Source: a virus
Direction: 5' to 3' (one strand)
Length of the DNA: 64,000 bases
Virus record (IMG/VR): IMGVR_UViG_3300044712_001218
Span: 9,402-73,401 of that record
The notes beneath the pieces were generated by a model. That model was given only the letters and a program-made list of their open reading frames with translations, did not search any database and was not told the DNA's origin. Positions 1 through 64,000 of this stretch are shown piece by piece (position 1 is the first letter of the stretch; each line of letters opens with the position of its first letter). The position numbers were made by a program, and so were the translations under genes.

Positions 1-264
1 ATTTGTACCATTCATATTCATCATTATCTGAATGGTCGTCCAGCAATCCAATTAAGAAGTGCTGACAAACTCGATCCGGGTCCGGTATTAACTGCTACTG
101 TCAATCTTCCTGAAATCCCTATCGAAACAGATGAGGTAATTATTAAGGATTATTCTGAAAATGAAGGAATATTGGAAGTTCTTATTGAGGCCGGTATTAT
201 AAGTGAACCAAACTGGACTATAAAAAGTGATCATGTAACCTTTCCTGTTTGTAGACTGCTATGA
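1..264 (+). CDS. 5'-truncated conserved phage protein (DUF4313-like)
   Basis: Open frame 1 from the window edge, read manually: ...YLNGRPAIQL...TVNLPE...DEVIIKDYSENEGILEVLIEAGII...PVCRLL*. Confidence 0.6.
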   Translation: MCTIHIHHYLNGRPAIQLRSADKLDPGPVLTATVNLPEIPIETDEVIIKDYSENEGILEVLIEAGIISEPNWTIKSDHVTFPVCRLL

Positions 265-556
265 AAATATACTTCACCAAACATGCCTTAACCAAAGGTA
301 TTATCACTCAGGAATGTAATGAGAGGGATTGGAAAATTAAAGGAAATTGTTTAACCCAATACCATTCCTCTCTCTCTATAATGTGAATCCTATTACTAAA
401 TCCAAAGTAAGGATACCTCTACAATATTGGTATCGTCCTGATTGGCATTTAGATAAACAGGAAGCAATAGCTCAAGCAGAATATATGCGTGGTAAAGCCA
501 TACAAGCTATTCAAAGGAGATTAGATCGGTTAAATAATCTTAAATTTATATTATAA
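261..556 (+). pseudogene. Small conserved phage gene split by a frameshift at a (CT)5 tract
   Basis: MKIYFTKHALTKGI begins at 261 and stops at 386; the typical C-terminus (DWH..QEAIAQAEYMR.KAI.AI.RRL.RL..LKF) is in another frame; removing one CT at 368-377 joins them. Confidence 0.5.
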
Positions 557-732
557 TGAAAGAGGAAATATGTGATTTGATTGCTGGTTATAAAAGAAAA
601 ATCAGGATCAAACAAAAACAGATAGAATATAATGAGAAGTTAGGAAAAGGAGGAGTATGTATTTCAATTAATGGCGAAATACAAATGCTAAATGCTGTTA
701 TTTCTGATCTACAAAAGATTGCTTATAAATGA
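556..732 (+). CDS. Hypothetical protein (58 aa)
   Basis: Manually read ORF MKEEICDLIAG..., overlapping both neighbours. Confidence 0.5.
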   Translation: MKEEICDLIAGYKRKIRIKQKQIEYNEKLGKGGVCISINGEIQMLNAVISDLQKIAYK

Positions 733-1661
733 ATATAATTGAATTATATAGAGATTTTAATGTACCTCATGCTACAGAAGGTCACAAACATTGCAGACCG
801 GGATGGGTAAATGTAGAGTGCCCTTTTTGTACAGGAAACCCCGGTCTACATTTGGGTTATAACTTAGCATCCGGTGGATTCGTTTGTTGGAGATGTGGTT
901 GGCATCCGCCAATCCTTACTATCAGTAAACTTATTCATATATCAGAACCGGAGGCAAAAGCCCTTATAAAATTATACGGTGGTATTGTTTCTTCTGCCAA
1001 ATTTACCCCTATTACTAAAATTAAGGGCAAAGATCACCAATTACCTAGCAATACAAGCCCTTTACAATCAAATCACCGGCATTATTTAGAAGGACGTGGA
1101 TTTGATCCTGATAAATTGATTAAAGAGTGGAATTTGCTTGGAACCGGCCCCATTTCTCTTCTATCTACTGGAAAAGGAAAAGATAAAAAAGAAATTAATT
1201 TTAAACATAGGATTATTGCCCCTATTATTTGGGATGGAATAGAGGTATCCTTTCAGGGAAGAGATATTACTGATAAGGCTAGTTTAAAATATATTACCTG
1301 TCCCAAAGATCGGGAACTAATATTTCATAAACATATTTTATATGGAAAACAAGAATATTGGAAGGAATCTGTTATACTCGTTGAAGGGATCACTGACGTA
1401 TGGAGATTTGGAAGATATAGTATGGCTTGTTTTGGTATTAAATTCACTCCAGTTCAGGTACGAGAAATCGCTAAAAGATTTAGAACCGTGGCAGTCTGCT
1501 TTGATGGTGGCGAATTACAGGCTATTAGTCAATCTAATAAAATCGTTGCAGAATTACGCTTCCGGGGAGTCGATGCCTTCAGAGTGGATATAGAAGGTGA
1601 TCCCGGAGAAATGAAACAAGAAGAAGCTGATTATTTAGTTAACCAATTAATAAAAACTTAG
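729..1661 (+). CDS. DNA primase (zinc finger + TOPRIM)
   Basis: CPFC...CWRC zinc finger; RIIAPI...SFQGRDI; VILVEGITD and CFD TOPRIM motifs; DPGE. Confidence 0.85.
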   Translation: MNIIELYRDFNVPHATEGHKHCRPGWVNVECPFCTGNPGLHLGYNLASGGFVCWRCGWHPPILTISKLIHISEPEAKALIKLYGGIVSSAKFTPITKIKGKDHQLPSNTSPLQSNHRHYLEGRGFDPDKLIKEWNLLGTGPISLLSTGKGKDKKEINFKHRIIAPIIWDGIEVSFQGRDITDKASLKYITCPKDRELIFHKHILYGKQEYWKESVILVEGITDVWRFGRYSMACFGIKFTPVQVREIAKRFRTVAVCFDGGELQAISQSNKIVAELRFRGVDAFRVDIEGDPGEMKQEEADYLVNQLIKT

Positions 1662-1666
1662 AAATC

Positions 1667-1951
1667 ATGAGAACAAAAAAGTTTATGTCTACCTTTTATA
1701 AAGTAGACGAAATAAAAAGAGAGGATAATAAAATTACACTTTCTTTAAATCAATATGATCGAATGGATGATGAATCTGAAGAAAGAGGATCACCAAACTA
1801 TAAATGGGATTATAAGATAGAATTAGAAATAACAAATCATTGTTTTCGGCTACAAAAAATTCATCCATTTCATACTATGAATACAGCTGATGCTAATTTT
1901 ACTATACGGATAGATACCATAAATAATCAGTTATATATTGATTTTGAATAA
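1667..1951 (+). CDS. Hypothetical protein
   Basis: Tightly packed ORF in operon. Confidence 0.6.
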   Translation: MRTKKFMSTFYKVDEIKREDNKITLSLNQYDRMDDESEERGSPNYKWDYKIELEITNHCFRLQKIHPFHTMNTADANFTIRIDTINNQLYIDFE

Positions 1952-1963
1952 ACAATTAATATT

Positions 1964-2155
1964 ATGACAAGAGAACAAGAACTTAAATTGAAGGAGGAAC
2001 TGACTAAAAAGTTTGATCCTTTATCCATTCAGGTAGCAACCAACGCTATTGTACGGTATGAAGTAGAAATTTCTTATTTAGAAACCACTTGGAAAAAAGG
2101 ATTGGTTTTCCTTAATGAACTGAATAAATTAGGATATAGAATAACTAAAAAATAA
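1964..2155 (+). CDS. Hypothetical protein
   Basis: Tightly packed ORF. Confidence 0.55.
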   Translation: MTREQELKLKEELTKKFDPLSIQVATNAIVRYEVEISYLETTWKKGLVFLNELNKLGYRITKK

Positions 2156-2161
2156 CTAAAA

Positions 2162-2344
2162 ATGAAAACAATAGTAGTACAATGGAGAAAAACATTACCT
2201 GATGATCTTTATGATCAAGAAATGAGGGTAATGGCTAGTGGGCATCCTCGTTTTGTACCGGGATCAAGATTTGATTTCGGGTTCTTCCAAATAGCTACAA
2301 ATGAAGGGTACACTATAATCTCATTACCTTATGAAAACAATTAA
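2162..2344 (+). CDS. Hypothetical protein
   Basis: Tightly packed ORF. Confidence 0.55.
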   Translation: MKTIVVQWRKTLPDDLYDQEMRVMASGHPRFVPGSRFDFGFFQIATNEGYTIISLPYENN

Positions 2345-2870
2345 CTTAGCATGGGGGCTTCATGACTTTATGAAGCTTCCCGGCGATTCCAAGTACGGGG
2401 TGGATAAATGGAAGTGTAGAAAATGTGGAGTGATCGGTCTACGAGTTGGATTTTCTCAATTCATTGACGTGGATCAAACAGTATCTGATCAAATTGTTCA
2501 TAATTGTAATTTACAAACAGAAATGAATAAATTAAATGCTACACATATCATTATCTACCTTGATAGAAGCCACCCTGATCTGGAAATAAAATCAGTACAT
2601 CCCTTAATTACTCCTCCTCCGGGGAAACAACATTGGAATGGAGGAGTGTGGATTGCCCACCCAGTAGATAAACATCCAATACTAATTCCTTATGGGGAAT
2701 TCATGATTTATTGGAAAGACCCTACTCATACTATGGTCAGGGCTAAGAAATCTGAACCTACTATGACCAGATTAAAAAGAAATCCTCCTCCAGCCCCTAA
2801 AATGACAAGGGGAAAGAAGGAAGAGATTAAACCAGTAATGACCAGAAATAAACAAAAACCATTATTATGA
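2331..2870 (+). CDS. Hypothetical protein with CxxC motif and repeated M-x-R-x-K tail
   Basis: KCRKCG; C-terminal MVRAKK/MTRLKR/MTRGKK/MTRNKQ. Confidence 0.65.
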   Translation: MKTINLAWGLHDFMKLPGDSKYGVDKWKCRKCGVIGLRVGFSQFIDVDQTVSDQIVHNCNLQTEMNKLNATHIIIYLDRSHPDLEIKSVHPLITPPPGKQHWNGGVWIAHPVDKHPILIPYGEFMIYWKDPTHTMVRAKKSEPTMTRLKRNPPPAPKMTRGKKEEIKPVMTRNKQKPLL

Positions 2871-2979
2871 CTCCTGATCCTATCTTTTATCTCATCTACC
2901 GTATTATATGGTGGGCTATTAGTATAGCAGTGATATTCCTTGTATATCTTATTTTCTATCCACCAGATAAAAAAGAAGA

Positions 2980-3393
2980 ATGATTAGATATTGCCTCACT
3001 CCCGGATGTCATAATAGGGCAATACCAAAAAGGAAGTATTGTCACACCTGTCATCACAGAAAATGGAAAGAGAAATATCCCATCAAGTATGCTTTTCAGA
3101 CTCATAAAGACAATGCTCGTAGGAGAGGGAAGGAATATTCTCTCACCTACGAGCAATTTTGTGCCTTTGTAATAAGGGTCGATTATATGACCAAGAAAGG
3201 AATACATAGAGACTCTTATCATATTGATAGGGTAATAGAAGAAGAAGGGTATCATGAATGGAATCTACAGATATTACCGAATGCTGCTAATGTCAGGAAG
3301 TATTTACATTATCGCTGGGATGAAGAAACCAGGAAAATGGTATATGATGTAAAATTAGTCAAACAAATAGAAGATGATAATAATCCATTTTAA
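2980..3393 (+). CDS. HNH-like endonuclease
   Basis: Cys-rich N-terminus; NARRRGKEYSLT; HIDR....GY...NLQIL...N..K phage HNH variant. Confidence 0.65.
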   Translation: MIRYCLTPGCHNRAIPKRKYCHTCHHRKWKEKYPIKYAFQTHKDNARRRGKEYSLTYEQFCAFVIRVDYMTKKGIHRDSYHIDRVIEEEGYHEWNLQILPNAANVRKYLHYRWDEETRKMVYDVKLVKQIEDDNNPF

Positions 3394-3405
3394 AACAATT
3401 AATGT

Positions 3406-3696
3406 ATGAAACAATTAACAAGTAAACAAGCAATAGCTTTCCATGACAGTAAAGTATGGGAAAGTTGGACGGATGAACAAATAGCAGGCTTTCAATTATT
3501 TCAAAAATACCTAGCTGTGCCTTTTGATAGATTTCATCAAGCTATGGAAAAAGTATTAGGAAGACTAATTTTTACTCATGAATTTGGGTCTGCCGGAAAT
3601 CTTGAAAAGGAATTTTTAGGATTGAAAAAAGCTCCCACTTTTGAAGAAATATTAAACCTAATTCCTAAAGATAAACAAATAATAATTGGCATATGA
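3406..3696 (+). CDS. Conserved hypothetical phage protein
   Basis: FDRFHQAMEKVLGR.IFTHEF pattern seen in phage hypothetical proteins. Confidence 0.65.
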   Translation: MKQLTSKQAIAFHDSKVWESWTDEQIAGFQLFQKYLAVPFDRFHQAMEKVLGRLIFTHEFGSAGNLEKEFLGLKKAPTFEEILNLIPKDKQIIIGI

Positions 3697-3917
3697 ATAA
3701 TTCCACGGAAATGACTCGTTCCACTTCTCCAAGGTACAAACACATAAGTGCTAGGAAAGCTGCTATCAGAAGTGCTATGGCAGTAAATAATGTTTTAACA
3801 GAATATTATCTTTTCACTAAATCGGACGAAGAGGTCCTATGTTTCGTCCATCCTGCGTATCGACAGGAAATAGGAGATAAACTGGGCATTTCCACCATTA
3901 AAAGGCATGGGTGGTAA
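3693..3917 (+). CDS. Hypothetical protein
   Basis: ATGA-coupled ORF. Confidence 0.55.
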   Translation: MNNSTEMTRSTSPRYKHISARKAAIRSAMAVNNVLTEYYLFTKSDEEVLCFVHPAYRQEIGDKLGISTIKRHGW

Positions 3918-3982
3918 ATTGATCAGGAATGCCTTATATTCCTTATAAAATTGATATGTTTTTAAATTCATATCAAGGAAAA

Positions 3983-4014
3983 TTTGGAGGTATTAATGGT
4001 GATATTTATCTTTG
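3983..4014 (+). promoter_or_regulatory. Bacteroidota-type primary sigma promoter (-33/-7)
   Basis: TTTG (3983-3986), 20-nt spacer, TATCTTTG (4007-4014) matches TTTG-N19-21-TAnnTTTG. Confidence 0.7.
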
Positions 4015-4033
4015 ATCTGTTATTAAAAAATAG

Positions 4034-4166
4034 TGCGAGTCATGGAAAAGATACTAAGATATTCATCGTTAATGCCTCCAACAAGGCATTCAATTACCCA
4101 CAAAAGGATCATGACTCGCAATCAAACCTTAGTGGGTTTTTGTTTGTCTCTTGGGGGCATTTTTTC
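4034..4166 (+). promoter_or_regulatory. Structured leader / candidate attenuator upstream of replication initiator
   Basis: 11-bp inverted repeat 4034-4044/4110-4120; alternative long hairpin 4071-4161 followed by a T tract. Confidence 0.5.
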
Positions 4167-4187
4167 ATTTCATAATTTAATTTCATT

Positions 4188-4919
4188 ATGGAAAGATTAA
4201 AAGCTCCTTCTCATATCAGATATGCCTTGGAATTATTTTCCTCAGATGCTTATCTCACCATTAACAAGAAACTCCTTCAACATTATGGTCCTAATATAGC
4301 AGTATTCCTATCTAATTTGGTGGATAAATATAAATACTTTAAGGAAAAAGGATTATTGGAAGATGACCGATTTTTCCAAACTCATAAACAACAAATGGAA
4401 TGGACTGGTTTAACCATCGAAAAACTTAGATCATGTAAGGTACTTTTAATAAAGGATGGGGTACTTGATTCTCTTATGAAAGGCTTGCCTCCTAAGGAAT
4501 GGTTCTATATTGATTTTGACAAATTAATGACAATTATATATCCCACGAATATTCGTCGGAAAACACGACGATTGATCATCGGAAAACACGACGAATATAA
4601 GGATAATAAATTTAAGGATAATAAAAATTATATAAAAAGTTTTGACAAAAAGACAATTCCTCCAACAATAGATATGGTCAAGGAGTATTGTAAGGAAAGA
4701 AGAAACAAAATCAATCCAGAAACCTTTATAGATTTCTACACCATGAAAGACTGGATGGTTGGTAAGACTAGAATGAAGGATTGGCAGGCAGCAGTCAGGA
4801 CATGGGAAAAGAACCACCAGAATGGAAATAATAGACCAAAGTATGCTTCTTCTGATGAAGACGATTATGATGATAAACCCTTACCTGACCACATAAAGAA
4901 ATTATACGATAAAAGATGA
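4188..4919 (+). CDS. Replication initiator / replisome organizer-like protein
   Basis: N-terminal HTH-like region; C-terminal PPT...V.EYC.ER...INPE.F.DFY...W.VGK..MKDWQAAVRTWE domain; directly upstream of DnaB. Confidence 0.65.
   Translation: MERLKAPSHIRYALELFSSDAYLTINKKLLQHYGPNIAVFLSNLVDKYKYFKEKGLLEDDRFFQTHKQQMEWTGLTIEKLRSCKVLLIKDGVLDSLMKGLPPKEWFYIDFDKLMTIIYPTNIRRKTRRLIIGKHDEYKDNKFKDNKNYIKSFDKKTIPPTIDMVKEYCKERRNKINPETFIDFYTMKDWMVGKTRMKDWQAAVRTWEKNHQNGNNRPKYASSDEDDYDDKPLPDHIKKLYDKR
4545..4625. repeat. Iteron-like repeats, candidate replication origin
   Basis: TCGGAAAACACGACGA at 4556-4571 and 4579-4594; palindrome ACGAATATTCGT at 4545-4556; then AAGGATAATAAA twice. Confidence 0.55.
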
Positions 4920-6451
4920 TTGAAAGGAAACTTATACAGGGTCTTATTATATCCACCCAATTCATTCAGCGTATTTATCAACACTGGAACATCCAGTTAA
5001 TTGAATCATCTGCTGCAAAAAGATTGGCTTCATGGATCATTATTTATTACGAGCAGTATAATAAAGCCCCGGGCAAGGATATAGAAGGAATATTCCTTGA
5101 ACGGGCAAGACTACTTGCTCCTGATCTTGCAGAAGATATTGAAAATATATTAGCAGAATTAAGTGATGAGTTTGAAGAGGAAGGATTAAACATAGATTAT
5201 TTAGTAGACCAAACCATAAAATATTTTAATGAACGTTCCCTCACTATTTTATGTGATCAGATACAGGCTAATCTACAAAATGGTGATTTAATTGAAGCAG
5301 AAAAACTAGCTATTGGGTATAAGAATATACAAAAGCAGACTGGTACATGGGTTGATCTAGGTTCTCCGGAGGTAATGGAAAAGATTGACCAAGCTTTTGA
5401 TATAAGCAACCAAGTGCTTATAAAATATCCACGAGCATTAGGAGAATTTTGGAATGATCAGCTGGTTAGGGGTGGCTTTGTTGCACTCATGGCTCCTGAA
5501 AAACGCGGCAAAACCTTTTGGTTGCTTGATCTTGCTATCCGAGCAGCAAGACAAGGCAGGAGAGTGGCATTCTTTCAAGCAGGAGATATGAGCGAAGGAC
5601 AGCAATTAAAGCGGATTGGTGTTTATCTGACTAAAAAGAGCAATATTGAGAAGTATTCCGGAAAGATGTTTGAACCGGTAAAGGATTGTATATTTAACCA
5701 GATGGGTACCTGTAAGAAAAAAGAAAGGGAATGTGACTCAGCTGTTTTTGAAGGAAGGACGGAAAAGGAATTAAGAAGAGAAATTACCATTGATGAGTTA
5801 AAAGAGGCCTATGAAGAGAATCCTGATTATTCTGCCTGTACTAATTGTGCGGAATATGAAGGTTCCAAATGGGGGTGTGTTTGGTTAAAGGAAGTTAATA
5901 CCGGGGCTCCCTTAACCAGTACAGAAGCCAAGGAAGCGGTAGGGGAATTCTTCGCCAAAGAATCAAGAAACTTTAGATTATCCACTCATGTCAACGGTAC
6001 CTTAACCGTCAGGGAAGCCTCCTCTATTCTGGAGATATGGGAAAGGCAGGATAATTTTGTGCCTGATGTCATTCTCTTTGACTACGCTGACATTATGATG
6101 GATAATGATCATACCAAAGAATTCCGACATAAACAGAATAACATATGGATGCAGCTTAGGGGATTATCACAGGAAAGATTTGCTTTGGTTATTACCGCTA
6201 CTCAGGCTGACGCTAACAGTTATACCAAGGATTTATTAAAACTGGAAAACTTCTCAGAGGACAAAAGGAAATATGCTCATGTAACCGCTATGTATGGCCT
6301 TAACCAAGATCATAATGGAAGGGAGAAGGCAATAGGTATTATGAGAATAAATGAGTTGGTGGTAAGGGAAGGAGACTTTAACAATAAGAATCAGATTAAC
6401 GTACTACAGAATCTTAAAAGAGGCATTCCATTCATTGGGAGCTATTGGTGA
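4916..6451 (+). CDS. Replicative DNA helicase (DnaB-like, SF4)
   Basis: Walker A APEKRGKT; ILFDYADIM; ITATQAD; FSEDKRK; Cys-rich insertion. Confidence 0.85.
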   Translation: MIERKLIQGLIISTQFIQRIYQHWNIQLIESSAAKRLASWIIIYYEQYNKAPGKDIEGIFLERARLLAPDLAEDIENILAELSDEFEEEGLNIDYLVDQTIKYFNERSLTILCDQIQANLQNGDLIEAEKLAIGYKNIQKQTGTWVDLGSPEVMEKIDQAFDISNQVLIKYPRALGEFWNDQLVRGGFVALMAPEKRGKTFWLLDLAIRAARQGRRVAFFQAGDMSEGQQLKRIGVYLTKKSNIEKYSGKMFEPVKDCIFNQMGTCKKKERECDSAVFEGRTEKELRREITIDELKEAYEENPDYSACTNCAEYEGSKWGCVWLKEVNTGAPLTSTEAKEAVGEFFAKESRNFRLSTHVNGTLTVREASSILEIWERQDNFVPDVILFDYADIMMDNDHTKEFRHKQNNIWMQLRGLSQERFALVITATQADANSYTKDLLKLENFSEDKRKYAHVTAMYGLNQDHNGREKAIGIMRINELVVREGDFNNKNQINVLQNLKRGIPFIGSYW

Positions 6452-6474
6452 AAATTAATTTAATAAATAAAATT

Positions 6475-7494
6475 ATGAAAGTAGAGGTAAAAGTAAAAGA
6501 TTTATTTCCTAATCCATATCGTAATATGAAAGAATATCCAGTGGATAGAGAAAAAATAGAAGCCCTTAAAAACTCAATAGAACAAACTGAATTTTGGGAT
6601 AATTTAGTAGCAAGAAAAGAAAATGGACAAATTCAAATTGCTTATGGTCATCATAGATTGATAGCTTTACAAGAGTTAGAGATAGAAAAAATCGGAATTA
6701 CTATAAGAGATTTAGATGATTCCACAATGCTTCAAATAATGGCCAATGAAAATATGGAGCAATGGAGTAGTTCTACTTCTGTAGTAATTGAAACCGTCAA
6801 AGCTACCCGGGATTTTCTAAACTCGGAATTGGCGAAGTATGATAGCTGGGAGGAATTTAGAGCTAATAGATTTATTAGCTCACTTATTGATGGTGAAAGA
6901 GGTTATAGAAGTGCTAAAGGGCAAGGTGTCGGTCAAACCACCATCCTCAAGTTCTTAGGGAAGAACTGGGAAAAGAAACAACATTTGATTCAGGATGCGT
7001 TGCATACATTGGATCTTATCAAAGATGATATAATTGATGAAAAGGCGATAAAACAATTAGAGGTAAAACATTTAAAAGAATTTACCTCCAACGTTGAAAA
7101 AAATAAGACATCAAAAAAAGACCAAGTAAAATATGCTAAAATAATAAAAGAGGAAGAAGTAAAAGCAAATAAAGTTAAAGATATTTTTGTGCGAGAAAAA
7201 TATGAAACACCTAAAAAAAATAAACTAGAATTAGATAATAGAAAAATAAAATTTGAGGATATAATAGCAGAAACAACTAATAATGCTGATGAATTATCTG
7301 AAAAACTAAAAATAATAATAAAATATAAAGAAGATTTTGATTCTGTTTACTATAGACAAACTATAGAGCGTCTTCGATTATTAATGAGTATAGATTCATT
7401 AAAAAAACAATTTGTAATATTAACTAAACAAATAAAAGAATATGAAGAAGAAACCGTCACTGGAGAAGATGATACTCTCCGTATTGGAAGATGA
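6475..7494 (+). CDS. ParB/Srx N-terminal domain protein
   Basis: PNPYRN...LKNSI...QIAYGHHRL.AL..L...MANEN; AT-richer than neighbours. Confidence 0.75.
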   Translation: MKVEVKVKDLFPNPYRNMKEYPVDREKIEALKNSIEQTEFWDNLVARKENGQIQIAYGHHRLIALQELEIEKIGITIRDLDDSTMLQIMANENMEQWSSSTSVVIETVKATRDFLNSELAKYDSWEEFRANRFISSLIDGERGYRSAKGQGVGQTTILKFLGKNWEKKQHLIQDALHTLDLIKDDIIDEKAIKQLEVKHLKEFTSNVEKNKTSKKDQVKYAKIIKEEEVKANKVKDIFVREKYETPKKNKLELDNRKIKFEDIIAETTNNADELSEKLKIIIKYKEDFDSVYYRQTIERLRLLMSIDSLKKQFVILTKQIKEYEEETVTGEDDTLRIGR

Positions 7495-7879
7495 ATTGAA
7501 TGAATCAACTTCATCATTTTTAACTATTCCTAATATAGCAGAGGCCATATATGGATATGGATATGGAAAAAGAACTGCTTTTATTTATAATAAACAAATA
7601 AGAGAAAGAATGGGAAAAGTTCGATTATTAGCAGAACAAAATGGAATGATAGTGATTCCTTTAAGAAAGGCAATCAAAAACGATCCATCAAAGAAATTTA
7701 GAATAGTTGGATGGAAAATTGCAGATGAAAGTGATCAAAAATATATATTTGATGAATTATTATTTATAAAAAGAAAGGGAGAAGAACATTCCAATACTTT
7801 TTTAAAATTAAAAACAGAAGCAAAACAACAGGGAATCCTGACTTATGAAAAAATAAGAGAGTTGAGAGAATTAAACTAA
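7442..7879 (+). CDS. Hypothetical protein, possible DNA-binding partner of the ParB-like protein
   Basis: Overlapping ORF in the same AT-rich block. Confidence 0.6.
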   Translation: MKKKPSLEKMILSVLEDELNESTSSFLTIPNIAEAIYGYGYGKRTAFIYNKQIRERMGKVRLLAEQNGMIVIPLRKAIKNDPSKKFRIVGWKIADESDQKYIFDELLFIKRKGEEHSNTFLKLKTEAKQQGILTYEKIRELRELN

Positions 7880-7896
7880 TCTAAATATCTAAATAT

Positions 7897-8253
7897 ATGT
7901 TTAAAATAAGAAAAGAGTTTACTTTTTCAGCCAGCCATCAACTCAGAGGATTACCGGAAACACATCCCTGCAGTAGGCTTCATGGACATAATTACATAGT
8001 TACGGTGGAATTAAAATCTACCCATGTGAGTGATATTGGTTTTGTAAGGGATTATCATGAACTGGATGAAATAAAAAAGTATATTGATACCAAGTGGGAT
8101 CATAGACATTTAAACGATCAAATGTTGGATAATCCTACTGCTGAGAATATGGCCCAGCATCTTTTCATGACCTTTAAATCTCAGTTCCCGGAACTCTGTG
8201 CTATTGAAGTAAGTGAAACCCCCAAAACAAATGCCATTTATTATGAGTTTTGA
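7897..8253 (+). CDS. queD: 6-carboxy-5,6,7,8-tetrahydropterin synthase
   Basis: FSASHQL; C.RLHGHNY; DHRHLND; PTAEN; SETPKT. Confidence 0.95.
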   Translation: MFKIRKEFTFSASHQLRGLPETHPCSRLHGHNYIVTVELKSTHVSDIGFVRDYHELDEIKKYIDTKWDHRHLNDQMLDNPTAENMAQHLFMTFKSQFPELCAIEVSETPKTNAIYYEF

Positions 8254-9007
8254 AATAATTAAAGCAAACCCTGACTTTAAGAAGGAAGCTCCTTTTTCCA
8301 GCAATTTCTTAGAAGTAGCAGAATTCTTTTGCGATACCATACAAGGAGAAAATTTTATTGGTTATCCAGCAGCCTTTCTCAGACTTCAAAACTGTACATT
8401 AAACTGTGCGTGGTGTGACACTAGTGAAGTCTGGAGATATGGGAACCCTTATTCCTTTGATGAAATATTTGAGTTAATGGATCAGGCCGACCTACCAAGA
8501 AAGCTCCACGATGGTCAACATCTTATTTTAACCGGTGGTAGTCCATTAAAACAACAAATCCCATTAATTAATTTTATTGATGCCTTTATTACCTTATACG
8601 GATTTGGGCCTTATATTGAAGTGGAAAATGAATGTGTAGTAAGGCCCCTTGATAGGATGATAAATTATGTGGATTGTTGGAATAATTCCCCTAAACTATC
8701 TACCAGTGGTAATCCAAAGAGTAAAAGATATAAACCAGAGATATTGAAGATAATGTCTGAACTGGATAATTCTTGGTTTAAGTTTGTAATCACGGAAGAA
8801 TCAGATGACGATTGGAATGAAATAGTAACTGATTATTTAGACCCCGGTCTTATAAGAAAAGACCAAATCGTACTGATGCCATGCGGAGCTACCAAATTAG
8901 AGTTAGAGGAAAATAGGCAAAGGGTAGTTGATCTGGCAGTGGAATTCAACGTACGATATACAAGCCGCGAACATATAATTTTGTGGGATAAACGTACTGG
9001 CGTATGA
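8243..9007 (+). CDS. queE: 7-carboxy-7-deazaguanine synthase (radical SAM)
   Basis: TIQGE...FLRL..CTLNCAWCDT; LTGGSP; SPKL; REHIILW. Confidence 0.9.
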   Translation: MSFEIIKANPDFKKEAPFSSNFLEVAEFFCDTIQGENFIGYPAAFLRLQNCTLNCAWCDTSEVWRYGNPYSFDEIFELMDQADLPRKLHDGQHLILTGGSPLKQQIPLINFIDAFITLYGFGPYIEVENECVVRPLDRMINYVDCWNNSPKLSTSGNPKSKRYKPEILKIMSELDNSWFKFVITEESDDDWNEIVTDYLDPGLIRKDQIVLMPCGATKLELEENRQRVVDLAVEFNVRYTSREHIILWDKRTGV

Positions 9008-9345
9008 TTGATGCCAGTCAATTAATAAGTATTGTGGAGGAACTAAACGTGGTTCTTGAATTAGACCCTCCCATTGACCCAACTCTTCCGGTAAACGTTT
9101 TATTAGAGGAGGTGGAGGCAGTATTTTTAATGACTGAAGAGGAAGACAAATTTTCAGATAATACCAGACTAACCATAAATTCATATCTTAGAGAAAGGAG
9201 GAAAAATAAGACCTGTAACGAATATTTCCCTTACTTTGAAAATACGGAACTAGCTAGGCTTGATCACCGTATATATAAACTCAAACTAACCAAGTGGGAG
9301 CATTTAAACAAAAATATAATTGCCAAAACCCTTGGAAGGAATTAA
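9004..9345 (+). CDS. Hypothetical protein, paralogous to the N-terminus of the next gene
   Basis: ELN.VL.LDPPID...EDKFS..T aligns with EMNDVMSLNPPID...EDEFG..T. Confidence 0.6.
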   Translation: MIDASQLISIVEELNVVLELDPPIDPTLPVNVLLEEVEAVFLMTEEEDKFSDNTRLTINSYLRERRKNKTCNEYFPYFENTELARLDHRIYKLKLTKWEHLNKNIIAKTLGRN

Positions 9346-9363
9346 AAATTATTTGTATATTTA
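9331..9363 (+). promoter_or_regulatory. Possible Bacteroidota-type promoter
   Basis: CTTG, 21-nt spacer, TATATTTA (one mismatch in each box), upstream of 9409. Confidence 0.45.
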
Positions 9364-9408
9364 TTCTTTATTAATCATTTATTATAAACCAATTAAATTT
9401 TTTGACAA

Positions 9409-10203
9409 ATGGCAACATTAAAACAGTTGAAAGCAGCAGCAGTAGAAATGAATGACGTAATGTCATTAAATCCTCCTATTGATGTTAAGTTGGCAGAAGA
9501 CGAACTGACTGAGAAGATTAAGGAAGCTATCGGTATTATGGAACCGGAAGATGAATTCGGAGAAGCCACTCAGGCAGTTATTGATGAGCTCAGTGCCAAG
9601 AAAGCTAAACCCGCTCGTGGCAAAGCAGCCAAAGAAGAAGAACCGGAAGAGGAAGAAGAACCTGTCGAAGAAGCTGAAGAAGCAGAGGAAGAACCTGAAG
9701 CTGAAGAAGCAGAGGAAGAACCTGAAGCTGAAGAAGAACCGGAAGAAGATGATCTGACCACTCAGGTGGAAGATGCTGAAAAGCTCAGTGAATTGAAAGA
9801 CCTTGCCAAGGAGAATGAGGAATTCAAACCTCTCCGTAGCAAACTGAGTTCTTATAAGACAGCATCCGAACTGAGAAAGGAAATGCTGAAGCTTCTGGAG
9901 AAACCGGCAAAGAAAGCAGCTCCTAAGGAAGCAGCTAAAGCAGAGAAGAAGGCTGAAAAGAAAGAGAAAAAGGAACCTAAGGAAAAAGGCCCGGGCGTAA
10001 TCGCTACGATCGTGGACATTCTGGAGAAGGCAGGAAAGAAAGGAATCACCAAGGAAGAAATCCATGCCAAACTCGTTCCTATGTTCCCTGACAAATCACC
10101 TGACTCTTTAAAAGCTACCATTTCCGTTCAGGTTCCTTATCGCGTTAACAAAGAGCGCTGGGAAGTTGTTAAGTTGGAAGGTGGTCGTTTTGCCAAGAAG
10201 TAA
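9409..10203 (+). CDS. Acidic/Lys-Ala-rich protein with C-terminal winged-helix-like domain
   Basis: Glu-rich linker, histone-H1-like KKAAPK stretch, C-terminal GVIATIVDILEKA...ITKEEI..KL...TI. Confidence 0.7.
   Translation: MATLKQLKAAAVEMNDVMSLNPPIDVKLAEDELTEKIKEAIGIMEPEDEFGEATQAVIDELSAKKAKPARGKAAKEEEPEEEEEPVEEAEEAEEEPEAEEAEEEPEAEEEPEEDDLTTQVEDAEKLSELKDLAKENEEFKPLRSKLSSYKTASELRKEMLKLLEKPAKKAAPKEAAKAEKKAEKKEKKEPKEKGPGVIATIVDILEKAGKKGITKEEIHAKLVPMFPDKSPDSLKATISVQVPYRVNKERWEVVKLEGGRFAKK
9670..9736 (+). repeat. 27-bp coding tandem repeat (2.5 copies)
   Basis: GAAGCTGAAGAAGCAGAGGAAGAACCT x2 plus partial, encoding EAEEAEEEP. Confidence 0.85.
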
Positions 10204-10215
10204 TTATTGCTCCCG

Positions 10216-10941
10216 ATGCGTAAAGTGGTCATAGGCTTAAGCGGAGGGATGGATTCGGCCACCCTACTGGGGTATTACCTCAGTTTGGGTGCCGAAGTCC
10301 ATTGTTGTTCTTTCTATTATGGTTCTAAACATGGTCAATGGGAAGGCAGAGCAGCCAATAATCTGTTTGAATTTTATAATCAAAGAGGCTTTCCGATCAT
10401 CCGTCATTTCTTTGACTTAAGATCAGTGTTTACGAATTTTCAATCTAATCTCCTCAAATCAGGAGGAGCTATCCCTGAAGGACATTATGATGATGAGAGC
10501 ATGCGTTTGACCGTTGTGCCGGGGAGAAATATGATTTTTGCTTCCATTATGGCAGGACTGGCAGAATCTATAAAAGCAGATACTATTGCCCTTGGGGTTC
10601 ATTCTGGAGATCATCATATATACCCTGATTGCCGACCTGAATTCATTCGTGCTTTAATGGATACTATTGAATTCTCCACTGATGGTGGAGTAAGAGTAGA
10701 AGCTCCTTTTATCTATGAAGACAAATCAACCATACTTAAAATGGGGTATGGTTTTGAACAAAATGTTCCATATCAACTCACCCGTACCTGTTATAAAGAT
10801 CAGGAGAAGAGTTGTGGAAAATGTGGTTCATGTACAGAAAGAATATTTGCATTTAATGAATTAGGATTACAAGATCCCATTCCTTATGAAAATGATTGGA
10901 ATATTGTTTTAAAAACTGCTTTAGCTCTAAAAGGAGAATAA
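10216..10941 (+). CDS. queC: 7-cyano-7-deazaguanine (preQ0) synthase
   Basis: LSGGMDS; VPGRNMIF; YPDCRPEF; TCY...CGKCGSC.ER. Confidence 0.95.
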   Translation: MRKVVIGLSGGMDSATLLGYYLSLGAEVHCCSFYYGSKHGQWEGRAANNLFEFYNQRGFPIIRHFFDLRSVFTNFQSNLLKSGGAIPEGHYDDESMRLTVVPGRNMIFASIMAGLAESIKADTIALGVHSGDHHIYPDCRPEFIRALMDTIEFSTDGGVRVEAPFIYEDKSTILKMGYGFEQNVPYQLTRTCYKDQEKSCGKCGSCTERIFAFNELGLQDPIPYENDWNIVLKTALALKGE

Positions 10942-10944
10942 AAT

Positions 10945-11670
10945 ATGCCTAATCCCAAAGATCCTATAAAACTTGCCGAATATAAAGAGAATATGAGAAA
11001 TATTGCTCTTGAAAAAGGGTATGGTAAATGGATGAAAGGACGTAAAAATACTCCCGGAGCTTTAGCATTGAATTTATATATTAAATCAATTAAAGGAGAA
11101 TTAATTAAAATGAGGAGAATCCACTATTGTATAGTATGTGGCTCCTCATTTTATGATTATCCTTATAAAAAAGGTTTAAAATTTTGTTCAAAAAGCTGTT
11201 ATTTGATAAATCATAAAAAATTACCAGAAGAAATTATTATCAAATTAATAAAAGCTGGTAAAAGATTACATCCAAAAAATGAGAGAATTTCAAATAATGG
11301 ATTTGCTAATCCTGAGAATAGAAAAGGGAAAACATATAACGAAATATATGGAGATGATGCAGAAAAAGAAAAATTAAAAAGAAGTTTAGGCCATTTAAAA
11401 AGATTTAAAAATAAACTTAGAAATGGATGTCGTGATAAAATAAATGGGGAAACTAAATATAAAATTTGGAGGAATACCATTTTTAAAAGAGACAATTATA
11501 CTTGTGTTGATTGTGGAAAAAAGGGAGGAAAATTACATGCTCATCATATTTATAATTGGGCCAAGAATCCTAAGTTAAGATATAGAACTTCCAATGGAAT
11601 AACTTTATGTACTAAATGCCATTCAGAAAAACACCCAAACATTAAAAAATTAATATTAAGTAATTCTTAA
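10945..11670 (+). CDS. HNH homing endonuclease
   Basis: [15 protein letters not shown]...LHAHHI...NGITLC..CH; very AT-rich insertion between queC and folE. Confidence 0.85.
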
Positions 11671-11674
11671 AATT

Positions 11675-12550
11675 ATGAATAAACTATATTTAACTTGGGA
11701 AGACGTAATGAATAAATTACGCACCGTAGACTTATTAAATAAAAAGGTCTACGGTGTCCCTAATGGCGGTATGATTGCTGCCGGATTCCTTAATTATGCC
11801 AAGAAGGTATATAAACCGGAATTTGCTGATATTATTCTTGATGATATTATTGATTCCGGAGGGACACAGAAGTGGTATAAGAAACAATTTCCCGATACCG
11901 TTTTTCATGCCTTATTTGATAAACAACTGGATCCTCAACTTCATGATCAGTGGGTAGTTTTTCCATGGGAAGCTCAACATCCTAATGGTGAGAATACAGT
12001 TCAGCATAATATTATCAGACAGCTCCAGTATATTGGAGAAGATGTTAATAGGGAAGGATTATTGAAAACTCCTGATAGAGTAGTAAAGATGTGGGGTGAA
12101 ATCTTTTCCGGATATGATAAAGATGCCAAAGAACTTCTTACCACCTTTGATGCTGACGGTTATGCTGATCATTATGATGAGATTGTACTATTGAAGGACA
12201 TTGAAGTTTATTCCATGTGTGAACATCACATGCTGCCTTTCTTCGGTAAAGCTCATGTAGCCTATATTCCTGGAAAAAAGATTGTAGGTATAAGTAAACT
12301 GGCAAGACTGGTAGATATGTATGCTAGAAGACTTCAAATACAAGAGCGTATTGGTGATCAGGTCACTTCGAGCATTATGGAGTTATTAGAACCAAAAGGA
12401 GCTGCTTGCATAATAGAGGCAACTCATATGTGTATGCGGATGAGAGGAGTTCAGAAGCAGAACTCTATTATGACTACCTCCAGCATGAAGGGAGCCTTCT
12501 TGGATAAGCCGGCCGCTCGTAATGAACTCATGGAATTAATACGGCGATGA
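11675..12550 (+). CDS. folE: Type I PRTase-like domain fused to GTP cyclohydrolase I
   Basis: N-terminal [25 protein letters not shown]; C-terminal [36 protein letters not shown]. Confidence 0.9.
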
Positions 12551-13599
12551 ATATTTATACCGCTGGGAATGTAGGAATAATTTCCCGTGAAAAAGCCTTA
12601 AGTAAGGTTATCCTTAGAAGACTATTATCCTTCTATGAAATACATGGGAAATTATTCGCTGCAGACCAATCATTTGAATTTATAACTAAAAAAATGGAAA
12701 GAAATAAAAAGGTAGAATTGTTTTTGGATTCAGGGGCTTTCTCTGCTTGGAGCCAAGGGGTTTCTATTGATATTAATGATTATATCCAATTTATCAAGGA
12801 AAATATGGCCGTAATAGGCATTTATGCCAATCTGGATGTCATTGGAGATGTCAGGGCAACTTGGAACAATCAAAAGATAATGGAGGCGGCAGGATTAAAG
12901 CCATTGCCCGTATTTCATTATGGGGAGGATGAAAAGTGGCTTGAGCGATTACTACGTCAGGGTTATGATTATATCAGTTTAGGAGGCATGGTTCCGATCA
13001 GTACAGATAATCTTATCCTTTGGTTGGATAGAATCTATTCCAAATATCTTACGGATTCAAAAGGAATGCCTTGTGTAAAAGTACATGGTTTTGGTCTTAC
13101 CAGTTTAAGACTAATGTTACGCTATCCTTGGTTCTCAGTTGATTCTACCAGTTGGGTAGTAACAGGGAGGATGGGAGGAATTTATATTCCACGTTTTCAT
13201 CATGGTCAATGGATGTATGATGAGAATTCATGGAAGGTGACTGTTTCAGGAAGAAGTCCTAACAAAATAAGTAAAGGAAAACATATATTGACTATGAATA
13301 TTCTTGAGAAAAAAGTATTTATGGATTATATAGAAATGAAGGGATACGCTATCGGTAAGTCAGAATTTAAAAAAGTTGATCAATCACATAAATTAGAAAA
13401 GAATGAAAAGTGGATTGATAAAAAGCCATCCAATAAAACAGTTAAAAGAGAAATGGAAATTATACTGGAACCTGGTATTTCTAATACTTACCAGTTACGT
13501 GATGAAATGAATATAGTATTTTTTAATGATCTTGAAAAAAGTATGCAATCATGGCCATGGTCTTTTAAAACAAAAAGTCAGAATTCAATATTTAATTAA
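12547..13599 (+). CDS. dpdA: 7-deazaguanine DNA transglycosylase (TGT-like, DpdA)
   Basis: FLDSGAFS; NLDVIGD; PVFHYGE; LGGMV; KVHGFG; [10 protein letters not shown]; next to queCDE/folE. Confidence 0.8.
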
Positions 13600-13624
13600 T
13601 CATAAACCTTTAAACATTAATCAT

Positions 13625-13990
13625 ATGTCAATAAAAGGAGCTAATTTTAGGTTAACTCGGGATTTAACTATACAAAATCCTGATTGGTCTTTAAGAAAAG
13701 TACGTTCTGTGATGGAAAGTAGAGGAGAAATAATTGAAAATGAAGCTTATCATTTATCCAGAACTCTTAGAAAATTCTTTAAAAAGTCTTTAAAGACAAA
13801 AGGAATTGTAAATGCTATTAAAGGAAATTATATTCCCGGAATCTCTAAAAATGATCTTATAGAAAAATTAAAAGAACAACAATTTGATGTATTTAAGCTT
13901 AGTGATACTATAACAAAACAATTTAATAATCTCAGGAGATGTGAAGAAGGATTTATAAAGCATGGTTATTGTATAAAGGAGGATAAATAA
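13625..13990 (+). CDS. Hypothetical basic protein
   Basis: ORF after dpdA, start MSIKG. Confidence 0.55.
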   Translation: MSIKGANFRLTRDLTIQNPDWSLRKVRSVMESRGEIIENEAYHLSRTLRKFFKKSLKTKGIVNAIKGNYIPGISKNDLIEKLKEQQFDVFKLSDTITKQFNNLRRCEEGFIKHGYCIKEDK

Positions 13991-13991
13991 A

Positions 13992-14474
13992 ATGACAAAG
14001 AGACAGGAAGATTGGGAAAAAGCACAGGAGAAGAGGGATGAGACTGCCAATGATCTTAACTTTTATCTACTCATCTCCGGACTATCATTCAAAAGAGTGG
14101 ATGATACCATTCATTATCAGTTAAATTCAAAGAATGGAAAGAATATTCCTTTTATATTTATGTACAAAGATAGTGGTGGATTCTATCTCAAAGTACCTAA
14201 GGAATTTCTGGATAATCCGGTAACCTACTTAGATCATCTGATAAAAGAAAACTACTACTCTATCATAGTAGATGGGGAAAATAGGGAATATACGGTTCCT
14301 ATTAGTTTTATGACCATCAAGAAATACTGGAAATGGAAAATGGAGACTTCGGAAGGAAATAAAAATAGAATGCAATTCCGTAGTTTAATAGGAAGAATGA
14401 CCTATCGTAGACCACTGGAAGGTTCTGCTTTTTCTCCATGCCTTGTTGATGAACTAAATAAACTCTTATCATGA
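13992..14474 (+). CDS. Hypothetical protein
   Basis: Coupled ORF with AGGAGG upstream. Confidence 0.6.
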   Translation: MTKRQEDWEKAQEKRDETANDLNFYLLISGLSFKRVDDTIHYQLNSKNGKNIPFIFMYKDSGGFYLKVPKEFLDNPVTYLDHLIKENYYSIIVDGENREYTVPISFMTIKKYWKWKMETSEGNKNRMQFRSLIGRMTYRRPLEGSAFSPCLVDELNKLLS

Positions 14475-14647
14475 ACATCTATTTGAGTACATGGTTAACA
14501 GATCGTTCCCTTGGAAACAGTATGACTAAGAAGAAAGCATCCAAACGATTGCTATCATATTTTTTCCTGAAGGAGCAGGATATTTCACAAGAACATTTTG
14601 ATGAATACGTAGAGACTGGGAGATGTGATCCTAGGAAAAGAAAATGA
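14471..14647 (+). CDS. Mini-protein 1, paralog of DpdA N-terminal module
   Basis: Manually read MNIYLSTW...KRLLSYFF; ATGA overlaps on both sides; absent from the ORF track. Confidence 0.65.
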   Translation: MNIYLSTWLTDRSLGNSMTKKKASKRLLSYFFLKEQDISQEHFDEYVETGRCDPRKRK

Positions 14648-14826
14648 AAATCTATTTAGCCGGAGTACCAAAAGCCTATGGGAAATTACCCTATAAGGTA
14701 CTTTTTAGTTACTTTACTATTAAATATCCTGACCAGAAATGGGGAGCTAAATCTAATTTTAACTATTATACCAATGAAAATATACTTAGCAGCAGTTTGG
14801 CCTCCCAATCATCTGAAGATAACTAA
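14644..14826 (+). CDS. Mini-protein 2, paralog of DpdA N-terminal module
   Basis: MKIYLAG...KVLFSYF. Confidence 0.65.
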   Translation: MKIYLAGVPKAYGKLPYKVLFSYFTIKYPDQKWGAKSNFNYYTNENILSSSLASQSSEDN

Positions 14827-14968
14827 ACGAGTTCTGCTTAGTTATTATGATTTAGATGTATCTACAATACCTTTTAGAAATGAAACCTTTAATACTATAA
14901 CCAATGCTAATAAACAAAAACGACCTCTTACACGCCTTAGAAGTAGTAAAACCGGGCTTAGCCAGTAA
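14774..14968 (+). CDS. Mini-protein 3, paralog of DpdA N-terminal module
   Basis: MKIYLAA...RVLLSYY. Confidence 0.65.
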   Translation: MKIYLAAVWPPNHLKITKRVLLSYYDLDVSTIPFRNETFNTITNANKQKRPLTRLRSSKTGLSQ

Positions 14969-15956
14969 AGAAATCATTGAACAGGCTACTTCCTTTGCCT
15001 TTATGGATAATCGGGTAGTAACCTATAATGATGAAATAAGTATTTCTCACCCAGTAAAAGACCTTGATGTTACTGGGGCAGTAAAAGCAGATAAGCTCTA
15101 CCAATTTTTAGGTAAGGTAAAGATTGATGAGATTGAGATTGTAGAAGAAGATAATGCCATTACTCTTACTACCGGTAAAGCTAAAGCTGGATTAGCAATG
15201 CAGGCTGAAATTAAACTACCTCTTGATCAGGTAGGAGATATTGAAGACTGGGAAGATTTGCCGGAAAACTTTATAGAGGCCTTAAAGTTTGTCTATCCTT
15301 CCTGTGGACATGATATGAGCCGACCCCTGTTAACCTGCGTCCATGTCAACCATGATGGATTTATAGAGGGTAGTGATAGCAATTGTATCACCCGTTATAC
15401 TCTGGAAGAATTTTCCTTTGATACCTTTTTATTACCTTCGAGTTCAGCATCAACTGTAGTAAAGCTTAACCCTACTCAAATATCGCTCGGGAAATCATGG
15501 GTACATTTTAAAACAGAGGATGACAGTATTATATCCTGCCGTATCTTTAGCAATAAGGATAAGTTTGTAGATACTACTCCATTTCTTGATGTGGAAGGAA
15601 TTGAGGTGACTCTTCCGGAAGCTATCACAGAAATAATGGATAGGGCTATGGTTTTTGCCAAGCAGGATCACCAGCTGGATGAAACCATTAAGATCACTCT
15701 GAAAGAAAGTAGGATGATAATGGAATGTAAATCAGAATCTGATAATTCCTGGTTTAGGGAGGAAGCAAGAATGAGATATAAACAGGATCCATTAACTTTC
15801 TTTATCACTCCTTATTTGCTTAACTGGATTATATCAAAGACAAAGGATTGTACTATTGCTGAAGATCGTTTGTGTTTTAAGAGTCCAGCAAAGGAAGAAG
15901 GAGATACCTCTGGTGATTGGATTTATGTAACGGCTTTGAAAAATAAGATTGACTGA
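14904..15956 (+). CDS. DNA sliding clamp (DnaN/beta-like)
   Basis: 350 aa; INKNDLL.AL..V; D.SRP.L.CVH...GSDS; clamp loader nearby. Confidence 0.75.
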   Translation: MLINKNDLLHALEVVKPGLASKEIIEQATSFAFMDNRVVTYNDEISISHPVKDLDVTGAVKADKLYQFLGKVKIDEIEIVEEDNAITLTTGKAKAGLAMQAEIKLPLDQVGDIEDWEDLPENFIEALKFVYPSCGHDMSRPLLTCVHVNHDGFIEGSDSNCITRYTLEEFSFDTFLLPSSSASTVVKLNPTQISLGKSWVHFKTEDDSIISCRIFSNKDKFVDTTPFLDVEGIEVTLPEAITEIMDRAMVFAKQDHQLDETIKITLKESRMIMECKSESDNSWFREEARMRYKQDPLTFFITPYLLNWIISKTKDCTIAEDRLCFKSPAKEEGDTSGDWIYVTALKNKID

Positions 15957-16798
15957 TGATCAGGGGATACAGCTTAATAAGTCTCGGGGTAGGAGTTCAG
16001 AGTTCTGCTCTCTACTATATGAGTTCTATGGGAATTCTACCAAGAATAAATATGGCAATCTTTGCCGATACTGGTGGAGAGAAGTCTAAAACTCTGGAGT
16101 ATTTACAATACCTGCAAAAGTGGAAGAAGGATAATAATGGAATACCAATTCATGTGGCAAATTTCATTAATCTGGAGAATGACTTATTAAGGGAGGATGA
16201 AGGCAGATTTTCTTCTATTCCGGCTTTTACTCTTAATGAAGATGGAGAGAAAGGAATGCTCAGACGTCAATGTACCGGAGAATATAAAATAGCCCAGATT
16301 AACAAGAAGTATCGAGAGCTGATGAAACTGGGTAATAAGTATTTCCCTAAAACAGAAGTGTGGATAGGAATTACTCAGGAGGAGAAAGATAGAATGGCCA
16401 TCCCGCTGGAGCAGTGGAAAATAAATGTATATCCTTTCTGTGGATATAAGATTTATCACGATGGTCACTTTGAGCTATTTCCAGGTTTTGAATCAACCCG
16501 TACTTCTATTCTTTCGTGGTATAAGGAGAATAATCTTCCAATCCCTGAGAAGTCTTCCTGTAAATTTTGCCCATTTCATGGCTACAATAGCTGGAAGAGA
16601 CTTAAGGAGATAAGTCCTAGTGATTTTGAAGATGCCTGTAAAGTGGATGATAAGATAAGACATTCATCCATGAAAGGAGTTAAGAATCCTATCTATCTCC
16701 ACGAGTCTTTAAAACCACTAAGAGAAGTAAAATTTAATACCCGTACCATTGGATTCTTTGATGATCACGGTAATTGTTCTGATAATTGTGGAATATGA
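15956..16798 (+). CDS. PAPS-reductase-like PP-loop protein
   Basis: SLGVGVQSS; IFADTG.E; RQCT.EYKI; WIGI..EE..R; KSSC.FCPFH. Confidence 0.75.
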   Translation: MIRGYSLISLGVGVQSSALYYMSSMGILPRINMAIFADTGGEKSKTLEYLQYLQKWKKDNNGIPIHVANFINLENDLLREDEGRFSSIPAFTLNEDGEKGMLRRQCTGEYKIAQINKKYRELMKLGNKYFPKTEVWIGITQEEKDRMAIPLEQWKINVYPFCGYKIYHDGHFELFPGFESTRTSILSWYKENNLPIPEKSSCKFCPFHGYNSWKRLKEISPSDFEDACKVDDKIRHSSMKGVKNPIYLHESLKPLREVKFNTRTIGFFDDHGNCSDNCGI

Positions 16799-19110
16799 GC
16801 GGATTTTTTACAAAAAAGGAAACTGAATCAAAGACTAGACCAGATGGTCGAAATCTTTCCTGTATTTCTTGTGGACTTTATAAGAATTGTAATTCCCCTA
16901 GAATGAATCCTTATGGTGAATTCAAAAAGGGAATTATGGTGGTTGGAGAAGCCCCGGGAGAAATAGAAGATAGCCGGGGTAAACCTTTTCAGGGAAAGAC
17001 TGGGAAGCTTCTTCAAAGAACTTTGGCAAAGTATGGAATAGATTTATTTGAAGATTGTGTTAGTTTAAACTCAGTTAATTGCCGGCCGGAGGATAATAGA
17101 ACTCCTAGTACTTATGAAATGGATTGTTGTAGATCAGTCAAAGTAACCAAAGCTATTGAGCAATATAAACCAAAGATCATAATTGTACTTGGTGGAAGTG
17201 CCTTATATAGCATAATAGGAAATAGATGGAAAAAGGAATTGGGTGGAATAACGAAATGGAGAGGGTTTTGTATTCCGGATCAAGATTTGCATTCGTGGGT
17301 TTGTCCGGTATTCCACCCATCTTTTGTCGAACGTGATGATACCGGAGTAGCTCAGGTAGTATGGGAAAATGATCTGCAGGAAATATTTAAACTGATTGAG
17401 GATAAAGTTCCTTTCCCAATTTATAAGAAACCTAAAATTGAAATAATAGATGATCTGCAGATTCTTGATACTATCAAATCTACCAGAATCGCCTTTGATT
17501 ATGAGACTACCGGATTAAAACCTCATGGATTAGGACAGGAAATAGTATGTTGTTCAATAGCTCCTTCATCAAATATGGCCTACTCCTTTATGATGCCATC
17601 TACAAGGATAGAGAGGATGCCATTCATTAGACTCTTACGGAATCCACTAATTGAGAAAATGGCACATAATTGTTTACATGCACGATCATTAGTATTAATG
17701 GCAGATGGAAGTAAGAAATATATAAGTTATTTAGTCAATAATAAAATTAAAGACCCGGTATTGTGCTTTAATACAAAAACAAAGAAGATTGAAGAAAAAC
17801 CTATAATAAATTGGTATAAAGAAGAAGATTCTAAAGTGATTTGGAAAAAAGTAATTACAAAAAATAGTATTAATGGAAAACAATCACATTGCTTAACTAA
17901 TGACCATAAAGTATACACTATTGAAAGAGGAATGGTAAAAGTAGATGATTTAAAAATAGGAGAAAATCTTTTAATAAAAAAAGAAGGACTATCTGATATT
18001 CAATTGCAATTAATATTAGGGAGTGGATTAGGTGATGGGAGTATAGTTTTAAATAAGAAAAATAATAAGGCAAAAAATGCATATTTTGTAGTTACACATG
18101 GGGAAAAACAAGAACAATATATAAAATGGAAAAGAAAAATATTAAATAATATAAGTGATGATGTAAAGAAGAAAAATAATAATAAAGGATTTAGTAGAAA
18201 AGATGGAATATCTTACGCTTTTCATACTAAATCTCTACCAGAAATCACCCCATTAAGAAGACAACTATATAGTAGAAATGGAAAGAAAATAATAACAGAA
18301 ACATATCTTAATAAATTAGAACCATTAGCATTAGCAGTGTGGTATATGGATGATGGTTCTGTTTATAAAACAAATATGAATTTACATATTGCCGGATATT
18401 CAGAAACCTCTTGTGAAAAAATAATTGAATATTTTGCTAAAAAATATGAAATATATTTTAGATTAGAAAGAGATTCATTTAATAAACCAAGAACTTTACA
18501 TTTGGGTAAAAAAGCAGGAGGTTATAAATTTTGTGAATTAATAGCGCCATATATTCATGATGATTTAAAATATAAAATTCCAAAATATTATAAAAAGGAG
18601 GTGGGAAAATTAGTAAATAAAGTAATTAATAGTCAAAAGAATTATACCCAATCAGAAATTACTGATATAATTGATTCTGTTCCAAGAATGTCTAAAAAGA
18701 TTAAATTTTGTATAGAGGTTCCTGATAACCATAATTTCTTTACAACTATGGGATTAGTGAGTAATTGCAAATATGAAGAAACATGGAGTGCTGTTAAACT
18801 TAGACAACCGGTAAAGAATTGGATTTGGGATACTATGTTAGCAGCCCATATATTTGATAATCGACCGGGGATAACCAATCTGAAGATTCAAACTTATCTT
18901 ATGTTTGGAATCATTGATTATGCCAGTGAAGTTTCTCCCTACTTAGAAGGAGTAGGAGAGGGAGGGAATTCGTTAAATAGAATAAAGGAGTTATTGAAAC
19001 TTCCCGGTGGAAAAGTTAAAGTATTAACTTATTGTGGATATGATTCAGTATATCAATATAGATTAGCAGAATTACAAATGTCAAAAACTAATTTTGACTT
19101 GCCCTTTTAG
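16795..19110 (+). CDS. Family 4 uracil-DNA glycosylase + 3'-5' exonuclease (N-terminal half of split DNA polymerase A), with intein
   Basis: C..C.L...C Fe-S motif, VGEAPG..E...G.PF.G..G, FHPS; ExoI FDYETTG; ExoII AHN/CKYE; DTMLA; ExoII-III Y...D. Confidence 0.9.
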   Translation: MSGFFTKKETESKTRPDGRNLSCISCGLYKNCNSPRMNPYGEFKKGIMVVGEAPGEIEDSRGKPFQGKTGKLLQRTLAKYGIDLFEDCVSLNSVNCRPEDNRTPSTYEMDCCRSVKVTKAIEQYKPKIIIVLGGSALYSIIGNRWKKELGGITKWRGFCIPDQDLHSWVCPVFHPSFVERDDTGVAQVVWENDLQEIFKLIEDKVPFPIYKKPKIEIIDDLQILDTIKSTRIAFDYETTGLKPHGLGQEIVCCSIAPSSNMAYSFMMPSTRIERMPFIRLLRNPLIEKMAHNCLHARSLVLMADGSKKYISYLVNNKIKDPVLCFNTKTKKIEEKPIINWYKEEDSKVIWKKVITKNSINGKQSHCLTNDHKVYTIERGMVKVDDLKIGENLLIKKEGLSDIQLQLILGSGLGDGSIVLNKKNNKAKNAYFVVTHGEKQEQYIKWKRKILNNISDDVKKKNNNKGFSRKDGISYAFHTKSLPEITPLRRQLYSRNGKKIITETYLNKLEPLALAVWYMDDGSVYKTNMNLHIAGYSETSCEKIIEYFAKKYEIYFRLERDSFNKPRTLHLGKKAGGYKFCELIAPYIHDDLKYKIPKYYKKEVGKLVNKVINSQKNYTQSEITDIIDSVPRMSKKIKFCIEVPDNHNFFTTMGLVSNCKYEETWSAVKLRQPVKNWIWDTMLAAHIFDNRPGITNLKIQTYLMFGIIDYASEVSPYLEGVGEGGNSLNRIKELLKLPGGKVKVLTYCGYDSVYQYRLAELQMSKTNFDLPF
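17671..18765 (+). mobile_element. Intein with LAGLIDADG homing endonuclease (365 aa)
   Basis: Starts CLHARSLVLMADG; block B LTNDHK; LGSGLGDG and WYMDDG; ends HNFF...VSN followed by Cys+1. Confidence 0.9.
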
Positions 19111-19127
19111 AATTAATTAGGAATATT

Positions 19128-19265
19128 ATGGAAACTAAGAAATGTTTTAAATGTTTAAAAGTTAAAAAGATATATAACTTTTACACCCATCCTAAAATGA
19201 AGGATGGTCATTTAAATAAGTGTATTAGGTGTTCTAAAAAAGATGTTAAAGAAAGATGGGAGTGA
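19128..19265 (+). pseudogene. Truncated zinc-ribbon N-terminus of an HNH endonuclease
   Basis: METKKCFKC..VK....FY.HPKMKDGHLNKCIRCSKKDV, then stop. Confidence 0.6.
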
Positions 19266-19315
19266 CTTATGTTGACTAAAGAGTTTGAAGACAAGGAATT
19301 ATTTGATCAAAAATC

Positions 19316-19534
19316 ATGAAAGAAGCTATAGCAGTACTAGAAAAAGAATTAAATGAACTCACTCATCACTTTACTAAAGTCAGTGAGGCCTTTATAGAAA
19401 AGAAACTTTCTGAAAAAGATTATATCAGAATAGTTACTCAAACAACCCGTAAAATTAGTGAATTAATCGGAGCTATTGAAATATTAGAAAGTATACCAGA
19501 AAAGACAAATATAAACAATAATTGTAGTTTATGA
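19316..19534 (+). CDS. Hypothetical protein
   Basis: ORF coupled to the polymerase start. Confidence 0.55.
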   Translation: MKEAIAVLEKELNELTHHFTKVSEAFIEKKLSEKDYIRIVTQTTRKISELIGAIEILESIPEKTNINNNCSL

Positions 19535-20964
19535 TAATTAGTCCACATACTCACAAAGCGGTTAGACTTCTAATGGAAGGAACTCAATCTCTGGCAAGAG
19601 CAGAACAGGCCGGTATTCGGGTTGATATGGATTATATTCAAAAGAAGAAACGTCAACTGACCAATCGGATAGAGAGCATGGAGGAGGAATTTAGAGAAAC
19701 TAAATTTTATCGCCGGTGGGCTCATTCAGTAAAGGGTAATATCAATATCCATGCCAACCAACAGCTTAGTCATTATTTGTATGATATTCTAAAGCTTGAT
19801 CCGGCTAAGAGGACTAAAAAGTCTGATCAAGGTTCTACAGATGAGGAGGCTTTAAAACAATTACAAATACCAGAAGTAAATGCATTACTTGAAATTAGAA
19901 AACTTAAAAAGGTCAGGGATACATATCTTGAAGGTTTTGCTAGAGAGCAGGTAGATGGGTATATTCATCCATTCTTTAATTTACATCTAGTCCGTACTTT
20001 TCGTTCCAGTTCGGACCATCCCAACTTCCAGAATATTCCCAAGAGGGATGAAGAGGCAATGCAGATTTGTAGACAGGCTTTATTTGCTCGCCCGGGACAT
20101 CAGTTATTGGAAGTGGACTTTAGTGGATTAGAAGTAAGGATAGCAGCCGCTTATCATAAGGACCCTACCATGTTAGCTTATCTATGGGACCCAAGTAGTG
20201 ATATGCATGGAGATATGGCAAAACAAATCTTTCTTATTGACAAGTATGATAAGACTATTCCAGCTCACTATACCATGCGTCAGGCAGCTAAGAACGGATT
20301 TGTCTTTCCTCAGTTTTATGGTGATTATTTTAAGAATAATGCAGAGGGAATATGTGAGTGGATGAAGCTTCCTCAGACTAAATGGAAAGCTGGTCAGGGT
20401 ATTCCTCTACTTGATGGTACGGTAAGTGATCATTTGATTGCAAAGGGAATTAAAGAGTTTGGTTCCATGAGAAGAGGAGAGCATGGAAAACCTATTGTAA
20501 CCGGATTCCTTAAGCATATCAAGAATATTGAAACAGACTTTTGGGAAAATAGGTTTCCGGTATATGCCAAGTGGAAAGAGCAATGGTGGAATCAATATCT
20601 CGCCAAGGGATATATCGACATGTATACCGGATTCCGTTGTAGTGGAATGATGGGAAAGAATGACTGCATTAATTACCCAGTACAAGGTGCTGCTTTCCAT
20701 TGTCTACTCTATCTACTTAACCGGTTGGATGGTATTATTATAGAGGAAGAACTGGATAGTAGAATTATTGGACAGATTCATGACTCTATTATCATTGATA
20801 CTCATCCAGAAGAACTCAATTACATTGCTCACTTAGCTCATGAGATTGTGGTGGAAGAATTGCCAAAGGTATGGGACTGGATCAATGTGCCTCTTGATAT
20901 TGATGCAGAACTAGCTCCTATTGATCATCCGTGGAGTGAAAAGTGTAAGTACGTTTTAAATTAA
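19531..20964 (+). CDS. DNA polymerase family A, polymerase domain (C-terminal half)
   Basis: STDEEAL; PNFQNIP; motif A DFSGLEVRI; motif B RQAAKNGFVFPQFYG; NYPVQG; motif C QIHDS. Confidence 0.92.
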   Translation: MIISPHTHKAVRLLMEGTQSLARAEQAGIRVDMDYIQKKKRQLTNRIESMEEEFRETKFYRRWAHSVKGNINIHANQQLSHYLYDILKLDPAKRTKKSDQGSTDEEALKQLQIPEVNALLEIRKLKKVRDTYLEGFAREQVDGYIHPFFNLHLVRTFRSSSDHPNFQNIPKRDEEAMQICRQALFARPGHQLLEVDFSGLEVRIAAAYHKDPTMLAYLWDPSSDMHGDMAKQIFLIDKYDKTIPAHYTMRQAAKNGFVFPQFYGDYFKNNAEGICEWMKLPQTKWKAGQGIPLLDGTVSDHLIAKGIKEFGSMRRGEHGKPIVTGFLKHIKNIETDFWENRFPVYAKWKEQWWNQYLAKGYIDMYTGFRCSGMMGKNDCINYPVQGAAFHCLLYLLNRLDGIIIEEELDSRIIGQIHDSIIIDTHPEELNYIAHLAHEIVVEELPKVWDWINVPLDIDAELAPIDHPWSEKCKYVLN

Positions 20965-21128
20965 AAATGTAAAATATGCTAATCTGGAAAAGAGTAAAAC
21001 AGCTTTTTATCTATAAAGGTAAAACAATAGAGATTCTCATGGATCAAGTAGAACATATCAAAGTCGAATTAGACCCAAAAGAACTTAAATCAATTAAGAA
21101 TATTTGTAAAAATTAAAAAACTAACTTT

Positions 21129-21374
21129 ATGAAACTAATCATTTTAAAAAAGAGAGAAAAGATTCACGAATTCAGTGGTATTGATAATACCCCGGGAGGT
21201 ATGTTATTACAATTGGAAAAAGCCCTTATCAAAAAAGAAACCTTGGCAGTGGAATCTACTCATCAGGGATTACATGTTTTCCCTTACAAAGTTTATAGTA
21301 AATATACTTTTATAATGAAGGAGGAAATAGAATATGAAACTTCCAATATGGATAAAGGTGAAAAATCTGCGTAA
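21129..21374 (+). CDS. Hypothetical protein
   Basis: ORF track; operon context. Confidence 0.5.
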   Translation: MKLIILKKREKIHEFSGIDNTPGGMLLQLEKALIKKETLAVESTHQGLHVFPYKVYSKYTFIMKEEIEYETSNMDKGEKSA

Positions 21375-21487
21375 AGTCCATAATTCTATTGAAATTCAAT
21401 TCAAAATACGCTGGTGGTATCATTGGATATTATGGATTAAAGCATTATTTATAGTAATAAAAGAAGTAATACAAGAAAGGAAAAAGA

Positions 21488-22399
21488 ATGAACCTATACA
21501 ATAAATATAGACCAACTACCTTAGAAGGAATAAAGGGAAATGAGGAAATACTTCCTACCCTTGAGACTATGCTTTCTGATCTTTCTAAATGCCCTCATTC
21601 CTTTCTACTCACAGGTCCTACCGGATGTGGAAAAACAACCCTTGCTCGTATTATTGCAGAAAGAGTAGGATGTCAGCCAAAGGATATGGTGGAAATGAAT
21701 ATAAGTGATCTTCGGGGTATTGATAATGTTCGGGATATAATTAGGAGCACTTCTTTTTTACCTATGGGAAGCACTGCCAGAGTTTGGTTACTTGACGAAT
21801 TTCATAAGGCTACCAATGATGCTCAGAATGCTCTTCTTAAGATTCTGGAAGATACCCCTGATCATGTTTACTTTATACTTTGCTCTACCGATCCACAAAA
21901 GATTATATCCACCATTAAAGGGAGATGTTCTACCTTCCAAATGAGTCTTCTTAATGATGCTTTAATGACCGGATTACTCAGAAGGGTAGCAAGGGCAGAA
22001 GGAGTAAAGCTGGAAGAAAAAGTAATGGAGCAGATTGTTCAGGATAGTTTAGGTCATCCTAGAAATGCTTTGAATATACTGGAACAGGTAATCAGTACGG
22101 AACCTGATCAGAGACTGGCTATGGCTACCAAAACGGCAGAGCAACAGAATCAGGTAATTGAACTCTGCAGGGCTATGTTAAAGAATGCTGGTTGGAAAGA
22201 AATAAGAGTTATACTTACTGGTTTATCCGATCAGGAACCCGAGCAGGTTCGTAGAGCTATTATGGGATATAGTCAGGCTGTTCTATTGAAGGAAGATAAT
22301 CCCAAAGCCGGATTAATGCTGGAATCTATGCTGGAGCCATTCTATGATTCGGGTTTTCCAGGTTTGACGTACGCATGTTATCGAATTACTAAATCTTAA
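21488..22399 (+). CDS. Clamp loader AAA+ ATPase (DnaX gamma/tau-like)
   Basis: KYRP; GPTGCGKTT; LDEFH; AQNALLKILE; TIKGRC. Confidence 0.9.
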   Translation: MNLYNKYRPTTLEGIKGNEEILPTLETMLSDLSKCPHSFLLTGPTGCGKTTLARIIAERVGCQPKDMVEMNISDLRGIDNVRDIIRSTSFLPMGSTARVWLLDEFHKATNDAQNALLKILEDTPDHVYFILCSTDPQKIISTIKGRCSTFQMSLLNDALMTGLLRRVARAEGVKLEEKVMEQIVQDSLGHPRNALNILEQVISTEPDQRLAMATKTAEQQNQVIELCRAMLKNAGWKEIRVILTGLSDQEPEQVRRAIMGYSQAVLLKEDNPKAGLMLESMLEPFYDSGFPGLTYACYRITKS

Positions 22400-22579
22400 A
22401 GAAATGGAAATATATGCTGGGAAATTAAGAGTAAAAGTATTTATATGTACTGCCGAAGACCTTCAAAAGGAAATAACAGAATGGTTAGTTAATAATACTA
22501 CCACTATAATTAGTACGGAAACGGTAATAGCTGGAATGTTTAGAGTTATCCATATTATTTATTTTAAACCCTTATAATT

Positions 22580-23071
22580 ATGAATTATGAAGAAGATGTA
22601 AGAATTGATCCTGATGCACTGGATGTAGAGTGGTTAGAGCAACCAAGTCTACTTATGAGATATGCCAGAAATGCAGCAGAATGTCGAATGGAAGTAGATC
22701 GTGCCAAAGAACTAGTAGATGTGACCAAAGCTAAACTTGATAAGAAGATTCGGAATGATCCGGAAGCTTATCATGTGGAGAAAGTTACTGAAACTGCTGT
22801 GCAGGCTGCTATAATCAGTCATAAGGATTTTCAGGCAGCAAATGATTCCTATTTAACTGCTAAGTTTGAAGCAGACATTGCTCAGGGAGCAGTCAATGCT
22901 ATCAATCAAAGGAAGGATGCTCTGGAGAATCTGGTACGCCTTCATGGATTACAATACTTTGCCGGTCCACGTATTCCTAGGGATTTATCCAAAGAGGCCA
23001 TGGCAAAGGCTCAACAAAAGAAAGTAAATGCCGGTATAGCTGGTAAAATGAAAAGAAATCTTGATAGTTAA
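22580..23071 (+). CDS. Recombination mediator (UvsY-like)
   Basis: Helical 163 aa, ID...LD.EW..QP...TE..V; next to SSB and RecA. Confidence 0.6.
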   Translation: MNYEEDVRIDPDALDVEWLEQPSLLMRYARNAAECRMEVDRAKELVDVTKAKLDKKIRNDPEAYHVEKVTETAVQAAIISHKDFQAANDSYLTAKFEADIAQGAVNAINQRKDALENLVRLHGLQYFAGPRIPRDLSKEAMAKAQQKKVNAGIAGKMKRNLDS

Positions 23072-23092
23072 CCAATTTAATAATCACTTATT

Positions 23093-24292
23093 ATGAGTAA
23101 AAAAAGAGAAAGTATGTTCAAGGGCAAGGTGATCAATAGTGCTCAGAAACAGAAAAAAGAGAGATCATCTTATGGTTATTTAAATCTTCCTAAGAATGTG
23201 AAAGTATTCTCAGTGGAAGATAAGGCTAAATCAGTAAAGTTAGACTTTTTAGCTTATACAATCACTGATAAGAAACATCCTGAAATGGATGCTGAAGCCG
23301 GAGTAGCCCAGCAGGGTGATCAGTGGTATCGTAGACCTTTCAAAATACATAGGGATATTGGTGCCGATAATGAGGTGATTGTTTGCCCTACATCTATTGG
23401 AAAGAAGTGTCCGGTATGTGAGTATCAATTAAAAAGGTTTAAAGCAGGAGCCCCAAAGGAAGAAACCAAACCATTGCTGGCAAAGCTCAGGAGTTTATAT
23501 ATAGTGGTACCTCTCGAATCAAAGAAGTTTGAAGAAGAGCCTCATATTTGGGATATGTCAGATGCTCTATTTCATGAAGAATTGATTAATACTCTGGAGG
23601 AAGACCCCGATAATGAAGACTTTGCCGCTCTTTCTGGTGGCAAGACTGCTACAGTCAGGTTCCGCTGGGAGAGTTTAGGAGGTCATAGTTATCCGGAAAC
23701 TCGTAAAATTGAATTTGAAGATCGTGGTGATTATGATGATAATTACCTTGATGATTTTCCCAGTCTTGATGAAGTACTGAAGATTCAGACTTATGAGGAG
23801 ATCGAAGCCAAATTCTTTCAACTTGATGGTGATAAGGAAGAGGATGAGGAACCCAAGAAAAAGAAAAGGGTAAAAGATGAAGAAGAGGAGGAAGATGACG
23901 ATCCTCCAGTAAGGAAACGTAAAAAAGTAGTTGAAGAGGAAGAGGAAGAAGAGGAGGAAAAACCTGCTCGTAAGAAAAAACCGGCACCTAAAGAAGAAGA
24001 GGAGGAAGAACCGGAAGAGGAACCTGAGGAAGAAGAGGAGGAGGAAAAACCTAAGAAAAAGACTCCACCTAAGAAACCAGTAAAAGATGAGGAAGAGGAG
24101 GAAGAGGAAGAACCTAAGAAAAAACCTATTGGTCGTGGAGTAGCAAAGACTGCTACTAAACCATCTGCCTCATTAGTATGTGCTTATAAGCATGTTTTTG
24201 GTAAGGATACTGATAAATATCCAAAGGATTGTGATCGTTGTGATATTTGGGAAGAGTGTACTGATGAAAAAGATAAAAACAAAAGAAAATGA
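23093..24292 (+). CDS. Single-stranded DNA-binding protein (gp32-like) with long acidic tail
   Basis: H....CP......CPVCE zinc site; E/K-rich low-complexity tail; terminal Cys cluster. Confidence 0.7.
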   Translation: MSKKRESMFKGKVINSAQKQKKERSSYGYLNLPKNVKVFSVEDKAKSVKLDFLAYTITDKKHPEMDAEAGVAQQGDQWYRRPFKIHRDIGADNEVIVCPTSIGKKCPVCEYQLKRFKAGAPKEETKPLLAKLRSLYIVVPLESKKFEEEPHIWDMSDALFHEELINTLEEDPDNEDFAALSGGKTATVRFRWESLGGHSYPETRKIEFEDRGDYDDNYLDDFPSLDEVLKIQTYEEIEAKFFQLDGDKEEDEEPKKKKRVKDEEEEEDDDPPVRKRKKVVEEEEEEEEEKPARKKKPAPKEEEEEEPEEEPEEEEEEEKPKKKTPPKKPVKDEEEEEEEEPKKKPIGRGVAKTATKPSASLVCAYKHVFGKDTDKYPKDCDRCDIWEECTDEKDKNKRK

Positions 24293-24636
24293 GTATACTC
24301 AATGAAACTAGGCATACCGGGGTTCAATTACCCCGGACTGCCTTCTCTTATCTCACTTTGTATGCCTTATCAAAAGGCACTACTAGAACCCAAATACTAA
24401 GGGAAATTGTCGAAGATTGGATTTCCAATCAGTCAGAACAGGATTTATTATCTGGTGTGGTTGAAAAGGTTAGAAGAAAATGGATTTTAGAAAAAGCTAA
24501 TACTCCACATCTAGGTGCTGGTCGTTTATTTGAGGAATTTAAAATTAAACTTAAAAAAGAACTACAAAAGAAAGAAATAGAAGAAGACAAAATTGATTTA
24601 ATATTAAATAATCTCAATAGCAATGGAAAGACTTAA
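24289..24636 (+). CDS. Ribbon-helix-helix-like DNA-binding protein
   Basis: TGVQLP.....L..YA...G.TRTQILREIVE.W. Confidence 0.55.
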   Translation: MSILNETRHTGVQLPRTAFSYLTLYALSKGTTRTQILREIVEDWISNQSEQDLLSGVVEKVRRKWILEKANTPHLGAGRLFEEFKIKLKKELQKKEIEEDKIDLILNNLNSNGKT

Positions 24637-25696
24637 GAAAGAAGATCAACCATTAAGTAGACAAATGGAAAGGCATGCTAAAACTAAACCAAAGAAGGAA
24701 GAGGAATTAAAAGGTAATTTTAATTTGATTATATCTACAGGAAGCACTTTACTTGATTTAGCTATATCTGGAAAGAGAATACGTGGTGGAGGACTTCCCG
24801 GGGGAATAGTAGTAGAAGCTTTTGGACCTAGTCAAAGCGGTAAGACTGCTTTACTTAGTGAGATTGCCGGAGCCGTACAAAGAAAAGGAGGAGATGCTTT
24901 ATTTCATGATCCTGAGGCCAGACTAGATAATGAATTTGCTGCTATGTTTGGTATGCATATTCCAGAGGAGAAATACTTTCAACCTGATACCGTTACAGAA
25001 GTATTTAAGGAATCAAGAAAATGGATTCCTGATAATACCAATTATGATGAAGTAGTTAATGGTATATTTGCTGATTCCCTTGCTGCCTTATCCACTAAAA
25101 TGGAAATGGAAGAAGAAGATGGTGATAAAATGGGAATGAGAAGGGCAAAAGAATTCTCAGAGCAATTAAGAAAGTTTTGTAGGATAATCAATAAGAAAAA
25201 CTACTTAATGGTTTGTAGTAATCAGGTTCGGGTGAATATGGATGGTCAAAATAAATACAGTCCAAAGTATACCGTTCCAGGTGGACTTGCATTTAGTTTT
25301 TATGCCAGTGTACGATTAAAATTTGGGACTCCTTCTAAGATTTACAAAGAGATTACTTTTAATGGAAAGAAAATTAAAGAGGTAGTAGGAATAGAGGTAG
25401 AAATTGAAGTAATCAAAACCGTAGATTCCCCTTATCGTAAAGCTCCCATTTATATAATGTATGATTATGGAATAGATGATATTCGTGGAAATCTACAATA
25501 CATAAAAGATCATACTAAGAATACTACCTTTATGGTAGGTGATAGAAAATTAGATCCTTCTCTGGAAAAGTCAGTTAAGATGGTAGAGCATTATAATCTG
25601 GAAAAGGAACTAAAAAATGAAGTAATTGATCTTTGGCAGGCTATTCAGGATGAACTTAAAGTAGAAAGGAAATCACGCCATGGAGAGGGGAACTAA
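24623..25696 (+). CDS. RecA/UvsX-like recombinase
   Basis: ISTGS..LD.AI; GGLP.G.VVE.FGPSQSGKT; DSLAAL; NQVR; PGG.A..FYASVR. Confidence 0.92.
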   Translation: MERLKKEDQPLSRQMERHAKTKPKKEEELKGNFNLIISTGSTLLDLAISGKRIRGGGLPGGIVVEAFGPSQSGKTALLSEIAGAVQRKGGDALFHDPEARLDNEFAAMFGMHIPEEKYFQPDTVTEVFKESRKWIPDNTNYDEVVNGIFADSLAALSTKMEMEEEDGDKMGMRRAKEFSEQLRKFCRIINKKNYLMVCSNQVRVNMDGQNKYSPKYTVPGGLAFSFYASVRLKFGTPSKIYKEITFNGKKIKEVVGIEVEIEVIKTVDSPYRKAPIYIMYDYGIDDIRGNLQYIKDHTKNTTFMVGDRKLDPSLEKSVKMVEHYNLEKELKNEVIDLWQAIQDELKVERKSRHGEGN

Positions 25697-26276
25697 ACTG
25701 GAATCTTTTTCAAAGCGTGATATTGAATTATTATCACAGGCAAAGATCAGACAAAATGGAACTATTCTTACTAATGATCCAAGTATGACTGCTTGGGGAT
25801 GGGCTATTATAGATTATATGGGAAATATATTATCTACTGGTTGTATTAAAACTAAAACAGAAGGAAAGAAAAGAAGAATCCGTAAGAGTGATGAGACCTG
25901 TCAAAGGATAAGTGAAATTAACAATATATTAATAGACCTTATCAAAAAGAATAATGTTAAATATATTTTGACAGAAGCTCCTCATGGTTCTCAGAATGCA
26001 TCAGCTGCTGTAATGATAGGGGTGGTAGCTGCTATTACTCAAACTATTTCTGATTGCCTTCAAATTGGAATTGAATATTATTCAGAAGGTGATTCAAAAA
26101 AATGTTTATTAAATAAAATAGCAGCTACTAAACAGGAAACCATTAATGCTATTGGTAAGATATATAAAGTTCCATGGACTGGCATTAAATGGAGAGATGA
26201 AGCAGTAGCTGATGCTATTTCTGTCTATCATGTAGCAAGTAAACAATCTTCCACTCTTAAACTACTTAAATCTTAA
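25680..26276 (+). CDS. Holliday junction resolvase (RuvC-like)
   Basis: NDPSMTAWGWA; TEAP; ATK; EAVADA. Confidence 0.8.
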   Translation: MERGTKLESFSKRDIELLSQAKIRQNGTILTNDPSMTAWGWAIIDYMGNILSTGCIKTKTEGKKRRIRKSDETCQRISEINNILIDLIKKNNVKYILTEAPHGSQNASAAVMIGVVAAITQTISDCLQIGIEYYSEGDSKKCLLNKIAATKQETINAIGKIYKVPWTGIKWRDEAVADAISVYHVASKQSSTLKLLKS

Positions 26277-26406
26277 ATGAAAAGGATTGAACCTATTTTA
26301 GACTCATACAATAGACCAATTAAAAAGTACAAGGTTTGTGATGAAAATGATAATATTTGGTTTATTGGTACTTATAAAGAATGTCATAAATATAAAATAG
26401 AACATA

Positions 26407-27456
26407 ATGCTGAAGTCACTCAAACTCAGAAACTTTCAAAGCCATAAAAGAACCATTTTAGAATTTCATCCGGGGGTCAACGTAATTGTTGGCCCTTCGG
26501 ATAGTGGAAAAACTGCTATCCTGCGTGGATTGAATCTAGTAGTAAATAATCGACCTACCGGAGAAGAATACCGTTCTAGTTGGGGCGGGGCAACTTCGGT
26601 TATCCTTGAAACTGATCAGGATGTAATCACCCGTCTTCGATCTGATAGCGAAAATGTCTATATATTGAATGATCAGGAATTTAAAGCTAATAAAACAGAA
26701 GTACCGGAAGAAATAGTAAAAGCCTTAAACCTCAATGAAATCAATCTCCAAAGACAACTTGATTCTCCATTCCTCCTTAGTCAGACTCCGGGAGCAGTAG
26801 CAGAGTTTTTTAATAGAATTGCTAACCTTGATCAAATTGACAAAGCTACACAATCTGTTAATTCATCTATTAGAAAGATTACTAGTAGTATTGAATCGAA
26901 GGCAGAGCAAAGAAAATCTGCCAAAGAGGATTTACAAAATTATAAAAACTTGGATGAGATCGAAGTAGAAGTAGAAATTCTGGAACGGTTAGAAAAGGAT
27001 TTATATTCTCAAAATAGCAATCTCTCTGTTTTAAAAAGACTAATCACTCAAATTGAAAGAACAAATGATCAGATTGAGGAGATAGAACCCATGTTGGAAA
27101 TGGAACCAATTCTAAATGGATTACTCGAAAAGGTATCCATAAAGAAAGAGAAAGAGGCAGAACTCAGCAGATTATCCAATATATGCCGGGAAATTAAGGA
27201 AAAAGATAGGGAAATCAGGAAATCTGAGGCAATAATCCCGGCGGGTGATAAAATTGATAGTCTTTTAATCCTGATCAGGGAATTCAAACAAAAAGAACAA
27301 GATCATTCCAAACTATCAGAATTATTGAGAAAAATAGAAGATTGTAGTGATAATATTGCTTTTATGGATGAGGAATATACCAAACTCCATAAACAATTTG
27401 AACAGGAGATGGGAGATGTCTGTTTATTATGTGGACAACCAATTAAAACCAAATAA
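26407..27456 (+). CDS. SbcC/Rad50-like ATPase, N-terminal half
   Basis: NFQSH; GPSDSGKT; coiled coil; ends at CLLCGQ zinc hook. Confidence 0.85.
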   Translation: MLKSLKLRNFQSHKRTILEFHPGVNVIVGPSDSGKTAILRGLNLVVNNRPTGEEYRSSWGGATSVILETDQDVITRLRSDSENVYILNDQEFKANKTEVPEEIVKALNLNEINLQRQLDSPFLLSQTPGAVAEFFNRIANLDQIDKATQSVNSSIRKITSSIESKAEQRKSAKEDLQNYKNLDEIEVEVEILERLEKDLYSQNSNLSVLKRLITQIERTNDQIEEIEPMLEMEPILNGLLEKVSIKKEKEAELSRLSNICREIKEKDREIRKSEAIIPAGDKIDSLLILIREFKQKEQDHSKLSELLRKIEDCSDNIAFMDEEYTKLHKQFEQEMGDVCLLCGQPIKTK

Positions 27457-27459
27457 TCT

Positions 27460-27648
27460 ATGAAAACTTTACGCTCTATCTGCTTTGCCTTCTTTATCGC
27501 AACCTGCATATATCTTTTATGTGCCTTATTCGTCCATGAATTTGACTTCCGGCTGTGGTCAATTGATACCCAGCTGGCATGTGCTATCCCGATGGCCATC
27601 TTCGGGTATGTAGCTTATGCCCTTGCTGAAATGTTGCAAACCAATTAA
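27460..27648 (+). CDS. Small membrane protein
   Basis: Two hydrophobic helices. Confidence 0.6.
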   Translation: MKTLRSICFAFFIATCIYLLCALFVHEFDFRLWSIDTQLACAIPMAIFGYVAYALAEMLQTN

Positions 27649-27881
27649 AACCAACTAACACGAAAACACCACCAGTAGAAACAAACCGAAAAACCTTCAT
27701 TATTGAACAGGTTGAATTTTCAGACGAAACAAGTACTATACATTTTGAAGGGAAGGGATTTAACATGAATGAATTATTTGGCGTTCTGTTTCGTGCAACA
27801 TCTTACGTAAAGAAGGCATTAAAGAAAGAGAAAATGGCCCCACCCCCTCACCCGATCAATTAACCAAATAAATAAACTGAG

Positions 27882-28079
27882 ATGAAAGCAATTATCACAA
27901 CCATCACCTTATGCCTATTGGCGGTACTATTCTGGTATGGATTTTTCGCATTTATAATGTGGAATTTAAATCCAGCAACATGGATAAATGATTCAAGATT
28001 TGTTTGTGGCTGTCTTATGGCTGTAAGCGTAATCGCTTTGTTGGGAGCGGCTGCATCTGTTTATTCCAGTAACAACTAA
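27882..28079 (+). CDS. Small membrane protein (paralog of 27460)
   Basis: Two TM helices; Y...AF..W.LNP..W. Confidence 0.6.
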   Translation: MKAIITTITLCLLAVLFWYGFFAFIMWNLNPATWINDSRFVCGCLMAVSVIALLGAAASVYSSNN

Positions 28080-28114
28080 CCCCTGCCCAATGGCGGGATA
28101 AAACAAGATAAGAG

Positions 28115-28315
28115 ATGAACGCACCATTTGAACTAAAAGACATTGAAGATGTGAGAATCATCATCAAGGCAAAAGGAAAGCATTATTCCATCATGCCGAA
28201 TAAGGACGTTGTAACTGATGAAATTGGTCGGGCGCAAAGACGATCCTGTTTGCATTTATTAATGGAAAGCCATGTGATTGTAGAACCCTCATTAGAGGAA
28301 ATTAAAGGAGAATGA
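28115..28315 (+). CDS. Hypothetical protein
   Basis: ORF track. Confidence 0.55.
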   Translation: MNAPFELKDIEDVRIIIKAKGKHYSIMPNKDVVTDEIGRAQRRSCLHLLMESHVIVEPSLEEIKGE

Positions 28316-28316
28316 A

Positions 28317-28784
28317 ATGTCCCAACAATCTGAATCCACAAAAGAAATAGCCCGTAAAGCATTTGAGGCTGGAATGCATTGGGAGGCTTGCCCCAATGGA
28401 ACAATAATAAATACAGAAACCCATGAGGCAACGCCCATTACTAATTTTGAATTATGGTGGAAATCAATCAATCCTCCCGAAGATAAGCCTAAACGGAGTA
28501 AGGAAGAGATATTGAGCGAAGTAACTCACCTTCACATCGAATTGATTATGGATGGAACAATTGAATATTTCAGTATTCTTGATGTATGTAAAGCAATGGA
28601 AGAATACGCCTCACAATTCAAAGACAGTGGGATTGAACTTCCGAGTGAAATGGAATCTGAAAAGAAATTAGTGGAAATGGCTGATAAAAATAAAATTAAT
28701 TTCTTTTATCCCAGTGATTATGCTTTAGCGTGGAGAAATTGTTTCGATTGGCTCCGTGATCGCATCAAATCCCAAATGAAATGA
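28317..28784 (+). CDS. Hypothetical mosaic phage protein
   Basis: KAFEAG and AMEEYASQF patterns common in phage accessory proteins. Confidence 0.6.
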   Translation: MSQQSESTKEIARKAFEAGMHWEACPNGTIINTETHEATPITNFELWWKSINPPEDKPKRSKEEILSEVTHLHIELIMDGTIEYFSILDVCKAMEEYASQFKDSGIELPSEMESEKKLVEMADKNKINFFYPSDYALAWRNCFDWLRDRIKSQMK

Positions 28785-28953
28785 AAACTCTATATGGTTC
28801 ACTTCAACTAGGAGATCGTTTTACTTATGATGGTTCTGGTGATGCATTTGTTGTATATGAAGTTGATGTATTTAACAGATACCGATATTGTAGAAATGAA
28901 AATAATCCAAATGACAAAAGGGCATTGTATGATGGAATAACAGTAAATAAATT

Positions 28954-29214
28954 ATGAAACAATTTAAAGACTATTATGGTTTCGATGAAAAGGATGTGCG
29001 AGCAGTAATACATACCCCTGTACGACAGGCACGTAATGTATATACCGCCGGGCGATCACTTGTAACGTATAAAGCATTAGGTGTAGTAATATATCTATTT
29101 AGCTTTGTGGCTTTTTACAAATCCTTTAACACTCCACAAATGAAATGGATACCGATAGGTTTTGGCTTATGTTGTTTGCTATTTGGTAGTTATTTAATAA
29201 TTAATAAGAAATGA
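28954..29214 (+). CDS. Membrane protein
   Basis: Two C-terminal TM helices. Confidence 0.55.
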   Translation: MKQFKDYYGFDEKDVRAVIHTPVRQARNVYTAGRSLVTYKALGVVIYLFSFVAFYKSFNTPQMKWIPIGFGLCCLLFGSYLIINKK

Positions 29215-30128
29215 TAAGACAAACTAAACATAGAGGATCAGTATCAGCTATCCTATGTAGTGATATTCATCTACGAGAGGATAAACCAATTTGTCGTACT
29301 GATGACTATTGGAATGCTCAGTGGAAGAAAATGGATTATATTGGTTATCTTCAAGGTAAATATGATTGCCCTGTACTTTGTGGAGGAGATTTATTTAACC
29401 ATTGGAAACCTTCCCCAATGCTTCTTTCTGAAACAATTAAACATATTCCAAAACAATTCTTTACTGTTTATGGACAACACGATCTTCCTCAGCATAATTT
29501 AGATTTAGCATATAAAAGTGGAATATTTACTTTGTGGATGGGAGGTCATATAGAATTATTAGCTCAAGGACATTGGGGACAGGAAATAGATATAAATAAA
29601 TCCAGTATAACATTAGAAAAAATTCCAATACTTGTGTTGCATATTACTACTTATGTAGGTTCTCTTCCTTTTGAAGCTACTCCAGCTAGCAAAATTCTCA
29701 AAGACTATCCTCAGTACAAACTTATTTTGACAGGAGATAATCATCAACCTTTTGTCACAAGGATACAAGATAGTTATGTTAATGGAGTTGAAAAATTTAG
29801 ACTCTTAGTTAATCCCGGTAGTATGATGAGAATGACTGCTGATCAAATCAACCACGATCCACGGGTTTATCTTTGGTATGCTGAAAGTAATACGGTGGAA
29901 CCTATTTATCTTCCTATTGAAGAGGATGTAATAAGCCGGGAGCATATTGATATTCAACAAAAGAGAGATGCCCGTATAGATGCTTTTATTAGTAGTCTTG
30001 ATGGTGATTGGAAAGCAACTATGTCTTTTGAAGATAATCTCCAGGTTTTTGAAAAGAAGAATAATGTGGAAAAAGAAGTAATGAATATAATCTATAAATC
30101 ACTTGAAAATGAAAAATCTCAAATCTAA
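29211..30128 (+). CDS. SbcD/Mre11-like metallophosphoesterase nuclease
   Basis: SDIH; GGDLF; YGQHD; LH; GDNH; NPGS. Confidence 0.88.
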   Translation: MIRQTKHRGSVSAILCSDIHLREDKPICRTDDYWNAQWKKMDYIGYLQGKYDCPVLCGGDLFNHWKPSPMLLSETIKHIPKQFFTVYGQHDLPQHNLDLAYKSGIFTLWMGGHIELLAQGHWGQEIDINKSSITLEKIPILVLHITTYVGSLPFEATPASKILKDYPQYKLILTGDNHQPFVTRIQDSYVNGVEKFRLLVNPGSMMRMTADQINHDPRVYLWYAESNTVEPIYLPIEEDVISREHIDIQQKRDARIDAFISSLDGDWKATMSFEDNLQVFEKKNNVEKEVMNIIYKSLENEKSQI

Positions 30129-30293
30129 AACCTTTTTGATGTATGCTTTTATAATATTACTAACTGGAATGTTATATCTTGTTATTAAATATGAATTACT
30201 AGCAAAGATAATTGCCATAATAGCTGTTCTCTTTGGAGGGGGAATAATATTTTGGGGTCTTGGTGAAATTGATAATGACTAAATATAAATAAT

Positions 30294-30527
30294 ATGACAG
30301 AACAAGAATTACTCAGATTAAAAAAGAAAGTTGAGGATACTAAACAACAAAAATCTCAACTGGAAGGACAGAAGGTAGCTTTAATGAAACAACTCAAAGA
30401 TGATTGGAAAGTGAAATCATTGGAAGAAGCTACTGCCAAAATGAACTCATTAGCTGAAGAAGTAGAGCAGCTAACTAAACAAATTGAAAAGGGTAGTAAA
30501 GAACTAGAAGAAAAATATGAGCTATGA
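30294..30527 (+). CDS. Short coiled-coil protein
   Basis: Heptad-rich; between the nuclease and the SbcC C-half. Confidence 0.65.
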   Translation: MTEQELLRLKKKVEDTKQQKSQLEGQKVALMKQLKDDWKVKSLEEATAKMNSLAEEVEQLTKQIEKGSKELEEKYEL

Positions 30528-30606
30528 CCTACGATGAATTTGCAATAGCCTGTGCTATTATAGGAGTCCTTCTTCTCATCATAGCTAAAAACATTAAAAT
30601 AAAGAA

Positions 30607-31212
30607 ATGATACCAATACAAGAACTCAGGAATAGATTAGAACGAAGGAAAGGGAAAAAACAACAAATAATTGAAACCCTTTCTATCCTTCGAGCAGAAC
30701 TACAAGCCTTATCTAAGTCATTAGTCTTACATGAAAAGGCAAAAGAAGTAATCAGGGAAGTTGGAATAAAAACCCAACAACAATTGGTTTATCATATCAG
30801 TGATATTACTTCTTTAGCTTTAGATACTATTTTTGATGATCCATATTCTCTAGAAGTAGAGTTTGTTCAGAGGAGGAATAAAAATGAATGTGATCTCCTT
30901 TTTGTCCGTAATGGTGAGCGGATAGATCCCTTGAGTGCATCAGGTGGAGGAGCGGTTGATGTGGCTTCCTTTGCCCTTAGAATAGCCAGTTGGAGTATGC
31001 AGATGCCTCATTCCAGAAATACTATTATACTAGATGAACCTTTGAAATTTCTTAGTATGGATCATCAGGAACAGGCAAGTCAGATGATAAAGGAAATTTC
31101 AAAAAGACTGAATATTCAGTTCATTATAATTACTCATAACGAAGTGCTCGCCAGTTATGCGGATAAGACTTTTACAACCAGTATTAATAACGGTAAAACT
31201 ACAGTAACATGA
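30607..31212 (+). CDS. SbcC/Rad50-like ATPase, C-terminal half
   Basis: Signature SGGG; Walker B IILDEP; H-loop IITH. Confidence 0.85.
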   Translation: MIPIQELRNRLERRKGKKQQIIETLSILRAELQALSKSLVLHEKAKEVIREVGIKTQQQLVYHISDITSLALDTIFDDPYSLEVEFVQRRNKNECDLLFVRNGERIDPLSASGGGAVDVASFALRIASWSMQMPHSRNTIILDEPLKFLSMDHQEQASQMIKEISKRLNIQFIIITHNEVLASYADKTFTTSINNGKTTVT

Positions 31213-31424
31213 AAGTATCAATAGGAGGGCGTACTGAAATTACAGTAGAACCTATGGAATTATTTAAACCTGACGAACTTACAGTAGAGTTTTATTATAG
31301 GCGCGGTACACATTACTTCTTTCGTGGAGAAGGTGAAAAATTAGAAATCACAACACCTGAATTATTACCAAATAAAACTCTTATAAAAGGACATTATTAT
31401 ACCATTAAAATTGAATACAAATGA
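31209..31424 (+). CDS. Hypothetical protein
   Basis: Coupled ORF. Confidence 0.5.
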   Translation: MKVSIGGRTEITVEPMELFKPDELTVEFYYRRGTHYFFRGEGEKLEITTPELLPNKTLIKGHYYTIKIEYK

Positions 31425-31903
31425 ATGAACAAGAATTTAAACCTGAAACAGGACAAACCCATTGGGGAGTAATAATATGGGTAGTTGTTATGATGCTATT
31501 GTTATTTGCATGGACTAAACGCGATTCTATTGAAAAGCTGTTCCATAGGAATACTACACAAATACAGGATATCACTACAGGAGGAGTAGTTGGGCAAAGA
31601 GTATATATACCAAAAGAAGATATTCCATGTGATTTTAAAATAACAGGTTGTTATAAAATGCTTTATAGTGAAGATAAAGGAGTTTACATTATTAGAAAAA
31701 ATGAAGGGTATAAGCAAGGGTTTGATCTCTATAGTTATATGTGTACAGGTAGAGGAACTAAAGATTTATTCTTTTGGTTGCCTGAAGATTATCCTCCAAA
31801 TATGTATTTAGATAGTTGTCAAGCTAAAAATGATTTGAAAAGGTACTTAGATGCAGAATATAAAAAGACACATAAAAATGATTACTTAAAAGAATTTAAA
31901 TGA
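31421..31903 (+). CDS. Membrane-anchored hypothetical protein
   Basis: N-terminal TM helix. Confidence 0.6.
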   Translation: MNEQEFKPETGQTHWGVIIWVVVMMLLLFAWTKRDSIEKLFHRNTTQIQDITTGGVVGQRVYIPKEDIPCDFKITGCYKMLYSEDKGVYIIRKNEGYKQGFDLYSYMCTGRGTKDLFFWLPEDYPPNMYLDSCQAKNDLKRYLDAEYKKTHKNDYLKEFK

Positions 31904-32214
31904 CTCACATAGAACGACTACTCGCAGAACTACAATCAAGAGCCCATCTCAGCACTTATCAGTTAGAGTTAGTAAAGCAATACATGGAATATACGTATGG
32001 TGTAGGATTTGATGAAGCACGACTAACAATAGGTGGGCAAACAAGACGTCCCATACAGCAAATAAAAGATGGAAAAGTAGTAGCTACATATGAAAGTCAA
32101 ACAGAAGCTGCCCGTGCTATGGGTTGTAATCAAGCCAGTATTTCAAGAGTTGTTTCAGGGATACGGGAATCTGTAAAAGGATATAAATTCAAGAATGTAA
32201 AACAAAGTGCATAA
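31900..32214 (+). CDS. NUMOD1/HTH DNA-binding protein
   Basis: IQQIKDGKVVATYES.TEAAR.MG....SISRV..G.R...KGYKF. Confidence 0.7.
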   Translation: MTHIERLLAELQSRAHLSTYQLELVKQYMEYTYGVGFDEARLTIGGQTRRPIQQIKDGKVVATYESQTEAARAMGCNQASISRVVSGIRESVKGYKFKNVKQSA

Positions 32215-32253
32215 AAAACCGGGGATAGGAAAACCCTTAAAACCTACCCCCGG
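32213..32253 (-). terminator. Intrinsic terminator at the convergence of the two arms
   Basis: Minus strand CCGGGGGTAGG-loop-CCTATCCCCGG followed by T6. Confidence 0.8.
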
Positions 32254-32293
32254 ATAACCAACTAAACCCTAAACAACAAAAACAGAACAAACA

Positions 32294-32647
32294 CTAATCA
32301 AGATCAGCAATCACGCCTTTCAAAATTTTAAGGACACCAAGAACGACATCCTTTACTGCTTGTTTTAATCCAGTTTTGTTTATGAGCTGAACCAATGTAT
32401 CAATAGCCTCAGCCCCAGCATCATCATAATCACCAGCAACAACTAAATCCATAGCCTGATGAAACTCAGGTTTAAATTCGTCAGGGATATCATCACTGAC
32501 ATTATTGTTAATAGCATTTAAGATAAGCCTATACATCAGGTTATCTACTTTGTCTCCAAAACCTTTTTTAAAGGTCCATTTATCCAATAAATTTGCTTGC
32601 CAATCAATATGAGCAGCAAGAAACAGTGGAATTGTGTTTGTTCCCAT
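32294..32647 (-). CDS. Hypothetical protein (lysis region)
   Basis: ORF track. Confidence 0.65.
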   Translation of the reverse strand: MGTNTIPLFLAAHIDWQANLLDKWTFKKGFGDKVDNLMYRLILNAINNNVSDDIPDEFKPEFHQAMDLVVAGDYDDAGAEAIDTLVQLINKTGLKQAVKDVVLGVLKILKGVIADLD

Positions 32648-32674
32648 GATAATAAAATTTAAATTGTTTAAAAA

Positions 32675-33040
32675 CTAAATAGCCTTTTTTAATTGATCAA
32701 TTTCTTCTTTAACAAGCCCTGCCTTTTTAATATCATCCTTTTTATCCACCTCTGCTTGTTTTACCACCTCTACTGCCTGTTTAACTGCTGCCACATCATC
32801 CTTAAAACAATTAGTTAGGAATTTAGCACTGGCAGCACATATTACGGATACTGCCGCCACAATTGGATTCTTTGATACGGCAGCAATAGCCGAAGTTACA
32901 GAACCAGCAAACAATAGCCAATCTCCCAATTTTCTAAAGAATTTTGGAGTTGGCTTATAATAAGTATCACTGAATGGTAATCCTACTCGTAAAGTTCCAT
33001 TACCTACAGGAATGCTTCCTTTTTTGATTTTATCAATCAT
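32675..33040 (-). CDS. Putative holin
   Basis: PTPKFFRKLGD followed by two TM helices; next to endolysin. Confidence 0.55.
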   Translation of the reverse strand: MIDKIKKGSIPVGNGTLRVGLPFSDTYYKPTPKFFRKLGDWLLFAGSVTSAIAAVSKNPIVAAVSVICAASAKFLTNCFKDDVAAVKQAVEVVKQAEVDKKDDIKKAGLVKEEIDQLKKAI

Positions 33041-33064
33041 TTTGTAATTTTTAATTTGTTTATA

Positions 33065-33526
33065 TTAGACCATTTTCATATAATGACCATTTACACATCG
33101 TAACACTTCTTTCCTATTATGACCTTCCCAATAACTCACATGAACCCAGTCTGGAGAATTATTATCACCATATTCCCATATAAGTTGGTCGAAGGTTAAA
33201 TTATTCTTTATACAATAGAATATATCCTTATTGGAAGGTCCTGCCGGATTATTATCATTGTCAATATCAATTGCAGCCCCTGCATCACAAAGATGCTGAC
33301 TAGTAGGACTTCCCCCTACTACTTTGTTTAACGCATCACATCTAAAAAATGAATTAATCCACAAAGCTTTTCCACCAAGCAATAATCGTAGGGGTTCAAA
33401 TAGATTCATCCCTATCTTATGCATAAAAGCTAATTGCTCCACATTAGGAGTATTTAAAATACCCTTCTTGATGGCAGTTCTGGAGAAAGTTGCTTCTCTA
33501 TAAGTAATATGTTCCGATATATTCAT
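33065..33526 (-). CDS. Endolysin, peptidase M15A
   Basis: INSFFRC..LN..VGGS.TSQH; AIDI; FDQLIWE; WVHVS. Confidence 0.85.
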   Translation of the reverse strand: MNISEHITYREATFSRTAIKKGILNTPNVEQLAFMHKIGMNLFEPLRLLLGGKALWINSFFRCDALNKVVGGSPTSQHLCDAGAAIDIDNDNNPAGPSNKDIFYCIKNNLTFDQLIWEYGDNNSPDWVHVSYWEGHNRKEVLRCVNGHYMKMV

Positions 33527-34023
33527 TTGAATATCTCCATTATGGTTTTAATAATAGGCTGTATGTTTTGTAACTTATCAGCTACCCATGCTCCTATAAC
33601 TACTAAGGTTAAAAATATCATAATAGCTTTCAGTGGTTTTTGTTTTATGTACTGAATAATAGCAGTGTCCCGCTGAATCTGATCAATTACTTTATCACGG
33701 GCTATTAATTGTTCCGCTTGGCGTTTAAGTAACTGGTCATGTTCTAATACATTTCCATTAGTTTTATCCTGCTTTTTTAACATTTGCCTCATCATCTCTA
33801 CTTCCACATCGTGATTGGAAATCATCTCCGCATGAAAAGCGGTCACTCTTTCCTCCAAAATCCCTTTGGTCTCTTTAATAGATTCTTTGATATTGAGATG
33901 CTCCTCTTTCTTAATCTCCTTTAAATCATTTAATGCTTCTTTAATATTCCCTACTTCGGTTTGGATGTTTTTAATCGGTTCCTCTTGAGGACACGGAAAG
34001 GAATGCATAGTTTCATCAGCCAT
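33523..34023 (-). CDS. Coiled-coil protein with C-terminal TM helix (lysis accessory)
   Basis: KTNG.V motif, TM helix, upstream of endolysin. Confidence 0.55.
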   Translation of the reverse strand: MADETMHSFPCPQEEPIKNIQTEVGNIKEALNDLKEIKKEEHLNIKESIKETKGILEERVTAFHAEMISNHDVEVEMMRQMLKKQDKTNGNVLEHDQLLKRQAEQLIARDKVIDQIQRDTAIIQYIKQKPLKAIMIFLTLVVIGAWVADKLQNIQPIIKTIMEIFK

Positions 34024-34056
34024 TACTTTAAGTTTTTTAATGGTTAATACTCGTTT

Positions 34057-37000
34057 TTATTGTTTATCATATTTAATTGCTTGACTCTTGGTTACTCCCG
34101 TACTCCATCCTGAATGGATCTCAATCGTAAACGGCCCGGTTATGCTGTATGTTCCTGATGGCGCTTCATAAGCCGGTAATCCGTTTCTGCTTGTCCTTCC
34201 GAAGGTGTGTTGTAGGACTTTCCCTGCTCCTACTCCACTGTATACCTTGACCCAGGCATCCTGATTTGGTTCATCCGGTCCATATCCCCATTCAGCGGTA
34301 ACAAATCTGTAATTTACAGTACCTGTTACGTTGATTACTTTTGTGGTGTACCCGTGATTGTTCGGGGGATTCAGAATATAGAACTTGTTATTTCCGGCAT
34401 CATAAACCGTGTCATGATCGGCGGTGTAGGTTTCATCAGTGAATAATGACGGTTTTTTATATGAATCAACCGGAGGGGTAACCTGGGATATTCTATGCCC
34501 CAAAGCATGAGCTTTTGGTGTAAAATTCACCGCACCTGGTTTATATTTCCACACTACGAAATTATCCAACCGGATCCATTCATCGGATTGGGCTGCATAG
34601 TTGTAATTCTCTGAACCACCGTGAAAAAATGACATATTAATCATTTCCACCTTTCCGAAATCCTTACCCCCGTCCCCTGCATGAAATTCCTGTGTCTGGC
34701 TTCTGAATTTAAAATGAGTATATCGTGCTGTTAAAATTCCATTTATGTATACTTCGCATATGGCATCATGGGTACTTGGCTTTCCTACATACCAGTGATG
34801 AATCACATTTTGCCACACACCAAGCGGGCGGGACCAGTATCCGGAATCAGCCCTTACAAATCCATCCCACCATACATGCCCGGCGTTTCCTTCAATAAAT
34901 GGAATCATATCCTGATTATAGATATAAGCCATTTGATTTGATCCACCTACATCATGAAACCATCCTGCGCGACCCGAAACCGTTACGGTGTCTACTATTC
35001 CACCGGGATAATTCGCTGCAAAATCTATGTTATTCCCTGCGGTAAATCCGGTAGATGCTTTATAGGATGTTGAGCCACCCATCCCGGCCGCAAGGAAGTT
35101 AGGGTCCATATAAACATCAGCCGACATCCAAATATCGGAAGCGGTATCCATAAGACAAACGTCAAAAGCAAAACTATTCCAACAATCCGTTGGCGCATGG
35201 GCGTAACTCTTTATATACCCTCTCCAGACATTCCCGTGTGTCCCACCTGTATTTTCAATTGATAATTGAGAGAAATGGTTATTGGTATAAGCAATTGGCC
35301 ATCTTTTCTCTAAACTGTCAGCTGTATTAACAGAGGAGTTTGTCCATCCAGTAAATGTTTCTGCAAATAAATATTCAATAGTATCATTTGCTGGAGGTTG
35401 AGGAGGCGTAACTTCATCCAAAGCTCGGTATACCCGATTATAAGACAATAAATTATTCGCTTTCATTTTACGTGGTTTACTTACAACCTCTCCCCCCGGC
35501 CATGGGTAAGTTTGCCCAGTACCATAATTGTAATCTACGGTTAGATCACTGGATGATAAAGCAGAATTGAAATAGGCAATTTCATCTATTGTACCAATAA
35601 ATTTCTGCACATTATTATACATTTGCCCAATCAAATTACTATAAGCCCCAGCTGTAAATTCCGTAGAATAATTGGTTAGAGTTTGTACATCCCCGTTAAC
35701 GCAATATAAAACGGTATTCGTAGTTTGATTATATGATACTGCTATATAATTCCACTGATTTAAAGTAACAGCCATTGTACTAGGTGTAGCATTATTATAA
35801 TTATTCTTACCCAACACTAACTTCCTATTATTATCTATAAATATAGTCATGCAATTATCCTGCCCACCAACAATTCCATTCTGAGTTTGCAGGGTAAGAT
35901 TGGTTGGGTAAATCCATGCACGGACAGTAAAGTTTTCCGCAGCAAATTCAAATACTGAATTATTAGGAACTGTTATACGGCTATTATTAGCTCCATTGAA
36001 AGCATAACCTGTACCAAACATGCCTGTTTGGTTTACAGTGACGCCAGCCCCAGTAGTCCCATTATTACCTGAAGATATTTCTTCAACCGCTACCAATCCA
36101 CTAGATTCATCCAACTTGTAATAAGCCATTGGAGCAGTAAAAGAAGCTATACTTATACGTTCATCTAATACATTAGAATATACTGTACCGCATGTAGCAT
36201 CTGTTACTCTCCGTACGAAGTAAGTTCTTTCTGCAATAGTCCCATAATCATATGTGGTAGAGTTGCTACTATTAATAGTAGTCCACCCTGTAGCTGCCCC
36301 CGGTACAGTGGTTGTGGTAGAGTATTGCCAAGCATAGGTATAAGACCCTGTACCACCGTTAGCAGGGGTTATAGAACGGAAAGCAGGTAAATTAGCTCCA
36401 GATGATACTGTACGACTATCCGCTATCACCCCAGCCTGTAAAGGATCACGTACCGTAATGGTTACTGTATTACTATATGCATAACAATAATTATCATTCA
36501 CCCTACGTCGGTATTCTGTAGTAGTGTATAAAGCAGGTGGATCATATACATTACTGGAAGCCATTGTTGATATCAAAGTCCATGTACCTCCCGGTGGACG
36601 TGTTTCCCATGCATAAGTTAATCCTCCACTACCCCCTGAAGCATTTACAGTACTAGTTAAAACGGCCGGATTAACTCCATTGCATTGGGTAGCAGAAGTA
36701 GCTATTGTACCCCCTAATAATTCTGTGCGAGCTGTAATTGTAGCTACGTTTGAATAAGCTATTGTAAAAGCATCATATACTTTACGAACAAAATACGTGG
36801 TGGAAGTAATTCCATCAGAAGGATTATATGCCACCCCGGTAGCTCCTGGTATATCTGTCCACACACCTACTCCCGGCTGGGAGCTAGTAGTGGATTTTTG
36901 CCATTGGTAAATATAATAACGACTACCTCCTAATGCACCATATTGATTAGTAAAGTAACCGGGGTCATCATTATAACAAGTTGTATATATACTTTGCCCG

Positions 37001-37701
37001 ATAACTCCTCCGGTTAAAACATCACCAGAATTACCACATTCAAAATTATCTATTAACGTATATAAATTATTATTTATGTCTGAAGCCCCATAAGCTACAA
37101 TACCAGCATAAGAATGTGAAGGATAATTTCCCGGAATATCTATATCCGTAACAATACCATCTCCACTAATACTAGCATCTAATATACCATTTCGATAAAA
37201 ATATAATACATTCCTTTTTGCCACTAGTTTTACTACATCATTCATAGTCCAAGATAATCCCGTAGCCATAATAAATTTAAAACCATTTATTACTTTAAAG
37301 AAATATGATTTTGTGGAATCACTAGACCAACCATAATAATTCCCACCATTTACTGTATTCATCCTTACAGCCACCCCCATTGCCAGACTACCATATTCTT
37401 TTATATAAGTAACTTGAGCGTATTGATCATCCATTAAATCACCACCACCACCTACATACATCATTGCATTATCTGCGGTACCAGAACAATATAGTGTATA
37501 AGAACCACCATATGAAGTAATACAAAAATAAAAAGGGCCTCCTGTATAATTATTACTACCATGAGTAACTAAAGTCCAATTTGACCAATTTTCAATACCC
37601 CTTCCAAGAGGACCATACGTATTGAAATTGTCTATGTAGGCCTGTCCATAAGACAGCACCACCATACATACACTAATTAAAGTAAGTGTAAAACGTTTCA
37701 T
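34057..37701 (-). CDS. Large signal-peptide protein: Ig-like repeats, LamG lectin, polysaccharide-lyase (PL14-like) domain
   Basis: MKRF...SYG/Q; three Y.WQ...W..I.GA....Y.P...T.YF.R.V repeats; YYKLDE...F.G.IDE..FN.AL; FFHGG...D..I.LDNF.V. Confidence 0.7.
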   Translation of the reverse strand: MKRFTLTLISVCMVVLSYGQAYIDNFNTYGPLGRGIENWSNWTLVTHGSNNYTGGPFYFCITSYGGSYTLYCSGTADNAMMYVGGGGDLMDDQYAQVTYIKEYGSLAMGVAVRMNTVNGGNYYGWSSDSTKSYFFKVINGFKFIMATGLSWTMNDVVKLVAKRNVLYFYRNGILDASISGDGIVTDIDIPGNYPSHSYAGIVAYGASDINNNLYTLIDNFECGNSGDVLTGGVIGQSIYTTCYNDDPGYFTNQYGALGGSRYYIYQWQKSTTSSQPGVGVWTDIPGATGVAYNPSDGITSTTYFVRKVYDAFTIAYSNVATITARTELLGGTIATSATQCNGVNPAVLTSTVNASGGSGGLTYAWETRPPGGTWTLISTMASSNVYDPPALYTTTEYRRRVNDNYCYAYSNTVTITVRDPLQAGVIADSRTVSSGANLPAFRSITPANGGTGSYTYAWQYSTTTTVPGAATGWTTINSSNSTTYDYGTIAERTYFVRRVTDATCGTVYSNVLDERISIASFTAPMAYYKLDESSGLVAVEEISSGNNGTTGAGVTVNQTGMFGTGYAFNGANNSRITVPNNSVFEFAAENFTVRAWIYPTNLTLQTQNGIVGGQDNCMTIFIDNNRKLVLGKNNYNNATPSTMAVTLNQWNYIAVSYNQTTNTVLYCVNGDVQTLTNYSTEFTAGAYSNLIGQMYNNVQKFIGTIDEIAYFNSALSSSDLTVDYNYGTGQTYPWPGGEVVSKPRKMKANNLLSYNRVYRALDEVTPPQPPANDTIEYLFAETFTGWTNSSVNTADSLEKRWPIAYTNNHFSQLSIENTGGTHGNVWRGYIKSYAHAPTDCWNSFAFDVCLMDTASDIWMSADVYMDPNFLAAGMGGSTSYKASTGFTAGNNIDFAANYPGGIVDTVTVSGRAGWFHDVGGSNQMAYIYNQDMIPFIEGNAGHVWWDGFVRADSGYWSRPLGVWQNVIHHWYVGKPSTHDAICEVYINGILTARYTHFKFRSQTQEFHAGDGGKDFGKVEMINMSFFHGGSENYNYAAQSDEWIRLDNFVVWKYKPGAVNFTPKAHALGHRISQVTPPVDSYKKPSLFTDETYTADHDTVYDAGNNKFYILNPPNNHGYTTKVINVTGTVNYRFVTAEWGYGPDEPNQDAWVKVYSGVGAGKVLQHTFGRTSRNGLPAYEAPSGTYSITGPFTIEIHSGWSTGVTKSQAIKYDKQ

Positions 37702-39647
37702 AATTTCTGGAATGTTAAGTTAACAAGTAATCCATACGGAGCCGTTGTACCAGTACCAAGTGTCCAAACTAATTTAATCCTATCTCCACGTATTACATCA
37801 TCATTCGCTTCATTAATATCAGCATCAGTAGTAAAATTAGCCCCTACACTGGTCATGTTAGCCTCTACACCTCCGCGATTCCTCCATACGGTAACCGTAG
37901 GTACTCGGTCACCTTGGCTATTAGCATAATACAATTCAGCCCCTATTAAGGTATACCCATCTAGGGCACTTGTAATAGGATATTGATAAGGAGTGCTTCC
38001 ACTACTAGCTGCAATGGTATCAGTGGCCGTATATACTATACTTATCGGTGGATTAGCCCGTTTAATTGCTCCAGTACTGGTTACTGTAAGAAGTATATTA
38101 GATTCCCCGGTATATTGTTTTAAATATACACTATCTCCCACAACCGTAAATATATTAGTCCCTCCTGTCTTTTTAACAGCAAAGGATGTATCAGCAGTAG
38201 ATTGTATTCTTAACCCTCCTGCCAATCCTATTTTAGTATTGCTTTCATACTTATTACCGTGTATATTAGCCGTATATTTATAAAGAGCTGGAAATACGGT
38301 AGTATCACCTATACCTATTCTACCAATGGAAGCTCCTGAGGCGTATAACATCCCGTTATAATTCATACGCGTACGATTAGATGGGTTGTTTGTACCAGAG
38401 TACCAAGCTCCTGCTGTTTTAGTTGTTCCGGTGTATAACCATGCCGGATAACCTAACATTGTAGAAGCACTAGCCCATACTCCAATCTGCCCAGCTGCAG
38501 GTGTACCGACCGCAACCATATTACCAGTTCCTCCTTCCCCTCCAGTACCATGAGCCCTTGAATAAGCATTAGTAGCTAATGTATCCGTATTACTACGCCA
38601 ATACGTTCCATCAAATGCATACATTCCTGCTCCATGTGTAAATTCTATGGCTGTACTAGTTAAAGCTATATCATTATTTCCCACAACTCCATCATTGATT
38701 CCCGGAATACCAGTGTTAATATTTAATCTACCTCCCCCCGGATAATCACTACCAAATTCAATTTCATAATTAGAATATCCTTTTGCATAAGCATAAGGAC
38801 CGTAACGAACAGTATCCGTATTAGATAATCCTCCACCACCACTTACTAAATCATTCAAATAATATGTTCCTGTAGCATCCGATAGTACCAAACTATCTCC
38901 TTCCATCCCGACCTGAGGATGACCCGTTCCATATAAACTTCCTACTCCTTTAAAATCTATATAATTCCCCATATAAAGATTTCCCGTAACTTCAGCATCT
39001 CCCGTAACTTTTAATTTGCGGGTGGTAGCAGTACTACCCCCTAAATGCCAATTCAAAGATGTGCTGGTGGAATAACTGGTTAAAGTGGTTGAAGATAATC
39101 CTGCTGTGAAAGTCCGACTGAACGGACCTCCTTCGATTAATGAAGATAGAGTTTTACCGGAAGGATTATTAGCATCCTTTAAATACAAATCATCTCCAAT
39201 AGAATAAATATCTCCCGTTCCTCCTCCAACAGCATCTAATAAAACATGATTAACATGAAAATCTCCATAAACTCTACTATTTCCTGTTACATCTAATTTG
39301 TAACTAGGAACTCCCCCAACACCTAAAGAATCTAAGACATTAGTAACGGTTAATCTCCTCCCAGTTCTACTGAAATAACCTCCTCCCCCTATATCTAATC
39401 GCAAAGCTGCCAAACTATCTACTGTTCTTTGCCACCGTGCAATTAAGCTATCACTAACAGCTTCCATAAACGTATTACCAGATATCCGCTTACTGCCCAC
39501 ACCTTGATCCATAGTATAAAACCAGTCGTTTAAATGAAATGTATTATCTACATTCATATTCATAAGCGGTTTAGGGGTAAGTACAGTTTGGGCAGTACAA
39601 TTTAATACTATTATTACTAAACCAAGAACTATTATTAGCTTTTTCAT
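37698..39647 (-). CDS. Signal-peptide tail-fibre-like protein
   Basis: MKKL...CTA/Q; G/T-rich; SLGVG..PSYKLDV.G fibre repeats; directly downstream of tail genes. Confidence 0.6.
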   Translation of the reverse strand: MKKLIIVLGLVIIVLNCTAQTVLTPKPLMNMNVDNTFHLNDWFYTMDQGVGSKRISGNTFMEAVSDSLIARWQRTVDSLAALRLDIGGGGYFSRTGRRLTVTNVLDSLGVGGVPSYKLDVTGNSRVYGDFHVNHVLLDAVGGGTGDIYSIGDDLYLKDANNPSGKTLSSLIEGGPFSRTFTAGLSSTTLTSYSTSTSLNWHLGGSTATTRKLKVTGDAEVTGNLYMGNYIDFKGVGSLYGTGHPQVGMEGDSLVLSDATGTYYLNDLVSGGGGLSNTDTVRYGPYAYAKGYSNYEIEFGSDYPGGGRLNINTGIPGINDGVVGNNDIALTSTAIEFTHGAGMYAFDGTYWRSNTDTLATNAYSRAHGTGGEGGTGNMVAVGTPAAGQIGVWASASTMLGYPAWLYTGTTKTAGAWYSGTNNPSNRTRMNYNGMLYASGASIGRIGIGDTTVFPALYKYTANIHGNKYESNTKIGLAGGLRIQSTADTSFAVKKTGGTNIFTVVGDSVYLKQYTGESNILLTVTSTGAIKRANPPISIVYTATDTIAASSGSTPYQYPITSALDGYTLIGAELYYANSQGDRVPTVTVWRNRGGVEANMTSVGANFTTDADINEANDDVIRGDRIKLVWTLGTGTTAPYGLLVNLTFQKL

Positions 39648-39656
39648 ATCATTTAT

Positions 39657-41705
39657 TTATAAAGGTATATATTGATCACTTTCAGTTGCTAAAATATCAC
39701 CACTACTCTCTAAACCAAGAATTTCTACATACTCTCCTATTTGTAAAAGGGTAACTTCAGTTTGAGCTGTATGTATATCAAATATCATAGAGGCAATCAT
39801 ATATGTTTTACCCTTGTACGTAAAAACAGTACCTATGTCAAATTGTCCTAATATTCTACCAGTCACCTGCCACCGTAACATTGAATGTAATGCCATAATG
39901 TCTTGAGCAAGGGCTATTTCAAGTTTAACAGGGTCTACAACTGTTGATTTATCATAATATACCCATTTACAAGGAATATACAAAGCTCCACTTTTGTATA
40001 GCAGTAATCCCGGATAAGCAAGCTGCGGATTTAAGTAATACCTAAAGTAATGATCACGTGAAACTCCCGGTACATCATAATAATCCTGCCGCATGCAAGG
40101 TGCTGTATAAATATCAGAAGGATACTCTTTTGTATTGGTTTGTATAGTGTTTAAATCAATGGCATAATTATTATCTGATGTTTTACACTCATTCCAGGTA
40201 ACACTTAAACTATCTGTATTTATCTTTAGTATTGGTGAACGGGATATTCCCTGAGTAGCCCACCATGGAGGGCAAATCTGCAAATACATTTGCCCACTAA
40301 AGTTTGCCCCAAAAGTATTAATATCTACCACTTCGTCAAAACTAACCTCATTAGTGGTATCATTTTCAAGATATATAATACTTCCAAATCCTGTAGCAGC
40401 ATTAGTCACTTCTTCATACCAGCCAGTGGCTATTGTTTTATCATTTATATGTAATTCATCTGTATAAAAATATCTTTTACCACTAACAACATCATCTATA
40501 TAAAGTCGTATACGCATACGCCCACGAAACATTCCTGATATGTTCAATGTCATAAAGGCTTTACTAATATTAACACTATCAGGTTGTGTATTTAAAGCCC
40601 CCCAAGCATTTGAATAACCAAGATTATATATTATCCCCTGTGTAACCGGATAAAAAGCATTATTAATATTCCTAAATGAAAGTAGCATTACATAATTACT
40701 ATCCTCCGTAACAAGTGAATATGTTATTGGGCCGATTACTGTATTAGGCTTTTCAGGATAACGCACCATATTATTATTTAAAGCATAATTTGTCTTAATG
40801 GTTAGTTTAGTATATGGTCGTATAGTCTTTTTAGTTAATGTCATATCTACCGGAACATTCATCGGTGAACCAAATTGGGTTGTAATTGCCTTAAAAAGAT
40901 TTTCAGTAGTTATAAGTACAGTTCCTCCAAATGTTGAATCATACGTTCTGTATGAAATTTCCCCTGTAATTAATTGCTGAGTTCGATCCATATACCAATG
41001 TCCATTCTTCTGATACAACCGCCCACCTACACAAGGATTAAAAAGAATAAAAGAAAGGATTTCATACAAACTTTTATATTTCCCATTACCTAAATAAAAT
41101 GCCCATGTATCAAGATAATGTTCATATAATGGACTCAATACTTTTGCTGTGCCATAAGCATAAATATCAAAACTTTCATATATAGTTAAATCTAAACCAA
41201 TTTTATTAAATGCTTGCCTAAAGTATTTGTATAAAGCGTATGGTCCGGGACTGCTTATACCAGTAGCACCAGTTTCATCAAGGGTGAGTTCCATTGAATT
41301 TAAAAAAGTCAATCCACATACTGCTGTTACAGTAATTGGCTTAGGAGGAAGATTATAAAGAGTTTCATATTCACCCGCCTTTGTCCAACCCATCCAAAAG
41401 ATAGTTTCATTTTCACCTTCAGGCTTACGAGTTACTTCAACCATTGCTTTACGGTCGTACTCAAATAGCTCTAAGTATTTATCTTCGGTAAATTCCATTA
41501 AATCCATTTCCAAAAATGAAGCCTTAATAGGACTGTGGGTATCTTCATCGTTAGATTCATAATTAAGTCTGGCAGGTGATATACCAGCCCCTTTTATATA
41601 TTCTATAACACCAACATAATCCTCTAGCTTAAAACGGATATTCCATTCCGTATAAAACGGAGGAGCATCTTGCCATTGTACTATATATCTTGTTCCCCAG
41701 CTCAT
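39657..41705 (-). CDS. Putative distal tail / baseplate hub protein
   Basis: Follows tape measure; FW.GW....Y...I.VTA.CGL..L; LYQKNGHWY. Confidence 0.6.
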   Translation of the reverse strand: MSWGTRYIVQWQDAPPFYTEWNIRFKLEDYVGVIEYIKGAGISPARLNYESNDEDTHSPIKASFLEMDLMEFTEDKYLELFEYDRKAMVEVTRKPEGENETIFWMGWTKAGEYETLYNLPPKPITVTAVCGLTFLNSMELTLDETGATGISSPGPYALYKYFRQAFNKIGLDLTIYESFDIYAYGTAKVLSPLYEHYLDTWAFYLGNGKYKSLYEILSFILFNPCVGGRLYQKNGHWYMDRTQQLITGEISYRTYDSTFGGTVLITTENLFKAITTQFGSPMNVPVDMTLTKKTIRPYTKLTIKTNYALNNNMVRYPEKPNTVIGPITYSLVTEDSNYVMLLSFRNINNAFYPVTQGIIYNLGYSNAWGALNTQPDSVNISKAFMTLNISGMFRGRMRIRLYIDDVVSGKRYFYTDELHINDKTIATGWYEEVTNAATGFGSIIYLENDTTNEVSFDEVVDINTFGANFSGQMYLQICPPWWATQGISRSPILKINTDSLSVTWNECKTSDNNYAIDLNTIQTNTKEYPSDIYTAPCMRQDYYDVPGVSRDHYFRYYLNPQLAYPGLLLYKSGALYIPCKWVYYDKSTVVDPVKLEIALAQDIMALHSMLRWQVTGRILGQFDIGTVFTYKGKTYMIASMIFDIHTAQTEVTLLQIGEYVEILGLESSGDILATESDQYIPL

Positions 41706-44700
41706 AATACTTGTTTCATATATTCTTCAGTATTTTTTAAAACTATTCTGAGTTTTCTTCCATCTACTATTATATCATCTACTACTATATGTGATCCAGT
41801 ATCTCTTAATTTCTTTGGTGGAGTGACCGTTTCCCCTGATGTGAGTAAAGCAGGATAAGTATCATGGGGGTATCCCGGAGGAACTACTCCACCACCAGCC
41901 ATCTTAGCTGCTTGTTTAGCACTTGATTTAGCTCCTGCCATCATAGCAGTAATAGCAGCAATTCCCACGGCTGCAAGAATTAAACCTGGAAGTCCCTTTT
42001 TAGCCTCTTTAACAAGCATTTCACTATCCGCTAATATAATATTAGCAATAGCTTGTTCTAATAAAGCATTTATAATCTGCCCAGTTGCTTGTAAAACTGC
42101 TCCAGCCAATGCTTGAAAAGCGTTTGCCCCTTCTCCTATTGCAGTACCTAAAGCATTTATTATATCAATAGTTCCACTTACTATTCCCTGACTAATCAAC
42201 ATTTCTTTATTATGATTATACTGGGCTAATTGAGCTTGTTCTAATTCCTTCGATAATTTTTGTAATAATAATATCTTGTAAAGTAAATCAGTATTATCTT
42301 TTTGAATAGATGATCGTAATTCCTCAATTCTAGAAGTTAATATTGATACTTTAGCTCCAGCCAAATCATAGGAATTACCAAGTAAACCACCCATATAATC
42401 AGCTACCGTCATTTGATCAGCCAAATCCTTCATTATAGGACCAACCCCATTAACTTCCCGATTAAAGGTAGAGATCATTCCTCTTAAATACTCAATATCT
42501 TTCCCACTAACCACTCCAGCCTTAGCCATCTTCTCTAAAGCATTGGTAAAAGCATTCAAAGACTCTACATTAGTCTGGTCAGTAGACCATCCTAAACTAC
42601 CCATTGCTTTAATGAAGGCAAGTTCCCCTGCCAAATCATCCATGATCTTAGTAGTCCGTTTTGTAGATTCTCCTACCTGAGCCAATTTCTTTGCTACCTG
42701 CTCTTGTTCTGCTGCTGCCTCCCTACCATAAGTAACCAATTCTTTTAAGGTCTTTACATATAAGGAGGTATATTCTGCATTGGCATCATATTCTTTTCCG
42801 GCTTTCTTCATTAATGGAATCATGGCATTTATGACAGCCTCTTCCAATTTCATATTTGCCATAGCTTCAGCAATACCGGGATTCTTTACATGAACTTCCG
42901 GAAGCCTTTTTATTGCTGCTTCTACTTGAGTTTGATATTCCTTGAGTTGTTTTAAAGATTGTTGATTTCCCTGATATTGACTTTCTAATTCCTGAGCAAT
43001 CTGATTTCTCCTTACTTCTATTAAAGCAGCAGCAGCAACTTTTGCCTGTACTGTAGATGATTTATCATAATCCTGTTGTAGTTTCTTAAGTTGTTCATCT
43101 GCCCAAAGCCTCTTCTGTAATTCCCCTTTTAAGAATACAGTATAATCTTCTTCCTGTTCCTTTTGATTTTGAATCCTCCCAGCCAAAGTTTCCAATTGCC
43201 TACGATTCATAGTATTTACCATGATCATGGAGGTTCCAATATCTTTTACATCTGCTTTTAATTGGTTAAATATTTCTAATTGTTTATTCATCTCTGCCTG
43301 AGCAGTTGCTGCTTTCTGTGTTTCTCTCTGAGATTTAGCGTAAGCGATTGATATAGCCGCTAGTATTGCAATTACCCCCCATGCAATAGGACCCATTGCC
43401 GAAAGGCCAGATATCATAGCATTCCATCCCACAATAAAAGCCGGAATAACATACCTTATCATAAAACCTATACCAGCAGCTAATGGACCAAGAGCAGCAG
43501 TAATACCAGTTAATACCCCAATCACTGCTCTGGCTACCGGGGGTAATTCGGAAAACCAATCCGCCAGACCAGAAATAGCTTTGGTTAATACCTCTAATAT
43601 TGGAAGCAATAAATCCTTCATTGCTAATCCAACCTTGATAAGAGCAGCCTGCATAGTAGCCAATGACTGATTCCATTTGAACTGAATAGTATTAGCCACT
43701 GCCTCAAATGCTTTATTCATATCTCCGGTAGAAGCATATACTTGTCTAAATATTTCCAAATTATGTTCATAATTCTTTCCTAACAAAGACATAAATCCAG
43801 TCATTGCCCTAACATTGGGAATAACTTTACTTACCATATTCTCCCCATACTTAGCAGTTAAATCACTGATCTTTTTGAGAGCAGGAAGTAATCCTTGTTC
43901 ACTTATAACCTTTCTTAACTCTTCTCCTGATGTTCCCATTAAACGAAGAGAATCTTCCGCCTCTTTAGCAGGATCAAGCAGGGAGTTTAATATACCTCTC
44001 AAGTATACGGCTCCCTGCGATGCATTGGTTCCTGTCAATGACATACTTGCCATAGCAGCAGCAAGTTCATCAAATTGAACTCCCATTTCAGCAGCAACAG
44101 GAATGACCTGACCAATCTCCTGCGTAAAACTAGCAGCCTCCAATTTCCCTTCCCTTACAGCAGCAGTTAAAATATCCATTACCTTTGCTGCACTCAATCC
44201 GGTACCAGCATAAGCATTTAAAACAGATGTAGTAAAATCAGCAATCTTATTAACATCTCCTAATCCTGTAGCAGCAGCTTTAGCAGATTTCTCCAGAATA
44301 TCCATTGCCTCCGCTCCTTTAAATCCTGATGAGGTAATAAAATACATACCTTCCGCCAGAGCTTTAGGCATCTGCCCTAAACTGGGTCCTAACTTTAAAA
44401 TAGATTCACTCCATTGAGCAACCTGTTGTTTTGACTCTCCAACCAACCCTATAATCTTTGCCATGGAAAATTCAAAATCTTTTGCTGCTTTCATAGAAGC
44501 AATACCAAATATAGTAATAGGGGCAGTCAAATACATACTAGCATACCAACCAAAGTATTGCATAGACCGCCCAGCATTATTCCAATTCTTTGCCATACCA
44601 GTTGACACGGCATTTGCTGTTGCTGCTACTTTTTTGAGTTCTGTACTTGCAAATCCTAAAGCAGTAGTATCAGTCTCAAATCTTACAGTAAGGTGTCCTA

Positions 44701-44713
44701 TTACGTCTGCCAT
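41702..44713 (-). CDS. Tail tape measure protein (TP901-type)
   Basis: 1003 aa Ala-rich helical; LTAPI...A.DFE; C-terminal MA.GGVVP.G...D..PA.L..GE.V. Confidence 0.92.
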   Translation of the reverse strand: MADVIGHLTVRFETDTTALGFASTELKKVAATANAVSTGMAKNWNNAGRSMQYFGWYASMYLTAPITIFGIASMKAAKDFEFSMAKIIGLVGESKQQVAQWSESILKLGPSLGQMPKALAEGMYFITSSGFKGAEAMDILEKSAKAAATGLGDVNKIADFTTSVLNAYAGTGLSAAKVMDILTAAVREGKLEAASFTQEIGQVIPVAAEMGVQFDELAAAMASMSLTGTNASQGAVYLRGILNSLLDPAKEAEDSLRLMGTSGEELRKVISEQGLLPALKKISDLTAKYGENMVSKVIPNVRAMTGFMSLLGKNYEHNLEIFRQVYASTGDMNKAFEAVANTIQFKWNQSLATMQAALIKVGLAMKDLLLPILEVLTKAISGLADWFSELPPVARAVIGVLTGITAALGPLAAGIGFMIRYVIPAFIVGWNAMISGLSAMGPIAWGVIAILAAISIAYAKSQRETQKAATAQAEMNKQLEIFNQLKADVKDIGTSMIMVNTMNRRQLETLAGRIQNQKEQEEDYTVFLKGELQKRLWADEQLKKLQQDYDKSSTVQAKVAAAALIEVRRNQIAQELESQYQGNQQSLKQLKEYQTQVEAAIKRLPEVHVKNPGIAEAMANMKLEEAVINAMIPLMKKAGKEYDANAEYTSLYVKTLKELVTYGREAAAEQEQVAKKLAQVGESTKRTTKIMDDLAGELAFIKAMGSLGWSTDQTNVESLNAFTNALEKMAKAGVVSGKDIEYLRGMISTFNREVNGVGPIMKDLADQMTVADYMGGLLGNSYDLAGAKVSILTSRIEELRSSIQKDNTDLLYKILLLQKLSKELEQAQLAQYNHNKEMLISQGIVSGTIDIINALGTAIGEGANAFQALAGAVLQATGQIINALLEQAIANIILADSEMLVKEAKKGLPGLILAAVGIAAITAMMAGAKSSAKQAAKMAGGGVVPPGYPHDTYPALLTSGETVTPPKKLRDTGSHIVVDDIIVDGRKLRIVLKNTEEYMKQVL

Positions 44714-45482
44714 TATTTTTTGGTATTTGTGCTCTTGTTAAGATCCTTTCGACTTTTAATTTCCGGATTTTTTCTTCTTGCTATCTGCATTATTGCCTGT
44801 TTCATTTCTTCCACACTTTGTTTCTTTACTTCTTTTTCTTCTGCTCTTTCCCACTTTGGCATATAATCATTTGGCGTGGTCATCTTAGTCCCCTTCTTCC
44901 CGTATGCCCACCTAAATCCATTTTCATTCTCTGAACATATTTTTGCCATCCTAAAATCAGCCCTCCACTCTCCTATTGGATCAATCTGATCATAAGCTTC
45001 CCATTCCCCTAATTGAGCTGCCGTCAGATGATCCAGTAGGAAATCTGGATGAATTATTCCGATTTCTTTACAGAGTCGGAATTGGAATTGTCGGCTGGGA
45101 TGGCTTCTAAGTTTTTTACTATAGCCTCTTTATCCTCATCAGTGATTAAATTTAATTTCTGAGCAGCACGGATAATCTTTGATAATTTAGCAGCACTTAT
45201 ATTTTGACTCAATGTAGCAGCATCCTTTGGATCAAATATGAGATTTCCTTCCTCATCACATACTGTAGCACAAGCAAGCTTAGCCCGAAAGTCTTCCAAG
45301 GTTTGAGAATAAACAACTTCACCTTTTGGTCCTTTTGATTCCACTGTCATTGATTTTTCCCAGCGATCTTTAGCACGAGCAGTCATTTCCGTGACACATA
45401 CAAACTCATCGTTTCCAAGATCAACTTTTACAATTTGAAGTTTTTCCTTCTGTAATAATTCTTTTCTACCTAAAAATGCCAT
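44713..45482 (-). CDS. Tail assembly chaperone, long (gpGT-like) form made by -1 frameshift
   Basis: Slippery A AAA AAC at 45117-45111; -1 frame open to 44713 (LRSHPSRQFQFRLC...EWEAYDQIDPIGEWRAD). Confidence 0.8.
45054..45482 (-). CDS. Tail assembly chaperone (gpG-like)
   Basis: Between tail tube and tape measure; RAKL...VCDEEG..IF. Confidence 0.85.
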   Translation of the reverse strand: MAFLGRKELLQKEKLQIVKVDLGNDEFVCVTEMTARAKDRWEKSMTVESKGPKGEVVYSQTLEDFRAKLACATVCDEEGNLIFDPKDAATLSQNISAAKLSKIIRAAQKLNLITDEDKEAIVKNLEAIPADNSNSDSVKKSE

Positions 45483-45523
45483 GATTAGTTTCCTCCTTTA
45501 ATTAATTGTTTAAAATATAAAAA

Positions 45524-45538
45524 GTCCTTGATTAGAAC
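45524..45538 (-). terminator. Short hairpin plus U tract after tail tube gene
   Basis: GTTCT-AATCA-AGGAC-TTTTT on the minus strand. Confidence 0.45.
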
Positions 45539-45549
45539 CATGTTTAGTC

Positions 45550-45987
45550 CTAGATTCCTGAAGATGCTCCGGAATCAGTAGTAGGCATTCCACTGACTTT
45601 GATAGTAACATCCATAGTTACTTTGTCATCAGTAGGAATAGTCAACGGCATTTCCGTAACTAACCCGGCAAAGCTAATAGATGTATTTTCATTATCAGGA
45701 AGCACTATATTATAATGCTGTAAATCATCACTCTCAAAATCAGCCAGCATCAGATCCCATGTAATACGAGTCATGTTCATAGAAAGGGAAACATTTCCCC
45801 CATCCCTAAAACCCGTAATATATTCACGGTATCCTCCGGTAGAGTCAAGAGAAGTGACGTCAATAAAATCCTTGGTCATTCCGGGACCTGTAATGGAATT
45901 TACCTCTGCAATGTTTTCCCACTCGCTAGTAGTGGAATTCCATCTGCGGAATAAAGTCCCTACACCGGAAAAAGCATTACTTGGCAT
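45550..45987 (-). CDS. Major tail tube protein
   Basis: IAEV.SI.GP....D.IDVT.LDS..G.RE.I.G.RD.G. Confidence 0.88.
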   Translation of the reverse strand: MPSNAFSGVGTLFRRWNSTTSEWENIAEVNSITGPGMTKDFIDVTSLDSTGGYREYITGFRDGGNVSLSMNMTRITWDLMLADFESDDLQHYNIVLPDNENTSISFAGLVTEMPLTIPTDDKVTMDVTIKVSGMPTTDSGASSGI

Positions 45988-45992
45988 AGTTT

Positions 45993-46385
45993 TTACCTCC
46001 TTTGTACATTTAAGTTTAGAATAAATTGTGCTCTGTTTTTCTCATCCCATTCCAAAAAAGCAGGGCTTCCCGAACTGGCTATGAGAGAATATAATGTACC
46101 ATTCCATGTCTCTTGTGCCCGGCCATGTAATGAATCCATTATGTTTTTAATCAGGGTATATCCTGTATCATATTTTATACTCCTGACCATGATTTGTACT
46201 GTTGGGTATTCGTATGATTTGCTATCCATTGTTAAATGAGGGGGTCTTCCAGAATAATCCCAAATACAAACACAATCATTTGGTTTATCAGGTTGAAGGC
46301 CACGAAATAAGTTAGTTCCTGATACTAAGCCCAATGAGCTTTCAGCATCTAACATATCACATATATCTTTGGATGTACTATTCAT
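45993..46385 (-). CDS. Tail terminator / completion protein
   Basis: PD.P..CV.I.D..G; P.VQI.VR; D...R..F..N. Confidence 0.7.
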   Translation of the reverse strand: MNSTSKDICDMLDAESSLGLVSGTNLFRGLQPDKPNDCVCIWDYSGRPPHLTMDSKSYEYPTVQIMVRSIKYDTGYTLIKNIMDSLHGRAQETWNGTLYSLIASSGSPAFLEWDEKNRAQFILNLNVQRR

Positions 46386-46888
46386 TTGTTTTTTACATTA
46401 TTTTTGATAGTCTGCAAAATAAGATTGTGATTTCTAGATACTGCTTCTTGAAACCACTTTGCTCCAGCTCCTCTACGTTTCCAATTCGTTCTAGAAGATT
46501 TTTCATGTACCGCCTGAGCATAATTAGCAGTATAACCCATATATACTATTTGTTTCTTTGCTGCCCTAGCCTGTTCTTTATAAGTAGATACTATAGAATT
46601 ATGTTCTCCTTGCATAACTGCTGCTTTCCTTTTCTCTGATGAGGTCCTTCCTACAAACTTAGGAGATGATCCTTCCTCTACTTTATCAGCAGTCACAATA
46701 AATAAACTACTCCTTAAATTACCAGTATCAACAGGAGTAAGGGGAGGAGTCGATTCCATATCTCTCTTAATAATTTTGGCTGCTTTGATCAAGCCTTTTG
46801 TATTGGCTCCCTCAATTGCCTTAATCTCTTTATTGAGGTTTCTCATAATCCTCCTCAGCTCCTCTGGAGCAGTCATTCCCCTGTTCAT
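46382..46888 (-). CDS. HK97 gp10-like tail component
   Basis: PVDTGNLRSS; ANYA..VHE; AKWF. Confidence 0.8.
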   Translation of the reverse strand: MNRGMTAPEELRRIMRNLNKEIKAIEGANTKGLIKAAKIIKRDMESTPPLTPVDTGNLRSSLFIVTADKVEEGSSPKFVGRTSSEKRKAAVMQGEHNSIVSTYKEQARAAKKQIVYMGYTANYAQAVHEKSSRTNWKRRGAGAKWFQEAVSRNHNLILQTIKNNVKNK

Positions 46889-46896
46889 TTCCTTAA

Positions 46897-47340
46897 TTAT
46901 AAATATGCAATACGAACAAAAACACTGGTTGATCTAAACATTGGTATTTTATCGAATCTCTTTATCTCCCATGCTCCATTCACTTCATGAGGATCAGTAG
47001 AACCAGTCCCAGTATTATCCATTGTAATATCAGTATCATCCATAGTATATTCTGTATTATCCATAGTAATCACTTCATCTATACTAATACCTAATGTAGC
47101 TATTGTTCCTAAACAAATATATCCTCCTTCATCCACATCCTGAGTAACTAATAATCGGGCTTTACTTATTACATCCTTTCCTTCCCCATCACTTATAACT
47201 TCAGTATGTCCTTCCCATCTACAAAAGATTTCAACAGGAGAATCAAAGGTATAATTTCCCTGAGCATCAGGAACTGGATTGCCCCAATACACTGCGGGTT
47301 GTACGCAGACTCGATTTAAGAACCTTTCTAAACTACTCAT
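46897..47340 (-). CDS. Head closure / head-tail joining protein
   Basis: Q.AVYW....D..G...F..P.EI.CRWE; position. Confidence 0.65.
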   Translation of the reverse strand: MSSLERFLNRVCVQPAVYWGNPVPDAQGNYTFDSPVEIFCRWEGHTEVISDGEGKDVISKARLLVTQDVDEGGYICLGTIATLGISIDEVITMDNTEYTMDDTDITMDNTGTGSTDPHEVNGAWEIKRFDKIPMFRSTSVFVRIAYL

Positions 47341-47705
47341 TCGTCAAAGCTTTTAACTGCTGTTATCTTTGCTGCTCTTCCAGATAAAGTTGCCATCTTT
47401 CCAGTAGTATCCAATGTTAATACCATCTGCCCATAAGTAGTAGATTTTAATCCAGCATCATACTTTCCAGTATATTTTATCTTAGCTCCTCCGGCTTCCT
47501 CACTCTCTGCCTGCCTCTCCCGAGTAGAAACTATAAGATGAGCAGTTAACCACTTTTCAATCTCTGTTAGCAAATCAGTGGTTCCTGTTCCAAGAACATC
47601 ATTTACTAATACATTAGCCGTTACAATATAGGAATCAATATCAGTATCACTAAGAGCGGTACTATCCAGTATCTTTTTTACTTCAGTTGCTGTTGTCCTT
47701 GGCAT
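47337..47705 (-). CDS. Head-tail connector/adaptor
   Basis: IE.WLTAH; L.ST.YGQ....LD.TG. Confidence 0.7.
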   Translation of the reverse strand: MPRTTATEVKKILDSTALSDTDIDSYIVTANVLVNDVLGTGTTDLLTEIEKWLTAHLIVSTRERQAESEEAGGAKIKYTGKYDAGLKSTTYGQMVLTLDTTGKMATLSGRAAKITAVKSFDE

Positions 47706-48373
47706 TATATTGTCCTCCTACTTTTAGTTAACATTGGGTCTATCGTTTCAAATATTTTGCTATTCCATTTTAATCCTAACCACTCAAGCATTTCATAAAT
47801 CTGTTCATAATCCCCATGAACCATTCTCTCCGGCCATATTTGCTTACAATTTACTCCGGCCTCAATCATATCCCTAAACCGATGTTCATATTCATGTATC
47901 CACCATAACCATCCAGCTTCTTCTGAATCTACCTTTATTTTATTCCGATTTACTTCATCTTTAAAAGTATTCATATATCCGGTTTTCAAACAGGATTGAA
48001 TAATATCACCAGTTCTTCTTCTTACTATAATCCAACGGGCATTCGGATAAGCATAATTCCAGATTGGCCATGATTGGGTTAATTTAGCATCTTTATACAT
48101 CCATACCCCTTTTTCATACCTATCATATTTTACTAAACTTCTATGTATTCTCTCTTTCCAATTATTTGGTATATAAAGATTCTTAGTAGAAGGGATTAAT
48201 TCATTCATTGGATTAGCATCAAGATAATCCCATAACATTTCTTTAATATGTATATTTTCACACATATTATTAACCTCTCCGGTAAATACTCCACAAATAC
48301 TGAGTATTCTAGCTATCATAGAACTTCCACTACGTTCAATGCCTGTTATAAATATGGGAGATTTTTCTATCAT
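47705..48373 (-). CDS. Sulfotransferase-fold protein
   Basis: PIFITGIERSGSS PAPS-binding loop; W.YK; WIIVRR. Confidence 0.7.
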   Translation of the reverse strand: MIEKSPIFITGIERSGSSMIARILSICGVFTGEVNNMCENIHIKEMLWDYLDANPMNELIPSTKNLYIPNNWKERIHRSLVKYDRYEKGVWMYKDAKLTQSWPIWNYAYPNARWIIVRRRTGDIIQSCLKTGYMNTFKDEVNRNKIKVDSEEAGWLWWIHEYEHRFRDMIEAGVNCKQIWPERMVHGDYEQIYEMLEWLGLKWNSKIFETIDPMLTKSRRTI

Positions 48374-49662
48374 TTCATGTACCTTTTTCTGATCATATTC
48401 CTTTTCTCATTCTGAATCTTTACCTGAGTTGTCCTTACTTTTTGACTACCATGCCGACGATAAATAGCTAAAGGTCCGGTTGAACAATAACCAAGTTTCA
48501 TCCCATTAGCTAAACATTTAAGATTAAATTCATAATCTTCACTTGTGTTTAGATCAGGGTCAAATCCTCCCAATTTCTCAAAAACCTCCCGACGATAAAA
48601 CATAGAGGCACTATGCATTGTATTTTTAAAAAGTAGGTCTTTTAAGGTCGGGACAGCAATAGGAGGTCTCCAGAGTAATTGCCTGCCTGTATTTTGATGT
48701 AATTCGATTACATCACCATGAATAAAATCAACTCCTAACCCCTCAATAGCCTTAATTGATTCCTCTATGGAATTCTCTGTCAACATATCATCCTCATGAA
48801 GATACTTGATGTATTTTCCCCTGACCTTTGGTAAAGCCCTGTTAAAATCTTCTGACCAGCTATTATTACCCTGACTAAGTATAAGCTGAACATCACTTGG
48901 TATGCTATCAATAGCATCCTTCAACCATCCTCTATCTTCTTTGTATGATATAATAACTGTAGCTTTTGCCCTATTATCAGCTATATATTGATTGACATAA
49001 TTATTAATCCAGTCAATACTCATACTGGATTCGACTGCTTGAAATATCCTTGGTTTCCCATGAAAACAGATCAGGTTCATTCCTGGTTCGATGTTAGTCA
49101 CCACTTTTGCATTCTGTGGTTTAAAATCTACTATTCCATTATTTTGAATCGCCTGCCAAAATAAATCAGGTTTAACCACCTTTCTCAGGAAATAATCCAT
49201 CCTATTTCCAGTCACCCCTTCTTTATTAAAAGACTTCCATATCTTTTTTATCTTATCTGAATTGGCAGGGACCCATACCAAACCGGTGGCTAGTTGACCT
49301 TTCTGATAAAAATCTTCCAAGGTTATAAACATAGAAGGGTCCCTTACCAATTCAAATATATTCTCAATAGACTCAATAATAGCTGTATCCAAATCAACAT
49401 ATAAAAATGGTCTGTATTTCTCCATCTCCGGGGAATATAAAGCCATCCGTGACCAAGTCCCGGGCAATTCATTCTTAAGAGGAATTACCTGCAGATTACC
49501 AAGGTCATATTCCTGACTAGCTTTATCTGATAAACAAATAATACGTGGACGTTCTATTGCCTCCCATTTCATATTAATATGACGGGAAATCAATTCAACA
49601 TCCCTAAAAGCAAAATCACCTCCACTCCTAAGAACAACTACTATAGTCGGTTGGGTATTCAT
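48370..49662 (-). CDS. Two-domain glycosyltransferase (GT8-like + GT2)
   Basis: LYVDLDT...CFHGKPR; GKYIKYLHEDD, SEDYEF.L, YRRH. Confidence 0.8.
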   Translation of the reverse strand: MNTQPTIVVVLRSGGDFAFRDVELISRHINMKWEAIERPRIICLSDKASQEYDLGNLQVIPLKNELPGTWSRMALYSPEMEKYRPFLYVDLDTAIIESIENIFELVRDPSMFITLEDFYQKGQLATGLVWVPANSDKIKKIWKSFNKEGVTGNRMDYFLRKVVKPDLFWQAIQNNGIVDFKPQNAKVVTNIEPGMNLICFHGKPRIFQAVESSMSIDWINNYVNQYIADNRAKATVIISYKEDRGWLKDAIDSIPSDVQLILSQGNNSWSEDFNRALPKVRGKYIKYLHEDDMLTENSIEESIKAIEGLGVDFIHGDVIELHQNTGRQLLWRPPIAVPTLKDLLFKNTMHSASMFYRREVFEKLGGFDPDLNTSEDYEFNLKCLANGMKLGYCSTGPLAIYRRHGSQKVRTTQVKIQNEKRNMIRKRYMK

Positions 49663-50309
49663 AATATTTTATAATTTTTAACAGCCAATATATCTGTACT
49701 CTCTTTTGTAATGGTATATCCTAAATTCAATAACATATGTGCTACAAATCTCATTCCACTCACTCCATAATCTTTTCCTTTATTCCCATGCCTTTGAAAG
49801 CTATCCTCAGAAAAAGACCAATCTTCATATTTAATTATATCAATATTTACTTTCTTAAAATCAATAGACTTAATAATTTCAGCATCATACCCTTCCGTAT
49901 CTATCTGCAGATAATGAATATCTTTTATATTATTCATCTTACAAATATCAGTAAAAGTAATACTAGGAGCCTGTATTTCTACAAAATCATCTCCCCAATC
50001 ATCCATAGGAAGAAGACTAAAATGTTTATCAATATAATGCCCATTACTCACACATTTTCCATTTCCATTAAATCTATTCTTAGGATGTACCAGTTTTACC
50101 AAGCCTCTGGTCTTATCCATCACAGCAGCATTTATAATAGTACAAGAAATTCCTTTATAACTTTCCTTTATTTTATCATTTAAATCAGAATTAGGCTCCA
50201 CCAAAATCAATTGGGAGGGATGATAAGAGCGGACAAATTTATTGAATTCATCATCACCATCATTTGTACCAATCTGTACAAATACTTTATTTTGTTGTAA
50301 TTTAATCAT
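49659..50309 (-). CDS. FkbM family methyltransferase
   Basis: FVQIG.NDG; LVEP; LQIDTEGYD. Confidence 0.85.
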   Translation of the reverse strand: MIKLQQNKVFVQIGTNDGDDEFNKFVRSYHPSQLILVEPNSDLNDKIKESYKGISCTIINAAVMDKTRGLVKLVHPKNRFNGNGKCVSNGHYIDKHFSLLPMDDWGDDFVEIQAPSITFTDICKMNNIKDIHYLQIDTEGYDAEIIKSIDFKKVNIDIIKYEDWSFSEDSFQRHGNKGKDYGVSGMRFVAHMLLNLGYTITKESTDILAVKNYKIL

Positions 50310-51172
50310 AATAGGTTATCTGCTTTTAATAGGGTTTCCAAATAATCTTCCAACCAAATTTGATTTTCACTGTGTCCTAATTTACATTTATCAATAAGAT
50401 CAGGAACTTCCTCAGCATCCTGAAAGAATAAACAATCCTCAAATCCTGATTCAATATCATACATTTCCAAAGTATCTGATTTAACTTGCTGAATTGGAAT
50501 TGAATTTACTAATAGAGCTTCATAGAATCTGGATACCAAACCATTAGCATTTCCTAATGGGGATAAGACAAAACGATATACTGCCATCTTCTGCAAATAA
50601 GCTTCCCAGCGCTGGATTTGTGGGTCAAATACATCCAATGGACAAGTTTTTTGTAATTTCCTTATCAATTCCTTTCTCTGAGTATATTGTCCAGCAGGTC
50701 CATTCAAACTTCCAATAAACACAGCCCTATCACATTTATAGTCATAATCAATACAAATAATATCCTGATAGTTCTTAGATGGACAAAGTCTGTGTAATTT
50801 AGTCCCCAAGCGTTTGCAATCATCCACATCATAATTATAATGATAGAGATTATCAAATCCCTGTAAGAATTTATAATTATCCTCATTCCAAGAGAAAATG
50901 GTTCCAAATATTCTCTCTGCTCCAAATACTACCACTTTTATTCCCTTATTATTACACTTCTCCACAAATCCCGGCTGATTAATTATACATTTATGAACAG
51001 AATAATGATCATCCCCTATGAATAGTATTCCAACATGATTTAAATCTTCCGTATGTAATACAATCTTTACATTTCCATATAACGCTAATAAAGCAAAATA
51101 GTAATTTCGGAACTCACTATGTTTAGTAAATCCGAGATCACAGACTAATCCTATTTCTAATTTCCGTTTCAT
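50306..51172 (-). CDS. Putative glycosyltransferase (GT-B, exostosin-like C-terminus)
   Basis: FIGS....Y..R; YRFVLSPLGN.....RFYEAL...SIPI. Confidence 0.65.
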   Translation of the reverse strand: MKRKLEIGLVCDLGFTKHSEFRNYYFALLALYGNVKIVLHTEDLNHVGILFIGDDHYSVHKCIINQPGFVEKCNNKGIKVVVFGAERIFGTIFSWNEDNYKFLQGFDNLYHYNYDVDDCKRLGTKLHRLCPSKNYQDIICIDYDYKCDRAVFIGSLNGPAGQYTQRKELIRKLQKTCPLDVFDPQIQRWEAYLQKMAVYRFVLSPLGNANGLVSRFYEALLVNSIPIQQVKSDTLEMYDIESGFEDCLFFQDAEEVPDLIDKCKLGHSENQIWLEDYLETLLKADNLL

Positions 51173-52740
51173 AGTTTAGTTATGAGATTACGCCAATACT
51201 CAAAGTTCATTTTTCCATAATTCCAATTTCTCAGTTTAATCCTTTCAAATTCCTTATTCAAAAAATCTTCAGTAATTCTACTCCAACTATCTACAAAACA
51301 AATAGGGAGATCATCATAAAAACGATTATTCAAATCACTCAATACAATAGGAATAGAACCCATATATAAAGTTTCCCATAACCGATGAGTATCTATTCCG
51401 TTTCCATCAGGACAAGCTACAAATTTATGATTATACACTTGATCAATATAAGTTTTAAAGGGAACCCTTTTTTCAACAGTCACCCACGATTTATCAGAAA
51501 AAAGAGTAGCTATAATTGGTCTTATATAATTAGTTTTATTATTATGATTGACATATAATAAATTCCGGAATTTCCTATCTTTCTTTAATCTCTCTACCAT
51601 ATCAGTTCTATTCACTAATCCTTTATCCCACATTGTATTAGGTATTCCTATCGGAATAGATTGTACTTTTGGATTAGGAGTATTAACATTTTGAGTATAC
51701 CATTTAATAACATTATCAGGTATTTCAAAACTATCATCAACATTAATATCACTATTATGAGTGATCACAATAAATTCACCTGACAAATGACGGAGTATAT
51801 TGAATAACTGATTTACATAAAAGGTATGAGTATAAACAATATTAACATCTTTTAAATTGAAAGGATCGAATGTATTTTCCAATTTACTATAATCATCGCG
51901 GTGTTTAATATTTGGAGAATAAATAGAATCGGCAATCTTCCAAAATCTTTCACCTTGTATCCAATCAATATTTCCAGATTTGGTAGCCCACGAAATTTCC
52001 CAATAATGAACAGCATAAGATTCTGGTAATATGAATTTCTTCCCATCTCTCTTTTCAAATCCTCTATTATTAGGAAAAGGATAAAAGTAATTAGGTGGTA
52101 AAGCAACCACCCCGGGCATATATCCTTTTATCACATCAAAGAAACAACGGGTAAAGAAATAGCTACTAATCACTTTTAAAACCTCTGCCTGAGTCATATC
52201 ATGGTTCCTTTTACTTATCTCCGATACCAGATATTCAGTAATAGGATGATGAGGAATACTTCCAATTAATCCAACATATAATTCCGGTTTCATTGGATAA
52301 CCTATTCCGGTTATAAATTCAGCATAGGATAATTCATCAAAAGGTTTTAAACATTCAAAATCAGTATCAACATATAATCCACCAAACTGATTTAATATAT
52401 GATACCTTAAAAAATCACTCTTTGGTCCGTAATTACTCATAGAAGCATAGAGTGATCTATTGATTATATTTAATTCATCCAAATCTCCTTCAGTCCACAA
52501 ACGGTATTCCCAATCCGGATTCATATCCCTCCAAGTGTTGGCCCACTTTTTATACTTATCCGGAAAGGGACTACCTAACCAAATTTGATGTATCTTTTTT
52601 GGAATGCTACTTTTTGATTTATCAGCATTAATAAAGTTCCGATCATAGAGTCGATCAAGAATAGCCCAGTTAGGAAAACTATCGTACTGCCTCTGGTTAA
52701 AAGCGTATGACTTTTTCATTAATATACTAAAATTACTCAT
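51169..52740 (-). CDS. Two-domain glycosyltransferase (GT32/OCH1-like + exostosin-like)
   Basis: IPKKIHQIWLG; SDFLRY.IL..FGGLYVDTD; CP.GNGIDTHR.WE.LY.G.IPIV. Confidence 0.85.
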   Translation of the reverse strand: MSNFSILMKKSYAFNQRQYDSFPNWAILDRLYDRNFINADKSKSSIPKKIHQIWLGSPFPDKYKKWANTWRDMNPDWEYRLWTEGDLDELNIINRSLYASMSNYGPKSDFLRYHILNQFGGLYVDTDFECLKPFDELSYAEFITGIGYPMKPELYVGLIGSIPHHPITEYLVSEISKRNHDMTQAEVLKVISSYFFTRCFFDVIKGYMPGVVALPPNYFYPFPNNRGFEKRDGKKFILPESYAVHYWEISWATKSGNIDWIQGERFWKIADSIYSPNIKHRDDYSKLENTFDPFNLKDVNIVYTHTFYVNQLFNILRHLSGEFIVITHNSDINVDDSFEIPDNVIKWYTQNVNTPNPKVQSIPIGIPNTMWDKGLVNRTDMVERLKKDRKFRNLLYVNHNNKTNYIRPIIATLFSDKSWVTVEKRVPFKTYIDQVYNHKFVACPDGNGIDTHRLWETLYMGSIPIVLSDLNNRFYDDLPICFVDSWSRITEDFLNKEFERIKLRNWNYGKMNFEYWRNLITKL

Positions 52741-53354
52741 ATTTTAAAGTATAAAGCATCTCCCCAACTTCTTGGTTTATCATTTGTGCAAAGGCGATGA
52801 AATCCAAACTCCACTAAAAATCGGTCTAAATCCCTAACTAAACAACATCCTTTATAAACTTCTTCAAAATTAACTTCGGAATATATAATATCAATATATT
52901 TCAAAGTATTTACTGCTCCTTTAAATACCTCCAACTCATATCCCTGAACATCTATATTAATCATATTATATTTTGAATGATCAAACATTATCATGTCTAA
53001 CTTTTCCATCATTACCGTTTCCCTCTGATCAAACACAATCTGAGGATATTGTTTTAAATGAGTCCCGGGCTCCAATACACTACTACTCATTCCATTATTT
53101 ACCGTCTCTACAAACATCTGAACTTCCCCTACCTGATTTCCTAAGGCTAATTTAAAAGGAACCGCTGTAGAATCATTAGCCAAGGTTTTTAGTAACTGAT
53201 CATAATTAGATTGAAGAGGCTCAAAGAAAAGCATATTCTTTATCCCATTCCTCTTATAAATAGGATATTCCTGACCATAATGGGCTCCTATATGGATAAC
53301 TCCATTAATTTTCAAGCAATACTTCCTGATTATATCTTCCAGTTTTATAAGCAT
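52737..53354 (-). CDS. FkbM family methyltransferase
   Basis: HIGAH.G; FEP; SSS.L; IDVQGYELEV.KG; WGDALY. Confidence 0.88.
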   Translation of the reverse strand: MLIKLEDIIRKYCLKINGVIHIGAHYGQEYPIYKRNGIKNMLFFEPLQSNYDQLLKTLANDSTAVPFKLALGNQVGEVQMFVETVNNGMSSSVLEPGTHLKQYPQIVFDQRETVMMEKLDMIMFDHSKYNMINIDVQGYELEVFKGAVNTLKYIDIIYSEVNFEEVYKGCCLVRDLDRFLVEFGFHRLCTNDKPRSWGDALYFKI

Positions 53355-54145
53355 ACTATCCTCCCCGGTGATTCTAATCTAGTCCATCCAGCAGGACACA
53401 TAAAATCCATATCAGTCATTGCTGGGTCATTTATATCTTTCCTCCATTGAATTGGAGTTATTACTTGTTTATCAATATTCTGATTTAAATATGCTGCCCA
53501 CCAACTAAATGTACTATTTGCAATTATATTATTATTACAGAGTCTCATCAAATCAAAGGACAAATAGTCAGGCAGATGTACTAAAGTAGCATTTTCAAAC
53601 TTATCACCACACCACGGTAGATCATCACTAAAAACATAAATATCACCTTTATCCTTTATACTATCTAAAGCATTCCTATAATAATCCAAGCCCAACAAAT
53701 AATGACCATTAGCCTGCAGATAATCACCTCTACGTACATGAATAGAAGTAGATTGATTCAATATAATCTTTTCCCTTAATTCCATATACTCTTCCGTATA
53801 CCACCCTATAGTTACTTTGAAAATATTATATAGTTTAGGAAGGATTTCCTGAAAGTATCCCGGATGTTGCCAATATCCATAGAAATAACAATTATCCATG
53901 GTAAGGTAGTTCATATTTTTAACATATCCGGTCTTTACTTCATTTATAATGGTACCCTTCATTCTTGGAAGAGGATGAACTATTGTATAAAATTTGTTAA
54001 GTCGGTAAGGTCTTGTTTCATCACGGTATCCATTAAACCAAGAGAGATCATAACGTACAATATGCCCATGATGTTCCAAAGTATGCCCAAAAGCATACTG
54101 GAATAATTGATTTCCCAAACCACCATATATTTTAACAATATTCAT
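53345..54145 (-). CDS. Alpha-1,2-fucosyltransferase (GT11)
   Basis: GGLGNQLFQYA; GYWQ; HVRRGDY; FSDD..W; IIANSTFSWWAAYL. Confidence 0.92.
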   Translation of the reverse strand: MNIVKIYGGLGNQLFQYAFGHTLEHHGHIVRYDLSWFNGYRDETRPYRLNKFYTIVHPLPRMKGTIINEVKTGYVKNMNYLTMDNCYFYGYWQHPGYFQEILPKLYNIFKVTIGWYTEEYMELREKIILNQSTSIHVRRGDYLQANGHYLLGLDYYRNALDSIKDKGDIYVFSDDLPWCGDKFENATLVHLPDYLSFDLMRLCNNNIIANSTFSWWAAYLNQNIDKQVITPIQWRKDINDPAMTDMDFMCPAGWTRLESPGRIVCL

Positions 54146-54836
54146 AGCATTCTTCTAAAGCAACTTTTCTAAACTGAGTTATAGAACTATCTGGTGATAA
54201 ATTGAGTATTTCTACCCCTAATTTCTTAGCATCAATGTCAATTTGTTTAAATCCCATTAGATGCATATCAAAAGGCATTTCCATTGCTTTGCGAGGATTA
54301 CGTGATTCCATCCTATGATAAACATCATGCCAATGTTGTGCCTTATTATCCCCTAACTTCATATCAAATCCCAATAACATTATTCTCTTTGCCCCCATAT
54401 GAACTGCCAAACTGATGGAAGCAGCTCCTGAATTATGATTCCAACTTACTTTTCTAGGATCAGGACTTATTCCTTTTACATGATTAACATCTCTAGCTAC
54501 ATATTTAATCCATGGTTCTCTTGCAGCATGAGGATCACAGCAAACCTTTAAACCTGGAAATTCAGCTAACTTATGTTCATTCTTAAGGAAAAAGCTATGA
54601 TCACCAAAAAATACTACATCCACCCAATCACCTAACATATAAGCTACATTAATTCCAATAACATGTTTATCATGTAACTCTTTCATATAAGGGGAATAAA
54701 CGTTTAGAGGGGAAGTACCAGCAATTACGCTCTGTACAACCTCTTTAGGAATACCGAACAACTTGGTAATAGACGGTCCTCCCCCTATTATCCAAACGTC
54801 CCCTCCCTCCCATATTTTAGGAGCTATCCAACTCAT
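54132..54836 (-). CDS. DUF115/Maf-like (GT29-like fold) putative glycosyltransferase
   Basis: IIGGGPS; IGIN; NSG...I.LA...GA.RI.LLGFD; I.N.SP.S. Confidence 0.65.
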   Translation of the reverse strand: MSWIAPKIWEGGDVWIIGGGPSITKLFGIPKEVVQSVIAGTSPLNVYSPYMKELHDKHVIGINVAYMLGDWVDVVFFGDHSFFLKNEHKLAEFPGLKVCCDPHAAREPWIKYVARDVNHVKGISPDPRKVSWNHNSGAASISLAVHMGAKRIMLLGFDMKLGDNKAQHWHDVYHRMESRNPRKAMEMPFDMHLMGFKQIDIDAKKLGVEILNLSPDSSITQFRKVALEECYEYC

Positions 54837-55234
54837 GCTGATAAATCTTTTACAAATTGTTTTGCCAACTCTTCAGTCAGATCAGTTTTAGTATTCAAAA
54901 CCTTTCCACTTTTATCAACAATGTCAAAAAACTCAGAATCTTTCCTTTTCTGTACTTTATAAGTAACCAGAGCTGGGCGTACCGGATTGGCTTCTCTTTC
55001 CGATTTTAAAGGACTGAGAGCAATCACAACATCACGGAATCCTTTGGGAATTTGCTCCTCATATGCTTTAAAAATCTCATTTGGTTTAATCAATCGCTTT
55101 CCAATATAAAAATCACCTCCTCCAACTTTCTTCCAAGTAGTACGAGTATCTACCGGTACTTGTTTAACCTCTTGTACCACTTCTTTTACTTCTTCCTCTT
55201 TTTTGGTTTGATCACCTTTTTTTAAACGTTCCAT
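54833..55234 (-). CDS. Hypothetical protein downstream of capsid gene
   Basis: ORF track; starts MERLKKGDQ. Confidence 0.65.
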   Translation of the reverse strand: MERLKKGDQTKKEEEVKEVVQEVKQVPVDTRTTWKKVGGGDFYIGKRLIKPNEIFKAYEEQIPKGFRDVVIALSPLKSEREANPVRPALVTYKVQKRKDSEFFDIVDKSGKVLNTKTDLTEELAKQFVKDLSA

Positions 55235-55262
55235 TGTTTTACACTTTTAAGTTAAAAATTAA

Positions 55263-55277
55263 CCTCTTGATTAGAGG
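55263..55277 (-). terminator. Short hairpin plus U-rich tail after capsid gene
   Basis: CCTCT-AATCA-AGAGG-TTAATTTTT on the minus strand. Confidence 0.45.
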
Positions 55278-55287
55278 GAAAATTCAA

Positions 55288-56397
55288 TTAAGTAGTAGCA
55301 TGAACAATACCACATTTTCCATTCTGATCAGAACGAATCTGAGGAACCTGAATGGTCATAACCTTGAATTTGGTCAGGAAATCACCTTCAACTCCCCACT
55401 GAACATTCTGAAGACCCATACCCTGTACTAATCTTACAGTATCAGGAGTCATCTGAACCAACAATAAATTGTCGGTGGGAAGAGTATCAATAACTTTAAT
55501 GTCCTTGATACCAGTGAGTTTCATAATACGCTCACGTATGGTCAGCATGGATGAACCAGCTACATCATAATCATTCTCCAATACTCTTTCATAAGCAGTG
55601 GGAATATAAAGCATATACGGGCCATAATGATAAGCGGCACGAGCAGCAGCTTTCAAATCCTGTACATCCTGAAGGATGCCAGCAGGAGTGATTGCTGAAT
55701 GATCCCAAGGAATACTGATATTTACCAAGTTCCTATCAGGGAAATTCAGATAACTGTAAATCTTGTTACGATTACGATCATCTTTGTCACCCCAAGCATA
55801 GGAGGTATCAGTAAACAGCAGATTCTCCAGTTTCTCATTTACAGCACGAGCAGCATTCTGAGCCAAAGTGGTATCCAGAGGATTCCCTAAAGAACGACTG
55901 GCTTCAAGTTCCCTTGTGTTGATTTCATAATCAACATGAATGATCGGTATAGGCAAATAATTGGTCTGGAACTCAACAGCATCATTATTACCACGGGTAA
56001 TACCATCCATGGTCATAACAGCTGACAGAGCCGTTCCAACATCATGCCATTCCAGTACCATAGTACCAAGGGCATTTCCAAGCGTATAGGTGAGACCGTT
56101 TGATCTCAGATCATCAATACCACCAAGACGATACCGCCCCGGCTCCATAATAGCCTCATCCAACAGTTTCCACTCATCCCTACGAAGGGTACCGGCATTG
56201 GTTTGGATTTCCCGTTCTACCCAGCTGTTTTTATTCCCAATAGGGCCACCTTTGTAAACGTTAACATAAACCTTACCATTATCCTTTATATAAGGACGCA
56301 TTTTAGAGTAATTCAAGGCACCGTTTCCGACAAATCGCTTTGCCACTTCACCTCTTACTCCGTCTCTTCCAATTAAATCTACATTTGCTCCAGGCAT
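55288..56397 (-). CDS. Major capsid protein (HK97 fold, linocin/encapsulin-like family)
   Basis: TLR.DEW..LD; PIPIIH.D..I..R.L.ASR..G.PLDT; follows protease and decoration genes; strong SD. Confidence 0.85.
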   Translation of the reverse strand: MPGANVDLIGRDGVRGEVAKRFVGNGALNYSKMRPYIKDNGKVYVNVYKGGPIGNKNSWVEREIQTNAGTLRRDEWKLLDEAIMEPGRYRLGGIDDLRSNGLTYTLGNALGTMVLEWHDVGTALSAVMTMDGITRGNNDAVEFQTNYLPIPIIHVDYEINTRELEASRSLGNPLDTTLAQNAARAVNEKLENLLFTDTSYAWGDKDDRNRNKIYSYLNFPDRNLVNISIPWDHSAITPAGILQDVQDLKAAARAAYHYGPYMLYIPTAYERVLENDYDVAGSSMLTIRERIMKLTGIKDIKVIDTLPTDNLLLVQMTPDTVRLVQGMGLQNVQWGVEGDFLTKFKVMTIQVPQIRSDQNGKCGIVHATT

Positions 56398-56424
56398 TGT
56401 TTTTCCTCCTTTGTCTGTTTAAAG

Positions 56425-56919
56425 TTATACAATTCTTACTTTGCAGAGTTGACGTGCCGGAGTATCACTCGAACCAGCAGCAGACAAACTTGTCAAATCC
56501 AAAGCTTCGAGAGCCTGTGCAACTATACTATTAGTGTATATTGAATTGGCCTGCTGGGCATCATTTGATTCCCAGCTTTCCGGTGAATACTTAGTAAGAT
56601 AACCTGCTCCATTAGAGATCAGGAAATCACCAATAGCAATATTCTGCTCATCTGCTACCAAAGCAGCAACTTCATCTCCACGTCCCGGGATCCAAATCTG
56701 GATCATATCACCAGCAACAAAAGCATCACCAGTCGTTTTTCCTTGCATTACATCCTCCAGCACAAACTGGGGAAGAGCATCCTTACCAGCTCCAGAATGA
56801 GCACGGAATTTACCTGTACTCATTAACTCTACCAACATACCCGGTTTTACGGCAGCATTAGCTTCACCCTCAATAAATATATTGGAGTAGTTTTTTAACT
56901 TAATGGTTTTATAAGCCAT
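56425..56919 (-). CDS. Head decoration protein
   Basis: A.AAVKPG.LV; IAIGD.L.S.G.G.L; between protease and capsid genes. Confidence 0.7.
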   Translation of the reverse strand: MAYKTIKLKNYSNIFIEGEANAAVKPGMLVELMSTGKFRAHSGAGKDALPQFVLEDVMQGKTTGDAFVAGDMIQIWIPGRGDEVAALVADEQNIAIGDFLISNGAGYLTKYSPESWESNDAQQANSIYTNSIVAQALEALDLTSLSAAGSSDTPARQLCKVRIV

Positions 56920-56937
56920 ACGATTTTCCTCCTTTCC

Positions 56938-58362
56938 TTATTTTTCAATTGTTACACCTGCAGGATATAAAGGCTCATCGTCTCCAGCCTGCGCATTAGT
57001 TTCCATACGGGCACCAATAACAGAATAAGAATTAACTTCTTCCTCTTCCTTCTTAGTTACCGAAGCAGCCATTTTTTCCAAAGTGGCGTCTGACATTGCT
57101 GCCAATTCTGCATCCGACCACAAATCCTTAGCGGTATTTGCTTGGATACCTTTGATCAATGAAGTCCTTTTTTCCTGTCTCAGTTTCTGAACATAAGCAA
57201 TATCAGCTGACTGCTCAGGAGTAAGTTTATTGACTTCAATAATCTTCTCAACTTCCCTTACTACCTCTTTCACTTCCTGTTTCGAAATTGCTTCCAATAC
57301 AGGTTTACTCAAGGCTTCGAGTTCCGGACGCTGTTCTTCAGTAAATCTCTTATTAGCAATAAGATCATTTACAATCTTAACACATTCGGGGCATTTCGAT
57401 GTTTCACCCATTGTATTAACCTCCTTTTTAACATTAGTATTAAATTTACCTCTCGTGAGTTTAGGAGCACTATGTACTTCCACAAACTCAATTTTCTTCG
57501 TAACTTCAGTAGGGGTATCTTTTAACTCAAATACACCATTGTTAAAAGTGTAATTTTGTTTATACATATGACTCCCACCAATACGAAGGCGAACTTCATA
57601 GACAACATAAGACTCAAACACATCCTGAAGGAAATGCATTGAATCCTGATTATCCATTGCATCAAGTTTATTCTGAGCAGCGTTAACCACCGTTTTATAC
57701 CCTTGATCGGTATTGTTTTCAATTATTGACTGAATGTTTTGTAACTTCAGCGTTTTAGTTTCATCTGCAGTCACATCGTTTCCTCCTTCCTTTTTACTAT
57801 TTGTTCGTACTCCACAACCATCATTCCAAGAACAAGCACCAATCCCTCCGGGCAAGAGAGCGAGATGATCCGGTCTTAGATTTCTGGCTATTGCTTCATA
57901 AGTTTCCCCATTCCAATCACCATCAACAATTTCATCTTCCGTAAATACACCTACACTAACTTCCAATGGAAGACCATTCTGAATATGTTCATGAGCAGTT
58001 GGTGATAGTTGTCTTAATTTATCTTCATCCAACCAAGCCTCCGATCTTAATTTAGAACCATTCATGTGAGTATGGTATACTCTACCCACAGAACGTTCAT
58101 CTATTACATCAGGAGCATTAGCCGATATATTTTGTCCTTCTACTCGTGGATGGTCTATTATAATAGGAATACCATTCCATGATTCCGGAAATTTACCTAA
58201 TTCTGTAGCCAAATGCAATACAGGACCTGCACTTCCATGATGAACTCCTTCTACCATCATAGTTACAGGAACTACCAAATGATTCCTTCCCTGATGTACT
58301 CTTGTCTGAGCAGAATATTCTGACTGATTGGTATTTACTGATATTAATTCTTTAGTTTCCAT
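56938..58362 (-). CDS. Prohead protease-scaffold (DUF2213-like)
   Basis: EGV; WNG.PI..DHP; EVSVG; PDHLALLP...GACS..DGCG; helical scaffold C-terminus. Confidence 0.8.
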   Translation of the reverse strand: METKELISVNTNQSEYSAQTRVHQGRNHLVVPVTMMVEGVHHGSAGPVLHLATELGKFPESWNGIPIIIDHPRVEGQNISANAPDVIDERSVGRVYHTHMNGSKLRSEAWLDEDKLRQLSPTAHEHIQNGLPLEVSVGVFTEDEIVDGDWNGETYEAIARNLRPDHLALLPGGIGACSWNDGCGVRTNSKKEGGNDVTADETKTLKLQNIQSIIENNTDQGYKTVVNAAQNKLDAMDNQDSMHFLQDVFESYVVYEVRLRIGGSHMYKQNYTFNNGVFELKDTPTEVTKKIEFVEVHSAPKLTRGKFNTNVKKEVNTMGETSKCPECVKIVNDLIANKRFTEEQRPELEALSKPVLEAISKQEVKEVVREVEKIIEVNKLTPEQSADIAYVQKLRQEKRTSLIKGIQANTAKDLWSDAELAAMSDATLEKMAASVTKKEEEEVNSYSVIGARMETNAQAGDDEPLYPAGVTIEK

Positions 58363-58456
58363 ATATTATCCTATTAAATGCAAACTGAGTAGTAAATAAC
58401 TAACTAAAAGACCTATTACAAAACCTACTAAATATTTCCAATTTTTCATAGTTTCC

Positions 58457-58678
58457 TCATTTTAAATCCACCCTCCGTTTCAATATCCACACCGTCACAT
58501 GAACGGGCGCAACCAGGATAAATGCCCCGCAAACTATATAAGTCGGTATTGCAGGATTCACCCCGCATATGGTAAGTATTATTCCAATAGCAATTACCCC
58601 GGCTGCCGTCCATTTGAAAGTTGCGAACCACTTTAAATAAAAGGTTACTATTTTGGGGTATTTTGTTTCTTTATTCAT
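58457..58678 (-). CDS. Small membrane protein
   Basis: Two TM helices. Confidence 0.55.
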   Translation of the reverse strand: MNKETKYPKIVTFYLKWFATFKWTAAGVIAIGIILTICGVNPAIPTYIVCGAFILVAPVHVTVWILKRRVDLK

Positions 58679-59049
58679 ATTCTGGCTTGCGCTAATTGCG
58701 TTACTGAGATATCCAAATAGTATTCCCTGTCCTCAAATCGCACCCAATTTCCATGTTTATCACCGCGGTTCAATTCGATAACATAACCATGCCGATTGCC
58801 CGGAAGTACTGTAAATGGGAAAGTGCCATCAGGTTTTGTAACTGGAACACCAGTAAGATATTCATAAAATTCACCGATCATTTTTTGCTCGTCTCCCGGA
58901 TTATCCCTCCACGGAATAGCGATCAAATCCATATCCCGTTGCATGCTTCCGTGAATAACAAGATTGTAACCGTAGTATTCGGCTATTTGCTTCATGTTCT
59001 CATAGAACATTGTGTAAAGTCCAGGTTTTACCGCTATTGGTTTTGCCAT
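58675..59049 (-). CDS. Minimal nucleotidyltransferase-like phage protein
   Basis: GY.L.IHGS..RDMDLIAIPW (hGS..D.D); YLDISV. Confidence 0.55.
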   Translation of the reverse strand: MAKPIAVKPGLYTMFYENMKQIAEYYGYNLVIHGSMQRDMDLIAIPWRDNPGDEQKMIGEFYEYLTGVPVTKPDGTFPFTVLPGNRHGYVIELNRGDKHGNWVRFEDREYYLDISVTQLAQARI

Positions 59050-59050
59050 G

Positions 59051-59425
59051 TTAATCTTTTTTATCCTTTATCCAATCGCTCGTAAATATCACTTCAAACA
59101 CCACACCATACCCTAAATTGCAGATCAGGAAAAACGCCCACCACGTTCCCTCCATATGAATCAGCCACCCCAAATAGATAATAGCCTCAATCATTACAAA
59201 CTTTAGAAAATGCCAGAAGTCATTCAGTCCAATAAGCGGGCCGTTTAAAAGCATCATAAACCACCACTTTCCTTTGGTGAATAATCTTTGACTTGGATGT
59301 AACCACCTGACAAGGAAAGCGGGTTTAGTGATCTTTGATATCAGCATCCATGAATAGCGGAATTTAACCCGGTCCATGAGGCCGATCAGAATGAAGATTA
59401 TGAGGAGGGTTAGGAATGGTTTCAT
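59051..59425 (-). CDS. Membrane protein
   Basis: Multiple TM helices; DFWHFLK. Confidence 0.6.
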   Translation of the reverse strand: MKPFLTLLIIFILIGLMDRVKFRYSWMLISKITKPAFLVRWLHPSQRLFTKGKWWFMMLLNGPLIGLNDFWHFLKFVMIEAIIYLGWLIHMEGTWWAFFLICNLGYGVVFEVIFTSDWIKDKKD

Positions 59426-61734
59426 TTCACGTATGCCCCTATTTGCCAGGTTGCGCCCTGTTGTTTAGTAACTACGCCCGAAGGCCATACCGTTGATGCG
59501 TTCAATCCGATATTATAAGCAGACCCTAAATCAGTACCGTCAATTGCCACCGAGGGATAAGGGACTGCAATAGTAACAGCGTTGTTTGTTATACTGTGGG
59601 CATTCTGTGTTGGCTGAGTTGCAGCTACGTTGTCATAATACGATGCTCCAAACTGAAACCAATTCGTTGAAGTATTCTTATAATAGCAATTATAATCCAG
59701 AACGTTTCCTGTTGAAAGCGCATCAGTCCAAACAAGTATAGAACTTGCCCCATTGCTGATTACAATATTATTTTTACAAACTCCATTGCGTGATCCATTG
59801 TCCGGTTCGGGAGTTGGGTTAGTGTAATAATTAATCCCTACGGCATTTGTGATGTTGTCATTGTATACCGTATTCCCTACGATATAAACACTGTCCTGCC
59901 CTTTAGCGAGTATTCCAATGGGATTATTTATAACTACGTTTGAAAAGATGCCGCCCGAAGTATTCTTACCGCCTGAGTGCTTGACAACTATCCCAATACC
60001 GCACCCACGAATGTAATTCCGGTAAATTTTAGCATTGATCTGATGGCCTACAAATATTCCATGTGGGGCTGCTGCTGGCGTACCACTGAAGTAATACGTC
60101 CCATAAATCAGGTTGTCATAGATTTTTATATTCCCGTTCAGATTGTCTTTTGCGTTTGTAGATTCAGAACCTATTTGAATAAGATAACCGCTTGTGTTCC
60201 TTGCCTCAATTCGATTTCTATATATATAAACTGAATCAACCGCAGTTGTCTTATTTACCAACGCATGAATAATAGATGTTACAAGGGTTGTTGAATGGCT
60301 TGTAATGACATTATCCTTTATTGCTAATCCATTACAATCCCTTAAATTGAGCAAAGGATCAGCTTGGCTTGTATTGGTGGAGGCAAACGTGTTCCCCTCG
60401 ATGGTTAGCTTAAATATCCCCAAGTATGGAAGGATAAACCCGCCTGTGGTTCCTGCCCCAACACAGAGATAACCACCGTCATTGAAAGTATTTCCCTTTA
60501 TCCTGACATTAATAAGTGTTGTTGGTGTTGTTTTACTGATCAGGATTGTATTTATCCAATTCTTTCCGGCTGTAGATGTATTAAATTTAAACTCCATGAA
60601 TCCACCGTCTGAATTATGAACAACTGCATAATTGCTGGCATAAAGCAGTTTACAGTATTTCACCTTCACTCCGGTATTGGCAGCATTTACATTGATCATC
60701 TGCGTACTGGTAGATTTTAGATAGCATTCATTAAATACTTTATTTTGCCCTGTTATTGAATAAGTGTATGAGTTTTTATTGTGAATAACACAGTAATTAA
60801 AAGTTTCTGCGTTTCCCGTTGCTACCTCATACCTGTTGGCATTTGTGATATAGCAATTCCTAAAAATATAATCCTTTGTTGCTCCAGATTCTTCAACTAC
60901 CCCTAAAGCTGTATTCTGCCCGTCCAATCTTAAACCTTGAAAAGTAGACCCTGATGTATTTAAAAATAGTACTCTTGACGAAGAGTTAAAGGCAACAATG
61001 TTATTATAACCCACTCCAATAATATGAACCTTTTTAGCCACATACAAACAGTGAAACGAAGCATTATCTTCTGAATATTTATGTTGGGAAAATACATAGA
61101 TCGTATCTTCAGCCGTTGCAGCATCAACAGCAGCCTGAATTGAAGTGTATGTTTTACCGGGGCCAACTGTCCTTATTCCGTTTGTGGCATATTTAGGAAC
61201 TGAGAAATAAGTATTTAAAGTTGCTAAATCAGTTGTTCCTTTTGCCGTGGAATAAATTGCAATCTCCGTAATTCGTCTCGGTAATGATTCCGTGGAATCT
61301 GCATTTATCGTGTGTGCTTTTATATTAAAAAATATCTGATGTAGCCAATCAATGTCCTGAGATACACTGGTAGGGTCAATAGAATGATTAAAAAAGGTTG
61401 TGTCTATTGTCGGTGTTCCTACCCATTTTAAGGTTGAAAGCGTGGCTGTCGGAACATAACTACCCGTCCAATCCTTCCCGGTTATCTTAATCTTCCCGGT
61501 AACAGTTCCGGTTGCACTTTTCAGTAGGATAGTATCACCCGTCTTTATGCCATCCCTCGATGCAGACCAATAGCCTAACAGGTCTGTTTTAGGAACAGGC
61601 GTAACGAATGATTTCGTCACCCCGCTCACCAATCCATCCCCCACCGCCCCGACATAACCATCGTTTACGGGACTCTGAGAGAATGATAGCGAGCTGGCAA
61701 GGATGAGAGCTGTAATAAAGGTTAGGTGTTTCAT
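59422..61734 (-). CDS. Signal-peptide right-handed beta-helix (pectin lyase-like) protein
   Basis: Start MKHLTF...SFS/Q at 61734; VGPGKTYTSIQAAVDAA; Asn-ladder repeats; ends IGAY. Confidence 0.75.
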   Translation of the reverse strand: MKHLTFITALILASSLSFSQSPVNDGYVGAVGDGLVSGVTKSFVTPVPKTDLLGYWSASRDGIKTGDTILLKSATGTVTGKIKITGKDWTGSYVPTATLSTLKWVGTPTIDTTFFNHSIDPTSVSQDIDWLHQIFFNIKAHTINADSTESLPRRITEIAIYSTAKGTTDLATLNTYFSVPKYATNGIRTVGPGKTYTSIQAAVDAATAEDTIYVFSQHKYSEDNASFHCLYVAKKVHIIGVGYNNIVAFNSSSRVLFLNTSGSTFQGLRLDGQNTALGVVEESGATKDYIFRNCYITNANRYEVATGNAETFNYCVIHNKNSYTYSITGQNKVFNECYLKSTSTQMINVNAANTGVKVKYCKLLYASNYAVVHNSDGGFMEFKFNTSTAGKNWINTILISKTTPTTLINVRIKGNTFNDGGYLCVGAGTTGGFILPYLGIFKLTIEGNTFASTNTSQADPLLNLRDCNGLAIKDNVITSHSTTLVTSIIHALVNKTTAVDSVYIYRNRIEARNTSGYLIQIGSESTNAKDNLNGNIKIYDNLIYGTYYFSGTPAAAPHGIFVGHQINAKIYRNYIRGCGIGIVVKHSGGKNTSGGIFSNVVINNPIGILAKGQDSVYIVGNTVYNDNITNAVGINYYTNPTPEPDNGSRNGVCKNNIVISNGASSILVWTDALSTGNVLDYNCYYKNTSTNWFQFGASYYDNVAATQPTQNAHSITNNAVTIAVPYPSVAIDGTDLGSAYNIGLNASTVWPSGVVTKQQGATWQIGAYVK

Positions 61735-61735
61735 G

Positions 61736-62209
61736 TTAATTTGAGGTAATATAAAGTTTCCAAGCTGTCCCGTTCCATATTTTAAGCACTCCGAGCGTCT
61801 TGTCCCATACCAGAGCCACCGAACCGGATGGAAGTACAATAGCATTGATCTCTGTTGTGGTTCTTTGTGGGATCAGCATATAAGGCAAATTTCCCATTGC
61901 AGTCGTTAGGTCTATTTCTGCTGGTTTATTGGTCAAATCAGCATAGCTCCCTGAAAACAGTACTGGCTTGCTTGTGATCTCACTCCATGCAGGAACATAG
62001 CCTATGGGTTTATAAAGTGCCACGAAGTTAGGTTTGTTGGTTATGGCAGCCCAATCTACCACTCCGCTGTTTGCTGTTGTCTGCGTTGATCCATCGGGGT
62101 AAATTATGCTAACCACTTTAATAGGTTTGGTAAAGATCTTATCTTCACCCTGGCATCTTCCAAATTGTAATAGGCAGAATAGCCCTAAAAGAATAAATAT
62201 ATATTTCAT
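61736..62209 (-). CDS. Signal-peptide protein with phage tail-fibre W..I..KP repeats
   Basis: MKYIF...GRC/Q; WAAITNKP, WSEITSKP, YADLTNKP; WNGTAW. Confidence 0.65.
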   Translation of the reverse strand: MKYIFILLGLFCLLQFGRCQGEDKIFTKPIKVVSIIYPDGSTQTTANSGVVDWAAITNKPNFVALYKPIGYVPAWSEITSKPVLFSGSYADLTNKPAEIDLTTAMGNLPYMLIPQRTTTEINAIVLPSGSVALVWDKTLGVLKIWNGTAWKLYITSN

Positions 62210-63546
62210 TGTCTGATTATTTTACCGTTTTGAGTAATTGACTTACCGGATTGATAGATTACTTTCCCTGATCCGACTACCGGAGGTGTGACAAATTCAA
62301 ATGCGCCAAGATCCGGTGCGGAGTTGAGATAAGGAATACCCACATCTACCCCTGCATTGATCAGGTCTGATCCTGCTATAAGTTTCAGGAAGTTTACTGA
62401 GGGAAGATTGCCGTTAGACTGTCTTGCACCACTTACCCCTGTTGAATCCACGCTTACGAAGTCTGCGCTGCTTATAGTTACTCCACCGTTCCAAGTATTG
62501 TGATCTTCCACAACATTTGTTCCTGAGTTGGTAGGGCCTGTTTTAATCAATGTGTTGGCATCGCTGTAACTTATGTTATTGCGGAAGGTATTTACTATAT
62601 TTTGCCAATAGAAAAAGAATCCCGTATTCACATTGTCAAATGAAGTATTATTAAATAAATCCATCCTGACAGTGGACTCATTCTGACTAAACCCATGAGT
62701 TTTATTGAGAAAGGATAAGCAGTTATGTACAAGCCTTTGCGGTGTGGCTTCACTTGTCCCATCGTTCTCACCAAGTTTAAAACCGCATCCATTTCCCGAA
62801 GCCTGATAGCCGTTTCTCCATGCCCAACACGAATCAATCGTTACAAATCCTGAGTTAAGCACGAAGTCAAATCCATCGTCTGAATTTTGATATGCCCTGC
62901 AACCGGAGATATGATTCCGCCTTTCGTTGCCGGCTCTTTCATAAGCAGCCATATCAATACCGTCTGCATTACCTCCGGGGCTTGCTGAATGAGGATCGTA
63001 ATTATTGTAGAAATCGCAGTTATGAACAAAGTTATCTTCTGAATCATACTGAAGCCTCATTCCCGGCCCTTCGTTGGCATAACTTTGTACCTGTTCCAGT
63101 ATATTGTGATTACAGCTTATCATTAATATTCCTGCGGCCGCATGTGCTAAATCATGTTGGGAAGCACCTGTTACATGAAGCCCTTTAAGATACCAGTAAT
63201 CGCAATTATCCATCCGTATCCCGTAATTGCCGACTGTGTTTTCAGTATTGGTACTCATATCCATTATAGGAACTTCACCCGGATAAGCATAGATCCTTAT
63301 AAGGCTTCCTGCTGATCCATCTTTGTTGTCAAGGAATACCCCGAAAGCACTCGTTATAACAGGATGATACACACCCCCACGGATGTAAACTACATCCCCT
63401 GCGCTTGCCGTTTCAAATCCATGTTGCCATGTGGCCCAGGGTGCGCCGATAGTCCCTGCGGCTGCGTCACTCCCGGTAGTGGAGACGTAATAAGTTGCCC
63501 CGAAGGATGACTGGCAGATTAAAAGAAGTATGGATATAAGTTTCAT
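62206..63546 (-). CDS. Secreted PL9 (Pel9A-like) polysaccharide lyase
   Basis: ATYYVS..GSD...GT...PWAT; GGNADG; NSDDGFD; GNG.GFKLG; APDLGAFE. Confidence 0.8.
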   Translation of the reverse strand: MKLISILLLICQSSFGATYYVSTTGSDAAAGTIGAPWATWQHGFETASAGDVVYIRGGVYHPVITSAFGVFLDNKDGSAGSLIRIYAYPGEVPIMDMSTNTENTVGNYGIRMDNCDYWYLKGLHVTGASQHDLAHAAAGILMISCNHNILEQVQSYANEGPGMRLQYDSEDNFVHNCDFYNNYDPHSASPGGNADGIDMAAYERAGNERRNHISGCRAYQNSDDGFDFVLNSGFVTIDSCWAWRNGYQASGNGCGFKLGENDGTSEATPQRLVHNCLSFLNKTHGFSQNESTVRMDLFNNTSFDNVNTGFFFYWQNIVNTFRNNISYSDANTLIKTGPTNSGTNVVEDHNTWNGGVTISSADFVSVDSTGVSGARQSNGNLPSVNFLKLIAGSDLINAGVDVGIPYLNSAPDLGAFEFVTPPVVGSGKVIYQSGKSITQNGKIIRQ

Positions 63547-64000
63547 TAGTACTGGTGTATCATTCCGTTAGTACCCCTGGTTACAGTAAAATACAGCCTG
63601 ATTTTTGGTGTATGAATAGAACTTGTGGGGGTCAGCATTAATTTTAACAGGTGTGCCGTTCCCGACATATACCAATCCCAATAAGAAGTATAAGTGCTTG
63701 AAGCGTGAGTTTCGGCATACGTAGCCGCTGCATCGGTATGAAGTATGTTATAAACTACCGTCCCGTTAGCCCTGACGATTCCAATGAAGGGGATAGTCCC
63801 TCTTTCTACAGTAATCGTATCTCCGGTCACTCCTTCGCAAACAACCGTATAATCAATCTTTCCTGCCCCTCCCCAGGGTTTTCCGACATCTACCCATACT
63901 ACATCATTACTTACCCCGTTTACCATCTTTCTTTCAAAAGGGAGTTCATTTCCGTTTGACACAATATGATTACCCATGCCGTTATTGACAAATCCAAAGG
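63546..64000 (-). CDS. Hypothetical protein, probably N-terminally truncated by the window edge
   Basis: Frame stays open upstream of the ATG at 63977 to the window end. Confidence 0.5.
   Translation of the reverse strand, partial: FGFVNNGMGNHIVSNGNELPFERKMVNGVSNDVVWVDVGKPWGGAGKIDYTVVCEGVTGDTITVERGTIPFIGIVRANGTVVYNILHTDAAATYAETHASSTYTSYWDWYMSGTAHLLKLMLTPTSSIHTPKIRLYFTVTRGTNGMIHQY

Follow-up and report, generated by a model that had tools for sequence, protein, structure and literature searches.

Mini-genes downstream of a phage dpdA gene match the first quarter of the DpdA barrel and may supply it in trans

In phages, DpdA is the hallmark enzyme of DNA modification with 7-deazaguanine. Its bacterial counterpart belongs to the Dpd restriction-modification system and is described as inserting preQ0 into DNA; the same account reports a structural zinc site (CxCxxC...H), a β1/α1 insertion that forms part of the DNA surface and a β2/α2 insertion beside the active site (PMC10164549). 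Residues 68–73 of the same barrel quarter are described as pocket-lining in relatives of the enzyme (PMC5395182). For the phage enzymes, one account gives 32% of G replaced by preQ0 in CAjan, lists the DpdA1 of phiSM as inactive and presents sequence specificity as known for one DpdA only (PMC10516641). In this paper, we describe a phage locus in which a dpdA gene is accompanied by three overlapping mini-genes, located 0.9–1.2 kb from dpdA on the same strand, whose predicted products resemble the N-terminal part of DpdA itself. A link between this system and the inactive phiSM enzyme is possible. The window, by which we mean the whole stretch of DNA analysed, comprises 64,000 nucleotides (positions 9,402 to 73,401 of IMG/VR virus record IMGVR_UViG_3300044712_001218). 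Its features are listed in the table.

Table. Features of the dpdA locus, in window coordinates
Feature	Position	Strand	Remarks
QueD	7897-8253	+	Pfam PTPS 6.4e-30
Radical-SAM QueE-like	8213-9007	+	Pfam Radical_SAM/Fer4_12 about 3e-5
QueC	10207-10941	+	Pfam QueC 5.7e-50
HNH endonuclease	10945-11670	+	HNH 2.9e-7
FolE	11675-12550	+	GTP_cyclohydroI 3.6e-72
dpdA, phage DpdA1-like DNA 7-deazaguanine transglycosylase (predicted)	12547-13599	+	350 aa; single chain, N-terminal module in cis
Cis N-module (as modelled)	12547-12693	+	DpdA residues 1-49; β1 2-6, α1 12-18, β2 24-28, α2 39-51
Internal ATG, Met50	12694-12696	+	A-rich stretch before it; candidate core-only DpdA start
DpdA core	12712-13596	+	Residues 56-350; barrel strands β3-β8 and clade-specific C-terminal part
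Conserved gene between dpdA and array	13992-14474	+	31% identity, E 1e-16, to syntenic 9071-9595 of locus L072
Mini-gene 1 (ORF1, E class)	14471-14647	+	58 aa; putative free-standing barrel quarter; 36-sequence family alignment A3
Mini-gene 2 (ORF2, G class)	14644-14826	+	60 aa; conserved over about 47
Mini-gene 3 (ORF3, H class)	14774-14968	+	64 aa from MKIY start; alignment A5
Clamp gene	14904-15956		Entered by 3' part of mini-gene 3; polymerase gene further downstream

The dpdA product matches phrog_887 (E 4.9e-57, residues 26–298) and is up to 42% identical to cultured-phage DpdA proteins in tblastn searches; the CAjan enzyme shares 38.4% identity (E 2e-47) and that of a Cellulophaga phage only about 30%. 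A set of genes for preQ0 synthesis (QueD, QueE-like, QueC and FolE, spanning 7897–12550) lies directly 5' of dpdA, the start codon of which overlaps the FolE stop (ATGA). Two aspartates, Asp61 and Asp199, show no variation among 66 sequences (alignment A2), the first in a DSG that follows β3 within the FLDSGAF motif (residues 59–65) and the second after β8; by structural alignment, they probably correspond to the TGT catalytic pair. With its profile match, TGT-type barrel, Asp motifs and preQ0 gene neighbours, 12547–13599 encodes a phage DpdA, and its predicted activity is the replacement of guanine in DNA by a 7-deazaguanine. The NCBIfam equivalog model for bacterial DpdA (NF041059) reaches 23.9 bits against a cut-off of 200 (E 1.7e-5) and covers residues 133–204 only. 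The CxCxxC...H zinc site is absent because the 350-residue translation holds a single cysteine. The C-terminal ~80 residues are clade-specific, with none of 242 tblastn records from cultured phages covering at least 80% of the query.

All large genes of the window are open under translation table 11; in a related locus, L001, the proximal module holds an in-frame TGA. The product of the conserved gene between dpdA and the array matched no Pfam, PHROG or NCBIfam family. A promoter and terminator scan was uninformative, giving 19 promoter-like sites where 12.4 ± 3.5 were expected and one terminator-like site, inside dpdA. Of two sequencing runs, one may be the source of this DNA, and the other contains fragments identical to the window, with zero differences.

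The N-terminal module of DpdA spans ~49 residues and follows the pattern MxIYxAG ... RLLSFY. The first-pass annotation had described both motifs with 17 residues between them; the motifs are there as described, but 16 residues lead to RRLLSFY. When homologues with different module classes were mixed in one alignment, AF2 left the N-terminal module unplaced (pLDDT 46–65). This was not read as absence of the module, and the prediction was repeated with a class-coherent alignment (A6), in which residues 1–50 reach pLDDT 87–93. The full model (mean pLDDT 87.1, pTM 0.84) has eight strands, two of them contributed by the module and the others at residues 57–61, 92–94, 122–124, 142–146, 178–182 and 197–201. 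Residues 1–335 of the model superpose on residues 40–363 of Zymomonas mobilis TGT (4hsh: Z 16.1, rmsd 3.5, 246 aligned), with a similar result for 7nq4_A (Z 16.4, rmsd 3.6, 255 aligned); in the model with the module unplaced, core residues 50–336 correspond to TGT residues 91–365 (4htb: Z 11.6, rmsd 3.3, 203 aligned). As modelled, therefore, the module is the first quarter (β1-α1-β2-α2) of the TGT/DpdA TIM barrel, and the AF2 model and the TGT alignments together uphold the earlier suggestion that it provides the first strands of that barrel.

The same pattern recurs in the three downstream ORFs, and all four elements lie where the first-pass annotation had placed them. A regular expression for the two motifs finds exactly four sites in the six frames of the window, these being DpdA and the three ORFs, and gives no match in 200 first-order Markov simulations. 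An independent HMM of the module, built from the N-termini of 49 other DpdA proteins with the window excluded from training, gives its four best matches in the whole 73.4-kb genome to DpdA, ORF1, ORF2 and ORF3 (E 1.7e-14, 3e-4, 1.3e-3 and 8.8e-3, respectively; next match 0.18). Taken individually, ORF2 and ORF3 match this HMM weakly; in an iterated HMM, with neither in the training set, they reach 2.1e-4 and 1e-3. The motif codons vary synonymously, serine for example being encoded by TCC or TCA in some places and AGT in others, and since the motifs are retained despite such change, conservation is at the protein level. This agrees with the earlier statement that the copies diverge in DNA while keeping both motifs. 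A repeat or promoter motif acting at the DNA level is ruled out by the same synonymous variation and by the orientation of the module HMM matches, all 238 of which share the strand of DpdA, with 0 on the opposite one. There are no (AG)n tracts in the modules of the window.

The mini-genes are tightly packed. The ATG of mini-gene 1 overlaps the stop codon of the gene upstream, its own stop overlaps the start of mini-gene 2 (ATGA), and mini-gene 3 begins within mini-gene 2 in another frame and extends into the clamp gene. Were translation to begin further upstream, at the in-frame ATG of 14678, the product of mini-gene 3 would have 96 residues. A single frameshifted gene was considered and ruled out, each unit having its own ATG and the orthologues being called as separate small proteins. 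Database searches yielded little: the three ORFs belong to no Pfam, PHROG or NCBIfam family and have neither a usable match nor a model in the ESM Atlas, region 12400–15100 has no blastn match among cultured phages and the E protein has no tblastn match in 50,697 cultured-phage records. ORF3 was missed by the protein-collection search, and overlapping genes of ~60 codons are easily overlooked in annotation. Judged by their sequences, the three ORFs are true conserved genes with predicted products of ~50–60 residues, paralogues of the first quarter of DpdA (α2 in part).

Each mini-gene defines a class with its own distribution. The E class comprises 334 cluster representatives (E <= 1e-3, clustering at 50%); of the best 150 of these, 147 are no longer than 117 residues and the three long proteins show no core motif. 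The G class has three called homologues of 57–62 residues and 64–69% identity, the alignment of which (A4) contains 26 invariant columns, with conservation stopping at the start of mini-gene 3. H-class homologues are 55–78 residues long and 58–66% identical, and occupy the same position in related loci L072 and L021. The complete E-G-H array is present in L072 and on two further contigs from uncultured phages. Were the mini-genes decaying, functionless duplicates of the dpdA 5' end, as might be suspected of short, overlapping ORFs that fall in none of the three family collections, such distinct classes would hardly be conserved across phages whose DpdA proteins are just 51–65% identical. The first-pass annotation had named neutral dN/dS as the mark of decay. 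Although dS is saturated in most pairs and overlapping frames confound the counts, pN/pS is 0.17–0.46 for E, 0.11 for G (against L072) and 0.17–0.68 for H (one H comparison giving a dN/dS of 0.68), compared with 0.35–0.41 for the DpdA core in the same genome pairs, pointing to purifying selection rather than neutrality. Assembly artefacts aside, decay is contradicted by these values, by the linkage to dpdA described below and by the spread of the E class, and we regard it as scarcely credible.

To place the array in context, we examined 80 loci picked by their likeness to DpdA, representing 73 unique loci with the window, of which L003 is a copy, included. As the loci were selected in this way, the counts describe this clade only. 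Free distal modules, one to five per locus, are carried by 63 of the 66 loci with enough downstream DNA. The first-pass annotation had proposed an HMM survey for linkage of the module to dpdA, with independent occurrence as the contrary outcome. Linkage is what was found: a DpdA core is present upstream on the same strand at all 44 IMG/VR loci of the E class, which it adjoins, and at all 14 G or H loci (on 11 contigs; G 4/4, H 10/10).

The survey also bears on whether the mini-genes might be a silent cassette reservoir, recombining with the 5' end of dpdA to swap its N-terminal module. All modules have retained a separate ATG, including those in tandem fusions (L002; P0137, P0151, P0161), the proximal module varies among related phages, and the arrays of close relatives are not made up alike (E-D-H in L137, E-G-H in the window), all of which a reservoir would explain. 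The E class, however, is never found in the expression site, with 0 of 50 copies in the loci fused to a core and no fusion among the best 150 representatives. The DNA identity between modules is too low for homologous exchange, the region has no blastn match, and the start codons, stop codons and coupling overlaps are those of expressed genes. The reservoir of N-termini suggested earlier is thus disfavoured, and we consider it very improbable.

A further feature of the clade is the existence of short DpdA forms, which make up 61 of the top 120 homologues and start 7–12 residues before FLDSGAF. By HMM, 21 of 68 loci lack a proximal module, and by eye about 12 are truly core-only. In long-form homologues, a methionine lies 7–13 residues before FLDSGAF in 55 of 57 cases, against about 18% expected. 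The internal methionine of the window DpdA, to which the first-pass annotation had drawn attention, is thus conserved exactly where short forms begin, and from its position we infer a putative core-only product starting at Met50.

Could a free module complete such a core? The first-pass annotation had suggested that the mini-proteins complement a core DpdA in trans, to be checked by structure prediction. With core residues 50–350 and the E-class alignment, docking scores of 0.90, 0.89 and 0.90 were obtained against 0.00 for the best of three controls. The mark set for this score was attained by 58 out of 80 solved complexes and two of 110 mismatched pairs. The modelling used unpaired, purpose-made alignments and covered the E class alone, and its high score may reflect a resemblance to single-chain TGT/DpdA folds of known structure. 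The docked partner has pLDDT 85–87, and at least 97% of contacts are shared between runs. In the complex model, the E protein sits between core strands β8 and β3, its residues 25–30 pairing with core 57–62 and residues 2–4 with core 197–199, so that a free E copy is predicted to close the core barrel much as had been proposed.

We therefore favour, with a probability of about 0.6, a model in which each mini-protein acts in trans as an alternative barrel quarter to a DpdA core of six strands. From about residue 56, DpdA would provide just six strands (β3–β8), both conserved Asp motifs included, and a mini-protein would insert two strands between β8 and β3 to close the barrel. The phage would make one single-chain enzyme with its cis module, while the core-only product from Met50 could combine with the mini-proteins to give up to three alternative two-chain enzymes. 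Since the window DpdA carries a cis module, a free slot needs either the core-only product or displacement of that module. The β1/α1 and β2/α2 loops would lie on the catalytic face of the barrel, which is turned towards the DNA, so alternative quarters would alter the grip on DNA or on the nucleotide to be exchanged; that the two-chain enzymes assemble in vivo and that specificity changes at all, we infer.

Two other uses of the mini-proteins have to be weighed against trans completion. They might occupy the same core slot as regulators or competitive inhibitors, timing or limiting modification. The docking geometry fits this equally well, the window enzyme already has a modelled working cis module, and the module classes differ most in their catalytic-face loops. 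Every class nevertheless retains both active-site-facing strand-end motifs, and in the core-only loci free modules would be the sole source of β1–β2; on balance, a regulatory role seems unlikely. Alternatively, the fold piece might serve apart from DpdA, for example by attaching to the clamp or polymerase, whose genes follow directly downstream, the array always lying between dpdA and the clamp gene in the window, L072, L021 and L001. A lone β-α-β piece with exposed strand edges is, however, unlikely to be stable, the linkage to the DpdA core is without exception in both sets of loci, and the docking score falls from 0.90 to 0.00 when chain 1 is replaced, making this improbable.

More tentatively, trans completion could be one aspect of a combinatorial enzyme, in which a single six-stranded catalytic core is served by interchangeable quarter-barrel subunits that reshape the DNA-facing active site. 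Such an enzyme might place 7-deazaguanine in several sequence contexts, or insert several deazaguanine bases, with the set of subunits reshuffled among related phages so that they stay ahead of host restriction; we consider this possible but doubtful. If the trans-completion model is correct, an exchangeable subunit of 50 residues would determine the specificity of DpdA, and a natural TIM barrel would consist of a core and one of several alternative pieces, a matter of relevance to protein evolution and design. It would also account for many of the 'N-truncated' DpdA genes, and of the small ORFs left without annotation, in viral metagenomes.

The literature searched, on phage DpdA, 7-deazaguanine and split barrels, gave no published description of spare barrel-quarter mini-genes beside dpdA, in line with the earlier impression that the arrangement was undescribed. 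Of the known systems, the TGTs (Z. mobilis TGT, human QTRT1 and archaeal ArcTGT) give the best fold matches to the window DpdA (Z 15.5–16.4, model residues 1–335/350), TGT residues from about 40 to 90 being the counterpart of the module. Sequence identity is 12–15%, however, and TGTs act on tRNA as single chains with an N-terminal β-sheet lid that is absent here. Bacterial DpdA (7ui4) shares the (β/α)8 TGT-like fold (Z 11.8, rmsd 4.9, 241 aligned) but is one chain of 400 or more residues that works with DpdB. The phage DpdA1 enzymes of CAjan, Me-ZS1 and the Pseudomonas and Stenotrophomonas siphophages belong to the same family as the window DpdA, with 38–42% identity over 76–77% of the query. 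Their gene order (FolE, dpdA, clamp, polymerase) is that of the window, and the single-chain enzymes of CAjan and Me-ZS1 carry the same N-terminal module in cis. In CAjan, the two small flanking ORFs are without module motifs. Whereas the enzymes of these cultured relatives are single chains unaccompanied by spare modules, the window carries three extra free quarters, and among the nearest enzymes of the wider clade, half are themselves without the quarter.

Each of the three mini-ORFs (ORF1–ORF3) begins with the motif M-[NK]-I-Y-L, followed some 13–20 residues on by [KR]-x-L-[LF]-S-Y-[FY], and the same pattern is found in DpdA, the phage 7-deazaguanine DNA transglycosylase. A regular expression combining both motifs matches four sites in the six frames of the window (DpdA and ORF1–3) and nowhere else, with no matches in 200 Markov simulations. 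An HMM of the module (the N-terminal ~49 residues), trained on N-terminal segments taken from 49 other DpdA sequences and searched across the whole genome, returned the same four as its top matches (DpdA 1.7e-14, ORF1 3e-4, ORF2 1.3e-3, ORF3 8.8e-3), the fifth match being at 0.18. The motifs have been kept despite synonymous codon changes, including serine TCN versus AGY. The likeness of the mini-ORFs to DpdA is more than chance, and the claim of the first-pass annotation that three overlapping ORFs repeat the DpdA N-terminal pattern is borne out at all four regular expression sites and by the top four HMM matches in the genome.

Of the 73.4-kb virus record, the window covers 64 kb; its G+C content is 36%, and the reads come from rhizosphere metagenomes. 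A full preQ0 pathway is followed by dpdA and replication genes, all on one strand. The HNH endonuclease gene between QueC and FolE is absent at that place in two related IMG/VR loci, L001 and L002, and is therefore likely to be a mobile insertion. FolE carries an N-terminal extension of ~110 residues (11675–12010) that is common to L001 and L002 and matches nothing in Pfam at E ≤ 0.01. Within this extension is a DDIIDSGGT-like stretch that may resemble the PRPP loop of phosphoribosyltransferases. A 774-aa ORF (16786–19110) combines a uracil-DNA-glycosylase-like domain (E 5.8e-20) with an intein containing a LAGLIDADG endonuclease (E 1.2e-32); its L001 and L002 counterparts are without the ~350-residue insert. 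Of the two genes that separate dpdA from the array, the second is conserved at the corresponding position in the related locus L072 (31% identity) and apparently also in L021.

Gene order around dpdA and the mini-ORF array (window positions)
Feature	Position	Remark
QueD	7897-8253	preQ0 pathway
QueE-like radical-SAM gene	8213-9007	preQ0 pathway
QueC	10207-10941	preQ0 pathway
HNH endonuclease	10945-11670	between QueC and FolE
FolE	11675-12550	upstream of dpdA
dpdA	12547-13599	after preQ0 genes
gene	13625-13990	no family match; between dpdA and array
160-aa gene	13992-14474	no family match; second of two between dpdA and array
ORF1	14471-14647	class E mini-ORF
ORF2	14644-14826	class G mini-ORF
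ORF3	14774-14968	class H mini-ORF
Sliding clamp	14904-15956	after mini-ORFs
PAPS-reductase-like gene		after sliding clamp
Polymerase gene with intein		after PAPS-reductase-like gene

What the module contributes to the enzyme is indicated by homologues and by structure prediction. Among the 120 closest DpdA homologues, 57 are long forms with the N-terminal module and 61 are short forms that begin 7–12 residues ahead of FLDSGAF. Cultured single-chain DpdA1 enzymes (CAjan, Me-ZS1) have the same module at their start, and tblastn alignments with cultured DpdA1 begin at query residue 3–5. In a first AF2 model, built from a mixed alignment, the core was well folded and residues 1–50 had pLDDT values of 46–65; core residues 50–336 matched residues 91–365 of Zymomonas mobilis tRNA-guanine transglycosylase (TGT; 4htb, Z 11.6, rmsd 3.3, 203 aligned), and bacterial DpdA (7ui4) was matched with Z 11.8. 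A second model, with the alignment limited to similar module classes, reached a mean pLDDT of 87.1 (87–93 for residues 1–50) and a pTM of 0.84. Here the barrel has eight strands, two from the module (2–6 and 24–28) and six from the core (57–61, 92–94, 122–124, 142–146, 178–182 and 197–201), and residue 1 aligns with TGT from residue 40 onward (Z 15.5–16.4). On the basis of this predicted eight-strand fold and the alignment from TGT residue 40, the module makes up the barrel's first quarter, with the core supplying β3–β8 only.

The three ORFs fall into classes that recur in related phages. ORF1 belongs to class E, in which Trp8, Leu27 and Ser29 are invariant (alignment A3, 36 sequences). ORF2 belongs to class G, with three called homologues of 57–62 aa (64–69% identity) and 26 invariant columns in alignment A4, its conservation ending exactly at the overlap with the ORF3 start in the other frame. 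ORF3 belongs to class H, with homologues of 55–78 aa and orthologues in L072 and L021. L072, whose DpdA is 51% identical, matches the window in both gene order and overlaps (FolE, free proximal module, short DpdA, 160-aa-gene homologue, E, G, H, clamp), two further contigs have an E-G-H array, and the closest relative (DpdA 65% identical, same fused module class) has an E-D-H array, D being another module class.

When IMG/VR was scanned using an alignment of DpdA, 324 relatives were found. In the best 80 of these 324 loci an iterated module HMM found 238 matches at domain E ≤ 1e-3, all on the DpdA strand. The 72 unique loci hold 232 modules at E ≤ 0.01, 30 fused to the core and 202 free (58 upstream and 144 downstream of it), and between one and five free distal modules are present in 63 of the 66 loci having at least 2.5 kb downstream. 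Module classes recur between phages: class E accounts for 50 copies in 47 loci, none fused, and further classes for 21, 17 and 17 copies, with two classes mostly fused. Where there is enough upstream DNA (68 loci), the proximal module is fused in 25 and is a separate ORF or frame, or partial, in 22; the HMM finds none in the other 21, ~12 of which are by eye truly core-only. Three loci (L130 2462–4489, L108 3260–5335 and L119 420–2315) have a core-holding open frame, stop to stop, of ~630–690 codons, about twice the usual length; L130, and with it the inserted or fused part, matches no Pfam family. In L001 (3005–3100) the proximal module has an in-frame TGA at a position occupied by Gly or Ala in other modules, the frame running on into the DpdA core; this TGA may act as a stop that separates the module from the core, may be recoded, or may be an error.

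The Arg-Glu-Arg-Glu motif of many related-locus modules is encoded by an (AG)4–8 tract, and several frames break exactly there (L001 4180–4300 and 4333–4420; L007, L008, L013, L065 and L068 near the DpdA start). Such tracts occur in 50 of 232 module windows; 995 kb of same-strand DNA holds only 46, and no (CT)n tracts. This suggests on/off switching by slippage, or else assembly error. The window's own modules contain no (AG)n tract.

The first-pass annotation had suggested the mini-genes as possible swappable barrel subunits. Neutral evolution is not what we see: pN/pS (Nei-Gojobori counts) is 0.17–0.46 for E, 0.11 for G and 0.17–0.68 for H, compared with 0.35–0.41 for the DpdA core in the same genome pairs, values to be read with dS saturated in most pairs and with overlapping frames confounding G and H. 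Nor do the modules occur independently of dpdA. Scanning with only the E pattern yielded 44 confirmed loci, all 44 with a same-strand DpdA core upstream; the 14 loci (11 contigs) recovered by scanning for G and H likewise all have a core. An E-class profile searched against 1.84 billion representatives found 334 proteins at E ≤ 1e-3; 147 of the best 150 are at most 117 aa, and the three longer ones among these (one two-module protein and two fusions with unrelated sequence) have no DpdA core motif.

Docking, too, was obtained for class E in the model. Modelling core 50–350 in complex with the E alignment gave scores of 0.90, 0.89 and 0.90, against 0.00 for the highest-scoring of three controls. 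Of solved complexes, 58 of 80 attain the tool's mark, as do 2 of 110 mismatched pairs; these counts apply only roughly here, our own alignments having been supplied. In the predicted complex the E-class partner (pLDDT 85–87) completes the core barrel, its residues 25–30 pairing with core 57–62 (β3) and 2–4 with core 197–199 (β8). The modelling supports binding of the E protein to the DpdA core, though likeness to solved single-chain TGT/DpdA folds may account for the docking score.

The window's own DpdA is not split, the module being fused in cis. Met50 (12694) falls exactly where short DpdA forms begin, and 55 of the 57 long forms have a Met in that seven-residue span, against ~18% expected. 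Our inference is that the phage additionally produces the core on its own, which would pair with an E, G or H protein. ATGA overlaps between the upstream gene and ORF1, and between ORF1 and ORF2, suggest that translation is coupled at these two junctions. No cultured relative was found, tblastn against the cultured-phage collection gave no E-class gene, and in the literature searched neither a split DpdA nor mini-genes of this kind were described.

The window enzyme is a DpdA1-like phage DpdA. Identity with the bacterial DpdA equivalog was rejected: the score is 23.9 bits where the cut-off is 200, and the bacterial zinc motif is absent from the window protein, which has a single Cys. Upstream of the preQ0 genes (6445–7494) lies a gene for a 349-aa protein whose N-terminus is a ParB domain (E 9e-11); DpdB, the partner of bacterial DpdA, is described in PMC10164549 as having a ParB-fold domain. 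In bacterial DpdA, the β1/α1 insertion contributes to the DNA-binding surface, and the insertion at β2/α2 lies beside the active site, where it may confer sequence specificity (PMC10164549). TGT residues 68–73, which line the pocket according to PMC5395182, lie inside the segment that the module replaces. Because of these roles and positions, different quarters could alter how the target nucleotide and the DNA are held.
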